Counted from the first letter of the stretch, positions 1-64,000 are shown. The stretch is 64,000 nucleotides of DNA from Vermamoeba vermiformis (GCA_045837725.1 JBEWZL010000066.1:1-64000); one strand, 5' to 3'. Notes: a model not told the origin generated them from the letters alone. Made by a program: numbers and translations.

Positions 1-130
1 GAATATTTACGGGTAAGATGGTTGCCGTCTCAGCAGGTTTTTTAATTGAAAATTATGCTTTTAATTGTCTGTTTCAAAATTTAACAGATCGTTTTCTCGC
101 GCGCAGAAGGACCCAACGATTTCTGCTTTC

Positions 131-460
131 AATCGTCTTTGCGCGGAGACGAGATGCAAGACTTTGTGTTTTTTTGACATCGTCTCCACGTGGAGACGAC
201 CTACAGGACTTTGTTTTTTTGTGAGATCGTCTCCACGTGGAGACGACCTGCAGGACTTTGTTTTTTTCTTGGATCGTCTCCGCGTGGAGACGACCTACAG
301 GACTTTGTTTTTTTGTGAGATCGTCTCCACGTGGAGACGACCTGCAGGACTTTGTTTTTTTTGTGAGATCGTCTCCGCGTGGAGACGACCTGCAGGACTT
401 TGTTTTTTTCTTGGATCGTCTCCGCGTGGAGACGACCTACAGGGCTTTGTTTTTTTGAGA
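131..460. repeat. Tandem array of ~7 x 47-bp units, each with a 20-bp palindrome TCGTCTCC(A/G)CGTGGAGACGA
   Basis: Palindromes start at 133 (degenerate), 180, 227, 274, 321, 369 and 416. Linkers are near-identical (CCT(A/G)CAGGACTTTGT7-8...). Confidence 0.95.
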
Positions 461-564
461 ATGTCACTCAGGGTGAGACTTCTTTTTTTTTCCCGCAGAT
501 AATTTGCCAAAGTAAAATTTTACTTAAGTAAAAAATTGTCGGGAAGAAAATTCTTTATTTTTTT

Positions 565-1001
565 GAGGGGGGTGTCAGGGCTAGCCCTATATGGGCAAGC
601 CCACTTACATATATGAATAATGGGTTGATAACGTGCCCCCGTCCACCTGGCGGACGGGGTCAGTTATCAACTAAGGTACCAATTTCCCAGTATACAGGCT
701 ACTCTAAACATCTTGTTTATTAGCAATCACATACATTGGCCCTGGGTGGCGGCTGATTTGTATGAATGTTTGATTGGCCTCTGTGGCTGACTTGCTTCAC
801 ACCCAACTGCAGCCCCACCAGCCCTAACCCTAAAGGGTATATAATCCTGTTTGATGCTGATGTGAATGAAAATAGAATACGCAACCCCCCACCTACCCAC
901 CCCTACCCCTATAGGGTATATAATTCAAAAATATGACATTTTCCAGGCTTTAGGCCTATAAGCCTTAAATTAGCTAAGCCTAACTATATATATAATTGAC
1001 A
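565..1001 (+). mobile_element. Putative LTR of an LTR retrotransposon, preceded by a polypurine tract
   Basis: GAGGGGGG (565-572) directly precedes TGTCA (573). Inverted TGACA at 997-1001 (alternative end 934-938) is followed by TTGGC. Two TATATAA boxes and few CpG. No coding region or second LTR in the window. Confidence 0.4.
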
Positions 1002-1192
1002 TTGGCAAGTGAACTAAACTGAACAAAACTCCTGTAATGATCATTTGTGATAGGCTAAGTATTGCGTTGCATGGCTGGCAGGAGTGGATTCAAACACAGC
1101 TCATAGACCACCAAAAAAAACGGAAACAGACTTAAAGGAATAAGAAATACACTTTAATATGCTATATAATACAACCAATGTTCCAGTGCACT

Positions 1193-4100
1193 CTAACAAC
1201 CTGAAGGATTGTCGTAGCCGTAGATCGCGACGAAGATCACAAGAGCGATGATGATGAGGAAACCAATCGCGAGCCATGCCCAAAATAGATTGCGCGATAA
1301 ATGAACTTTCTTTTTCTTGATTTTTCCTTCTGAAATTGGCAACCGTTAGAAAAGATTGTTCGTTTTAAACCGAATCTGGAACTTACCATCGATCTGCATG
1401 TCTTCAGTGTAAACCTCATTCTCGTGGGCTACTCCAATCTTAAGTTCAGCAACCATGACGATGACGAAGGTGAGGAAGCAATAAACACCGAAGAGAATAT
1501 ACGCCACGTTGGACGTTGGCATGTATACCCAAATGCCCAAGAAGATAGCCGCGAGAGCTACGATAGAAGTGATACGACCAACCCACCAGTGAATCTGATC
1601 GGGCCAGACAGGGATCTTGGTTCGTGAAGGGTCATACATTCTGTCGGCAATAGCTCCGATGATGGGCTGAGCCACGGTGCCAATGACAACGAACAGACCA
1701 ATCATTTGATGCCAACCAACTGTGAAGCCACCGTTGTAGTAGACCAAGATGAGAACAAAGGCCGCAACAACAGCGAAGCAGCCAATAGTCTGAAGCGCGA
1801 CGTGGACTTTGAACCAAAGATTGGTCACAGGCTTCATGTAACGAGCGATGTAAGTGCCGACGAAGAGCATCATCGTCCAGCCAACGATCATCAAAATACC
1901 GTGGGCCTTGAAGTAAGGATTGGTAGCTGTAGCTGCCGCCTCACAGAGTGCGTTGCTGCTGAAGAAGTTGACCAGAACATCGCCCTGCGTCGAGTGCTGG
2001 CTGTAAGACTTGGTCGCGTAGTTGACAGAGCCGTCAGAACCAACACCCCAGAGCATGTGGTACTGTTGGTCGGCAATGGTAATATCGTGCTTGTCGGTGA
2101 CTTTCAGAGGGCGTGTGAAGGTGATCGTCATCCACTTTTTGCCATTAACTTTTTCGATGAGACCTGTGACGTTGTAGAGGTACGAGTCACCGCCGAGAGC
2201 AGTGTCTTCAGTTGGCATGTCGCGCTGAGTGGCCCACGTATCGAGAGCTACAGCGTTACCACTACCATCGATCCAACCTTTGTGGTCACGTTAGTCTTGA
2301 ACTACCGCAAAAAATAGTAGGTCACATCCACGACGTACCAACAACCATGTCAGTGTTTGGCATTCCTCCATTAGTGTTCCAACCAACACCGACCCATCCA
2401 GTTGATGTCGTTCCACTGATAGTGAAAGTGATGTTCGGATCGGAGATCTTCCAGGTTGCCTTGAACGTGCCATCAGGCGAGGTGTACGAGTTACCACCGG
2501 TTGAATTTCCAGCTGCCGTAGTGGGAGATGGGGGAGGGGGAGCTACGGGGTCGAGTTTGTCAGTGTTGTCTTGTTTGGTAATGAATGAAAATCGAGAACT
2601 TACGGGAAGCAACGACAGTGCCGTTGAGGTCGAAGAAATTAACCACGACATCACCCTTGCTCGAGTGTTGTTGGAAAGTATTGGCACCATAGTTGACTGA
2701 GCCTGATTGGCCAACAGCGTACAGCAAGTGCATTGGTCCGTTCACGATAGCAATATCGCTAGTGTCGCCGGAGTTTAAGGGTCGAGTGAATATGAAGGTA
2801 GTCCATTGCGCGTTGTTGTAGGTCTCAACGTAACCTTGAACGTTCGTGACATCATTACGGCCTGAAAATAAGAATTTCGTGTCATTACCTCTTAACTATA
2901 TTTGGAAATGTTTGCATTGTTCATGAACTGAAGAATTTTAAAAATATCCGGAGTTACAACTCCTAGGGCTTACCTCCATTAGAAGTATCTTCGACGGGCA
3001 TGTTTCTGTTAGGTGACCAACGATCAGATACCACTGCGGTGTTGCTTTGATCAAGCCAACCTACGAATCCAATTTAGTTCACATTCACTCGTGATAAATT
3101 CAACCGCCGATATTGTCCGAATAAAAATTAATTAACTGATTGATGTCAAGTACGTACCAACAACCATATCAGCGTTAGGCATGCCTCCACCCATGTTCCA
3201 GCCCATGCCAACATAACCACCAGTACCAAGACCGCTCATCATGAATGTAATGTCGGTGCTGGTCAAGGTCCAGTTAGCACGGAATGTTCCATCAGGAGCA
3301 ATGAATGATGGTCCTCCGCCAGATGTAACGGGATCGCATGATGCTGCAAAGAGATTAAAAGGTAGTACTACGTAAGATACTAGGATAGGAGCCCAAATCT
3401 AAATTGTAAATTACACTAGATCAAAAGTAAAGTATCAAAAAGATATCTGTTGATTTGATTGATAAATTAAACTGAATTTGTACATAATTAGTTTAAAAAT
3501 GAATCACAGCCCTAAATTTAGTAAAGAGTGGCAAAGATTTTGCACGTGAAACCTCCGGAACTGATAAACTGTTCGCTTGCATCTAGAAGATATTATCATG
3601 ACTTTGCACGAACTTACAGTGAGCAGATAGAATGATGCCAACGAGACCACAGCGAGAAGTACCGTGTTCTTCCAATTGAATCTCTTGTCCAACAACGACA
3701 GGAGAATTAGGTTGAGCAGCATAAATAAAGTTGACGAGCTGAGAAGGGTCTATGATCTGTAAATCAAGCTTAGTACTGCGAACAGATCGAGATCGTGTAC
3801 TAAAAATTTCGAAGCCTTACGCTGTCCTCTCCCACGTCACCTGTGTTGTATTTGCGATAGAATTCCACAGCTTTTAAACTGCTTGATACTACACCACCGC
3901 CCAACACTTGAAGGTCGTTCGTGGAGTCCGTAATAGGGTTGTCATGCGAAGTCATCCTATGTGAGACAGTTCAATAAACAATTCATCATACTAAACGCAT
4001 CTAAAACTTTGATTCGCTGTCGGAATACAAATGACTTACCAACCGTCAGCTGACTTAGGAGTTGACCCGGAAAAATAAAATACCCAGGCATCTGATCCAG

Positions 4101-4445
4101 CGCCATTACTCGTCATCGCACTAGTGGTCGTAGAAGCGATACCGAGTGCGGCGTAACCTATACATAAATGTCCTTAATAACTTGCCGCTATTTATTTACT
4201 AATTTAATAAGAACTTACCATTTCCAAAAGTAGATTCGACTGCGCCATAGAAACCATCAGTTGAAGTATTCCAATAGAATTTAAACTGCAACGCATCGTT
4301 AATAATGCGACAGTTCTCGTAAGGCGGTAGCGTGTAGCCTAGTGACAGATCTAGATCAGAAACCAGCGAGCAGAGCTTTCCAGAGTTTTTTACCTTGAAT
4401 TAAGGGGACAAAAATGAGGGATAACAAAAGTAGAAGCCTTGTCAT
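1193..4445 (-). CDS. Multi-DOMON (about 3) + cytochrome b561 membrane protein (CYBDOM / ferric-chelate reductase-like), spliced
   Basis: Signal peptide MTRLLLLLSLIF. Repeated DOMON motifs (GWVGVGWN..GGMPNTDMVVG, H.SQG). b561 His motifs (AHGILM, WFKVHVALQ, WHQMIG, IHWWVGR). Last exon restores a TM helix and ends ..NPSGC*. Confidence 0.9.
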
Positions 4446-5211
4446 GTTGTGCTTGTGCTTGTGCTGCTCTTGTGTCAATTAAATAAAATGAGTCCTGTCT
4501 CGCTTTAAATTTCCTGCGGTTCACTGAACGAACATGCAATGAATTGGAAATACACTCCGAAGTTACTGAACTGTATCATTTTGATTCGTTACCCGTTGCA
4601 CTTAATCTCCTAAATTATACTTAGCATTAGTGATCATATTCTGAGATCGTAGCATCACGAATAATCAACTTTGGTACTTTGCAAAACAAGCGCAAGGGTG
4701 AATTACGTGCGATTTACAAGCATTTGTACCGTAAAAAAGTAGTGCGCTGGTAACTTACTTGACTACAGCATACTGTGGACAGCCAGCACATTCTTAGATT
4801 CGTTGTGCGGTGGCCTACGAAGAATGCACGATTCATCAATCGGTTGATCAGAATCAAATCTGAACCGTCGAAGCCCAGTTGTAGTTTGCCAATCCTTGTA
4901 ATGAAATAACGCAATTAGTAATATGATCAGGCGAATCAATTATTGGAATAGCCCTTACTGCAGTGTGGACCCATCTAGCCATCTAGATGGTAAGTGCTAG
5001 TAGCAAGCTCAATTTATAAAATGTCGCAATATAATGTTCATGGTAATAACGTATACGGCAATCGTTTGATGATAAGAGTGAAAGATGGGTAAATTTTAAA
5101 TCTGTGGATTAGCTAATCCAAACCGCTGCAATAATCCGCAGCAACAATCGATCGATCAAGCAATGAAAATAATATATTAACTATCATACCATATGCATAT
5201 TTATTCCAACT

Positions 5212-6317
5212 TCACTTGCGGTTTAACACGCGCTGAGGGAGTCGAAGGAAAAGCAGCGTTCCAACGCCAAGACCAATGAGCGCGTTCTGATAGTTAATCT
5301 CTTTGATGAAGTCATCCATTGAATTTCTCCCTTCAATGATCGCTTTGAACGGTAACAAAGATGTCTGAAACAAGACTTTAGATCCGCTTTCGGTGGATCC
5401 TTTTTTGAACACACTTACCTTATTATAGAAGTTCTCGGAGAGAGTTTCTTTCTCGCGCATATCTTGGTGAGCGCATCCAACGAGATAAAATATAGGGAAA
5501 GGTGCCCAATACACTTAATACAATCGTGTGAGTAGAGATCAAAGCCAAGGTTTAACATGATGTTTAAAAGGTGGTTGCTACGTACCTAAATCGCCCAAAC
5601 GACCACGCTTGAAGCAGTTGGCCAAGCCCCACGTGCCCAATGCCGTGAACATAGGATGGCGCGTGACACGTAATATGCCACGTACCTCGGGATCTTTCTT
5701 CTGGCCCGGTGGAAGAGGCTTTGCGCCGGCTTGTGTAGGACTTTGATTTGCGATAGCTTGCGAGAAGATGAACAGCGCTGCTGTGTTTAGAACAGTGCCT
5801 ACTGCTCCACCGAAGGCACCCAGCTTGTGCACCACGGGGCCTGAATTTCTGCCCTTGCTGAAACAACGATGGTCAATAAATTATATTTTCAGGTAAATAA
5901 TTGCTGACGATTAAGCTTATGCGATTACAAATGGAAGATTTATCATTTTAAGTGGCTGTAGATCGCATACTACTCAAACTTACGCGAGGTAGAGAAGAGT
6001 TGTGGGGACAAATGTAGCCAACGCGATTCCCGAGTAAGCACCTTGAAATTTATCTGCTCCTCCAAATTTCTCGATAAACTGCTTTCTATTTGGCGGATGC
6101 GACATATACAAGTGGCTATCAAATTAAATTAGATTACGTTTCAAGAAAAAAATTATAAAAATGTGGAAATTATGGCCATATTGAAATCTTGCATTCTTAT
6201 ATTAAGCCATGAAGGATTAATTAAAAATTCAATTTGGATGTTGAAAATCCAATCCGGTTACCTTCCGATAAACGAGCCCCATCCAAGGGCAATAGCGCTA
6301 ATTGCCAGTTTGCTCAT
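5212..6317 (-). CDS. NnrU / Z-ISO family membrane protein, spliced
   Basis: GILRVTRHPMFTALGTWGLAN and GCAHQD motifs; N-terminal exon MSKLAISAIALGWGSFIG. Confidence 0.8.
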
Positions 6318-6417
6318 TGTGTTGCTGATGCCGTTATTGAGTTGGGATTAGCGGAAGGTGCGGTCCGGATTTTTTTAAGGCGGAGAAACGGAAGAGATTC
6401 GTGGCACGAATTTAACT

Positions 6418-8096
6418 TCAATAGACCCGCACATCTTCTCCTGCAGTCACCTGATATCGAATGGCGAATGAAGAGCGCTCTCGGAGAGCACGCAGCACTT
6501 GATCGATGTTATTTGGTGGCTCCTGCCTGTCCGCATCTTCATCAGTGTTCCGGAATTTGAAGTAGACGAGCGACACTAGCGGGCTTAAACTCAGAAGATG
6601 CTTCGGATTTTTCATGCGCTTGGTACATATGGTGAGCATGCGCAAGTTTGCCAACGTCGTGAGTGGATCGATGGAGCTGGCACCAAGATGTGAAAAGTCA
6701 ACCAGATGCAGAACCTCCAAATTCGTAAGTGAGTGGCACAGGGTATTAATCAGACGTTGTTCCTCCATTTTTGTGGCAGTTGGCGCATAGATATTGAGTT
6801 TGGTGAGTTTAGTCAATGGCGCGATCCACTTGTCCTCTAATGAGGCGTTGGTCAAGTTGAGGCGATTGAGATTAGTCATCTTTGATATCCATTGCACATT
6901 TTGAGAAACGAGATTGTTTGCGCTCACGTGGCAAGTCTCCAGCTGAGTAAATTGTTCGAAATCCGACGAGACTACATTCCACGCAGTGATCAGAGTGAAG
7001 TGCCTAAGCTTCGATAACGCTGTAAAGGGCGTAATGGCGTTTGATCGGTAGAAATTGAGCGACAAAGACTCCAAGTTCGTCAAACGGAGTATGCTGTCCA
7101 CTTCCGCCTGTGATCCGACGGCATTGATCCCAAGACTGGTCAAGCACTTCTGTAATGTTGACAAGTGGCTAAATAAACGTGGTCTAGAGTCTAATCTTCG
7201 CACGATAATAACGAGCTCGTTCAAATTGGTCAGCAGGGGCAAGCTCAACCAATCGCTGACATTATCTGCCACGTGCAATTCTAGCGACATTAAGCCTGTT
7301 ATAGATGCTATTTCACTGAGATTAAACTGTCGGAATGTGTTGGTGAATTTAAGTTGAGTTAGGTTTGCAAAAGCAGGCAGGCGGATCTGCGCATTCTGGG
7401 CGGGATTGTCACTATCGTAGCAGGCCAAGGCTTGTAGATTAGGGCACTCCGCGGCACACTCGAGTATCTTGTTCGACAAGGGCGAACAAATGAGGTGTTG
7501 AAGGCGTGGCATCTTCGTCAGGACGTTGGGACACCAGTACTCTGCGGAGGGCACGAGATCGGGATCCAAACTCTCCAATGTGCAATTTAATCGTGTTAAA
7601 TGTCTTAATTGTCCCACATGTGATGTTAATTCGTAGCTAAGAAAGCCGGTATCATCCAAGCTGTTGAAGAGTGAGAACTGTTGCAGACGTGTCAACCGTG
7701 TTAGATCCGCGAAGGCACTGATGTCCTTGATGGGGGACGTGATAAACAGCCTTTCTAAATTTGGTAAGTTGCTGATGCGAGACACGAACTGGCTGCGGAC
7801 TCTTCGCCAAGACAAATCTAAAGTGCGGATTGACTGCAGGGCATTTTTAAACCAAAGTTTGGATACTGAAAGTGTGGTAAAAATATACCAGCTCGGTAAA
7901 TAGGAGCAGATATGAATTATTAGCTCGTTTGGCAGTTGATCAAATCCAGATCCGTTATTTAATTTTCTTCTCTAGATTAAATTACATCATTAATACTTCT
8001 CAAATTAAATAATTCTTATTAATTTGTGTAATAAGATAATACCTTTTCAGCGCGAGTGTTTGGTTTCTGTTGCGGGTTAGATTGCCTTCGTTTCAT
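6418..8096 (-). CDS. F-box + leucine-rich repeat protein
   Basis: FDQLPNELIIHICSYL..LSVSKLW F-box upstream of a 465-aa LRR ORF (LxxLxxLxL repeats); one 5' intron. Confidence 0.85.
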
Positions 8097-8347
8097 GTCT
8101 GTCGGCTAACAAGACAGCAAGCCTTTAAACGACCATAATTTTGGCACTATATTGTTGATGCAATAGATCAAAACAAAAATAGACCGTGATTTTTTGGTGT
8201 CGACTTTTTGGCGGATCACGTGCCAGGCTGTGCGCTGACCCATGCGCTCGATAATCTTGGTGCTTCGCTATAATATTGGCGTTCGATCTATAGTCGCAGA
8301 AGTTTGACCTGCAGAGGTTGGAGGTAGCATAATATGAAGTCTCGCCG

Positions 8348-9673
8348 TCACATCACCAAGCATCTCCGTTTAACTTTGTATCGCACGTCTGCTTCGACTG
8401 GCTCGTGGCGCCAAAGCCATGCGCTAGGACAACATCGTTAATTATATTACTATAACGTGAACTAAAATCTTGTTATTACCATTTGGCACGCAAAGCGTCT
8501 TCGGTAATCGACTGCATTGCTTGCTCCAGTGTCTCATAGTTGATCGATGAGACCTCGTAGTACTTCATGTGAACTAGAGAGGCGAGGTACTAGAAGGGAA
8601 GACTAATGAATATTCTGGTTGTCTCACACGTGCGTTGACTTACTCTTGCTTCAATAACAGACACTTGACGCCCCTGTTGAGCATCAGATTTCAATCCGAT
8701 CAACACAAATGTAGCATTCTCCCGGATGTAGCTCTTGTTCTCGTAACACAGCCGCATCCACTCGTCCATGTCCTCAAAGGATTTTCTGTCATCGATCGCG
8801 AACATGAATGCGATTAAATCCGTATTCTTGTAGAAACTTGATATAAACTTGTAGAATCTACGTTGCTATACAAACACCCATTAGAACAGAGTCGCGTTGG
8901 CTTGATATCTTACATCTGGAGGATCCCACTGTAGACATCGATTAGAACAAGACAACTAAGAAATTATATCGATATATCGTACCGCTTGTAGTATTACTTC
9001 TACCCCGTCAACATATTGCAGCCTTCGGATTCGCTGCAACCACGGGTTAGTCACGCCACGTAAAACTTGGTTTAAACCGTACAAAATCACCAGCAACGTA
9101 TGATTCATAATCGGGGGCATATTTGGCACTCTAAAGACGCTAGATTAGGTCGTAAGAGAGGGTTAGTCTCCGAATTTACCGAGAACGAATCCACGAAAGT
9201 GGTTTTGCCAACGCCTGGACTGCCACTTAATAGCATCTTTAACACATAGTAATCTGCATAATCGGGCTTCGAAGTAACACCGATGCGCTTTTCCCAACTA
9301 AACCGTGTGATTAATTTTCGCGATCTAGATCAAATTGTGTCTCGTACCATTCATGGATTTCTTCGTCCGTTGCTTTTTGAACATTTATTTCTCGAAAGAA
9401 ATTGAAATAATCTGTAATCAAATTTGCAGGTTTATCGTTAAAATAAATTGAAATAATTAAAAGGCTAATTTGCCTCCAAGTGGGTAAAATTGACTTACTT
9501 TTGTTGAGGTCATAGCCAAAAAAATTAGAAATATTTTCTTCTTGCACTAGATTGGAGAAGGACTTGCAAATTCGTCTGATCGCAATTAAATCCGTTATTT
9601 GGTCGACAAAACGAATTATATTACACCATATTTCAGGTGGAAGTGAATTATATGGATTAACGTTGCGTTCCAT
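8348..9673 (-). CDS. F-box + Rab/Ras-like small GTPase domain with C-terminal CaaX, spliced
   Basis: F-box SLPPEIWCNIIRFV; G1 GSPGVGKT; G3 position WDPPDQ; G4 GLKSD; ends KVKRRCLVM*. Canonical GT-AG joins keep the frame. Confidence 0.8.
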
Positions 9674-9700
9674 TCGCCTAACAACAATATATTACAAATT

Positions 9701-11359
9701 TTATTGCATTTCCTTCTCGCCCGCAATTTTATCGTCTCTTTTAGCGCGCACAATAATCTTAAAAGGATTTGCAAAGACTTCTCGGGCAATTAAATCGAAT
9801 CCTCCGACGCCAGGGTACTTCACATGCTTCAAAATGAGGAACCAAACTTCTGCAGGAAAAATCAAGAACGCATCCGCACTCCTTGCAATGTTGTATATAA
9901 TTAGCATAGTCTTCAGTCGTACTTCTTTTTGATATTGTCTGTTTCTTTTCAATAACTTGGGTAGCTGCTTGCATCCACTGAAAGTCGTCAAGTTGGTGAT
10001 CGCGTAGTTCGTTGACAAAGATTCTACTGCTCTAGTGAGAACCTCTGAAGAAACAGAAATGTTGCCCAAAGTCAAATTCGTCAGCGATTGGTTGTCTTTT
10101 AAATACTTCATCGCATTTTCAAACATTTCTTCGTTCATTCCAACCCACACCATTGAGAGCCGCAGCAATGTAGTGTTGTGTTGTAATGCTTCAAAAATGT
10201 CTTCCATTCCATCTTTGATATTATTCCCATCCATATTTAGCTCTTGCAGCGTAGTATTGTACTTCAATATTTGTACGAGCGCATTCGAGTTTTGATGGTT
10301 GAAGCCAAAATTCAAGTTTGTGATTTGTGCCGTCTTCAATGCTTCGAATAATTCATTGCCAGCGCTTGCTCCTGCTGGGAAATTGCGCCGTAAACTAACG
10401 TACGCAAAAGTTCGGCCTTTGAATAGATCCGCTAGACATTTTCCAGCTTCTGCATCAAATCCGCGGTTGCCTTCTAAATCCAAGTGGACTATAGACTGAT
10501 TTGATTTGAGTCCGTCGCATAAAAGCTTCAATGCTGGTATTCCAATTTCGCTTTCTCGCAAGCTGAGCGATGTGAGTGACTTGCTAAGAGCCAAATTTTG
10601 CACGAATTCTTTGCAGTGCACATCGAAGTAATTGTAGCCTAAATCAAGTGCCTTCAGCCGCTGATATGGCAATAGTGATCCGATGTCGTTGAATCCTGGC
10701 GCACGTATGCTGTTGGTCTGCAAAGACAGCTCCGTCACTGAAGTATTCTTCTTTAGTGCTCGCACCAGTTGTTGAGCGCCAATATTGCCTAATTGGTTGC
10801 CTCCCAGCCATAGTCTTTGAAGTGTGGTGTTACACTCAAGGGCGTCGCAAATGACTTTCAAATCGTCTGAGCTCATTGAATTAGCTACAGCGTAAGACGC
10901 CAAGCTGAGACTGGTCAGTGTTGTGTTCTCTTTGAGCACGGGGCAAATGCAGCCGTAAGAACCAGGAGAGACGAGATTTGAAGCGAATATTAACGTCTTC
11001 AATGTAGTGTTAGTCTGGAGTGACTTGCATAGTGCTATAAATCCTGCGTCTCGAATGGCATTCTTTGAAAGGTTGAGTGACGTGATTGATCTGTTAGATC
11101 GCAACACTTCTGCAAGTAGCTCACATTGCGCGTCCGTTATCTTCCTTGAGCTTAAATCTACTCTTTTTAATTTGAAGGCTACGAAGGAAATTCCTTTTTT
11201 TAAGCAATGATACAGGTCTTCAACGGATTCCACCTAAAATAATTTGTTAAATATTTTAATTATTAAATTTGAGGGCATCCTATTATCTATTACCTCAATT
11301 TCCACGCTATTAGTAGGCACTCGCTTTTTATCCAATTTTCTATTGGTATTTTTCTTCAT
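9701..11359 (-). CDS. RI-type LRR protein (NLRC3/CARMIL-like repeats) with a C-terminal F-box-like motif
   Basis: Repeats of LxxNtsLxxLxLxxNxI; C-terminal FLIFPAEVWFLILKHV; short first exon MKKNTNRK..EIE. Confidence 0.85.
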
Positions 11360-11497
11360 TTTGGGATCTGATAATCATAGACGTGCCACCCACAAGCTAG
11401 TCAAGCGTATAATAAAAAAACTATATCTAAAGACCAAGCATTTGGTCAGGGCTTGTTGTATTCGACCAGCTGCGAAATTGATTTATTTTGAAAAGAT

Positions 11498-13113
11498 TTA
11501 TTTTATTTCTTCATAACCAGCATTGCCAGTGTTCTCCGATTCAATTATTACGTTGATTTGCTCTTCTTTCTCTCTTCGCCGCCTGATACTCTCCTGCCTC
11601 GTCATGTAAATATGACGGGCGAGAACACCAACCCAAGTGAGCATCAACAGTCCTGCCATAATGACAAGTAACACAAACATGTACATGTAATACGAGAAGT
11701 CTGCGCCACGAACTTCGAGTCTGTTTGTATTAGTAATGAATTTGAACAGGACCAGAAGCATCGGAAGTGGCATAAGAAGCGTGTACAGAACGAACAACGT
11801 CCATCGAGCCCACAGCTTCATGCGCCAGTAGTTCGACAATTTGTCAAGATAGTTCGTGATTGTTGGCTTGAGTGCAATGACACTACCGAGAGTGATCAGC
11901 GTTGCGAACGCCCACGAGAGGAAGGACCTTTCTGACACGACGTGCGACTCGTTGTTGGGGCTGTCAGACTGATACGATATGATGAATGACAGCATTGGTT
12001 GGTCTCCGTCAAGTTGGTCGCACGTCGGCCAAGGGTATTCAACGCTTTTGCCGTCTGGCTTGAAGAAAGTAAACGTGGAGTTAATGCCGCGCACACTCAA
12101 TTCAGACACCACTTTGGCTTGTAGTTTTCTCGAAGTGGAGAGAGGGCCTAACAGATCGAGCACCGAAGTTGACACCATTTCAGTCCACGTCCAGGTGAAG
12201 GAGACAACTGGAACTGTTGTGGACGTGGCGACTTCTCTGTTCTTAATAATGGCAGGACTATCGGTGAAGATTCCAGGAGGTGGATAGTTTGATAAAGCAG
12301 GCAGCACTGGTGTATAGGCGCTGAGTGAGAATGACCGGTCATCGCGTGGTGCTAATGATCGACAAACGGTGGCGTAGGTTTGCATCCTTCGAAGGCGATA
12401 CACCCGTGCATCGTTGAATTTGCCAGCGTCTAGAACAAATTGGGCTCGGCCATAGGAATTTTGTAGTTTGATGCGGCTCATTTCACAAGTTCGATTGAAA
12501 TGCCACTCTTGATACGCACTTGAGACGTAATCTGAATATACTAAGTACGTGTTGACCACTCTTCCACCAGCCAAGACAAAGTCGAATAATAAGCCAAATG
12601 AAGTGCTCGGATTATCTTGTAACTCTTCGTTGGACGAGAGTTGGTTGGTTTGATAACTAACTGTGCCTGGTGATTCGCTGGTGACTACAAATGAAGTCGT
12701 GCTGACTATTATTAATATGACGGCTATTATCAGCGTTGCCACTCCTCCTGACGCTCTTTTGCGACGTTTCGATTGTTCTTTTTCGTCTGCCAGTAATGTT
12801 TCAGATTCGGATTCGCTTTGGGGTGACTTGTTTTTCTTTTTTGAGAATATTTCTTCAAAATTAACTTCTATGTCTAATTTTCTCATGCATTTTGGTAATT
12901 GTGCAAGTGGTAGAAACAAGAGTAATAGCCAGATCTGCGAAATTGAGATCGTTGTCGCAATAATTGCTGTTGCGGCTATTTGAGTTTCTTTTCGAAAATA
13001 TTCTATTTCTTCAAAACCTATAAAGATCAATTATTAGTGCTAACAGTCGTGAGAGAAGTCGATACGTTATGGAACTTACCTGTGGAAGTATTGAACGCAG
13101 CGCAAGTGTCCAT
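11498..13113 (-). CDS. Uncharacterised multi-pass membrane protein
   Basis: 510-aa ORF with about 5 hydrophobic helices around a large luminal loop; first exon MDTCAAFNTST. Confidence 0.7.
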
Positions 13114-13767
13114 CTTACTCTATTATAATTAAATAGCCATGTTGGTGACTATGATCGAGCAAAAAGATTGACTGTTTCGTTTTTTCGAAGCCAAAACGAA
13201 ATGCACTACGATCAATCAAGAGATTTTCAGACCAAACCACAAAACAGAGCCGTTCAAAAAGCCAGAAAAAGAACCCCCCCCGCGCGGACCATTATCGTCT
13301 GATGCCCGGCTCCTCCAGCCAGTATCTTCAGTCCATTTTGAAAACCTTAAAAATAGACCCCAAAGGGGGCCATTTGCAGGGTAGCCATCCTCCTCATTGA
13401 AAAGCATAAGGGTCCATCCTCTGAAAGACGCCGCCCTGAAAGAGATAGTGAAAGAGGGAGAAAGAGCCAGGGGGTAGGGGGGGTGGGGAAAACGGCCCGG
13501 GGGGAATGCGGATTTTTTTTACCATTAATTAACGGTGAACTTTCTTGTAGTGACACGCGGTTGGCACATTAAATCCAGCCTAACAGATATATAAGCACAA
13601 TAACAATAACAATATCAATGAACCAAAATCAAATATAAATCCAATAAGCCAGATATTTTGAACCTCAATCAGTACTAGAGATTTTCGAAAGGAATTTCAG
13701 AAGCGAATTATGTTGACACTCAAACTGAAGCATATTAACATCTTATTATTTGCTACCAAAATTAATA

Positions 13768-15605
13768 TTATTTACTGCTATATTTTACAACTGATCGGTT
13801 AAACAAAAATTCGTTAATATTTTGTCTTACGGTCTTTCCATTAGTCCATTCAAAATCAATATTGCACGAGTTATGCTCTCTAGATTTGCATTGACGTTCT
13901 TTCTCTACATATTTCTTGCGCAGCATCATCTTTTCGTAGGCAGTCCATCCAACGCAGATGCTGTGGAGCTGTTGCAACAAGAGCGGGATCTGCCATAAGC
14001 CAATCGTTGCAAAAATAGCAATGAAAAGCACGGTGGGGTAGTGACAAACACTTTCAATCAACATTTCCGTCCAAGTCATGCCGGATGTGTAGAAAAACAA
14101 CGCTGTTTCAGGTTAGTCATATACAACGTAGTAATAAGCGATATTAATTACCTTTAAAGTGAATAAGAGCGGTGAAGAATTCCATTGGAATGATGAAGAA
14201 CAAGAAGAGCATGAAGTAGATGTGATTACCAGCACCAACTGCGTTACCAACCCAGACACAAAAATGATCGAATCGGAGCACGCAGCCGCCAGCTTGATGA
14301 CAGTGCTTCGCTCGCGCGGGTCGTCGGACCATGCACGTGTGACACACTTTGACGTCTGTTTGACCCGCATCCACTCCTTTCATGAATTCCTGCAGTGATC
14401 TATTAGCGCCTTCATGAGCTAAGAGCAGTTACTTTACCTTGTCGTCCTTAGCTTTATTGACGATATGGAGCCCTGGGTTAGTAAAGATTGCTAAGGCGTA
14501 GAAGATTGCTGCGGTAAGTGTCAGCGCAGCGTGTAGCCCAAATTCGACTGACGCGCCTAAATCTCGATTAGAAATTACACCAATTAAAATTCCAAACGTA
14601 CCTAGGAAGTCACCAGCTTGCTTGACATTTACAACGAGTGAAAATCCGGTTAGACCCACGAACAAATAGTACGTCTTGTCAAGGTTGAACAAGTACCCGC
14701 GCCACGGAGTTAAGCAGTAAAGGCCCAAGAATAGCACCGCTGCTAGAGCGAACCAAGGATACGAAGGTGCAAGGCCCATCATGATGATGAGATAAGGAGG
14801 CATCAATGCCCAGCCGAGCCAATCGTGGTTCGAGCGAATCGGTTTGTAAGTCTGCAGGTACTGCGCAATATTTTTCTTATTATTTTGCTTAGCCACATCA
14901 GCTGCCGTTCTGCCTTGTGCGTCTTCTAAACGCCATTCTGAATCGTTGCATTTGTCCAGCAGGGCGAGTAAAACTGAATTGTGTCCTGATCGAGATGCGT
15001 TAGCTCCACTCGCCATCTTTGATTCCTTATTAATTCTTACCCAATCCAGCAGCAAGATGAATCGCATTAACGCCTCTCTTTGTACGAAGACGAAGATCGG
15101 CTCCGCAGTTCAACAAATAGCGCACTACATCTGTTCTATTGTTGACAACAGCCCAATGCAGGGGCGTAGAATCCTCTAAATGGACACGGTAAGATTTTAA
15201 TATGTTACCGAAATAACTGGCAGAAATATTACCTTTTGTGTCTTTTTCATCCGCAGCCAAGCCTTTCAATATGAAAAAATGAACTAGCGTTAAATGACCA
15301 AATTGTGCAGCCGTGTGAAGAACGGATTGGCCTAAATATTAACGAATTACTCCCTGATTTCAGAATTACGTTCGATCAAGCGGATCTTTACCGTCAGTAT
15401 TTTTGTGATTCCAGTCAGCACCGCACTTCAGCAAATAATTCACTAATGCTAATGATCCAATGCGCGTCGCAGAAAATAGAGGAGTTTCTCCCTTTTCGTT
15501 CAGCGCATGAATTTCCTTCGGGTGCTCAGCGAAGTACTGGGGTAGATCGCCTAGATTGCCTTCATCAGAGCATAGCTCGTGCACCGACTTTGTTGGAGTG
15601 GTCAT
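13768..15605 (-). CDS. Ankyrin-repeat DHHC-family palmitoyltransferase (Akr1/ZDHHC17-like, DHFC motif)
   Basis: Ankyrin motifs (GETPLF, TPLHWAV); CHTCMVRRPARAKHC..CVLRFDHFCVWVGNAVGAGNH; TM helices; TAYE motif. Confidence 0.9.
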
Positions 15606-15735
15606 GATGCTAACGGAAGACTGACAATGATTTAAAATTGTGCTGTTTTTGGAACCCGGGTTACCAAAAAAATCGTTTTTTTCAACGCAAGTTTTATTGC
15701 AACTGTTTTCATACCGTTAACAACACAACTTAATC

Positions 15736-16219
15736 ATGGGCAAGTGGAGATCAGGCATTTGTGACTGCTACCAAGACTGCGGTATTTGTAAGTAACCGAA
15801 CTTAGAGGGCAATCCATAAAATCAAATTCTTTAATTGGTTCACATCTGCGTCCTGATTTTCCAGTAACTATGAAAATACTAATTATTGCATTCGCTCGCT
15901 CGTAGGCGCTCTTTCTTACTTCTGTCCCTGCATTCAATTCGGTTTGAACGCCAAAAAATTAAAGAGTGGAGGTTGCTGCACCTGCTTCTGCTGGGGCTTC
16001 TGGTGGTGGTGGTTGTACGTGTTGGCTTGCATTGGTGGTCCTATCCTCGCTGGATGCTGCCACAGAGCCGAAGTCCGTAAAAAGTTTGGAATCTCTGGCA
16101 ACAAGTGCGCTGATTGCTGTTGTCACGTTTGGTGCTCTTGCTGCGCTATCGCACAAGAAGCTCGCGAGTTAACAAATTTGAAGCATCATCACGCTCAAAC
16201 AGAGATGCCGACCGTTTAG
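15736..16219 (+). CDS. PLAC8-family cysteine-rich protein
   Basis: W.SGICDC..DCGIC, FCPCIQFG, R.EVRKKFGISG..CADCC.H.WC.CCAIAQEAREL; one intron. Confidence 0.92.
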
Positions 16220-16585
16220 ATTCGAGTCCAAACGTACTCTGTACCTTTTTTTTTAGCTTAGATAAAGCTTTGTGATTATACTATACGTAATGCTTGCAAT
16301 ATTTTGGCCTGGTTTCTTAAGATTACCCAGAGATTTATTAACGTTAACTTCCTATTTTTGGCAATAATTTTTTTTTGTTGGGATCTTGCGTAAACTACTA
16401 ACATTGCGGTAGATAAAACCAAGCGAGCATATACATGATTTTATTTTTCTGGCGGTGAATGCCGAGAAACGCTTTGGAATTGTATTTTACAAGGTTTGTG
16501 AACCGCGGATTTCCCCTCCGACAAACCGTTTCTTTTCTTTGCTTGCACGCAAAATACAGCCTGCGTAACCGATTATCGCATTTTG

Positions 16586-19500
16586 CTATTTATGATCTTC
16601 GGCGAGCAATAGTTGCTTCTTGCGGCATTTTTCAATTTTTAGCTCCAAGATCATTTCTTTCTCCTTGGTCTGGTTATACTTGTGTCTTTTTTTAATGAGC
16701 TCTTCTTTGTCCTTATTAAGATCTATTTCTAAACTCTTCCTTTTGTTTAGAGTAATCAACTTCTCGCTCCAGCGACGGCGGTTAAGGGTTATGGACGTAT
16801 CGGCCTTTAACAGCTCAGGAGTCTTATCGCTCAAGCGTCGGAGCTTTTTCGCGATTTTTTTGTGCTTGGATTCCAACGAGCGAATTTTCTTGCGGATCTC
16901 TTTCGTCTTGGGACGCAGTTGTGGATGCTTTGTGTACACGCGCTCGATCGTGTCCCTGCAAGCACCCAAACGCTTCAATACATCGACAGGATCTGCTACG
17001 TCGCCAGCGTACTTCTCAATATGCTCAAACATGACGTTGCCATTCTTGAGAATGAAAGCGCCACCGAGTTGTCTGAGGAACGAGGGTAAGACAGTGGACT
17101 CGATGCAATTGTTAAGACTTACAATATATCCCCTTGTATAGGACCCTGAAAATATCCAAGTGCACGAGCTTCAGCGTTCATAGCTTGCGTCTTTGGATTT
17201 AAAACGCCTTTGATCCAACCCCGTTGGCATCTGAAGTCGTCGTACAAATGACGAGCTTCATCAACGTAGATCTCACCCTCTGTCACGTGGCGTTAGTGAG
17301 AAGACCGGGTACATAATATTTTATACTTACCGAACTTAAACTCTTCCTTAAAAGCTTTAGCTTGAGCAGCAGTTCCCGTGCTAACAGCGACGAGTTTAAC
17401 GCCCCTAAATTTAGTTAGCTCGAAATTTCATCGTGTAATAACAAGTAGAAGCACTTACAGTCTATCGAGATGAGGCTTGATCATCATCAACTCAGATGCG
17501 GTTTTTCGGCAAATAATACTGAAGAAAAAGAGATCGATTAGATCTTGCCCGTGCAGATTATGATGAATGTGGCCTTACCATCCAAAATGTCTTAAGAAGA
17601 CGAACAATACAGTCTTATTCGCGACTACTGAGTTGAACTCAATCAAATTGCCCAATGAGGTCGTGACTTCTCGTTTCAACACCCAAGGAGGCAGAGGATA
17701 CAACCCCTCGCCGTGCATCGCGTCAATAGTAGTCTCTTCTACTCCAAGATCCTCTTCGCTGCTTTCCGCATCCTCTTCTGGAGGATCACTGTCGATGGAC
17801 GCGTACGACTTGCTCATGTCTATCGGACCAAGGTTAGTAAACTTGTATGCAATATTTCGAATATGTTAAGTACATACCTATACTGCTAGTGCTGCTTGCG
17901 TTTGAAACTACTCGCCCTAGCTCGTATAGTTCACTTTCGTTCAAGATCGTGCTTCGTTGGATGTTGACCAGGTAACGTTGAATATGAGGAATAGCGACGA
18001 ATTCATAAGAAGCAGTTTGATGGTAATTAAACTTAAATAAGATCTTTCCAATGCTCGAGAGCTTATGCCAATTGATACGATTGTCTTCTTCGATGGTTTC
18101 AAGTTCTTCCAAGTGCATCAGATCACGCAAAATTAACGCTAGTAAAGAGCATTAGTGGCTTTCATTGGACAATAAGATTATGTACTACTCACCAATATAA
18201 GGGATACAAGGTGCTTGAGCCGATTCTAACTCCCGGCGGTAATTCTTGAAGTTCAATCTGTGATCCATGAGCTTTTTAACCTCTTCGAAACTTTGAACGA
18301 CTTCTTCGGGCAAATTAGGGACAATTCTGTCCATTAACTTGGAGATTGCACCGTTGTTCAATGCCGAGTAGAAGATCATGACTCCATTGAAATTGCTCAA
18401 GCTCCAAAGCTCGCGCATGATCATAATAAACTTGGCAATGCGTTGCGGCCGCTCTTCGGAAGTAGCCATGACTATTTGTGTGCAGATCCACCGCGAGCTC
18501 TGAAAATTCGGAAGTTGTTAGTACAGCGGAAGTAATTAACTACATAACTTGACATACGTCATTAAAGAAGCTGACGAATCGACCCAAGGGCGTATCACTT
18601 GAATCAGTTTCCTTCTCGAATCGCTTCTTGATCAAGACTTCCATCGGGATCCGTTTGAAACTTTCAAAACTGATCAGCGTGAATTGTTCGGCAATGTCTC
18701 GGGCAGTGTCTTCAATAATATCAAATTGGATCGATTTGATGCAATTGTACAAGCTATTGCTTCTCTTTCTACCGCTCATTGGCAAATCTTCTTTGCCCGG
18801 TGAAATCTCGCGCGACATCCGCTTGTAAAGCACGGCGCTGACATCTTTATCGACTTGATTAAGGCCTTCAGAAAGATCACCTGCGAATTCACGTATGATA
18901 CGCATGCATTCGGAGCTTTCTTTAATCTGCGGCTTGAGATTCATCAATTTACTGAGCGTGTTGACCGTTCTAATTGAACGACGCAATTGGTTAATAAATT
19001 AATACGCGGATCTATTATTAGTACGTACCTCATTTTAATCGAGTATTGGTCTTCACGTTCTGAAATGCTTCTGGGATAAAGCTCGATAATTTTCTTCACC
19101 AACTTCAAGTTTGACAGTAAGTAGTCGGATGTGAGCAAGAAGTACGTTGCAAACATAGAATCTATTAATCAATCGTTAATTATGGTATAAATACACGATA
19201 CTAAGGTCGATTTATACCTTTTCTTGAATTTCTAACGAGTTCGACGAGGAGTTCCTCCAGCGTAGCGGATTCGAGTGGTTTTAAAAGTGCAGCTTGTTTA
19301 ATTTTATCAAGTTCAGTACTTTCAGTCTAAGTATCAACATTAGTAATAGATAGATTAAAGTTAAAAACTCGAATTTTATTCCGCTTCATGTACTTACAAA
19401 GTCATCGCTCAAAAGTTGCTTGACCTTTCTGCTCGAATATGGCGTGCCAAGACTCCATCGTTTGGATCTGCCAAGACCTCCCTGCGAATCAGCTGAAACA

Positions 19501-19604
19501 CCGTTGTTATCATCGAGCTCGATGGTTTCGATGGTTTCATTAATGGCGCCCAACTTCTCGCGTAGATTCAACGACAAACGACGTTTGCTTACTGCGACGG
19601 CCAT
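16586..19604 (-). CDS. RasGEF (REM + CDC25) fused to an AhpC/TSA-2 (peroxiredoxin-like 2) domain and a basic coiled coil
   Basis: IAEQFTLI, NFNGVMIFYSALN, NFKNYR, PCIPYIG and INWHKL GEF motifs; in-frame splice to VLFVFLRHFGCIICR...QLGGAFIL. Confidence 0.85.
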
Positions 19605-19736
19605 TTCAATCGATGATCGTGCTGATTATAATGCGTGGTATTATAAACACGATTTCAAATTTAAATAAACTCCAGCATCGCCACAGGTTTTATAAGTCTG
19701 CAGCGGAATAAAATTCGAGTTTTTAACTTTAATCTA
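19351..19736. repeat. Perfect 35-bp inverted repeat pair (19351-19385 / 19702-19736)
   Basis: TAGATTAAAGTTAAAAACTCGAATTTTATTCCGCT is the exact reverse complement of AGCGGAATAAAATTCGAGTTTTTAACTTTAATCTA. Confidence 0.95.
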
Positions 19737-20404
19737 ATCGATTTACCAAACATGGCAATTAATTTGTAATGATTCTAATTATACATCGGATTACTTATGC
19801 ATAATTATGAAGCTATAGGAATAAAAGGTGCCAAGTGTCTACTTTGGCACGAGGATCGGCGATTACTTATAGGCCTTTAAGCTCCCATAGGTCGGGTAAG
19901 TATGATATTTTTAGCATTAAAGAAGTAATATCAGTTTAGCTCTAAAATAAATATGGAGCGGAAGCTAGAACGGACTTTCAATGGACGAAATTACCCCGCG
20001 GTAATAAACTTGTTCTCTAATCAGTCGTTTGAATTGCAACAATATGGTAGTAATTGTGAGTAAAGATAAGATGGAAGAGGAAATAAAAAAATTGGATTTG
20101 GTCAGCAAACTTTTACATTGCGTAGAAAATTTAGTCCGCTTCTAAAAATAATTTAGCCACCGCAAATAAGTTCGATAGGTACCATCACTAATTGCTATTA
20201 GAATTATTGGACTTACCCGAGCTCCGTACATCCTCGATCAAACTCGCAATAGCGTCATGCGTATCTGTCGAGTATACAGTACTGCAACTAATATTAGTAA
20301 CAGGTCTTCTCCGTGGTCAGAAAATAGGTATTTAATGGTTGTTCGTGTTGTGGTGAAGATAAAGATTAATAAATTGAATGTACAAACGGAGTACTCACGA
20401 CGAT

Positions 20405-23289
20405 TTACAAATCATTTACTTTCTTATTTACATGGTGCACTTTGGGTATTTTACTCAAATAGCTGGGCTGGAACAAGTTCTTCAAAGTTTGCGTGATGAT
20501 CTTGCCTTCACCTTTCTTCTTCAACGTTGTTTTCTTATGCTCAGTCGTGTTGGTGTCCTCTACCGCTATGATATTATCCTTTACATCCAGCACGTCCTTC
20601 TCTTGCAATATTTCGTCAAACAGGTTCGTGTCCTGATCCAGCGATGAGTTGTGGATGTCGCTTCCGTTGCGCTGCTCAGGTTGCTCCTCCGCTTTTTCTT
20701 CGTGAACTACTTGCGAGAACAAGTTGTCCTCGTCAAAACTACTATTATGCCCACTGCTAGGCTTTACAGGACTCACGACTGCGGGAGTCAAAGTGTCGTT
20801 GTTCGGGTTACTTTCGATCGGCTTAAATAGCGATTGTGACAATGGCCTTCCGCCGCTATTGTCGCTGCCAAGCAGGTCATTCAGCATGCGTTCGTTCTCA
20901 TCTAATTCGCTCTTTTGTGATTCCTTCTCTGGAGTCGGATCCACAACCTCGGCTGAAGTTCCATCTTTCTTAATATCCGTCGTATCCAAAATTTCATATT
21001 CATCGACTCTATACTCCAGAATTAGCTCTCCACTGCTCGATATTTGGATCGTGGATTGATCGTGCAAGTCGATCGGGATCTCGCCACTTTTGTCGTTTTC
21101 AATGGATTGCAACGCCGCTTGAAATTTATCTTCTTGCTGAAAGCTCATAATCTCCGCCATATCCTCATTGATGTCTTGTTCTTCGTCTTCTTTATATTCA
21201 TTCACCAGATCGCTACTATTCTCATCGCGTTTTTGACGTTTTCTAACCTCCCAGTCACTTTTGACCTCGGGCTCATCGCTCATGGATTTCCTCTTCTTGC
21301 CAACGAACGATTGTTTGATGAAGCCGTAAGCAGTTGCTGACCGTTCTTCAAGCGATAGCCGCCGAGCTGCATTGGCCTCTTCTTCCTTTTTTAGCGTGTC
21401 GTGCGGTGATTTCGCACCACTTTTGCTGCTTGATCCAGCTTTGCGAACTTGACGCATTAGCTGTGCAATTTTTACAGGCACTGTCACCGTGCTCCTGCGG
21501 AGTTTTGCTGCGTCTTTGTGAATATGCTGGTGCAGCAATTTGAGCACGGATCTATCGCATTCCGTGATCGGAGTAATGTGTAACGGCTGAATTAGCTTCA
21601 AAAACTCCATAATCTCCTTATGAGAACTGTGTATGGAGTATAACACGTGCTAAATATGTCCATATTAATGATTGTTCTATTAACTTAAGTCGTAAACATC
21701 CGTACCCAAATGCCGTAACAATCTTTCACTGGCCTTGGATTGAGTGATGTAGACGAATCCATTTGTTGCTGGCCAAACCACTGTGTTGACGGCTTAATCA
21801 ACAAGTACGGTCTCTTTTCACTTTGACATTTCCTACAATAATTCACGTGTCAAACTTTGATCTGCTCTCGACAGTAATTTTCTTTGTGATCTAATGCTTA
21901 CCTTATCAACGAGGCCATTTCTAATTTACGTGCCGCAACACTACTGTCCTCTTCTTCGCGCTCTTCTTTCGTCAATTTGCGTAACTCCGCGCGTTTGTAA
22001 TTGAATCGGTTAATCGATTCAACTTCATCAGAGAGCAACACAAACGTGCCTGAGCGGCACATGTGAATGGAAGTGTCGCTGGCGAGGGCCGTAAGAACAT
22101 TTTCCAGATCTGGCGCACACATAAACTCGTCGTACTTTTCGGGGTCTAAATGAATCTTGATGCACTTAAGTTAGTTAAAATTTCCAAATATAGTAATGCT
22201 CGTAATTACCTTCTTTTTAAAACGTTGGTTCAATCGTTTGTATATTTCCTCGCAGCCTAGCATGGTGCATTCGAGAAACACTTCGCAGTTATTCGGTTGT
22301 TGTTCGATTAATGCAATGATCTGCTCAATAGCCTCGCTCTATATATAGAAATATTAGCATGAGGATCGATTACGTAATGATCGGAGGGTTCCTTACTCTT
22401 TTCGGTAGATCCCAAAAAGGCAGAGCAAAAGTTGCATCCAGGAATACTCGATCGACGGGATTTCTTATTATAGGGGCGTACAGCGGAACAAGTGCTGAAT
22501 TAAACCTGAAATCTCCTATTTTGAACCGACGTTAATGAAAAGCAGAAAAATACGACTAAAAACTCATAGAGTAGTATTACCTGTGTGCAAATAGCGTCCA
22601 AAGTAAGATTCAAACAGTATCCTAATGATCAAGTACTCATATTAGTATCCATATAGATAGCATTGCATAAGATAATTCGCTTACATTACGGATCCAGGAC
22701 AGTGATCGGATGGAAACAGAGTGACGTTAACAACGGTGCATTCAGGCGAGGGTGAAGCACCTTTAGGCGTAGTATCTATAGATGTATTAAGCTGATCTGC
22801 ATCACCATTTGTTGTTTTGGACTCTTGCACCGGCACTAGCGGGATCGAGTACGTGGATCCAACATCAAGCCCAGTCTAATTTAGTATAGAACCGTTAAAA
22901 TAATAAATAATATATCTGGGGCGTAAAATTGCTATTATTAATACTTACAATAATGTCTGGATTAATTTTGAACTTATTCAGAACCAAATCTCGCGTCACC
23001 TCCGAGCAATAAATTGGTCCTGCATTAAATCGTGCTGATAGACCTCCATAATGATCTACGAGAATATAATTATTAATATTTGATCCACTGACTGCTAGCA
23101 ATAAATTTCTGGAAATATTTGCAAGTTACAATCGAATTTAAAAACCACGTAAATCGGATAAATATTCGTGCCTAATTTATTACAACAATTACCTGCATGA
23201 AAATGGGTCAAGAAGAATATTGATACACCAGACACGATCTTGAAGTTGTCCACCGCTATTGGTGTGTAAGGTAGAATGCCATTAAACAT
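20405..23289 (-). CDS. SNM1/Apollo/Artemis-family beta-CASP metallo-beta-lactamase DNA repair nuclease with an acidic tail
   Basis: FFLTHFHADHYGGL, HCPGSVM, YLHTGDFR, VFLDATF, YSIHSS motifs; 3' end uncertain. Confidence 0.88.
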
Positions 23290-23620
23290 TACATAACAAC
23301 GCTGTTGGCTTTGAAGCGTGCTCAAGAGAAAATGGACAAAAAAAGCGAAGCCTGCAACAAAAATTACTGATCGGTCAGAATAACTCTTGCAATTAGGAAG
23401 GATTGGCTCAGGACTTTGGACTTTTTCTTAATTCATGTTCGGTCCTATTACGCTGAGATTCTGAATTAAGGGTCTGGCTGCTAATCCCAAAACTTGCCGA
23501 TTTTGTGTTTTTAGGAAGATCGCACACGTGACCGCCAGTTTTTGAGATTTCTGACCGACGATATTATTATTAGCGTAAGCGCTTAGTGAATAACACACCT
23601 TACCTTACAGCTGTTAAAGA

Positions 23621-25636
23621 ATGGCTCAGTTTTCTTCCCGTGTTGAAGTTAGCGGAGATCCGACTCTCGCTGCGAATATGATGGGCGATATGAATATGGG
23701 AATGAACATGAACATGAATATGAATATGGGCATGCCCGGAATGACTGCTCAGGTGAGTAAAAAAGAAGATCGCGGCTCGATCGAAACCAAATCCAAAGTT
23801 GTCGATCGCTTTAACTTACATGTTGGTATGTATAGGTCACTGGCACTGATGGTCAACACGTAAATATGTCTGTTGGAATGCCCGGTATGCCTGGCATGAG
23901 CGTCACCTCCAACGTCTCAGATTCAAGCGCTAATGTAAGTCCAATTTCCTAATCATATTTTTTGCAATTATAATTTGGTCACGGTCATGATATTATTTTG
24001 CAATTAGCTCCATATTGAATTCAAAACTATATTTCGGTCCTGTCATAATTTCATTTAGAGTCACATTATTGTCAATTCGTTGAGTTTAATTGCCATTGTT
24101 ATATTCGATTATTATACACTTATGATCTCGACTAAATACATCAAAATGTTAATTAATGAATTCAATCTGTCAGATGGCGATTAAAATGGACAACCAAACG
24201 ATGCACATGAACATGCAAATGCCACAAATGCACATCGATATGCAACAGCCACAAATGCACGTGTCTATGCAAACGCCACAAGTTCAAGCCCAGATGCCGC
24301 AAGCACAGGCCCAAATCCAGGTCCCACAACCTCAAATGCACGTTCAAATGGGCGCGCCTATGCCTCAAGCACATATGCAAATGCAGATGCCTCCTCAGCC
24401 TCAAGTCCAGGTTCAAATGCCTATGCCGCAAGTTCACATGCAGATGCAGGGCCCTCCCCAACCGCAGCCACAAATGCAAGTTCAAATGAATATGCCGCCC
24501 ATGCCTCAAATGCAAATGCAAATGCCACAGCCGATGGCCGCTCCTCAGCCCGTGTTTGGCGTTGATTTTGTCATTCGTGTCTCGGAGCCACACATGGTTG
24601 GAGAGCCTCCAGAGCAACGCACCGAGTACTACTTCACATTGAGCACGAACATGGCTGAGTGGGGCATTTACCCCGCACACCGCGTCTCGAAGAGATACAA
24701 CGAGGTCAAAGAGTTCTACGACCGCATGACTTCCAAGTTTGGCAGCAGATTCCCCGCCTTCCCTGAAAAGACTTTCTTCGGCAGGTACGTGCAAACTCTA
24801 GCCATCGGCAAGTACTAACAAATTGCATGCAGATTTAAAAGCGATATTGTTAATGCACGCCTGAACGCATTCCAAAAGGTACGAGTTGACACGTGTATTA
24901 GTGGCACTTCACACGACTAACGTTAGCTTTATTTCACTAGATGATGGATGTCGTTTGTTCTGACGCTCAAATGCGTGTGCACCAATACGTTAAAGACTTT
25001 TTCTTTGCTACTCCTAAGCCAGCTGTCATGCACAAACCTGTCACCGTGCACACAGTCGCCACAGTTCACACACAACCCCGTCAACACGTTGTACACGTTG
25101 CACCTAACGCTCACATTACACATCATCATACCCACCCTCACCACGCCAATGTGCACGTGCACCATCACACCACAACTCACCACGTGACCACTCATCACAA
25201 GCCAATGAAACAAAAGAAGCAAGCTCCGCTCAATCAATCGTGGAGATTTGAGAACGGATTCATCGTGTCGCAAATGAACGGTCTGGTTTTGGACATTAAA
25301 GGTGCCAGTCGTGATGCAGGAGCGGAAGTCTGCATGTGGCACCGAAAGAACAGTGACAACGCCAATCAAAAGTGGCGATACGAGAATGGATATTTTGTCA
25401 GCCAATTGAGCGGCCTCGTGTTGGACATCAAGGGTGGATCAAACGCACCTGGCGCCAAATTGTGCTTGTGGCAACGAAAGTTTGGATCTGATGCTGAGAA
25501 CCAGAAATGGAAGCTGAGCAAGGGAGGCTTTATTGTTAGCAAAGTTAAAGCTAATAATGGCGGCAAGTTAGTGCTGGATATTGCTGGTGAAAACAGAGAG
25601 CCTGGTGCTGAAGTTATTGTTTGGACTAAGAAATAA
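23621..25636 (+). CDS. M/Q/P-rich N-terminus + PX domain + His-rich linker + ricin-B lectin domain protein
   Basis: PX motifs VSKRYNEV, FPAFPEKTFFGRF, RLNAFQK; ricin repeats GLVLDIKG..NQKW. Confidence 0.85.
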
Positions 25637-25931
25637 TTGTAGAATAAACCATGCGCTAGTATTTATTTTAAAATCATAAAGTCGTCTTTATTGATTATTT
25701 GCCCTTGACAGTTACACGGGAAACATCGTTAACTGGTCTCGGATTCGAGGTCTAGTAAAACATTCAGCACGTATCTCGACAATTTAGAACCATCGTTTGA
25801 ATTGGCAATTCTGTTGTGCTTCACTTTATTAACGTGTTGGCGTCCATCATTTTTCAAACCATCGCCCTACTGAACTAATCCCTCTTTCAGCCAACGGTTT
25901 TTATGCGTTCTAACAAGCAGCTCAGCAGAAC

Positions 25932-27705
25932 TTAAAGTGGTTTCTTCGCAGTAAAAAACGCGCAATTGTACAAGGTGTTTTGCATGGATCGTTTGTTGCC
26001 AGTGTACATCGTAGAAATCAATTCTTCGTGCTAAAGTAGCATCGTTGTTAGTGAGTGTTCTTCTAATAAGCTCGGTTGTCTGGTCATTACCTCTATCTTG
26101 AATCCGTGCGCTTTTGCGACTCGAATAATTTGTTCTAGCGTGAGTTCTATCGACATTTCTTTTGGATTGCCAGAAAAATGATATAATAGTGGTCCTATAA
26201 TGCACGTTAAGTCCAGATTCGACAAACACAGGGCAGATCAGATCCACGTACCAAAATTGACCCAAACACCGCCAGGCTTCAACATGCCCCATATGGCCTC
26301 GATATATTCAATTACATTAACAGCCGTGTCGATAAAGAAGCAAGTGCAAACCGCATCCCAGCTCTCTGTACATACGGATTAATGGTTAGCGCTGAGTTTG
26401 ACCAAAGTTTGACCAGCAGCAGTACGCACCTTTTTGAGGTTTATAAGTCGCTAAGAATTCTCCCGCGTTTTCAGTTAAGATTGCTTCTTTTGGCAGATCT
26501 CTCGGATTGACATCCGGGAACGTCACTTCGAAAATTTGGTCGTCAAAACTGACGGTGTTGGTGTATTGTTGAATATAAGGGTGGATTTTAAACTCGTTGG
26601 CTCGTTGCGTCTTATTTCGAAGAAATTTCGTTGTCAAAATCATTGGCGTTGAATATTCATTCGCTTCAGTAGCATAGCCTAATATAGAAATAGAATTTCC
26701 TATTTAGTACATCACTTATATAGTACTGCCATAATAATATACTGACCTGCTTTGCAAATTTCCCAAGATAATCTTCCAAGACCAGATCCAGGGCACAAAA
26801 CTTTGTATTTGTAGTTCGTCTCGTCAGTGATTGGCAAGTGTTTTAAAAGATGTTCAATGATTGGTTGAAAAGTGGAATTTCGTTCCTCTTTGCCGTCATC
26901 GGACCACTCTCGCGCTATTTGTTTTAATGTCACTCGAACTCGATCCAAATGAAAATCCGCGGATGGGTTCGCTAAAAATTGTAACTAACATCGTATTAAT
27001 ATATTATATTAATATAAGAGTCTATATTACTTACAAATCCGTCATTCTCGGCTTTTTCGTCTTCTACAACACGTTTCAAAAACACAGCGTTAACCATTGT
27101 ACAGTCTCTTAACGTTTTAGCGCGGGATAATTGATCGGGAATGAAACTATATATGGTTAATAAGAGTATTAGAGAAGAATAAAGTTTTGGTTACATTTTG
27201 TAAGCATCCGGCAGCATTTTGAAGTCGCGTTCCAGTTTCTCGATGCCTTTGAATACGTAGAGTGAATAGCACATAAAAGATTGCACTATATTATTATGTT
27301 GCTCTTTTTCATCTCTTGCTGCACGTTCTTGTGGGCTCACTGCAAAAAGTCATGTATTAAGAATATTATTATTATCGGATTTGACATCCAACGTAGGCTA
27401 AAAATTCAATTGTAGTCTATAAATATAGTCTACAATATTTTAGTCGTTACAGTCGAATATTGAACGTAAACAGAAATGTTGGAGATTTTTAAATCAATTT
27501 CTAAAAAAAATTGCAGTTGGATCTGAGCTTTGACCAACTTGACACGTGCTGAGTATAACTTACAAATAGGTCCTGTCGATTGTGGAGGTGGTTGACCATG
27601 TCCAAAGCAAGGAACGCCGTTATGAGAATGCATGAATGGTGGATTCAGTGGCTGCTTTGCATTGCCGTGACTATGACCGCCATTCGGATGAGGGTTAGGA
27701 TACAT
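25932..27705 (-). CDS. CARNMT1: Carnosine N-methyltransferase-like (N2227 family)
   Basis: [50 protein letters not shown]...YNCAFFTA. Confidence 0.9.
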
Positions 27706-27851
27706 ATTAAAACTTATTATTCAACAGTGGTATTGGTGCCAGTTTTTCTAGAAAAAAACTAGTTCGCGAACGAATCAACATCAAATTTATTAGGCGGCGT
27801 GCTAATTTTAATTTAAATGTTTATTTACAATTACTGAACACAAAATTTAAT

Positions 27852-29725
27852 TTAGTTTTTCATGATTTGGCCGTCAGACTCCTTCTTTGAGGGCGACCAA
27901 TCATTGCCAACATCCTTTTGAACTTCAACGGGGTGAGTTCGATCGACTTCAGGACCGACGCGCTCGCCGCTCATTTCAGATTGTTTAGGCTTAGACTCCA
28001 TAGTCTGGCTGACCTTGGTCTTAGTCTCGTCGATCTTCTCGGATGCGTTGTCCTTGGCGCGAGAAACAGCTTCAGAAACCTTTTCTTTGACGGTCTCGTA
28101 CATCTCGCCAGCCTTTTCCTTGGCAATGGAAGCGTATTCTACTGTCTTTTCTTTAGCGACTTCACCGGCTTTGCTAGCTGAATACGACGGTAACGTTAAT
28201 AAATTGTTTTAGGAATGCTAGAGTTAATTTAGGTAATTACCTTTGTCGGCAAGAACTTCCTTAGCCTTGCCCAAGATATCACCAGCCTTGTCCTTGATCA
28301 CAACAAAGGCTTCAGCGGCCTTCTCCTTGGCGGCTTCAGCGTATTCTCCAGCCTTTTCCTTGGCCACGGCACCGAGATCAGCAGCCTTCTCCTTGGCAAC
28401 GTTAGCATACTCAGCGGCCTTCTCCTTAGCGGCTTCAGTGTACTCAGCGGCCTTTTCTTTGGCGACAGTACCGACGTCAGCGGCCTTGTCCTTGGCAACT
28501 TCAACGTAGTCAGCAGCCTTGTCCTTGGCAGCAGCACCGAGGTCTTGAGCCTTCTCTTTGGCGGCTTCAGTGTACTCTCCAGCCTTCTCTTTCACGGTCT
28601 CAAAGGCGTTGGCAGCCTTGTCCTTGGCAGCGGCACCGAGATCTTGAGCCTTGTCCTTAGCGACTTCAGCGTATTCTCCGGCCTTCTCCTTGGCAGCAGC
28701 ACCGAGGTCAGTTGCGCCTTGTCCTTGGCGGTTTCAAAAGCATTGGCAGCCTTGTCCTTAGCAGCGGCACCGAGGTCTTGAGCCTTGTCCTTGGCAACTT
28801 CGGCGTAGTCAGCAGCCTTGTCCTTAACTGTCTCGTAGGCGTTGGCGGCCTTGTCCTTGGCGGCGGCACCGAGGTCCTGAGCCTTGTCTTTAGCAGCGGC
28901 ACCGAGATCTTGGGCCTTGTCTTTGGCAACTTCATAAGCATACGAAGCACTGCTGGTGGCCTTGGCACCGAGATCTTGAGCTTTGTCCTTCACGGTTTCT
29001 TTGGCATCAGCGGCCTTATCTTTAGCATTCTCATAAGCGTTTCTAGCCTTAGCCTTGACGTCTTCAGTCTTGTTCGCGACCTTTTGCTCCAAGTCGCGCA
29101 TGCCCTTGGCTTGTTCGCGCATGTTCTCGCTGGCTTGCTTCTTCGCACCTTCCATCACGTCTTCAGCCTTCTCCTTGACCCACTCTTTAGCATCGCTCAT
29201 CTTCTCCTTGACGGTCTCGACGGACTCTGAGGCCTTGTTCTTGACGGTCTTCATTGTGTCGCTAGGGTTGTTGTACGCATCTGCGATCTTGTCACCGGCA
29301 CGAGCGGCTGTGGCTTTAGTGGCTTCCTTGGCACGGCGACCAATATCGCTGGCAGCGGTCTTCAAGTCAGAGGCGGCTTGTTTGGCATCGCTCTTGACTT
29401 CGTTGATCTTGCCCTTGGCTTGATCGGCCTTCTCGTAAGCGAAATCCACAATGTCGTCTGTGCCATCAGTCCAAGCAGTGTTCTTTGATTTGCGAACGGA
29501 GTCTTCGAGGTCGTTGGTGTATTGCTTGTTGTTTCTGGTTTCAGGGAAGATCTCTTTGTTGTTGTTCTTCAAAGGTGAAGATCCTTTCGTGTCGTTGCCC
29601 TTGGGAGCGCTGATCGAGTAGTTGCGAGCAAAAATTGACGAAGCTACTGTGGTGCGAGTAGTTCTGGACGATGAAGCAAGGACCAACTTGCTAATATTGC
29701 GTCTAGAAATGTTAATAAAGCTCAT
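27852..29725 (-). CDS. Group 3-like LEA protein with 11-mer repeats and a probable mitochondrial presequence; apparent frameshift near 28710
   Basis: AKDKAQDLGAA/AKEKAAEYAEA 11-mers; Arg/Ser-rich N-terminus lacking acidic residues; frame changes between ORFs 28592..29725 and 28224..28595. Confidence 0.85.
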
Positions 29726-30585
29726 CTTGGTTGTCTTGTGTTTGTTGATTTCAAAAAAATTGTTGAATTAATGTCGTTTAACTTGGCTATTTAAACTTGC
29801 CGGTACAAGCACGACATGCGACAAAAAATAATTTTGCTTGAATAAAAAACGAAATCTGGGTGAAAAATGCTTGGGAGTCGAATTCATACGATTTTTCTAT
29901 TGTTTTCCATTATGGCGTGATTTTTAAATCTTATTATTGCCGTACCTTAATTATTGAGATAATTCTGCAATTTCTGAACGAGCGGATGCCACCTTTGTTC
30001 GTTTTCATTTGGCACGCTTTGTTATCGTCGGTAAGCACAACATTGAGAATATGCTGTTAACAGTTACACGGAATTATGAAGTTGTCGTGCTCCTGCTTCT
30101 ACAAAAAATATTATGTTCAGAAAGATTTGATTTTTTCACTGCCCTTTGAGAGATTGACAACAGTTGTCTTACCCTCGCCCATTATCTTCATGACTTGATC
30201 GAACCTCGTGGCAATTATTAATATATTGTGCGAGTTCGCTAACCCCCTAACCCCCTCCGCTTCGAATCTGATCGACCGATTAGCCAAGGACTCTATCAGC
30301 GCATGCAAGGACCTCCGCTTACCTTCAGTTACCTAACAGATCATGGAGAAAAACGCCCGAGGTAATTAATCTTAAACAATTAGCGAAATTAGTTATGGCG
30401 CCTCATTTGCACTTAATCAAAATTATAAAATTCTGTTACACGGAAATACAATACACGCTAACATAATCTACGCGATATTCGACTTAACTGAAATTTGAGC
30501 GAATTTGCAAACTGAATCCGATCGGATCTGGACCAGATCGAAATGCTGAAATAGTCTTAACGAATTACTTGCTACAGACACGAAT

Positions 30586-33317
30586 ATGACGGTGTATTCC
30601 GCAAAGCCAGTAACAGAATGGACTATTGAGGAAGTGGCTGGATGGGCACGAGACGTGTTGAAGTTTGACGAAAAGAGCGCCAGTATTCTGATCGAGCGAG
30701 CGCTGAACGGGAAACGCCTTCTAATTTATGGATCAAAAGGCGAGGATATCTTGCTTTCCGATTTTGAAAATGCCCTTCCAAAACCGGTGCTTCGAGAATT
30801 GTGGGCTGAGATCGAAAAACTGAAGTCTCCTAGCGACACCAGGTATGTAATTGCAGGCTTATTCCCAAATTGTCAATTTACTAAAACGTAGCTTCGAATC
30901 AGAAAAACGCCCTAAATCCGCAATCTAACTTATTATAAATTGCACTTTTTTGCGAAATCGATACGCGTACAAATGGCTCACCACCGTTTTACAGATCAAT
31001 TACGAGTCAGAGAAGAGTTTTTTCAAGCGCAGTTATCTCGAGCTCGACAACGAGAATTGTCAGAGGTTAGTAGAATTTTGATTTCATTCAAATGGTCCTG
31101 CTCAACCAAAAATCTAATTACTTCACAGCCAATTTCGCGCTATATTGCAAGCAAAGTAGGGGCGTCTTTCCCATTTGTTGGTCGAGAAGAGTTGCTCAAT
31201 TCACTTCGAAAAGAGATTCAAGAAGATTATCAAATTCATTTGCGAGCGATTGAAGAAATGCGTAAAAATAGTGAAACAAGATTTGGAGACAAATTAATCT
31301 CGTTTAAATTTTGTTATGGTGCTCCAGGTATTGGCAAGACACGTAGTCTTTATGAACTGATGCAAAGTATTATCACTAGCAGTAAGTTTTTGTACTTTTA
31401 GTGCATGTTTCTCTCGACTAACTGATGAGCAGATCCAATTCCACAAATCAAGAAATGGCACACAATATTTATTCCATTCACAAACGCCTTCAGTATCATA
31501 CATTATGACAAACTTTGGCCAGCAGACACCATGTTTGCAGCACGGATGATAAAATCTGAGCTGTTTGGCGGAAGAAAGAGTTTAGGTGATTACTGTTTGG
31601 AGCTGCACCAAGGTGGAACCTATCCACTAGTGAATTTACAACTTGCTATTGAGTTGATCTCCAAAGTATATGATTTAGACAATGAATGTGGCATTCTTTT
31701 GATCATTGATGAGATTAACAAGGTAACAGTTGTGAGTTGATATAAGTTGCCTTGCTAACCTACATTGCAGTGCTTTGAAAGAGAATTGCCAAGTGATTAT
31801 GTCAAATGTTTGCTAACAGGATTGGCAAAGGTTAAGTCTGCTGACTTGCCTTACATCTTGCCAATCTTCTCAGGAACCTCGTACGTTGGTTTTTCAAGCG
31901 AAGTTAAGGCTGCAAACTTTACCTTAAAGGAGTTTCCTCTTGATTTACTCTCAGAAGCAAATGTTGTTGCAATGGTTGAGAATCTCATACCTGCTTATTG
32001 TGAATCAGCTGCATTCATGCAAGTACTACGAGATTGTGGTGGCCTCCCTCGCTTTATTCAATTTGCGTGTGAAAAAGCAATAGAATATCATCAAGACCAT
32101 AAAGACATTCCAATGGAAGAGTGGGATTGGCCTTATTTTCAAGACACTTGCATTGATGAAATTCACTCAACCTACCATATAATAGCTTCAGAAGCATTGA
32201 TTGATTGCCTGCTTGGCATGCAAATTGAACGACAAAACTTTGTTGGCAACCAAACATGGGGGCAGTTGGAAATGAGTGGAGCTGTTGTGATAGTCAACAA
32301 AGTGCCTGTTGTTCCCTATTTGGCCTTGCTCAACTTTGTTCGAAAAACTCCAGACCACTATTTAACCCGTTTATCAGTCTGGCCAATGGTTAAGGCACCT
32401 ACAGGAATTGAAAAATGTTTCGTTTGGCAAGATTGGGAGCACTTCAATATGGAGTTTGCTGTTATGAAACTGAAGCTATTGTTTGCACAAAACTCAGGTT
32501 TGTCCTTAATTTCAATCTAATTTTGACTCTAATTGTTTGCCAGAGTCTGCTATTGCTTTAAATCTATTCCTACCCCATACTGTGAAGTGTCATGCTGCCG
32601 TAACTCAAGTGATTGACAGTCTTTTCATTGTTAAATGTGATCCAATATACATTGAGTCACAACATCAAATTGGTCCAAACAACAAGCTTTTCAAACTTGC
32701 ACTTGGTGAGGAAATCACTTTCCCCATTACTGGCCAGAGCATCAAAAATGGTGTTGGAGCTGGAATATTGGTGCTTGAAATCATCACAGATTCTGATAAG
32801 AAACCACAACTCCTGTTGCTGTTGTACTCATTGAAATGGAGAGAGGCTACAACAAATGATGAAATTCCACTGGATTTAGACACCATTAATGAGGAGGTTG
32901 ACAATATGAAGACATGTTACAATTATTTGGATGCTAGGAAATTCTACATAATTTGCACTGGCAAGCCTTGTCATGTTGCAAATTGTGACTTGCCAGAAGA
33001 CACAATCGTGATTTGCAATCAGACTTTTGCAGCCTACTTTGGTCCAACATTTAAATCACGAGCAGTGTTTGCTAGTGGTACGATTAGCTGTATACTAGCC
33101 AACAAAATCAACTAACTCTTTGACAGTCTCTCCTCGTCAAAACCCAAACACAATGAATCCACATGAGCTGCTTGGTGTTGGCCCTGCAAGTGCCAAAAAG
33201 ATCATTGAACATCGAAAGAGAACTCCATTCAAGGATGTGACTGATGTCCTGCCATTTACACCAAAGAGGTATCATCGTTCTATTGCTCCACAACTTAAAT
33301 TTGATGACGAGAAATGA
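30586..33317 (+). CDS. Crinkler/RHS-type (CR) effector-like protein: SAM-like header, P-loop NTPase, putative REase-fold region, C-terminal HhH
   Basis: EWTIEEVAGW (SAM-like); FPFVGRE; Walker A GAPGIGKT; Walker B LLIIDE; LLGVGPASAKKIIEHRKRTPFKDVTDV (ComEA-type HhH). The REase assignment is by architecture only. Confidence 0.75.
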
Positions 33318-33673
33318 ATTTTTTTTTGGTTGGGGAATTTTCAGGTTAAAGGAACATCGGCAAATGTACAAATTAAATCAATATGTTTGCCCGGCTCTAA
33401 TAAAGCTGTGAAAATTTTAATTTTTACTCGATAATGTCAGCGATTCTTTTTACGGTCAAGGAATGCTAACGGAGCTCAATAAAATAACGTAAAACCTTGC
33501 ACAAGTTAGTCAGTTGTAGCAATAGCGTTAACATGAGTGCTGAATGTATTCCGGCGATAAACCGGGACCACCTGAGCTTTCGGTTCGCGACACTAAAAAT
33601 AGATTTAAAATTTAGCGGCGTTTTCAATCTTTACTTATCGTTAAACTGTCTTCAACAGCACACGGACTTTACA

Positions 33674-34710
33674 ATGATGCTCAAGCTTGCCGTTGTTCTT
33701 TTCGCTCTCTTTACAGTCTCTCAAGCTGGCTACGCAGTCTTCAATACTTTTGCGACTACCGATTCTTATTGCAATGGCACTGTAATTGCAAGTTTTATTG
33801 TAAGCGAATCACGTTTATACATTTATTTAAGTTTTTGAAAAATTTATAAAAAAATTCGATTGTTAACGACGGGCCAACTTCGATTCGAAATGCAAACTAA
33901 ATTAACTCTGCTATTAGTATATAAAATGATTATGACTAAATTTTTCACTGATAATTTAATTAATATTTTTAGACCACGAATCCAACTGCTTGCGCTAATA
34001 TTGCAAAGCGTTCACTGCAGCAGGGCACCACATGCTTTTCGAAGATCAATTCGGTCAATTTCCGAATTGACTTTTTCTGTGACGCCACGGACAGTCCTTC
34101 TTTTCCCGAAGGCTGGCAAAGCGTTCAATTGACTGCCGACTCCAATTGCAATGCTACTGCTGGCAATGCCACCTACTTCGGAGGTAATTAATCAATTAAT
34201 ATCGCTGAACAACGAATTATTTAACGGCTAGATCCGCTCGATCACCAAAGTTGTGAATCGCTTACTGACAATTTTGAAACTTTTTTAACAGCTCCGACTG
34301 CACTCACCAACACCATGATAGTGATATGGTATCAAGATAATTTTATGACCGCCAATACTTCCTTGAACTGCGGTGCGGATGGAGTTCAAACAATGTCTGC
34401 GTGCATTGATGGTGGTCTCTGCATTAATTTAAGTTTGCCGGCGTATATGTGCACTATGGATGCGTTGAATATGAACTACGGCCGGCAACAAACTTGTCTC
34501 GCTCCTCCTGGTAAGCTCGATCGAAAAGAGATCCAACGCTAAGATCCGTTAATAATTCTGATTATATTTATAGTGGCTCCTGTCGCTGCTCCTGTCGCCC
34601 CCGTAGCTGCGCCAATCAAGGCCCCTGTTAAAGCACCAGCCAAGGCTAGCTCGGCCTCCGTTATTTTCGCCTCTTCTGCTATTCTCTTGTCACTCGTTGC
34701 TTTGATTTAA
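33674..34710 (+). CDS. Cys-rich secreted, probably GPI-anchored surface protein
   Basis: Signal peptide; AP-rich stalk (APVAAPVAP); ends SSASVIFASSAILLSLVALI*. Confidence 0.75.
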
Positions 34711-35430
34711 TATCAGAAAAATAAAGCGTCAAATTATTGCTCGAAGTGTACACTGGGTATTTGTTGCAGGTCTCACCTGATCCGTGCCTACGAAGCTGGT
34801 CGAGCGGCAAATTAATAGTCGCCACTATCATTGCTTTCACAATTGTTCCATACTGACGTGTAACCGGCAAGATTAACCTATTTAATAAGGAGCCGTACCT
34901 TGTGTTCGTATTAATTAACTTAATAAAAATATCGATGCGGCGATTACGGCATAATTAGTACTTGTAGGTCATTAGAGCCCTTGTGAGCCAATTGACAATA
35001 ACATGATTTCACTGGAGCAAAAAAGAATAAAAGGATAACTCATTTAAACAAGTGTCAAACGATGCTGTCATTCAGTCACGTGAGAACCAAAATCTCCGGT
35101 TAGCGGCGTACTTTGTATTGATTGCAACGCATTTTATATATCAAACGGAATTTAGCAATTACTTACTCTCGCAGGAAATCAATTGAAAGCGATTAATTTT
35201 CAAAATATACGTCTTGTTGTCATTGTGAGCTTAAACCTGAGCTCGTGTTTACTTCAATCACCCTTATTATAATAGCATGTCCTAACAGAAGTAGGTACTT
35301 CGCCTTTATTAATCAATTCAAAAGTGTGACACGGTGGACAGTAGACAAAAATCTGACCAGGGCTTGTGCACGAAGGCGGCTCAAAAACCCGCTCATTGTA
35401 GGTTTTGTCATTTACTTTCAACCAGTCGCA

Positions 35431-36905
35431 ATGAACAACAAGGCTATTGTCATTGTTTTTTTAGGCCTGTTGGCCGTGAGTCAAGTTTATGCTCACAAAT
35501 GTGGTACCCCAGCACCTCCCCGTGGCAACGGCGCCTCCAAAACGCAAGCTGAAACTTGCTTTAGCAGCAACCCTTGCGATACTGCCAGCGTTAGTCTCCC
35601 ATTCAAATCCAGGGTACGGGGTTTAATTTGAAGGATACGCGAGGGTTGGAAACATCCTCGACCCGACGAATGGAGCCCGAAGTGGGATTCCGGGCACCTG
35701 GGGAATAGTTAATATAAATATACCCGCTTAGAGTTATTAGCAATACTCACCTCACCAACTATTAGATCTCGCATCCGCGACAGCGTCAGATTTCAGTTTT
35801 TGATCCTAACGTTTTCTTTCATGTCAGAGATACTTACATCAAAACCGATACCTCCGCCTTGCTTACTATGAGAGTAAATTCCATTTACTTCGGTAACTTG
35901 AACGATTCAACCGCCAAGGAGAACTACGACAAAAATGTAAGTTAACTTTAATCTTTAAAAGGTCAAAAATGTAATATGTCATCAATCTTACTCAATTGCT
36001 TACTTATAGAACGAATTCTTCGTTGCCAAGTACAAGGAGTTGTTGGGCATTAACGTCGTTATTGAGACTAAAGAAGTAACGGATGAGTACCAAACTGTTG
36101 ACGCCGCCGATAAAGCTACTCACCTTGCTATGGCTCAAAAATACTATCGAGAGGGTTGGATGACTACTATGTACTCTAACTTCGATCCTAATGCCGAAAG
36201 TCTTCTTGGTTACGCATCTGGTTTTCCGAACGAATTGCCCGCCTCCCTCAAGGACTGGTACACCATTATGGGCATTCATGGCCTTGGTCCTGCTGGTACC
36301 ACCATCCACCACGAAGTCGGCCATATGCTAGGTAATCACCAGCAACATTTCTACATCCGTCAAATTTCATTTCGGCTCTTTTCGCAATTAGAACGGTAAT
36401 TAATACTATTGATAGGTTTATATCATACCTTCATTGAACAATGCGACAGTTGTGCTGAAGGAGTCAACTCTCCGGATCGCAACGTCGTTGGTGATCTGTG
36501 TAACGATACTTTGGCCGTTCAAAACGAATCCAATTGCAACGGAACCTTGACCAAGCGTAGGAATATATCTAAAAATATAGTATATTAAATGATACTAATA
36601 ATTACCATTTAGCCAATGATTGCACTGACGCTCCTTTCGGCGATTACGCTGCATTGCCTTTGAACAATTACATGGCTTACACTGACGATGCCTGCCAAAC
36701 ACTGGGCTTCACTCCTCAACAATCCGGTCGCGCTCGCTGCTACTTGAGCACCACTATTTCTTTCTTGAATCCGGACGGCGCTCCTGTTTCTTCTCCCGTT
36801 GCCTCCAACACTCCTACTACGACTCCTGCTGGCAAGACTGTTTCATCTGCCACTCATCTCAGCGTGGCAACTGTTGCTTTGACTGCCGTTGCTCTTGCTT
36901 TCTAA
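35431..36905 (+). CDS. M43 (ulilysin/pappalysin-like) zinc metalloprotease, probably GPI-anchored
   Basis: Signal peptide; HKCGT cysteine switch; HEVGHMLGLYH across an intron; Met-turn NYMAYTDD; FTPQQ; hydrophobic tail. Confidence 0.88.
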
Positions 36906-37151
36906 AAAATTGAAATAATAATTGAAAATTCAATTTTTCTGTTATTCTGCGATTAATTTAATGCTATAAAGATATTCAATATTATTCCGGATGCTATTCG
37001 TTGTCTAATTCAAAAGGATATGCTTTATGACTAAGAATTAGTACTAACGTAATTGCCAGTGACGAGTTCCTTCGATTAATGGTCTAAAATTAATTTTTAT
37101 CGTTATTATCGTGACAAATCTTATATATTCAAGTCTGAGCTGTGATAAGTA

Positions 37152-38819
37152 TTACATCTCATAGTGATCAATATGATCGACATGTCCCATATCACCGGGG
37201 AAGTGTTGAGGAATATCCATGCCCGGGAATTGTTCAGCGAACAAGAACGACACGTCCAAGTTGATGCCAGTGATGCTGAACTGTTGGTTGCCGAGACGGA
37301 CTTGGACCTGCATATAGAACGCGTTAGAGATATGAGGTACTTGTGGGTACGTAAATGATAGTTTTGTACTGATGACAATATCTAATATTAGGTACAAGTC
37401 TTTAGATATATTAGGTCGGGGAGATCAACTCGAAACGAAATTTCAGTAAATTATTATAGCCATCGAGATTGGCGGTTCGGCCTAAAAGAGCGGATCCAAT
37501 TGGACGTACCTTGTGCAAGTTCTTCACGGGCATAGGGAAGATGTCGGTCAATCCCAAATTGTTTAACGTCATAGACACTGCTCTGCCAAACTCTTTCTTG
37601 CCGGCAGCAACCTTTGCGGGACTGCATTGCTGGGCCAATTTGCCTTCGAGAACGTTGTTCAAGCTTTCAAAGCCCAAGGAGAAGCTGATGTGGTTCATCA
37701 AGCTCAATGCTGCCCACAGCTTGCTATCGACGCCCATTTGTCCCACAACTAATCCGCCGAGCATTTGGAAGGCACTGCGTTGTCCTTGGAATTTGAAGCC
37801 CACATCCGCCTCGACGTTGTCGGTATTGAGTTCATCAATGCTGTTTCGGAGATTAATATAGTTAAGCATTATTTAGCGTATATTTATCGTTTAAATTACC
37901 GTTGTGAGGAATGAACCTTGAAATGAAGGTGTTTAAGAATGCTCAAAAACATCGCTATAAATAGAAATCGTTAGAAAATGACTGATTTACAGTAAAGTCG
38001 AAACACAGCTTGTTTATAATCGATATGATGCTTAATTTTGCTTATTCGGCATTCGCCGATTTTTTTGGATTTTTTGTAACGGCTAAGGTTTGTAAATCTG
38101 GAATTCAACTTTGAAAATTGGTACTTACGAGCCATCATAACAACAGGATGCATCTGTGACAATGGAATATTCACACGAATGCCAGGACGACCTTCGATCG
38201 TGATTTGAGTGGGAGATTCGGCAGGACCCATTCCGATCGCTTGTGCACCGACGTTAGCCAACATGCTGATCTTGTGCGAGATTTCGTTGAAATCAAGACC
38301 ATCTTGATAGGTCAATTCGAAGGAGATACTCGGAGCATCGTAAGATTGAACGGTTTCGAATTTAAGATCGAAGCCCCAAGCAGGAGTTTGTTGAGCCATT
38401 TTGCCGACTTTAATACCCAAATCGATGTCCAATATAGAGCCATCGGCGTTCATACTTGAGGCAGTAGTACCCGGATTCTTGCCCATGAAATATTGAAGAC
38501 TTCGATAGAATGCTGGGGTCTTCAACCGTTCTTTCATATCACGCAGCGGCTTCGTGCGGGTATTGTATTCGTATGAGTCATCTTTTTTGAACCACTCGGT
38601 GAACTCCTCCAATGAAATTCTGGCGTCTCGATCGTCGCCATCGACTTCAGCAAAAAGACTATCGAACTCTGACTCGCTCGTTATTTCTTCTCCCGATGCC
38701 AAAAATAATTTTCTAAATTGTTCTTTGTTCATATGCTCAGAAGAGCCAGCAAAGAAGCCGAATATTTCTGCTGCTTGACGAGATAATTCAACGTTACGTG
38801 GATCTTCGTAAGAATACAT
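37152..38819 (-). CDS. EF-hand protein with an uncharacterised C-terminal region
   Basis: FDSLFAEVDGDDRDARISLEEFTEW; spliced exons follow; 3' end uncertain. Confidence 0.65.
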
Positions 38820-39133
38820 CGTTTGTTTGGAGCAAATCTTAGTCTTGTGTGCTGGTGGTTAATATAAATAAATTGAACTGGATTAAATTTAAAGTTCGAT
38901 TTCAACGGCAAAATTTCTGGTCAACATTTTTCAAACTGATTTAAATGAAAATATCCACGTCGCAAATACGAAACAAGACCTGCGAATTGAACGCAACCAT
39001 TCAATTATATTTATGGGGATTACTTACAACGAAGGAGAACAAACCTTTTGACGAAATTTCAATGGAGCCTGACAAATTTAGACGTTTCATTACAAGCAGA
39101 TCACTCACGTCGTGCCTAACCAATAGCACCACT

Positions 39134-40660
39134 ATGTCAGATAAATATTTAGTAGCCGTCCAAACTTCATTAACGGCGTCCAACTATGCTACCGAGGCTG
39201 CATTCGTTACAACGATCGACGCCTATCTGACCAGAGCCACTAATATGGTCCCGCAAGCATCGCAAAAATTAATTGTATTTCCAGGTACAATATTTATGCC
39301 ATTTAAATCGATTGTAAATCACTCCGAACGTAGTTGAATTTTACGAGTTGTTACGATCCAAATCAACCGCACTTAATTAGCATTTACACTGCACCAATAT
39401 TGATCATTATTATAGAAATGATAGGAGCATGGTTAATTGGCACTTTGGTTCCGAACGTAGATCGGTTTTCGACGATGGATCAAGCTTTAACGAGGTACAG
39501 CTCTTGTTTAACATAACCATTCCCTCTAATATATATTTTTTACCACTATAGCTTAATTATTCGCAATCCACTCCGTTTTGGCTACTCTTTGCTAAGATCC
39601 ATTTGGTCGCAAGGAATCTTCAAGAAAAAAGTCATGGAACACGTTAAACGGTCAATCTTTTCTATGGGCAGCAATTTCATATTAAATACGTACTTTAAGA
39701 CTTTTTCTGAGGGTAAGTAGAAATTCTTAAGGCTGACCTGGATCGACTAACCGGATTTGACAGCGGCCAAAAAATACAAATGCTGGATCGTCGCTGGCTC
39801 CTGTATTCCTACCCGATATAGAATTTAACTCCGGATCGCGGATTTTCACTCCACCAAAGATTGTCAATCAAGACCAGCTCTTCAATGTCAGCTTTACTTT
39901 CGATCCAGATGGTGGACTCGTTCACGTCGCAAAGAAAGCTTTTGTTACGGAAGACGAGATATTTTGCGATAGAGCTCCTATTAATAAGCTTTCATGCTTT
40001 GACTCGCCTTTTGGTACGTTACAAACCTGCTTAAAAACTTACACTACAAAAATGGCGTATCGAGCCAAAATTACGTAATTGCCTTGAAATCTATGGGCTT
40101 TTTATTACGCGAACTCTTGGACACGTACCATGTCACCGCCTTCAAAAATAGACAGTTGGTTTTCTTACTGATAATACTTAGGTCGCATCGGGGTGTTGAT
40201 CTGTTCAGACTGTTGGTTCCCAGAAAACTACGCACAAATGAAAGCAGAACAAGCAGACATTATTGTAGTGCCGGCAATGAGCCCGAACGCGAAGGCGTGG
40301 AACGAACTTTGGAACGGTTATTCTAACGCTAAGACACCAAACGATGTGGATACTAGTCTCATTAACAAACCTGGGGTAACTCTTGGTCATATGTGGCAAA
40401 AGTAAGTATCCCAACTCGTTGAGCGAAAGGCACCAGATCCGCTGAAAAATTTTATCGGTCTAATCGATTACTGCACTAGGTATGGTCTTAAGGATCGTCT
40501 CAACGCCAAGTGGGGTGTAGTGAGCTATTTGGTTGGCAAAATATGGGACTTGGATGCCGCTGGAGAATCGATCATCGTAAGATCCGACAAGGGCAAAAAC
40601 GAAGTTGTCGCCATCGCAAAGCCAACCACTGAAGACGCAATATTGGTCCAACAGATATAA
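39134..40660 (+). CDS. Carbon-nitrogen hydrolase (nitrilase superfamily)
   Basis: Catalytic triad motifs IVFPE, AKKAF and GVLICSDCWFPE across exons. Confidence 0.85.
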
Positions 40661-40735
40661 AGTTAGTTAATAATACTGTATAGTGGCTGGTTTAATATTT
40701 ACAAAAGAGATGTTCGTCTGCGAGCAGATGAACCT

Positions 40736-43664
40736 TTACAAAATGATGCTGAGCTTGGAATTTCGCGGAGTTTTCTTGTAGCTCAGTGACACGTTCGGAC
40801 AGCTCGACACGTTCAACATCGTCAATGTCGGATGATTTTTTGCCGCTTCAACGACGCGATCTGTCACGGACTGAAGTCCACCGATGATCAGTTGCACGAG
40901 TGACTTGCAGTTAGTGAGCACGTGGAGCAAAGCCTCTTCGGACACGTAATAGCAGTACGATAACATGAGCTCTTTCACTGATGGTGCATACGTTGCAAAT
41001 GCCCTCACAGTTGCTGCACTCAACTGAAAAAAATCAGGTTAGTACTGGTCAGCTAAATGAGCAACTGACAAAAGGAGATTTTGTAGTTGGTTGTTTGTCG
41101 TACCTTGTTATTGTAGCGCAAGTCGATCACTCGCAAACTGCCATTAGAACCTTTCAGGAGTCTAAAGATCTGATCGTCGGAGAGCTGATGGCACTCGCTG
41201 AGGTGCAGCGACTCAAGATAATTATAGGCAATATCCAGCTGTTGCAGTTGTTGGCAGCCATCAAGATTCAAACTACGAAATTTCCGCGTTAGAACGGAGT
41301 CAAGTAAAGATTTTTCTTCGTCTTACTTTTGCAATGGCGCCATGCACGTGACTGACTTAAGTTGATGGCAATAAGGGAATTCGAGGTTGTTGATGACGCC
41401 CTTGGACTCAATTACCACGTTCTCGAACTGATAACAAGCAACACCTGACACGTCGTACAATGACACGTCTGTCATACGCACGACATTCAAGCTGGAAGCG
41501 CAGTTGAGCGTCAACATGAGAGGTCGCGAACATTGCTCCAAGTGCAACTCCGTCAACAGATTGCAGTCGGAAATGTGAAGGTCACCGAGTCTCGGGCATT
41601 GTACCACTCTCAATGAGCTCAATGCTGCACACTGCGAAACAACACGTGTTAAAAGGTGTGTTGGAAATGAAATTTCGTGTGGTACTTACTGCAGGCAACT
41701 TGACGTATTCGAGCTTGGATTTGCTTTCGAAAGTGAGTTGACGCACGGTGTTACTGCTAAATACTAAGGCTTCTAAAGCAACGCATTCGTCGATCATTGT
41801 TTGCACTCCTTTGTCTACCCAAGCCAAAAACAGGGTTAGTAAAGTCTAGCGAGAAAATATGAAGTTGTGTTCGTACCGGTGACTTGACACTTGGCGGCGC
41901 AAAGGCGGCGAAAATTAGGGCAATTCTTCGCGATAGAAATCAAGGTAGCGTCTCCTATTTTAGATTTCTTCCAAAATTGGGATGATCTCGATGAGACATC
42001 CACAGCAAGAACTTCCAAATTAGGGCATGCTACAGCGATGTTCGCAAAGTCCGTGTCTGAGCCCACGAGAAATTGGTCGCACTCTAGCACCTATAAATCG
42101 AATGATCAGGTAACTTGTTCATGAATGAGACGTTCGGTCACGTGACCACGTACCTTGAGATTTCGACAAACTGTCGGCAGAGTTTTGACGAACTTGGATG
42201 TGCCTTTGCTGCTTCGCCAGTACTTGAAGATCGACAACCGAAGCAATTCTAAACTCTGAAAACATATTAATCTCCTTATTATTAGTATTATATAAGACCA
42301 AGATATCTTACGGAATTGTTCTTCAGTACATCCAGCAACCCTTCGAGCACGAATTGGTACTCGGTTCCATCAAGGACTTGATAGACCTTCATATCGAGCT
42401 CCTTTAAAGACGTATAATCTTTTAGTATGAGAGGATCATCAATGCTCAGTGCAAGCTTCTCGATCTGGGTCAGCTTCATCAAAGTCAATTCGAAGCTCTG
42501 CGTAGTGCCCCATCTACTAGAATTAACATAAATAACGTATGTACGTGTCGAATTATATGCATAGAATACATACCTTAAGTGCGTGGAGGACAAGTAAAGC
42601 TCCTTCAAGCCAGTACAAAGCTCGATCTGATCGAAGTTCATGAAGTCGCAGAAAGATCTGAAGTCCAGAGAACGAATCTGAGTGTACGGTACAAATGGCT
42701 TCGCGAGCAGGTACGTTGAGCTGACGTCGAAAAGCTTTCGGTGGATGTAGCTGCTGTCGTACGAGAGCTTCACCAAGTTGGTCAATTTGGTGAGGTTAGT
42801 GAACTCGGCCTGGGTTGAAACAGGCAAAATGCCTCGAAATTCAAGAGAAACAAGCTTTGTAGTGAGTTGATTGAGTGCGTTGACCAATGTTTGACCGCGA
42901 AAGAACGGATCGAGCGACTTTGTTTTAACATGTTGAACGTAGGGCCAGACGTTAACAGATTCGTTGCTGAATATTCCGTACCATTTCTTGCATACGAGTC
43001 GAGCGATGAAGAACATGGAAGCGTCGTTAAACGAGAAAATAGAGCAGGTCATTTCCGTCGGTAAATCCAGAATGAACGGCGGATCTAATGACTCATTTTC
43101 TTCTGAAGGATTCTTCCGTTTGCGTCCTACTCGAACGAGGAAGCTTCTTCGGCTATAGAAAGAGAATTAGATCACGCGAACTGAAATTTCCTTTTGTGAT
43201 CTACCTTTCAACTTCGTTTTGGCGGCAAGTAACTACCGAGGGATAATCTTGATCAGCCGTAATTAATTCAGCAACAAATTTGTTGAACGAAGGGGAGCAG
43301 TTATGAAGCAAGCCAAGCGATATAGGTGTCTGGCCGTTGACATCCTGAAATTCAGAATTATTTTTTTTGGTCCTTAAAATAATTCCTAGTTCTAACCGAT
43401 TCATACCTTTAAATTCATATCTGACCCTTGATCGATCAAATATCGTATGCAATCTATATTACCGGCAAGACAAGCGTAGTGTAACGGCGATCGCTCCAAC
43501 GAGTCAAGCGGATCTCGTTGGCTCTTGGCTTTGTGCTCCAAATATAGTGAGCCTAGTCTAGAGAGATTGCCCGCGTAAGCTTCTGCATGAATGTCGCTAA
43601 GTTCTCTCGCAGCCTCCTTTCGCACCTGCTTTCTTTTCTTCGCTTGAGGCTCCTGCATCTGCAT
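40736..43664 (-). CDS. Ankyrin + F-box + LRR protein
   Basis: SPLHYACLAGNIDCIRYLI ankyrin; ILDLPTEMTCSIFSF..ARLVCKKW F-box; FBXL-type Cys-containing LRRs. Confidence 0.8.
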
Positions 43665-44009
43665 TCTAGTAAAGTAGATAAATAACAACTAATAATATAA
43701 AAGGAACGATGAATTGTTGCCTTTCTTTGTTACTTGGCAAAATAATTTGACTGAAATGTTTCGCATCGATAAATGTCTATTTTTGGTTTGCTCCTAAATC
43801 GGCTTACTTTAATCTCGCGTAACAGATCCACCTTGAATTCTCTTTGCTGGCAACCTAATGGTTAATGTTAGTTACTTTTATAAGGAACCTACCTAAAGAT
43901 AAGAATAATATTTATTTAAATTTATATTTACACGCAGTTTGAATTATTAAAATAGTTTACATGACTCGCCTTGAGGAAGTTATAACTTCGTCAAATTATC
44001 TTACGCTGC

Positions 44010-47000
44010 TTAAGAAGACGATGAAGATGAAGATGAGTCCGAGGCAGGCGATTCTGATCCTTCGTTAACTGTTAGCTTAGTCTGATCCGCTTCTGGTTCG
44101 ACTTTAGAATCGACATCTGATTGCTTGGAACTGGCTTGTGTGTAGACCGTACCAACGGTACCCATTTGAGTCGTTGAGGTAACGCGAGGCATAGTAGTTT
44201 TGCGATTGGTGCTGGATGAAGAGGTGTGGTTGGATTTGACTCCCAAGTAGCGCACTTGAACGAGCACTAAGACGCCTAATAATACTGCGGAGAGAATGGC
44301 GGATCCTACGTAGAAGTAATCGCTAGCACGGCCCAAAGCAGTGAGAATAAAGTTGCACCAAGCTTCGAGCATCAAGAACACTGATGAGACGATAACACTG
44401 CGTCGGATCTGGTTAGAAAACGAGCCAAGTTAGTCAACGATATCATGAAGTATATTACCGCGGGCATAAGACAGGCGTACAAGCGCCGCTGTAGTTCAAT
44501 CGGTCGTTCATGAAACAATAAATTTAACTTTAAAATTTGTTACTGCCAAGTGCGCGTAAGAAAAATTAACAAGAAAACATATTAGTATGGTGCATTACCT
44601 TTTCCACCGAGTAAACCTTTTTCTCGCGAGCATGGGCTTCTTTCATTTTGTTCAACAACTTGACCGACAAGCCAGCTATACGAATTAATATTAACGATTG
44701 ATGCCTCGATTGCAAATTTTCCATCGGATCTTGAACGTACCAACAACACAATAGAAAATAGCAACACCTAACAAGGCAACGCACTGGATGATACCAATAG
44801 CAGCTGAGAATTCGGTATTGTCTTGGTATGCAGCTGCAAGAATTCCTGCAATGACTGCCAGAGCAACTATGCAGCCGGCGATGACATAGAACGGGGTAGC
44901 GCATCTGTCAAAATAATAAAGCTTAGTTTAATAGTAAATCTAACTTGCTCAAACAGATCATGCTTGTAACGATTGAAAAAATATTAAGGCCCATCTTATT
45001 ATTAGCAAAATGTCAATGATAGAGGTTACATTTCGCGATTAGATTTACGAATTTAATGTAAATTTACCTGGTTAAGAACTTGCTAGTCTTCAAGCCTTCG
45101 TAAGTGCGGACGGTTTCGAGCCAGAAGAATGCCATCAACAACGCGGCAGGGACTAAATTAATATTTCTAAATTAGGAAATAGGTTCTAATTACGAACACG
45201 CGAAATTTCCGGTTCATGAACGATAAATGAATGGATCTATATAATTAAGAGACACATACACGCAATGGAGATCGAGAATAGACCTAAGAAGGTTCTTCCC
45301 GCGAAATCATAAAGAGCTCTGCTGTTGAATGGGTCGATCCAAGTTACGAGCACAACTATTAAAAAAAATCTTGTTAGCAATTAAGCCAATTAAATTTCAA
45401 AAATCCGTATTCAATGGATCTTGTAATCTACGCAAACATAATCAATTAATCGCACACAGTCATTCAATAAATCTACGATCTGTATGCCTCGTACAAACCA
45501 CGATTTTCGTAGGAAGAACTCGTCTAAAGAGCACTTACCGATGACATAGATCAAATCAATCATTAAGAACACGTTGCCGATGTTCATAGTAAAGCCCATA
45601 GCCCTGACTCTCGAAATGAACTTGTACAGAGTGAAGCCGAGCAAGCCGAGATAAGCAGCAAGAATAACGGCCTATTATTCGTTAGTACATGATATACTGT
45701 CGAAACAATATACAGCATTGTGCACCATAAAGTATATGAAGATCCCAATATTAATCGAAAAAATGAATGACTTACTTGAACAACAATGAACCAAATGGCA
45801 TCGAATATTTCAGTAATCCATACGCTTTGAGTAGGAATCAAGTTAACGGTCACAAAAGTACTGTTCTTGACGAGATCATGAAGTAGTGTCGAACCAACGC
45901 CGCCGATCTGTTGCAATTAAGTAAGATTAGCATCGATGTATCTCGGTATTGATCTCCGGGGAGCTATTGATAGCAAATTGGAAGCAATATCTCATAATTT
46001 TAAATTCTAAAAGTATTGGCAACTGTCAGTTCAGAAATAGATTGCTAACCGGCTAAATATTATACAAATAAATGAATCAAGCGATCTATACCAACAGTAA
46101 TGTGATATTAAAATGGCGGAGACACCCATAAATTTCTAAAATAATGAATGTAATTTCGAGATCGGGTTCCAAATCGTTGGCAATTACTATAATGAGTTTC
46201 GTGTTTGATTTGGACAATAGCATCGTGATTATACCATGTTGTATTATAATGAATTGATGCGTATTGCATGATTTGATGAAAATGTCTCATTTAGCCGACT
46301 CATGTCCCGTAAAGTGGCCGATCGGATTTAAAAAGGTACTTACGAAAACAACAGGGAAATCCACATAGCTATCTACTACTCGAACGCGTACGTATCGTCC
46401 TACTTTAACTTCCGTCGTCTCCAACATGAGAGCCACAGCACCAGCTAAATATAGTAACGATTAGAAATGTGAGCTTTCAAAATCATACCTAATCCAGCAA
46501 ACAAACGAGAAAGAAGGAGTAATTTATGCTCGTCGATTGGCCATAATTACGTTAACCAATTAATTAAAGTTGAAATCGAGTGGATCCAAAAATCCATAAT
46601 GCCGAATTCCTAAAACGATTGATTCGGGAGTCTAATATATATGTATTAAACGTATTATTGAATCAGCATTAGCGAAAGATTGAATTTATCGAGGATTAGC
46701 ATTGCGTCACCAATCAAGCAATTCTGTGTATTCGGATGCTCGCACGTGCATCATACCTCGTAACGAATTGCAAATCAATCGCGACCCGAAAACATATCGA
46801 TATATTTAACTTAATACTATCAGCATATTATTAAGCAACGCTCTAAGTGAGCCAATCCGTTCGCTTATAATAAACAATTCTATTTGCGTTCAAATAAATC
46901 GGAATTCTCTTACCGTCCATGGCCTTTTGAACTTTATCAGCAACTGAGCATCTAGTAGTATGAGGAGTGACCACAATCTGACCGACAGCGGAATATTCGG

Positions 47001-47445
47001 AGCATCCGCCGTCATCATCCTTCAAAATCAATCGTTAGTCTATTATAGTACCGAATTTAAATTAATTTGAACAAATGCATTTCGAGATTGAGCTTATTGA
47101 CTATAAAATGACGTATGAAACAATACTGAGGCACATTATGGATCATCCAAGGTTCCGTTGGCGAATTATTTGTTTTTGGGGCGCGAGCAATAAATTTTTA
47201 ATCCTTACCCTAATTGTTATATTAGCGGTAATGTTAAATTCTTGAGGGAAGTCGAATTGAATGGGCGCTGCTGGAAAAGAAGCGGATTGTTGACTAAGTG
47301 GCCATGAATTAGTACTATTAATCGAATAATCCTATCAATGGGAAGGTACGTACTTGACAATAGGCGACACTACGCTCGAGCTGGCAGCACTAAAAGCAAT
47401 CAACGAAGCTGCGAGCAGCATCCAAACGGAAAGTATCCTTGACAT
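44010..47445 (-). CDS. Signal peptide + PA-like extracellular domain + 7TM receptor-like protein
   Basis: MSRILSVWMLLAAS; GC..GQIVV..CSVADKVQKAM PA-like motif; about 7 TM exons; Ser-rich tail. Confidence 0.7.
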
Positions 47446-48704
47446 TTCGATACAATTAAATAAATATGATACAAGTGTAATAAATAAACAATTACAACTA
47501 CTCTAGTGTGGTCTATCTATCAGACCTTCAGTTTCGTTTCTTGCGTAGAACTCGGCGTTATTTTAGCCGGTGTCACTTGTCTCTCGTGCACCATTTATAG
47601 AAACTTCCAAATATAACAACGAAATCTGATTGAGTTTTGAGAATTTTAATCCGAAATTGATGGTACAACGACGTGCCAACGCAATAAATACGTAATTGTA
47701 TTTCTCCAATAAACGTCGCAGATCAACGCAAAAAATAATTTTTATGAAATTTCAATGCGAGTCGATTTCGGAAAGCGTTGGCGAATTGGAGAAGCTAGTG
47801 GAGTCTAGCTCCAAGACCCGTCATATAGGTCTTGTAATATATTTTAGTGCGCTGTCTTCAAGCTCAATGTTGAGCTGCGCGTAAGTAAAAAGGCGGGCAA
47901 ACGGAATCCAAAAAATTAATTTTAACTCGTAATATTAATTTTAATTAACGGTCAAAATATTGTTGTCACTTCTGGAATTTGCCCGCGTCTTAATAATTGC
48001 TATTACGACAATACAATTTTGCAATTAATTGAAGGTACACAAGAATCTTCTACTTCTATTTCGTACTACAGCGCAGTAAATAAATCATATAATATTATAG
48101 CACAACAATTTTACAATGTGAGTTTCTAACTTCAAGATCTAAACGTTTGTTTGTACTTCTTACCACGGTACAGTAGGCTAAAGTATGGTCCATTTGTATT
48201 CGTGCGCGTCGTAAAGCTCGTTGGAGTCGATAATAATAACACGTTGTGGTCATTATCAAGAACAATAAAGTTATAATGGATTAGATGAAAACTTTTCAGA
48301 ACTAATGTAATAACTGAACCAAGAGCACTGCTGCTGTATTGTAAGAAGCTGGTGCTATTGAATATGAGTATGTTTGTATTCTCAATTTATTATGATATGG
48401 TGGCATGCACATCACTAAATTGCGTACAAATGGAAAAACTTTATTACTGTCACGCGTACAGGTCCAAGTAAGTCAATCTTTTACAGTGTTTATTTACATG
48501 ATTATGTACAGTTTGATACGTCGCGCGTTTGCATGTAAAGTGAGCTCATAAGGCCAATTGAAAGTCGTCCACGATCTGTTCTTCTTCGGATCACGACGCG
48601 GGCACTGAGTTCCGAGGCGGAATTTGATGATTTACGCCTTTAAGCGCAATTACCCGTTGTGAGACATTCTTACAGTTGATTTGTACTTGAAGGAACTGGA
48701 TTCT

Positions 48705-50849
48705 TCACTCTACCGGCATCGCATCTGAATCCCCGTCACTGAACTTGATCGGCGAGTCGTCCAAGCGGATCACGCGGTGCTCTTCAAACGATTTTGGCTT
48801 AATCTGTTGAGGCTCAGAGCTCTTAAGTGGCGGAGATACACTTCCTCCGCTAACACTCAATGGAGGTGAGACTGGCACGCTCGGATTTGCATCTCCAGGT
48901 GGTGAAGGTAGCTCTTCAATAAGATCTTCTTCTTCCACGCTCGTGTAGAATACAGTTGTCACGTACTTCGTTTTGTATCGGAGCGATAAACCAAGCACTA
49001 AGACGTCTTCATCCATGTTCGTTGTCGCGGATTCTTCGTCACTATGATCTGCCGTTACATGACGAGACTGGAAGTACAAATGATTCAACATCACATGATG
49101 GGGCAAGGGAAGAGTATCTAGTCGCACATCTGACAGTTGTCAAATAGTTTAGTAAGGATTTCAAGCTAAAATTAGAGGGAAAAGTAAATAAATTTGAAAT
49201 TCTTACCAAGCGAGTTTTCAGGACCAGTGTTCTCCGTTAATTTATGGTACTTGACCGAGTTGGTATTGAGCAATGCGCGTTCAAGATGCGCAGGAAGCTC
49301 CACGGGTTCAGTCTTCTTCCTCTCCCGATCTTTGCTCGATGCAGAGCCTTTTCTTACAGGACCCGACGGCGGAGCGCTAGTCGGTGCAGGCTCTGGTGCA
49401 CCAAAGTCTATAATAGCTTGTCCATATTCGCCAGGCGGACTTGAACTCAAATCCGCTTTGGCGGGACGCGAGCTGAAATCATGTAACGGTCGCACATCCA
49501 CAACGTTGGCTAATTTAGGATCCGATGAATTTGCGATAGGCGTTGAACCCACAATAGTAGCAGCTGCAGCGAGCACATTAGGAGGCATAGACGTGAAGGA
49601 GTCTTGAGGATTGTGTCGGATCTTTCCGTCGACTTTGAATCGATAGAGATATCGTCCTGGCCTTAAATTATGCACCAACATATGTTCTCCGTCTGATTTG
49701 ACCATCGGCGACCACTCAGACCATTGCATGCCTATAAGTAACGCCAAATCAGATCCGTGTTGATACGCACGATGAACGCACGGTAACTCGTGTGCTTGAA
49801 CTCATATTGCTTCTATAAAATATTGCGGTAAAACATACCTTGTGGAGCTAACTGAGGGCTGGTGCTGCCAACGCCAGGCGATTGATAGCTGAGCGGTGTA
49901 GCAGGCGTCGAAGCACTCAACGGCCGATATGAACTCGCGACTGGCGTGCCGACACTATTGCTCACATGAGGTGGCTGTTGCAGTGCTGGCAAGGGTGCAA
50001 GGACAGGTCTTAAGGGAATAGGAATTGACGCAGATTGCGGAGAATTATTATCCTGACCCGGAACAAAATTTCCAGATGGAGGCGAGCTTGCGATAGGAGT
50101 CGATGTGCCGTTAGAACTTGAGCCAATTAACGCTGATAGTGCCGAAAAGAACTTGACTGGTCGTGCAGGCGATGAATTGGCTTTGTTATCAGCTACGTTG
50201 TCGCTGTTGTTTGTCGCATCTGTCGGCGCAAACGGACCGATAAACGAAAGCTGGGCTTGGTGAGCTGTGGGATAAAAGTTAATTTAATATAAATTACGAT
50301 AGTGTACGTATTATTGAACAATAGCGCACAAAGATTTCGTTGTGCTCGGTAGGGCACACAGAAAATAAAACAAATTAAAAAATTTTCATTCGGAAATTTA
50401 GATCTGAATTTCTATTGTGTCGCTTGGAAGATTTGTAACGCGGTGTGCGCGAGGACGAGTTATGTGCGCGCGGTGAATAATTGAGATTTTCGTAGTATTA
50501 CCTGGTAGAGACCATTTGAATACCGTTGGAATTGTTGGTGTATCTGGATCGTCTTCCTCGCCAAACTTTTCCCCAAACCGAGAATTTGGGTCTATAATAT
50601 TCACCATTAATAAATAAATTTATTTTAAGCCAATAGTTACTAAATTGCACGGATTTGGAGCGTAAACCAATATTTAAAATTTAAAATTGTAAAATAACTT
50701 GAATTATTACCTAGTGACGTCTGATCGAAAGAAAATGGTGTAAATGATCCGACTTCTATAAATTTCGGCTCTTGCAAGGTATTTCTGTCAGATGGCGGAG
50801 ACCCCGCAATATTTGTTGGTGGATGTGGCTTGGGCTGAGTGATACCCAT
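48705..50849 (-). CDS. AMPK/SNF1 beta-subunit-like protein (CBM48 + ASC domain)
   Basis: MG start; PTVFKW; GRYLYRFKVDG; LPAHLERALLN; LPLPHHVMLNHLY; RYKTKYVTTVFY. Confidence 0.88.
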
Positions 50850-51013
50850 TTTTTCGAGTTATTCCACGTGCGTATACTATGACATTAAAAGAACTAATGT
50901 AAAATCGCCGTGATTGTGTTCATCTGAGGTCTTGATCGAGTGAAATGTCGAACTAAAATTAATCGCATTATTTCTTTGCAAACAATGCAGCGCAACTTAG
51001 CTATCACCTAGAT

Positions 51014-52032
51014 ATGGAAGCGAAGCGACTTGAAGATCTATTGAGGTAAATATGACCGTTGCAAGCGTAGTCATCTGGATGGCGCAATTTCTTCTGATCT
51101 TTAATCAAACGATGATTATGAATTAAATCTTATCTTAATATATTTGCAGAGGTTCACGAACAATAGATTTCAAGCAAGGGATATCAGTCAAAGTAAAAGA
51201 ACAACGCGGTGATAGCATTGGCGCGAGGTTATGGGAGAGCGTATGTCGATAAAATTATTAAATATCGAGTATATTAATACTAATATGAATTATCAGTCCT
51301 TATTTCTCTGTAAATACTTCGAGGGTGACGAGATCTTCGATAAGATTTTTGATTCCAAAAACGTAATCGAGCTAGGCTCAGGCGTTGGCCTTTTGGTAAG
51401 TTCCCTACGATCAAAATAATATTTATTATCATATTATTAATAAATTATTGTGTTAGGGTATTTTTGTATGGAAGAGGTTCAAGCAGTGCAAGAGCGTAGT
51501 TCTAACAGATCTAGCTTCGATTGTCCCGAACCTGACGCAGAATCTCGATCAAAATATCGAAGAAGATGCCGATGAGGATGATGAGAGGAGGATATCAGTT
51601 CACGAGCTGTCATGGTAAGTTATAAAAGTGTCACGCAGATGCGCGCCCAACTGGGTAGTTAATTTTTTCTTAAAATGACTTAGTACACCAGTTTACATTA
51701 AATACGATCATAAATTAATGCTTTTATTATATGCGCATGCTAATTAAGTGTTTAGGGGTCAACCAAGCATAGTACTAGAAAAAGCACCTTTCGACGTTGT
51801 TTTGTGCGCAGATCTGCTCTATAATCAAGCACTATTCCCTCTTCTATTAGAAACACTCATATCTCTTACTGCAGTCGATAGGTCAGTCATTTATTTTGCG
51901 CAGAAGTTGAGATGCGGATTTGAACACGAGTTTTTCGAGCAAGAACGGTTCATCGAATACTTTTCTATGAAAGAGCATACATTCGATAATGCACCTTTTA
52001 TTAAACTATTTGAAATAAAGCGGAGGAAGTGA
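51014..52032 (+). CDS. METTL21-like (family 16) lysine methyltransferase
   Basis: IGARLWES, VIELGSGVGLLG, VVLTD, ELSWG, FDVVLCADLLY. Confidence 0.9.
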
Positions 52033-52088
52033 TTCATTTTGTTTTTGGATGTTGGACCTTTCATACTAAACTTTCTTAAAATGTAAAT

Positions 52089-54678
52089 ATGGAACAAGAC
52101 CACAACGCAACGAGGAAATTCGACGAGGGAGCTTCAGATTTACCTCCTTTAACCAAATGGGAAGGATTCTATTGGGACGATGCTTCTTCTCTATTTCCAT
52201 TAATTACGGGCCATCAAGGCATAGTAATTAATACCAATTTGATTATTAACGGTGGATTTTCTGGAATATATAGCAACGTCACATATAAATTAAATTTGGG
52301 TAAGAAACAATTTGGAAAAAAATCGTAAAATTCAATAGATCTGGTTATTTAACCTTTGTTTTAACGCCGAAATTATTAAAAAAATTCATACAATATTAAT
52401 GCAATTTGTTCAGATATTTTGGAGTGGAGCCCGCAGTATTCGAGTAACGTTGTCATTCCACCTGAATTCGTTGGTCGTCAATGGCACTCACTAGTACGAT
52501 ACAAAAACAAATTGTATACATTTGGTGGTGCTGTTGATGTTGATCCGCATCAGTTTGCTGACATTTTTGAGTACGATCCCGGTAAGACTGGCAAAGACAG
52601 ATCTCGGTCTTTAAATCACAATTTAATGAAATATTCTCAGTATAAAGTCTCTGATAATATTGATTTTATTAGCTTTTTGTAAGTGGCAGAAGATCGAGGT
52701 GGTCAACCAAGACTCTGAGTCCAATGTTCCTCTTCCTCGTTATGTACATTCAGCGGTAGTATACGAAAACGGAATGTATATTTACGGCGGAAAAATGGAC
52801 ATAAATGACACTGCGATTACTTTAGCTGATTTATGGCGGTTCGATCTGGGTAAGTGGATCTCATCTCTGCTCAATTATACGCCAATAAGATGAAGATTCT
52901 AAAAAATCACTATTAAGAATTACCTTAAGCGTAAATATCGACTGATCGATTATTATAGATACCCACATATGGACCAAGTTGGAGCCAACAGGAGAAGCTC
53001 CAACAGCGCGTCGTGCGCACTTGGGAATAGTATACGAGAGAAAAATGCTTATATTCGGAGGATGGAATGGAAAAGATCATTTCAACGACGCTTATTATTA
53101 TCACTTCAGTAAGTTGCTGGATCTGCTTCCTCGAACTACGTTTTTGAATAATGTGTTAATATTCGATTTAAGAGAAGAATCAATGGACCAAAATCGATCA
53201 ACGGGGAGATATTCCGCCGCCTAGGCAACTTCATACAGCCATTATACGCGGCGGAAAAATGATCGTGTTTGGTGGCAAAGAAACGAGGCCAGAAGATCCG
53301 GAGAATTCACGATATACCGGTGATTTATACGAGTTTGATTTCAGTACGTAGCGTTTTTGTAACCTCATTATTATTGAGTATTAATGTTGTACTTAGGCAC
53401 GAGCACATGGAAAAAATTTGACGTGGACGGATCTCCTCTTGCTCGAGGAGGTCATGTGATGTTCGAATATAACAATTACTTACACGTGGTTGGAGGCTAC
53501 GATGGCAACAGAAAGAACGATTTATGGCGCTTAAGTATGGCACCGTAATCTATTATGAGATAGTTGATATTAATTTTATTTGAACCGCAATCTAGAGCTC
53601 CCTGCTGCAGATAATTTTGAAGAAAAAATTCGAAGTATTTCAGCGAGATTACAGAGTGATTTAAAGAAGGTCTATCAATTGAAAGAATACAGCGACTTCG
53701 TGGTGCAAGTTGAAGGACAAGATTATCATTTGACATTTGGCTTTATTGAGCGTCAGGTGTCCGAAGCTACTAACGATTATTCGGGACGGCAAAATTCTAA
53801 TGGACATTTCCAAGAATCTGATGAACATTTTAATTGATTACATCTACGAAGAACGGATTAGATCTCGACCAATTTACTTCGTAGACGCATTCGAAGTGCA
53901 CGTGCTGGGGCTTGAATTAGACTTACCATATATGGCAAGAGTTATTGAAGACCTGGCACTAGACGTTATTGACAAAGATAATGCACTAGATGCTTATTCA
54001 TATTTTAAAACACCACGGATCCGAAACAGGTACTGACCGATCTCTTTGCTTAATGGTTTTGCAGTAGTCTCTTCGATTATGTACTGAGGTTCCTAATTTG
54101 GTAAAACAATAGGTGCAGAGAAATTAGCGGTGATTTGACGCTGATGGATGTTGTCACCGAGCCTACAACGATGCCTAAGCCAAATTTAGCGGAAAATTTA
54201 CTGGAATTATTACGAACCGGAGCATATTCGGACATTACTATTGTGGTCAACGAGCAAGAATTCAAATTGCACAAGTTCATTCTCTATCGACGGTAATATT
54301 CACTATTTAGTTAATTAAGCGCTTATTAACAGTATCATATACAGGTGTCCTTTTTTCAAAGGATTTTCAGAGTTCAATCAACGTACATCCGGATGCGCTA
54401 TCGTGCACAAACCTCAAATGCCTTTAACCGCTTTCAAATCACTCCTTCAATACATATATGGCGCTACTGTTTCTTGCGAAAGCGCAGAAGATTGTTTTTG
54501 GTTGCTACAAGAGGCTTCTTATTACATGATCGATGACAAGTTCTTTTACGAGAAAGTTGCGGATCTGATCAGCGAAAACATCAGCGTAGATACTGCCAAT
54601 AGCTTGTTAGACATTGCGAACAAATTTCAATTTAATGGTATTGAAGACATTAAGCGGGCGATTCGTGCTGTAATGTAA
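52089..54678 (+). CDS. Kelch-repeat + two BTB domain protein (LZTR1-like)
   Basis: Six kelch-like repeats (R..HSAV..MYIYGG); two BTB starts (YSDFVVQV; YSDITIVV..FKLHKFILYRRC). Confidence 0.88.
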
Positions 54679-55430
54679 TGCAATAAATTGGCAGGTAAAA
54701 CCGATTCGGTTCAATTAGAAGTAACAAACATGTTGATGAAACGCGAGGCATCTAATTAATTTTCGCATCTTTCAGTGTCTGGATTAAATATTAGGCGAAC
54801 GTAGTATTACCTTGCGCGGCCCAATAAAAGAGGATGCGATCATGACCGAAATGTTAACTTAAAAAGGTAATAATAATTTTCAAAAAATCGTACGGCACAC
54901 CAAGATTTTATAGCCGAATATCTCAATTTTAAAAAGCAATCTGCAGACCAGATCCGAATTTCTCTAATTAATTTTGAAATTGATCTAGCTGCTGTACCAT
55001 TAAGTTTTGGTCTACAAATTCTTCCAACGTGCGACCATATTTTTAGCTTTGGCGAGATTGATTAAGGATTAATAACCATAAAAAACACGTGATTTTCCTT
55101 TATCAGATAACGGAATAATCCACCAGCAAATTTAATTGACCAGAAAAATTAGCATCATTTACTATTTATTTATGACATATAGCGACCACACGTACTAATA
55201 TTCATTTTAGTACAAAGTGTTGGTGCCAGATTCGAACAACGCTTGCTGTGAAGAGATCTTGCCACGAGAAGCAAGCAGAATAAATCAACGAGAAAATTAG
55301 GATCGATAGGCGATATTAAGAGAATTATCGAACAAATTTGGCGGAGAAAAGTCAACTTAAGACAAAATTGAACCACATCCACTACGGCCTGAAAAACTCG
55401 ATCTGTCACGTTTAGCTTAGCTCAGAAGAT

Positions 55431-58400
55431 ATGATATCTATCAATACTTGCTTTATCCTCGTAGCATTGTTGGCGGTGGCCTCGGCGCAGTTCTGCCTGT
55501 ACTCTGATGGAACAACCACATCTGGTGAACTCGAGAACGGATTCTGCAACTGTTACAGCGGTTACTACTCATCGGAAGGTGACTTATCAAACTGCATGAC
55601 CAAAGCACCAAGCTCTTGCGTATTCAATGCTGCACCAACGCAGTTATCGACAAATTACGTGCCGATCTTGGATGAAGCTGCCAGCAAAGTCGTCGAAAAC
55701 AATCTTATACTAGTGGTTAGATCACCCTTAGTCTACTCAAGATTAAGAACTACTTTGGCGCTGCAAGGCGGCAATCCTTACTTTTCCTATCCGAGCACGT
55801 ACTGGCAAAAGTACGTCGAAGATTGTAACGATACCTTCGTATTCAAAATGCCTTTAAAATCCGCCCTGAGTAAGTAATCTACGTTTATACATATTATAAC
55901 TGCCGGATAACGTCGGCGATATGTTTGGAGTACGAATCCGAGCAGTACCAATTTTTAGACTCCGTTTCACGAATTTTAAATTTGACAATTGGATTTATTT
56001 ATAGGTGCTGGATTTGATCGCTCCGAAGACGACACGTATTATTACCTCTCTGGCGTGCTGATGGTCGTGTACTACGATCAGATCGGCGAACTTAGAGGAC
56101 AACCTGTAACCAGAACTACTCAAAGCATTCTTCGCATCGAGATTAGATTCCCCAAGAAAATAACAGTACGTTCATATATTATGATGAGATTTACTGTCCA
56201 TTTAAAATTCAAGATTCAAGGATCCTTCAGTACATTAAATTATTCCGTACTTGGAAAATACGAAATGAAATATTACGCGTTATACTATATTAATATCGGT
56301 CTAATCGATAAATAAGTCCGATTATGTGATCGAATTAAATAAGACGGCATTTCGTCAATCGCATCTGTATTGACCTTGATTGTTTTAGGTAACGAGCAAA
56401 GTCTATGCTATTAGTGACCTTAGTCTTGAAGCTGTTATTACCTATCAAGGTTATGACCCTGAGACTAACAGAGGTACGAACAACTTACCGTTCAAGCTGC
56501 ATCCGCGTACTGAATAATTCCGTTTAGGTGTTATTGAATTCGTTACATCAGTTCCATTCCCGTTGAAAGTAGCAGCAATTGAAGAAATTGTATCGCCTGA
56601 TCCACTCACTAGTGTGGCAACGGACATTTCGAAGGTTTCATGCGGATCGGGAACTGACTCCAATTGTCTTCAAAAGTTCCGCATGTACATCAATCCAAAT
56701 GGTGCTTGCAGACTCAATGGCGAGTATACTCTTACTGTCTCCTTCGACTGCCGAAACCTTCAATGCCCTAAGCTTGGATTCGGATCCATTGTCGCAACAC
56801 TCCAGTCCGAAGACTTTTGTAACGTGATTCGATTGGATATTGACCTCACAGGCTCTATGAACACGTTTTCCGACTCTTCAATGACCAATTTGAGCTCGTC
56901 GTTCGTTCCCAGCCAATCTCCGTACTTCGTTGCAACCGTGGATTCGACACGTGCCCTGATCCAGTCGTCATCTATCATCGAAGTGTTCTACAAATTACCC
57001 GATGGTAGCTCCAACACTTTATATACTGGTACGGTATTGTCATATCTTAGAGCATTTTAAGACCGGTGCTAATGTCTGGATCTAGACTCCACAACTACTC
57101 CACTGGGCGAAGCTAATTATGTCAATGTGACGACTTTGGACCCTAAAACCAACTCATTTAGCGTCAAATTGACCGTTGGTAACGGTGGCTTTGACTTGCT
57201 TTCTCTTCAGAACTTGGATCCGAGGTACGTGTTCACCTGCTACTTTTAGTCACAAAAACTAATATGATTATCATTATAGTTGGACTACCCCTATTATACC
57301 ATGCAACTACCCCTACAGAAGAGCCTATTGGTGCACCAGTCAGCGCAAACTACGATCGATCCGATCTTAGAATGTGTCGAGCAAGTGGATGACCAGACCT
57401 TCATCGCTTATTTTGGCTACAACAATCCTGGATTGACTGTGCGCATTCCTGTTGGCCCTGAGAATACGTTCAACAGCACAGGCGTATTTAACGACAATAT
57501 GGGTCAAGCCATTCGTTTCGTTCCCCATCGAACTCGTACGATTAATTCTTCGAAAAACCGTTGCAGGACCACTACTTGCAATCACTTTTGAAAACGTATA
57601 AAATCAACAACAAGACTAACGTAGATATATTAGAATACTACCCGATGGCCTTGTTTTCGGTCACGTGGAATGGCACCGATGATCTCGTTTGGACGTTGAA
57701 TGGAGTGAACAGAACTGCCTCCTCTAAGAACCTGTCAGTTCGATGCCCGTCAACGCTCGAATTTGAGTTCTCGTTGAACTGGACGAACCCTTTGACGCAA
57801 CAACAGTACAATAATTTCCACACTGCTCTTGCTACTAGCATGTCACTTCAGCCTCAACAGCTGATCTTGGCTGGCGCGACTGTCCTCAACACGATCACCA
57901 CTTATACGTTCAGAATCGTTGAAAATTTGAACGTTTCGGATGTGACTCCGAAAGAGGCGTTATTGACGTTATTGCCCATGAGATCAAACGCGACACAAAT
58001 GCAATTGATCGTGGATCCGTTCTCTCAAAACCTTGGAATTCAATTTGCTGGTAAGTTTAGATTAAACAAGCCTACTTATATCGAGCCTTATTTAACTTTG
58101 TTATTAGGCATTGCTTTGATGCCTACAGGAGTTGAAGTTCAAAGTAACAGCGACTCCAATTCTGCGATCCCGGTGAAGACGATCAACAGTTGGATCTCTC
58201 TTTGCAAATAACAAAAGGTTTGCTATTGAGCATCATTTCCTAATTAGGCAAGTTAACTAATGTTAATTTTTCCGTCAGACGCGTGGAACGAGATTCTACT
58301 TCGGGACAAGTTCAGTTCTATGCTGTCGTTGAAGTCACGTGGCAATCGATCACCGTGCAAAAGAAAAGATTTGCAATGAATGTTATGCAAAACGCTATTA

Positions 58401-58637
58401 CTGGCCGTCAATCGAAGAAATTTTCATCGGGTATTAATATTGACGCCACATCTGTTGTACAGCAGCCTTTGGGCTTTGGCCGTAAGTTTTCAAACTTCGA
58501 AATTTTATCAATTTTATTTATAACTAAAATTTGTTATTGTAGAGCGAACAGGTGACACTCGATCTCAAAACCAGATTGATGTGCATTCATTAATGTTCTT
58601 GGCCTCGCTTATCGCTTGCTTGTTATTAGTCTTGTAG
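55431..58637 (+). CDS. Large secreted / GPI-anchored Cys-containing surface protein
   Basis: Signal peptide; EGF-like CNCYSGY; beta-rich domains; KKR site then hydrophobic tail ..MFLASLIACLLLVL*. Exon structure uncertain. Confidence 0.7.
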
Positions 58638-58713
58638 GATCCAATTTTTTTCTTGTACAATAGTAAACTGTTTTATTACACATTTCGCTTATTTTCTTAT
58701 TTTGTTGTTATAT

Positions 58714-60303
58714 TTACACGGTTTCTTCGGCTTTTAGACTTGTTCCGTTAAAGGTAGATCCAGCTTGTTGTTCGGTCGCATCCAACGATTTTGAGTTGGA
58801 CGAGGTATTCTTCTTAGGAACATCGAATAAGAATATTCTCGCGAATGAATCGAAGAGGAGCATAGCGCCTACAAGAGCACTGGTCACTAGAAAACTGACC
58901 GGTTCTTCTTGGCATAATGCGAAAGCGATTGCAGTAATAATGCCACAAAACCGCGAGACGGCATTCAAAATCATTTTTGAATTTACCTAGAATAATAATA
59001 CGCATTAATATACTCCTTAAAGCAATATGGCGATGAAAACTGGTCTTAGTTAGTTCAACTTACTCTGTTGAGTCTTTTGACTCGTCGTATTTTGTTCGAT
59101 GCTTTCATTCTCATATTGATTTGTATAGCAGTAATGACGTAGAACACCAAAAATCCAAAAGAAATTACAAGAAAAGTGATCGTGAATGGAACTGTCGCGC
59201 CAAAGTCCAAGTAAAAGCTCGTGAGCATAATAACAACGTTGGCTACTAAGAATGTGATGGTAATCACGAAGAAGGGTATCTTTAGACGTGATAAGAACGG
59301 ATGTATAGTGATTGAAGCATCCGTTACAATTTCATGCCTAAAAAGGAAATATTTAGTTAGTTGCGAGATTTTCAATCCAACGCGTTGCGATTTGAAGATA
59401 TTACAACGAAAGGATTTATAATATTATTATAGCATTTCTTACCAATAAAAAGTCACCAATATAAATGTCGCCGTTCCAAATGGAATTGCTGCCGAATTTA
59501 CGTACAAGCTAAGCGCAGTCGGCAACATTTGAAAACAGCCTAGCGGGTCAACTACGCTAGACAGAATTCGCCCTAAAGTATACATAAAGTTAAATTAGCA
59601 ATTTCAAAGCTTTGACGGTTGATTCAGATCCGACTTACAAATGTTGGCAATAATTTCTAAAGCCAAACAGACTTGTGGGACATTAAAGTGCGCTCCTTGT
59701 ACTTTAATGAACATAATCAACTTATATAAGCTGTAGCCTATCAATCCTACGCCAACTGCGCCGAAAATAGCTCGCGAAACCACGTGCGTCGCAACGCTAA
59801 CTATCACCTGGCTCCATGGATTGCCTATTGGTAAAATCATAGGTGATTAGTACTATGACGCATTTACATTAATTAATTAAAGCCGGAAAGGTTTCGTAGA
59901 TCCGTAACTAAATTTTCCGGTTTTACGTTTCGAAATTAAACTTGAGCGCAAACTTGTAAGTATTCTTTTTATAATTTACCTTCAGAAGTGATTATTACTT
60001 CGATAATCTCGCCGCTATTCATCAGATCTACCACCTGAGTAAAATCATTTCGATAAACCGAAATAACTTCAACTTGAATCTCTTCGGCGTCTTGACCCGT
60101 ATAAGTGCAAAATTCTCGACCAGGTATTTCTAGGAAGAAGAAAGATCTTGTTAGAAAAGCTAATTTTAACGACGCAAGTTAGATCTGGCAATCTCGTGTC
60201 ACGAGGTGTCAAAAAATTCGCATTGCGGAATAACGACAAATTATTTTATAGATTTTATAGTTAAATCTTTTTTTGGGGTTTTTTTTTTTTTTTTTTCTTT
60301 TTT

Positions 60304-60394
<91 letters not shown>

Positions 60395-60829
60395 AATCCT
60401 TAATAATTAAATATCCGTATAATTCTAATCTATATGCTTACTATCTCCTTTTAGATTGATTACTGCTATGGCGCCTAGATCTTTCAATTCAATAATTCGG
60501 TACCAGAATCTGTTCTTCCCGACGTCATTTATGATCACTATGTTGCCGCTTATATAGTCTGAAGTGTCGTTGACTAATACTCCTCGAATTGGATCAAAAA
60601 ATGAACCGAAATCGTCCCCTAAAATATTTGAAATTATTACCATTTACGAATTGAGCACGAGATCCAGTGCCACATTATATTCAATGCCGTTACCTTTTCT
60701 ATATACTTGTGCTGATGCTATTGATGTTCCATTTAAGGTTCCTGACGTGATCTGGACTAAGCACTCGGATGCCGAAAAGCAAATCAATGCAATTATGATG
60801 AAATATCGCTTAATATGTTGTGAAATCAT
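58714..60829 (-). CDS. Signal peptide + PA-like domain + 7TM receptor-like protein (similar architecture to 44010-47445)
   Basis: Signal peptide; GNIVII..LKDLGAIAVI; about 7 TM segments (NVPQVCLALE, FYWHE). Confidence 0.7.
60268..60396. repeat. Poly-T / poly-A low-complexity tract in an intron
   Basis: Alternating long T and A homopolymers; possibly a sequencing artefact. Confidence 0.85.
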
Positions 60830-61477
60830 AGCAGCACCCGTTATATATACAAATTGATGCCTATTGTGCTGCTTGAGCGAATTGGATGCTTGATTTGTTA
60901 TCCCGAAGCAACTTTTTGCTAACTTAAGTAATTCGCCAAAGTTTCACAAATTATCGATGGTTTTTATCCATAAATCAGACGTTTATTCATTAATATTAAA
61001 CTTATACGAGTTACGGCGCTACTACGATAATGGTTGTCAGATTTAAAATTATTGATTAACTATTTATTTTTCAAGTCGTGTGGCCAATTATTGCTGGAAA
61101 ATCGTATTAAATTATGGATTATAATTTCTCGCGGTAATTGTTATTTTTAAAATATTAACGGATTGGATTTGTTGCAAGGATACCGGCTTCTTGTTTAATT
61201 TAATTACCTTCTTGATTAATTTGTCATAACTGCAGTCTGTATAATAGCAAGCTCGTTGACTGTGCATTGTTCATAATACAAAAAGAACTTAAATAAGAAA
61301 GTTCTGCGCAAACGCACCAATTTCCTTCCACCAATCGCTTCAAATGTCTTTAATTATCCGATCGAACACATATAATAGCTTGTGAGCGATTATTGATCTA
61401 CGTTGTGAATTATAGAACAACGAAAGGCTTCAAATTGGCCAGATCTTTCTAGCTTAGTTCTAAGTCCCTATAAACGA

Positions 61478-64000
61478 ATGAAAGCCTATTATATTTTATA
61501 CATTACTGTAATATATATCTTAGTGGCATTAGCAAACGGTAAGATGGCATACAAAACGAGAAGATGCATTTCGAACACATTTCCTCGCTTTCATAATTAA
61601 ATTGCTTGGCTTAATTAATATATACGTATTCTATAATCCATATTGACTAGGATAATAGACTTATTTTATTTTTAGTTAATTTTACAACTAATTTTATTTT
61701 TGTTTCAGCCGATCCCGTCTCGCTCTCGCCGGCTACATGGCCTACTGGCACTCTTGAAATGTATTATAAGCTAAATGATGCCAATGGTGCTGCGAAGGGT
61801 GACGCTGGACCTATTCGCTATGGAGCGGCTGCGGGCACATCCAGTGCGATTGCCACGTATGGTACGAATCGATCTGTAACTTTCATTCAAAATGGCCCAA
61901 ATTAACCTCAATACATCATAACTATTATTATGATAACCTGTACTAATAAATTATGAAATCAGTGGCTCAGGATTGCTTAACGAAATTAGGATCTGCTGTG
62001 GATTGCGCAATAGCAGCAGCGATGACTCAGATTACTATTGCTGGAGGCAGCTACGTATCATTTGCAGGTAATATAGATTAATATTACGCAAGGCGATGAA
62101 AGATTTTAAGTACAAAATTTTTGGGCGGATGTGCTACAAATTTCAAGTTTTAATGTAACCAAATGGCTAAGGGTTTATTTAATAGGAATATCATCATTTG
62201 TATATTACGATGCATCTACGCAACAAACTGTAACGCTGAATGGATATTGGAACGCACCAAAAGGCGAAACAAATCCAGTAACTATGCCTCCACCTGGTAG
62301 CCTCAAAGACATTGGAAGAACTGTGCTAGTGACTGGATTCTTCCGTGCAATGGAAGCTGCACATAAGAAATACGGGTAAGCCCACGTTCAGTACCTCATT
62401 CGCGAACGGATGTTGGTAGTCGATCAGGATCTCGTTTTCTTCCTCTTAAAAATTTTATCTGATAACGTATTTATATTATTCATATAATAATATAATGTTA
62501 GATGATGCTTTTGCTACCGAAATTAACGAAGGAACATTATGTAACGGACTTTCAGATCCGGATCCAATTTTATTGTTTTTCTTTAGAGTATTGCCGTGGG
62601 CTACCTTATTTGAACCTGCTATATACTTCTCTACACAAGGCTTTCCATTCACACATATGCTCGCGAGACAGCTAAAAGCATTCCAATCAGTTGCTCTTCG
62701 TACACCAGAAGGTCGTGCTGTCTTTACCAATCCTCAAACTGGACAGATTTATCAACACGGAGAGTTATTTGTGCAGCCTGAACTCGCTGAAGTTCTAACA
62801 AATGTTGCCGTAAGTAGTAATTGAACTTTTGTACCGGATGAGAAAAACTCAAAATACTTCTAAATTCGCCGAAATGAAATTTCCTAATATTATGATATTA
62901 TAGGCGCAAGGAGCGGACTATATTTATCAAGGAGATTTCGCTCAACAACTCGTTAAGGTAAGTCGTTTGGATCCGGTGTACAGAATATATTTTTGTGGTG
63001 CTAGGCCTTACAAATTTAATCCAGGCAGTTCAAGCAGCTAATGGCACCCTTAGTCTCGACGATATGAAGGCATATCAACCGACGAGGTCCAAGCCCTTGA
63101 CTACGACTTACATGAACGAGTATCAAGTTAGCACGCTGCCTTATCCTTCGTACGGCGGTACGTATACCAAATTATTAATATTTACAGAACATTTGGCAAC
63201 AAATTAGGAAAGCTATATTTCGGCATTAAATTTCTACTTATTTATTACACCTAATTTAATTTTTTTAAGTATTTTTTTTTTGTTTCTGGATCTGACGGTT
63301 CTATTAGGCCTTGGAGTGGTAGAGTCATTAAATTTGCTCGAACAAGTGGACTTCACTTCTATTGGTCGATACAACGAGAGCGCACAAGCGTTGTTTCAAT
63401 TGATTCAAGTAGCACGATGGTCACCGTTGACGTACTTGATTGGTGCTGTCAATCCTGTGGGACTGCAGAATGCTTTTCCTGGAATCGATTTGTCTTGGCA
63501 AGGTAAAGTCACGTGCTCCAAAGTGCGGCGGATCTAAATTGAAACTTGAATTTGACACGTGGCATTTTAACGTTCCTCCAAGTTTTTCAGTGAAAATTTT
63601 CATTGCTAAATATGTTCTTCATTTTTGACACGTGAAAAATATCAAATGACACGTGTCAAATTTTGGATTGTCGGGATCCCTCATTTTGGATCTAATTTTT
63701 TGATCTGCAGGAAGAACGACTAAGCAAACAGCAAAAAGTATATGGAATATAATGAACGGTCCTAACGGCAAAAAGGAGATCGATTCGAGATTGCAATCTG
63801 CGTTCCCTGGCCGACATGGAGTGAAATCCCTGATGCAAGATCCAAAACACTCCGATGGATTCATTTGCATTGATAATACGGGCAATGCTATTACTATGGT
63901 CCACAGTATTAATTCGATGCCGTGGGGTACTGGCATATTCGTCAAAGGCATTGCTCTTTCAAATGCCGGATCCATCAACATTTTGCAATTGATGCAAGCA
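61478..64000 (+). CDS. Secreted gamma-glutamyltransferase-family (Ntn hydrolase) protein, truncated by the window end
   Basis: Signal peptide; GSAVDCAIAA; LPWATLFEPAI; QPELAEVL; GTLSLDDMKAY; small-subunit start HSDGFICIDNTGNAITMVHSIN..WGTG. Confidence 0.85.
63549..63662. repeat. Intronic 19-bp inverted repeat with TGACACGTG motifs (MITE-like)
   Basis: AATTTGACACGTGGCATTT (63549-63567) vs AAATGACACGTGTCAAATT (63644-63662), one mismatch; a third copy lies at 63621-63640. Confidence 0.7.

Follow-up and report, generated by a model that had tools for sequence, protein, structure and literature searches.

Rab-like proteins that carry an F-box extension are known from Naegleria, where clades of them were described by Herman et al. 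2021 (BMC Biol 19:142, PMC8296547) in Supplementary Material 4. A CaaX motif is conserved in one of the three clades, the clades were described as having no discernible close relatives outside Naegleria, and some of the copies are disrupted, a pattern that the authors read as birth-and-death evolution (PMC8296547). They also inferred GTPase-dependent ubiquitination and suggested roles 'at the organism-environment interface'. In the main text of that article the F-box is met in the reference list only, while the portion of Table S8 drawn on here contains many 'Rab ... F-box' entries (72 occurrences of the word in one file), among them one from Naegleria gruberi in which G4 reads GLKSD and G3 is altered to WDSGGN.

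The gene reported here lies in a stretch of 64,000 nucleotides from Vermamoeba vermiformis (GCA_045837725.1 JBEWZL010000066.1:1-64000), referred to below as the window. It shares with the Naegleria clades the order of F-box, linker, Rab-like G domain and (as in one clade) CaaX motif, as well as divergent G motifs; the two were compared by described architecture, and the window gene has eight introns. Its protein is of a kind already known from Naegleria, and the novelty implied by an earlier note on this DNA was too high, since the same architecture had been described there.

Further precedents come from other ubiquitin ligase systems. In the passages of the literature drawn on here, Rab40 appears as a Rab protein with a SOCS box that acts as a substrate receptor of Cullin5 ligases. 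Rab40 and the window protein are alike in the fusion of a Rab-type G domain to a cullin-RING docking motif; however, the SOCS box is C-terminal and docks on Elongin B/C-Cul5, whereas the F-box of the window protein is N-terminal and would dock on Skp1-Cul1. No SOCS_box match was found by Pfam on exons 7 and 8 of the window gene, and only about 30 residues follow its G domain, too few to accommodate a SOCS box. RhoBTB is described as a Cullin3 adaptor in which a Rho-type, partly degenerate G domain is joined to BTB domains, and members of the ARF family with F-box and BTB fusions have also been described (Vargova et al. 2021, bioRxiv 10.1101/2020.10.31.363457). These proteins resemble the window protein in that small-GTPase domains were recruited repeatedly into cullin-RING adaptors, and differ from it in the GTPase family and in the docking domain.

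FBXO4 is described as having an 'atypical small GTPase domain' of non-switch type that serves substrate recognition (PMC7086354). The common design is an F-box ahead of a GTPase-type domain without switch function, the latter being predicted for the window protein; the window protein differs by its retained P-loop, its clear Rab similarity and its CaaX tail. The euglenozoan protein TbFRP (63.8 kDa) is described as a combination of FYVE, F-box and Ras-like GTPase whose N-terminal FYVE domain binds membrane (PMC3593210). In both protist proteins the F-box immediately precedes a G domain of the Ras superfamily, and membrane targeting is a further common trait, predicted in the case of the window protein, but the window protein is devoid of FYVE, begins 10 residues before its F-box and has a predicted farnesyl-polybasic tail. 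FBXL2/FBL2, described as a prenylated F-box-LRR protein (PMC1847700), is an F-box protein with a CaaX box and therefore a precedent for a lipid-anchored SCF adaptor, although its substrate-binding part consists of LRRs and not of a G domain. Beyond these precedents, no description of F-box-Rab fusions in Amoebozoa or in other groups was found in the literature searches made here.

Exon model and motifs of the window gene

In the exon model the window gene is located on the minus strand, with an ATG at 9673 and a TGA stop at 8350-8348, and its nine exons join into a stop-free frame of 879 nt encoding 292 aa. The exons, with the basis of each assignment, are as follows.

9499-9673, minus strand: exon 1, F-box (residues 10-47, about 9533-9646) preceded by the start codon; model and Pfam F-box match
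9348-9411, minus strand: exon 2, linker; model
9180-9297, minus strand: exon 3, end of the linker, strand beta1 and P-loop GSPGVGKT (9201-9224); model and motif positions
9083-9130, minus strand: exon 4, switch I region YESYVAGDF; model and alignments
8983-9033, minus strand: exon 5, interswitch strands (RIRRLQYVDGVEVILQA); model
8914-8928, minus strand: exon 6, 15-nt microexon encoding WDPPD (G3); model, flanking GT-AG and alignment
8644-8865, minus strand: exon 7, Gln158 and switch II to G4 (LKSD at 8683-8694); Pfam Ras match
8480-8589, minus strand: exon 8, G5 region (EVSS) and C-terminal helix; model, alignment and motif positions
8348-8423, minus strand: exon 9, hypervariable tail with RYKVKRR (8363-8383), CLVM (8351-8362) and stop (8348-8350); model and motif positions

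All eight introns are of the GT...AG type and 48-87 nt long, and all 16 splice sites of the model are intact. CTAAC or CTAAT occurs 13-15 nt before the 3' end in four of the eight, among them both introns that flank the microexon (54 and 48 nt, GT-AG, with CTAAT 13-15 nt from the 3' end), and inclusion of the microexon restores the Rab beta3-G3 alignment. Intron 1 (9498-9412) has a length of 87 nt, divisible by three, and contains no in-frame stop, so that a 321-aa form retaining it is possible; retention of introns 1 and 2 together produces a 126-aa ORF with the F-box only. No paralogues of the window gene were found within the window. A DOMON ORF neighbours the gene.

F-boxes mediate docking on Skp1-Cul1. 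The N-terminal F-box reported in the earlier note was recovered by Pfam in exon 1 (PF00646, residues 10-47, E 5.2e-7, 29.8 bits, over the curated cut-off of 20.5), where PF12937 (F-box-like) matched as well (E 4.2e-6, 26.9 bits, curated cut-off 24.3); F-box matches were the only ones returned by the scan of this exon. The start Met lies 10 residues ahead of the [LF]P of the F-box, a spacing that is equal in copy A of the metagenomic locus L021 (see below). When exon 1 was folded alone with AlphaFold from a 9-row alignment, one long helix (13-45) and a short one were obtained (pLDDT 72.9, pTM 0.38), a three-helix F-box not being seen in this model of the isolated exon. A search of exon 1 against PDB F-box chains gave no matches at E <= 10.

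The Rab-like nature of the G domain, also claimed in the earlier note, is evident both from exon 7 alone, which matches Pfam Ras with E 5.8e-11, and from the spliced domain (model residues 99-265), which aligns end to end with Rab-like proteins of 197-198 aa at 90-91 bits. The closest solved structures found for exon 7 in a PDB search are Rab9B/Rab9A, Rab7-like, Rab12, Ypt6 and Rab1, and the best 60 of its 66 PDB matches are Rab or Rit proteins. Exon 3 gave generic P-loop matches only in Pfam.

The nucleotide-binding motifs are conserved to different degrees. G1, GSPGVGKT, occupies residues 105-112 and fits GxxxxGK[ST]. Switch I, YESYVAGDF, spans residues 127-135 (9083-9109), and Tyr130 is aligned to the conserved switch I Thr (TIG) of Rab-like proteins and of the relatives P0023, P0116 and L021_B/L052_B introduced below. 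G3 reads WDPPDQ (residues 153-158), with WDPPD placed exactly on the microexon and Q opening exon 7; compared with DxxG(Q), the Asp and the Gln are kept and the Gly is replaced by Asp (D-P-P-D for D-T-A-G). The 117 nt that separate exons 5 and 7 were read directly and contain no alternative that would supply the canonical WDTAGQ; a splice form that restores it, which the earlier note had named as grounds for refutation, was not found there. That note had correctly described the intact G1, the switch I without Thr and the substituted G3 encoded mostly by a 15-nt microexon. It had also called G4 intact, which is accurate for the Lys and Asp of LKSD (residues 215-218) but not for the Asn of [NT]KxD, which is gone.

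The gamma-phosphate contacts that drive the conformational change between the GTP and GDP states are made by the Thr of switch I and the Gly of G3. Since both are lost, a canonical GTP switch is unlikely, and the loss of the G4 Asn suggests that nucleotide binding is perhaps weak or absent. The label 'pseudo-GTPase' used in the earlier note is putative; given G1 and the retained Lys and Asp of G4, the domain may still bind nucleotide.

The protein ends with RYKVKRR and CLVM (residues 282-292) followed by the stop, in agreement with the polybasic tail plus CLVM of the earlier note. A protein with a CaaX motif ends with Cys, two aliphatic residues and a final residue X, and Met as X favours farnesyltransferase; placed beside a polybasic stretch, a CaaX motif with Met constitutes a farnesyl-electrostatic membrane anchor of the K-Ras4B type. 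CLVM fits the CaaX pattern. The C-terminal prenylation motif of Rabs is a double Cys (CC, CXC), and this type of ending is absent from the window protein.

Relatives with the same layout and their origin

An exhaustive phmmer search with exon 7 returned 165 proteins at E <= 0.001, of which 150 were listed, and from these 150 we selected for a Pfam scan 20 proteins with extra sequence before the G domain. One of the 20, P0023 (290 aa), combines an F-box-like match (E 3.4e-8) with Ras (E 9.7e-28) and ends with CAIS. It is a complete ORF on a transcript of Mastigella eilhardi (EukProt), with LKAD at G4. In its structure model the G domain has pLDDT > 90, and the best Foldseek match is the Rab1b chain 3nkv_B (E 1.6e-17, TM 0.92); the F-box part is modelled as several short helices with low confidence (pLDDT 49-67). 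The second protein of interest, P0116 (314 aa), is an ORF from a JGI metagenome with WDTPD at G3 (D-T-P-D-C) and LKSD at G4, whose N-terminus looks like an F-box at a level below threshold (E 0.02, 15.1 bits against a cut-off of 24.3).

Additional members came from a second pattern scan of metagenome contigs, which gave 66 loci. Ordinary Rab-like genes without an aligning F-box-type N-terminus account for 64 of them, and only L021 and L052, about 97% identical versions of one locus, share the kind of the window gene. They consist of tandem genes for proteins of 290-298 aa, with an N-terminus that is F-box-like at E about 1e-3 (19.5 and 19.2 bits, under the cut-off of 24.3); L052 copy A gave no F-box-like match in Pfam at E <= 0.1, and relative to L021 copy A it is frameshifted by a 4-nt deletion. 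The Rab domain of this locus has the canonical WDTAGQ and the switch I Thr, with [AS]KSD at G4 (AKSD, SKSD), and the tails end with CTIV or CTIS, a CaaX form common to P0023 (CAIS) and the window protein. The loss of the G4 Asn is likewise common to the window protein, P0116, P0023 and L021/L052. The relatives with the same layout are 290-314 aa long and start alike.

The gene structures also correspond. Exon 1 of the L021/L052 genes encodes both the F-box-like region and the P-loop, and it ends, in aligned position and phase, where exon 3 of the window gene ends. The two introns of L021/L052 agree in aligned position and phase with the third and fifth introns of the window gene, the fifth being placed just ahead of WD in the window gene and its counterpart likewise in L021/L052.

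Other searches added no further members. A word-index search with exon 7 for longer proteins gave no match, and the same type of search with P0023 returned the protein itself plus archaeal and other small GTPases only. A first metagenome scan (exon 7 and P0001, a library protein described below) produced 181 pattern matches, none of which was confirmed, and none of the six matches obtained from viral contigs scanned with P0116 was confirmed either. In a language-model look-up, used as a source of leads only, Rab40/SOCS-box clusters were nearest to P0023 and P0116 (0.81-0.82). In the Atlas the nearest clusters included those of FBXO4 at 0.80, under the level that counts and again as leads only; in a mollusc 'FBXO4-like' cluster Pfam Arf was found on 65% of the members. 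No sequence link to FBXO4 was found: exon 1 had no match to PDB F-box chains at E <= 10, and the Foldseek matches listed for the P0023 model were Rabs.

These relatives bear on whether the window harbours one gene or two. The gene model might be an artefact, in which the F-box exons belong to an F-box-only gene or to the 3' end of the LRR gene located upstream, or in which the G domain is separate. The upstream LRR ORF has its stop 28 nt before the ATG of the window gene. At 4 nt before this ATG there is an acceptor-like TTGTTGTTAG, to which the LRR ORF could formally be joined in frame in three GT...AG combinations; the 126-aa F-box-only ORF would suit this explanation as well, as would, uninformative as they are, the near-empty RNA runs treated below. 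However, the candidate LRR donors (GTTCTT, GTTCCT, GTACCC) are weak and unlike those of the window gene itself (GTAAGT, GTACGA, GTAAAT, GTACGG, GTAAGA, GTAATA), and a join to the LRR gene was rejected. Moreover, no start codon that could serve the G domain alone precedes beta1, the only Met ahead of G1 being M101, inside this strand, and in the relatives both parts are found together in a single exon, transcript or ORF. An artefact of this kind is in our opinion very improbable. The exon model, the absence of a start codon that the G domain could use by itself and the relatives with both parts together all point to one fused gene; the architecture of F-box, Rab-like G domain and CaaX motif in a single gene, as put forward in the earlier note, is therefore supported by these sequence comparisons.

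A possible common origin of the fusions was examined with the N-terminal regions and with G-domain trees. Between the window protein and L021 copy A, the N-terminal regions align with a score of 50, compared with 25.3 +/- 4.7 for shuffles (reached in 4 of 3000), while the corresponding comparisons with P0023 and P0116 were no better than shuffles (268/3000 and 390/3000, respectively). G-domain trees were constructed from matches covering at least 130-140 model residues, in three versions: with 95 of the 150, with the best 44, and with the best 42 to which the six F-box-Rab proteins were added. In the 48-row tree the six do not form one group, four label changes being needed, and the window protein is placed beside two plain Rab-like proteins (95/90). 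In the tree with the best 44 it groups with P0116 (93/89, with a long-branch warning), so its partner differs between the trees; its branch length is 1.14-1.16. A single clade of the six was not rejected in an AU test (p 0.25), and a quick-tree topology test was uninformative, its free search being poorer than the constrained one. The scattered labels and the shifting partner of the window protein make independent fusions possible. The trees are poorly resolved, and a common origin of the six F-box-Rab proteins is likewise possible.

Constraint on the window gene

Comparison of the window with a set of DNA contigs (X1) revealed 18 single-base differences in the gene, nine exonic and nine intronic. 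Six of the nine exonic differences are synonymous, and the other three are conservative non-synonymous changes (V227A, M190L and R159H). The resulting pN/pS of 0.13 (181 synonymous and 695 non-synonymous sites) is based on small numbers and on contigs that may come from the window's own source sample; the probability of at least six synonymous changes among nine is 0.0037. None of the four indels touches an exon: introns 3 and 4 account for two, and the other two lie 3' of the stop. Despite the small counts, this polymorphism looks like that of a constrained coding gene with the exons as modelled.

A library protein of 72 aa (P0001) is 88% identical to the window protein over exon 7 and then continues with intron-like residues; it looks like an exon fragment of a close relative. 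Three raw-read RNA runs under the same species label (X21-X23) contributed 0, 2 and 1 reads on 8100-10300, numbers that are uninformative on expression and splicing.

It could be argued that the window gene represents a paralogue, decaying or neutral, from a family with birth-and-death turnover, with an intact frame, a lost function and odd motifs that mark early decay. Disrupted members do occur in the Naegleria F-box Rab-like clades (PMC8296547), and together with the frameshift in L052 copy A they indicate that decay is frequent among genes of this kind; the long branch of the window protein and (for what so uninformative a count is worth) the near-empty RNA runs could be cited in the same sense. 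On the other hand, all nine exons and all 16 splice sites are intact, the low pN/pS and the position of the indels speak for constraint, P0001 is highly similar at the protein level, and D-x-P-D is seen again at G3 of the distant P0116. We consider decay very improbable. The window gene looks alive, i.e. real, intact and selectively constrained, and its host is an intron-rich eukaryote.

Proposed function and its meaning

The explanation of the whole that we hold, on balance, to be probable is that of an intact F-box, Rab-like and CaaX gene whose product is a lipid-anchored SCF adaptor with a non-switching binding module. The F-box would dock the protein on Skp1-Cul1 and so make it an SCF adaptor, whereas the Rab-like domain would serve as the module that binds partners or substrates, comparable to that of Rab40/CRL5, of RhoBTB/CUL3 and to the GTPase-like domain of FBXO4. 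CLVM would be farnesylated and, together with the polybasic stretch, would anchor the protein on acidic membrane in the manner of K-Ras4B. With both gamma-phosphate sensors replaced, the window protein would not undergo canonical GTP/GDP conformational switching, and its G domain would present a constitutive binding surface, possibly still nucleotide-bound; L021/L052, with canonical motifs, may represent GTP-gated versions. By analogy with Rab40/CRL5, RhoBTB/CUL3, FBXO4 and the Naegleria F-box GTPases, this protein is most reasonably read as a substrate receptor of SCF located at membranes.

F-box proteins are commonly auto-ubiquitinated. It is conceivable that the F-box of the window protein likewise serves the GTPase itself, the G domain having a membrane role of its own instead of acting as a substrate receptor, and the sequence data fit such an arrangement as well as they fit the receptor model. 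An arrangement of this type was proposed for TbFRP, which is described as rapidly processed (PMC3593210). Nevertheless, an independent switch role is hard to see once the gamma-phosphate sensors are gone, and in the accounts of Rab40, RhoBTB and FBXO4 drawn on here the fused modules select substrates or partners. We therefore regard an F-box in the service of the GTPase as unlikely.

A more elaborate possibility, raised in the earlier note, is an integrated decoy, in which a locked Rab mimic would bait Rab-seeking regulators or microbial effectors and hand them over to a membrane SCF. The resemblance to Rab1, Rab7 and Rab9 of a G domain predicted to be unable to switch is circumstantial in this respect. 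In the literature drawn on here, amoeboid protists, in which the family occurs, appear as grazers and as hosts of Rab-targeting bacteria, and roles at the organism-environment interface were suggested by Herman et al. 2021 (PMC8296547). The polymorphism of the window gene, however, is mostly synonymous, unlike that expected of an arms-race surface. We judge a decoy of this kind to be very improbable.

Returning to the preferred reading, a lipid-anchored SCF adaptor, the design of F-box, Rab-like domain and CaaX motif had been described as lineage-specific in Naegleria. It is now seen outside Naegleria, in the intron-rich eukaryote of the window, in the archamoeba Mastigella eilhardi and in two metagenomic sources. 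The new element here is that both gamma-phosphate sensors are lost, yet the gene looks constrained. The gain is incremental and comes from sequence alone. A far-reaching interpretation, which we think very unlikely to be correct, is that the combination is a recurrent or ancient device of amoeboid protists, consisting of lipid-anchored SCF adaptors gated by a Rab switch, of which the window copy, its gamma-phosphate sensors both replaced (in P0116 partly so), would be a permanently 'on-looking' or nucleotide-blind mimic that traps Rab-binders, either regulators of the cell itself or microbial effectors, for destruction at the membrane. The members of this group run from canonical switches to switch-less copies under purifying selection, and may therefore constitute a series on which the nucleotide-gated choice of substrates by such adaptors could be followed.

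Gene neighbourhood of the F-box-Rab gene

Two other F-box-type genes flank the F-box-Rab gene, one on each side, and all three lie on the same strand (-). The downstream neighbour contains an ORF (6418-7971) matching the Pfam F-box (E 1e-5) and LRR_14 profiles, and a likely first exon places its start codon near 8095. The upstream neighbour consists of an LRR_6 ORF of 510 aa (Pfam; 9701-11233) preceded by a small ORF (11234-11374), which contains the F-box-like start MPSNLIIKIFNKL. Two adjacent ORFs located elsewhere in the window each carry half of a RasGEF domain, and therefore a gene for a Ras-family exchange factor resides approximately 9 kb from the F-box-Rab gene.

Features of the window encoding F-box, LRR or RasGEF domains
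6418-8095, (-), F-box + LRR gene, downstream neighbour (ORF plus likely first exon)
9701-11374, (-), LRR gene, upstream neighbour (LRR_6 ORF plus small ORF ahead of it)
18188-18998, (-), RasGEF gene (two ORFs; RasGEF profile E 2.8e-24 and 5.9e-6)
42291-43166, (-), additional F-box-like ORF

The window also contains repeat-rich ORFs (28227-29767, (-)) that match the Apolipoprotein, YtxH and DUF883 profiles, in all cases below the cut-offs, a pattern that is LEA-like. The 2-kb block in which they lie shows the maximum GC content of the window (0.495) and its strongest AT skew (-0.27).

Junction with the upstream LRR ORF

In the interval 9674-9703, the stop codon of the LRR ORF, overlapped by an AATAAA motif, lies only 28 nt ahead of the start codon of the F-box-Rab gene, and an acceptor-like sequence, TTGTTGTTAG, ends 4 nt before this ATG. 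Such an arrangement could reflect very tight gene packing, the presence of an intron in the 5' UTR, or operon-like trans-splicing.

Sequence variation and metagenomic relatives

Contigs of the DNA sequencing run X1 revealed two haplotype-like versions across much of the 8100-10300 stretch, with single-base differences at 23 sites as well as 4 indels, which suggests that the source was heterozygous or mixed. Within the same stretch, 25-39% of the sampled words were present in water-metagenome runs.

Two AT-rich metagenome contigs encode plain Rab-like ORFs (L013:421-996 and L012:1-405), with no F-box visible in either. Their G3 motif reads WDPPGQ or WDPSGQ, i.e. a Pro is present in switch II while the G3 Gly is kept, and G4 is normal (NKSD).

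Two further metagenome contigs represent versions of a single locus with tandem F-box-Rab-type genes. One of these genes (copy A) differs between L052:1404-2329 and L021:151-1082 by 25 mismatches and by deletions of 3 nt (in-frame) and 4 nt, the latter causing a frameshift in L052. This frameshift may mark a broken allele or may stem from misassembly, and it agrees with the birth-and-death evolution described in Naegleria (Herman et al. 2021, PMC8296547).
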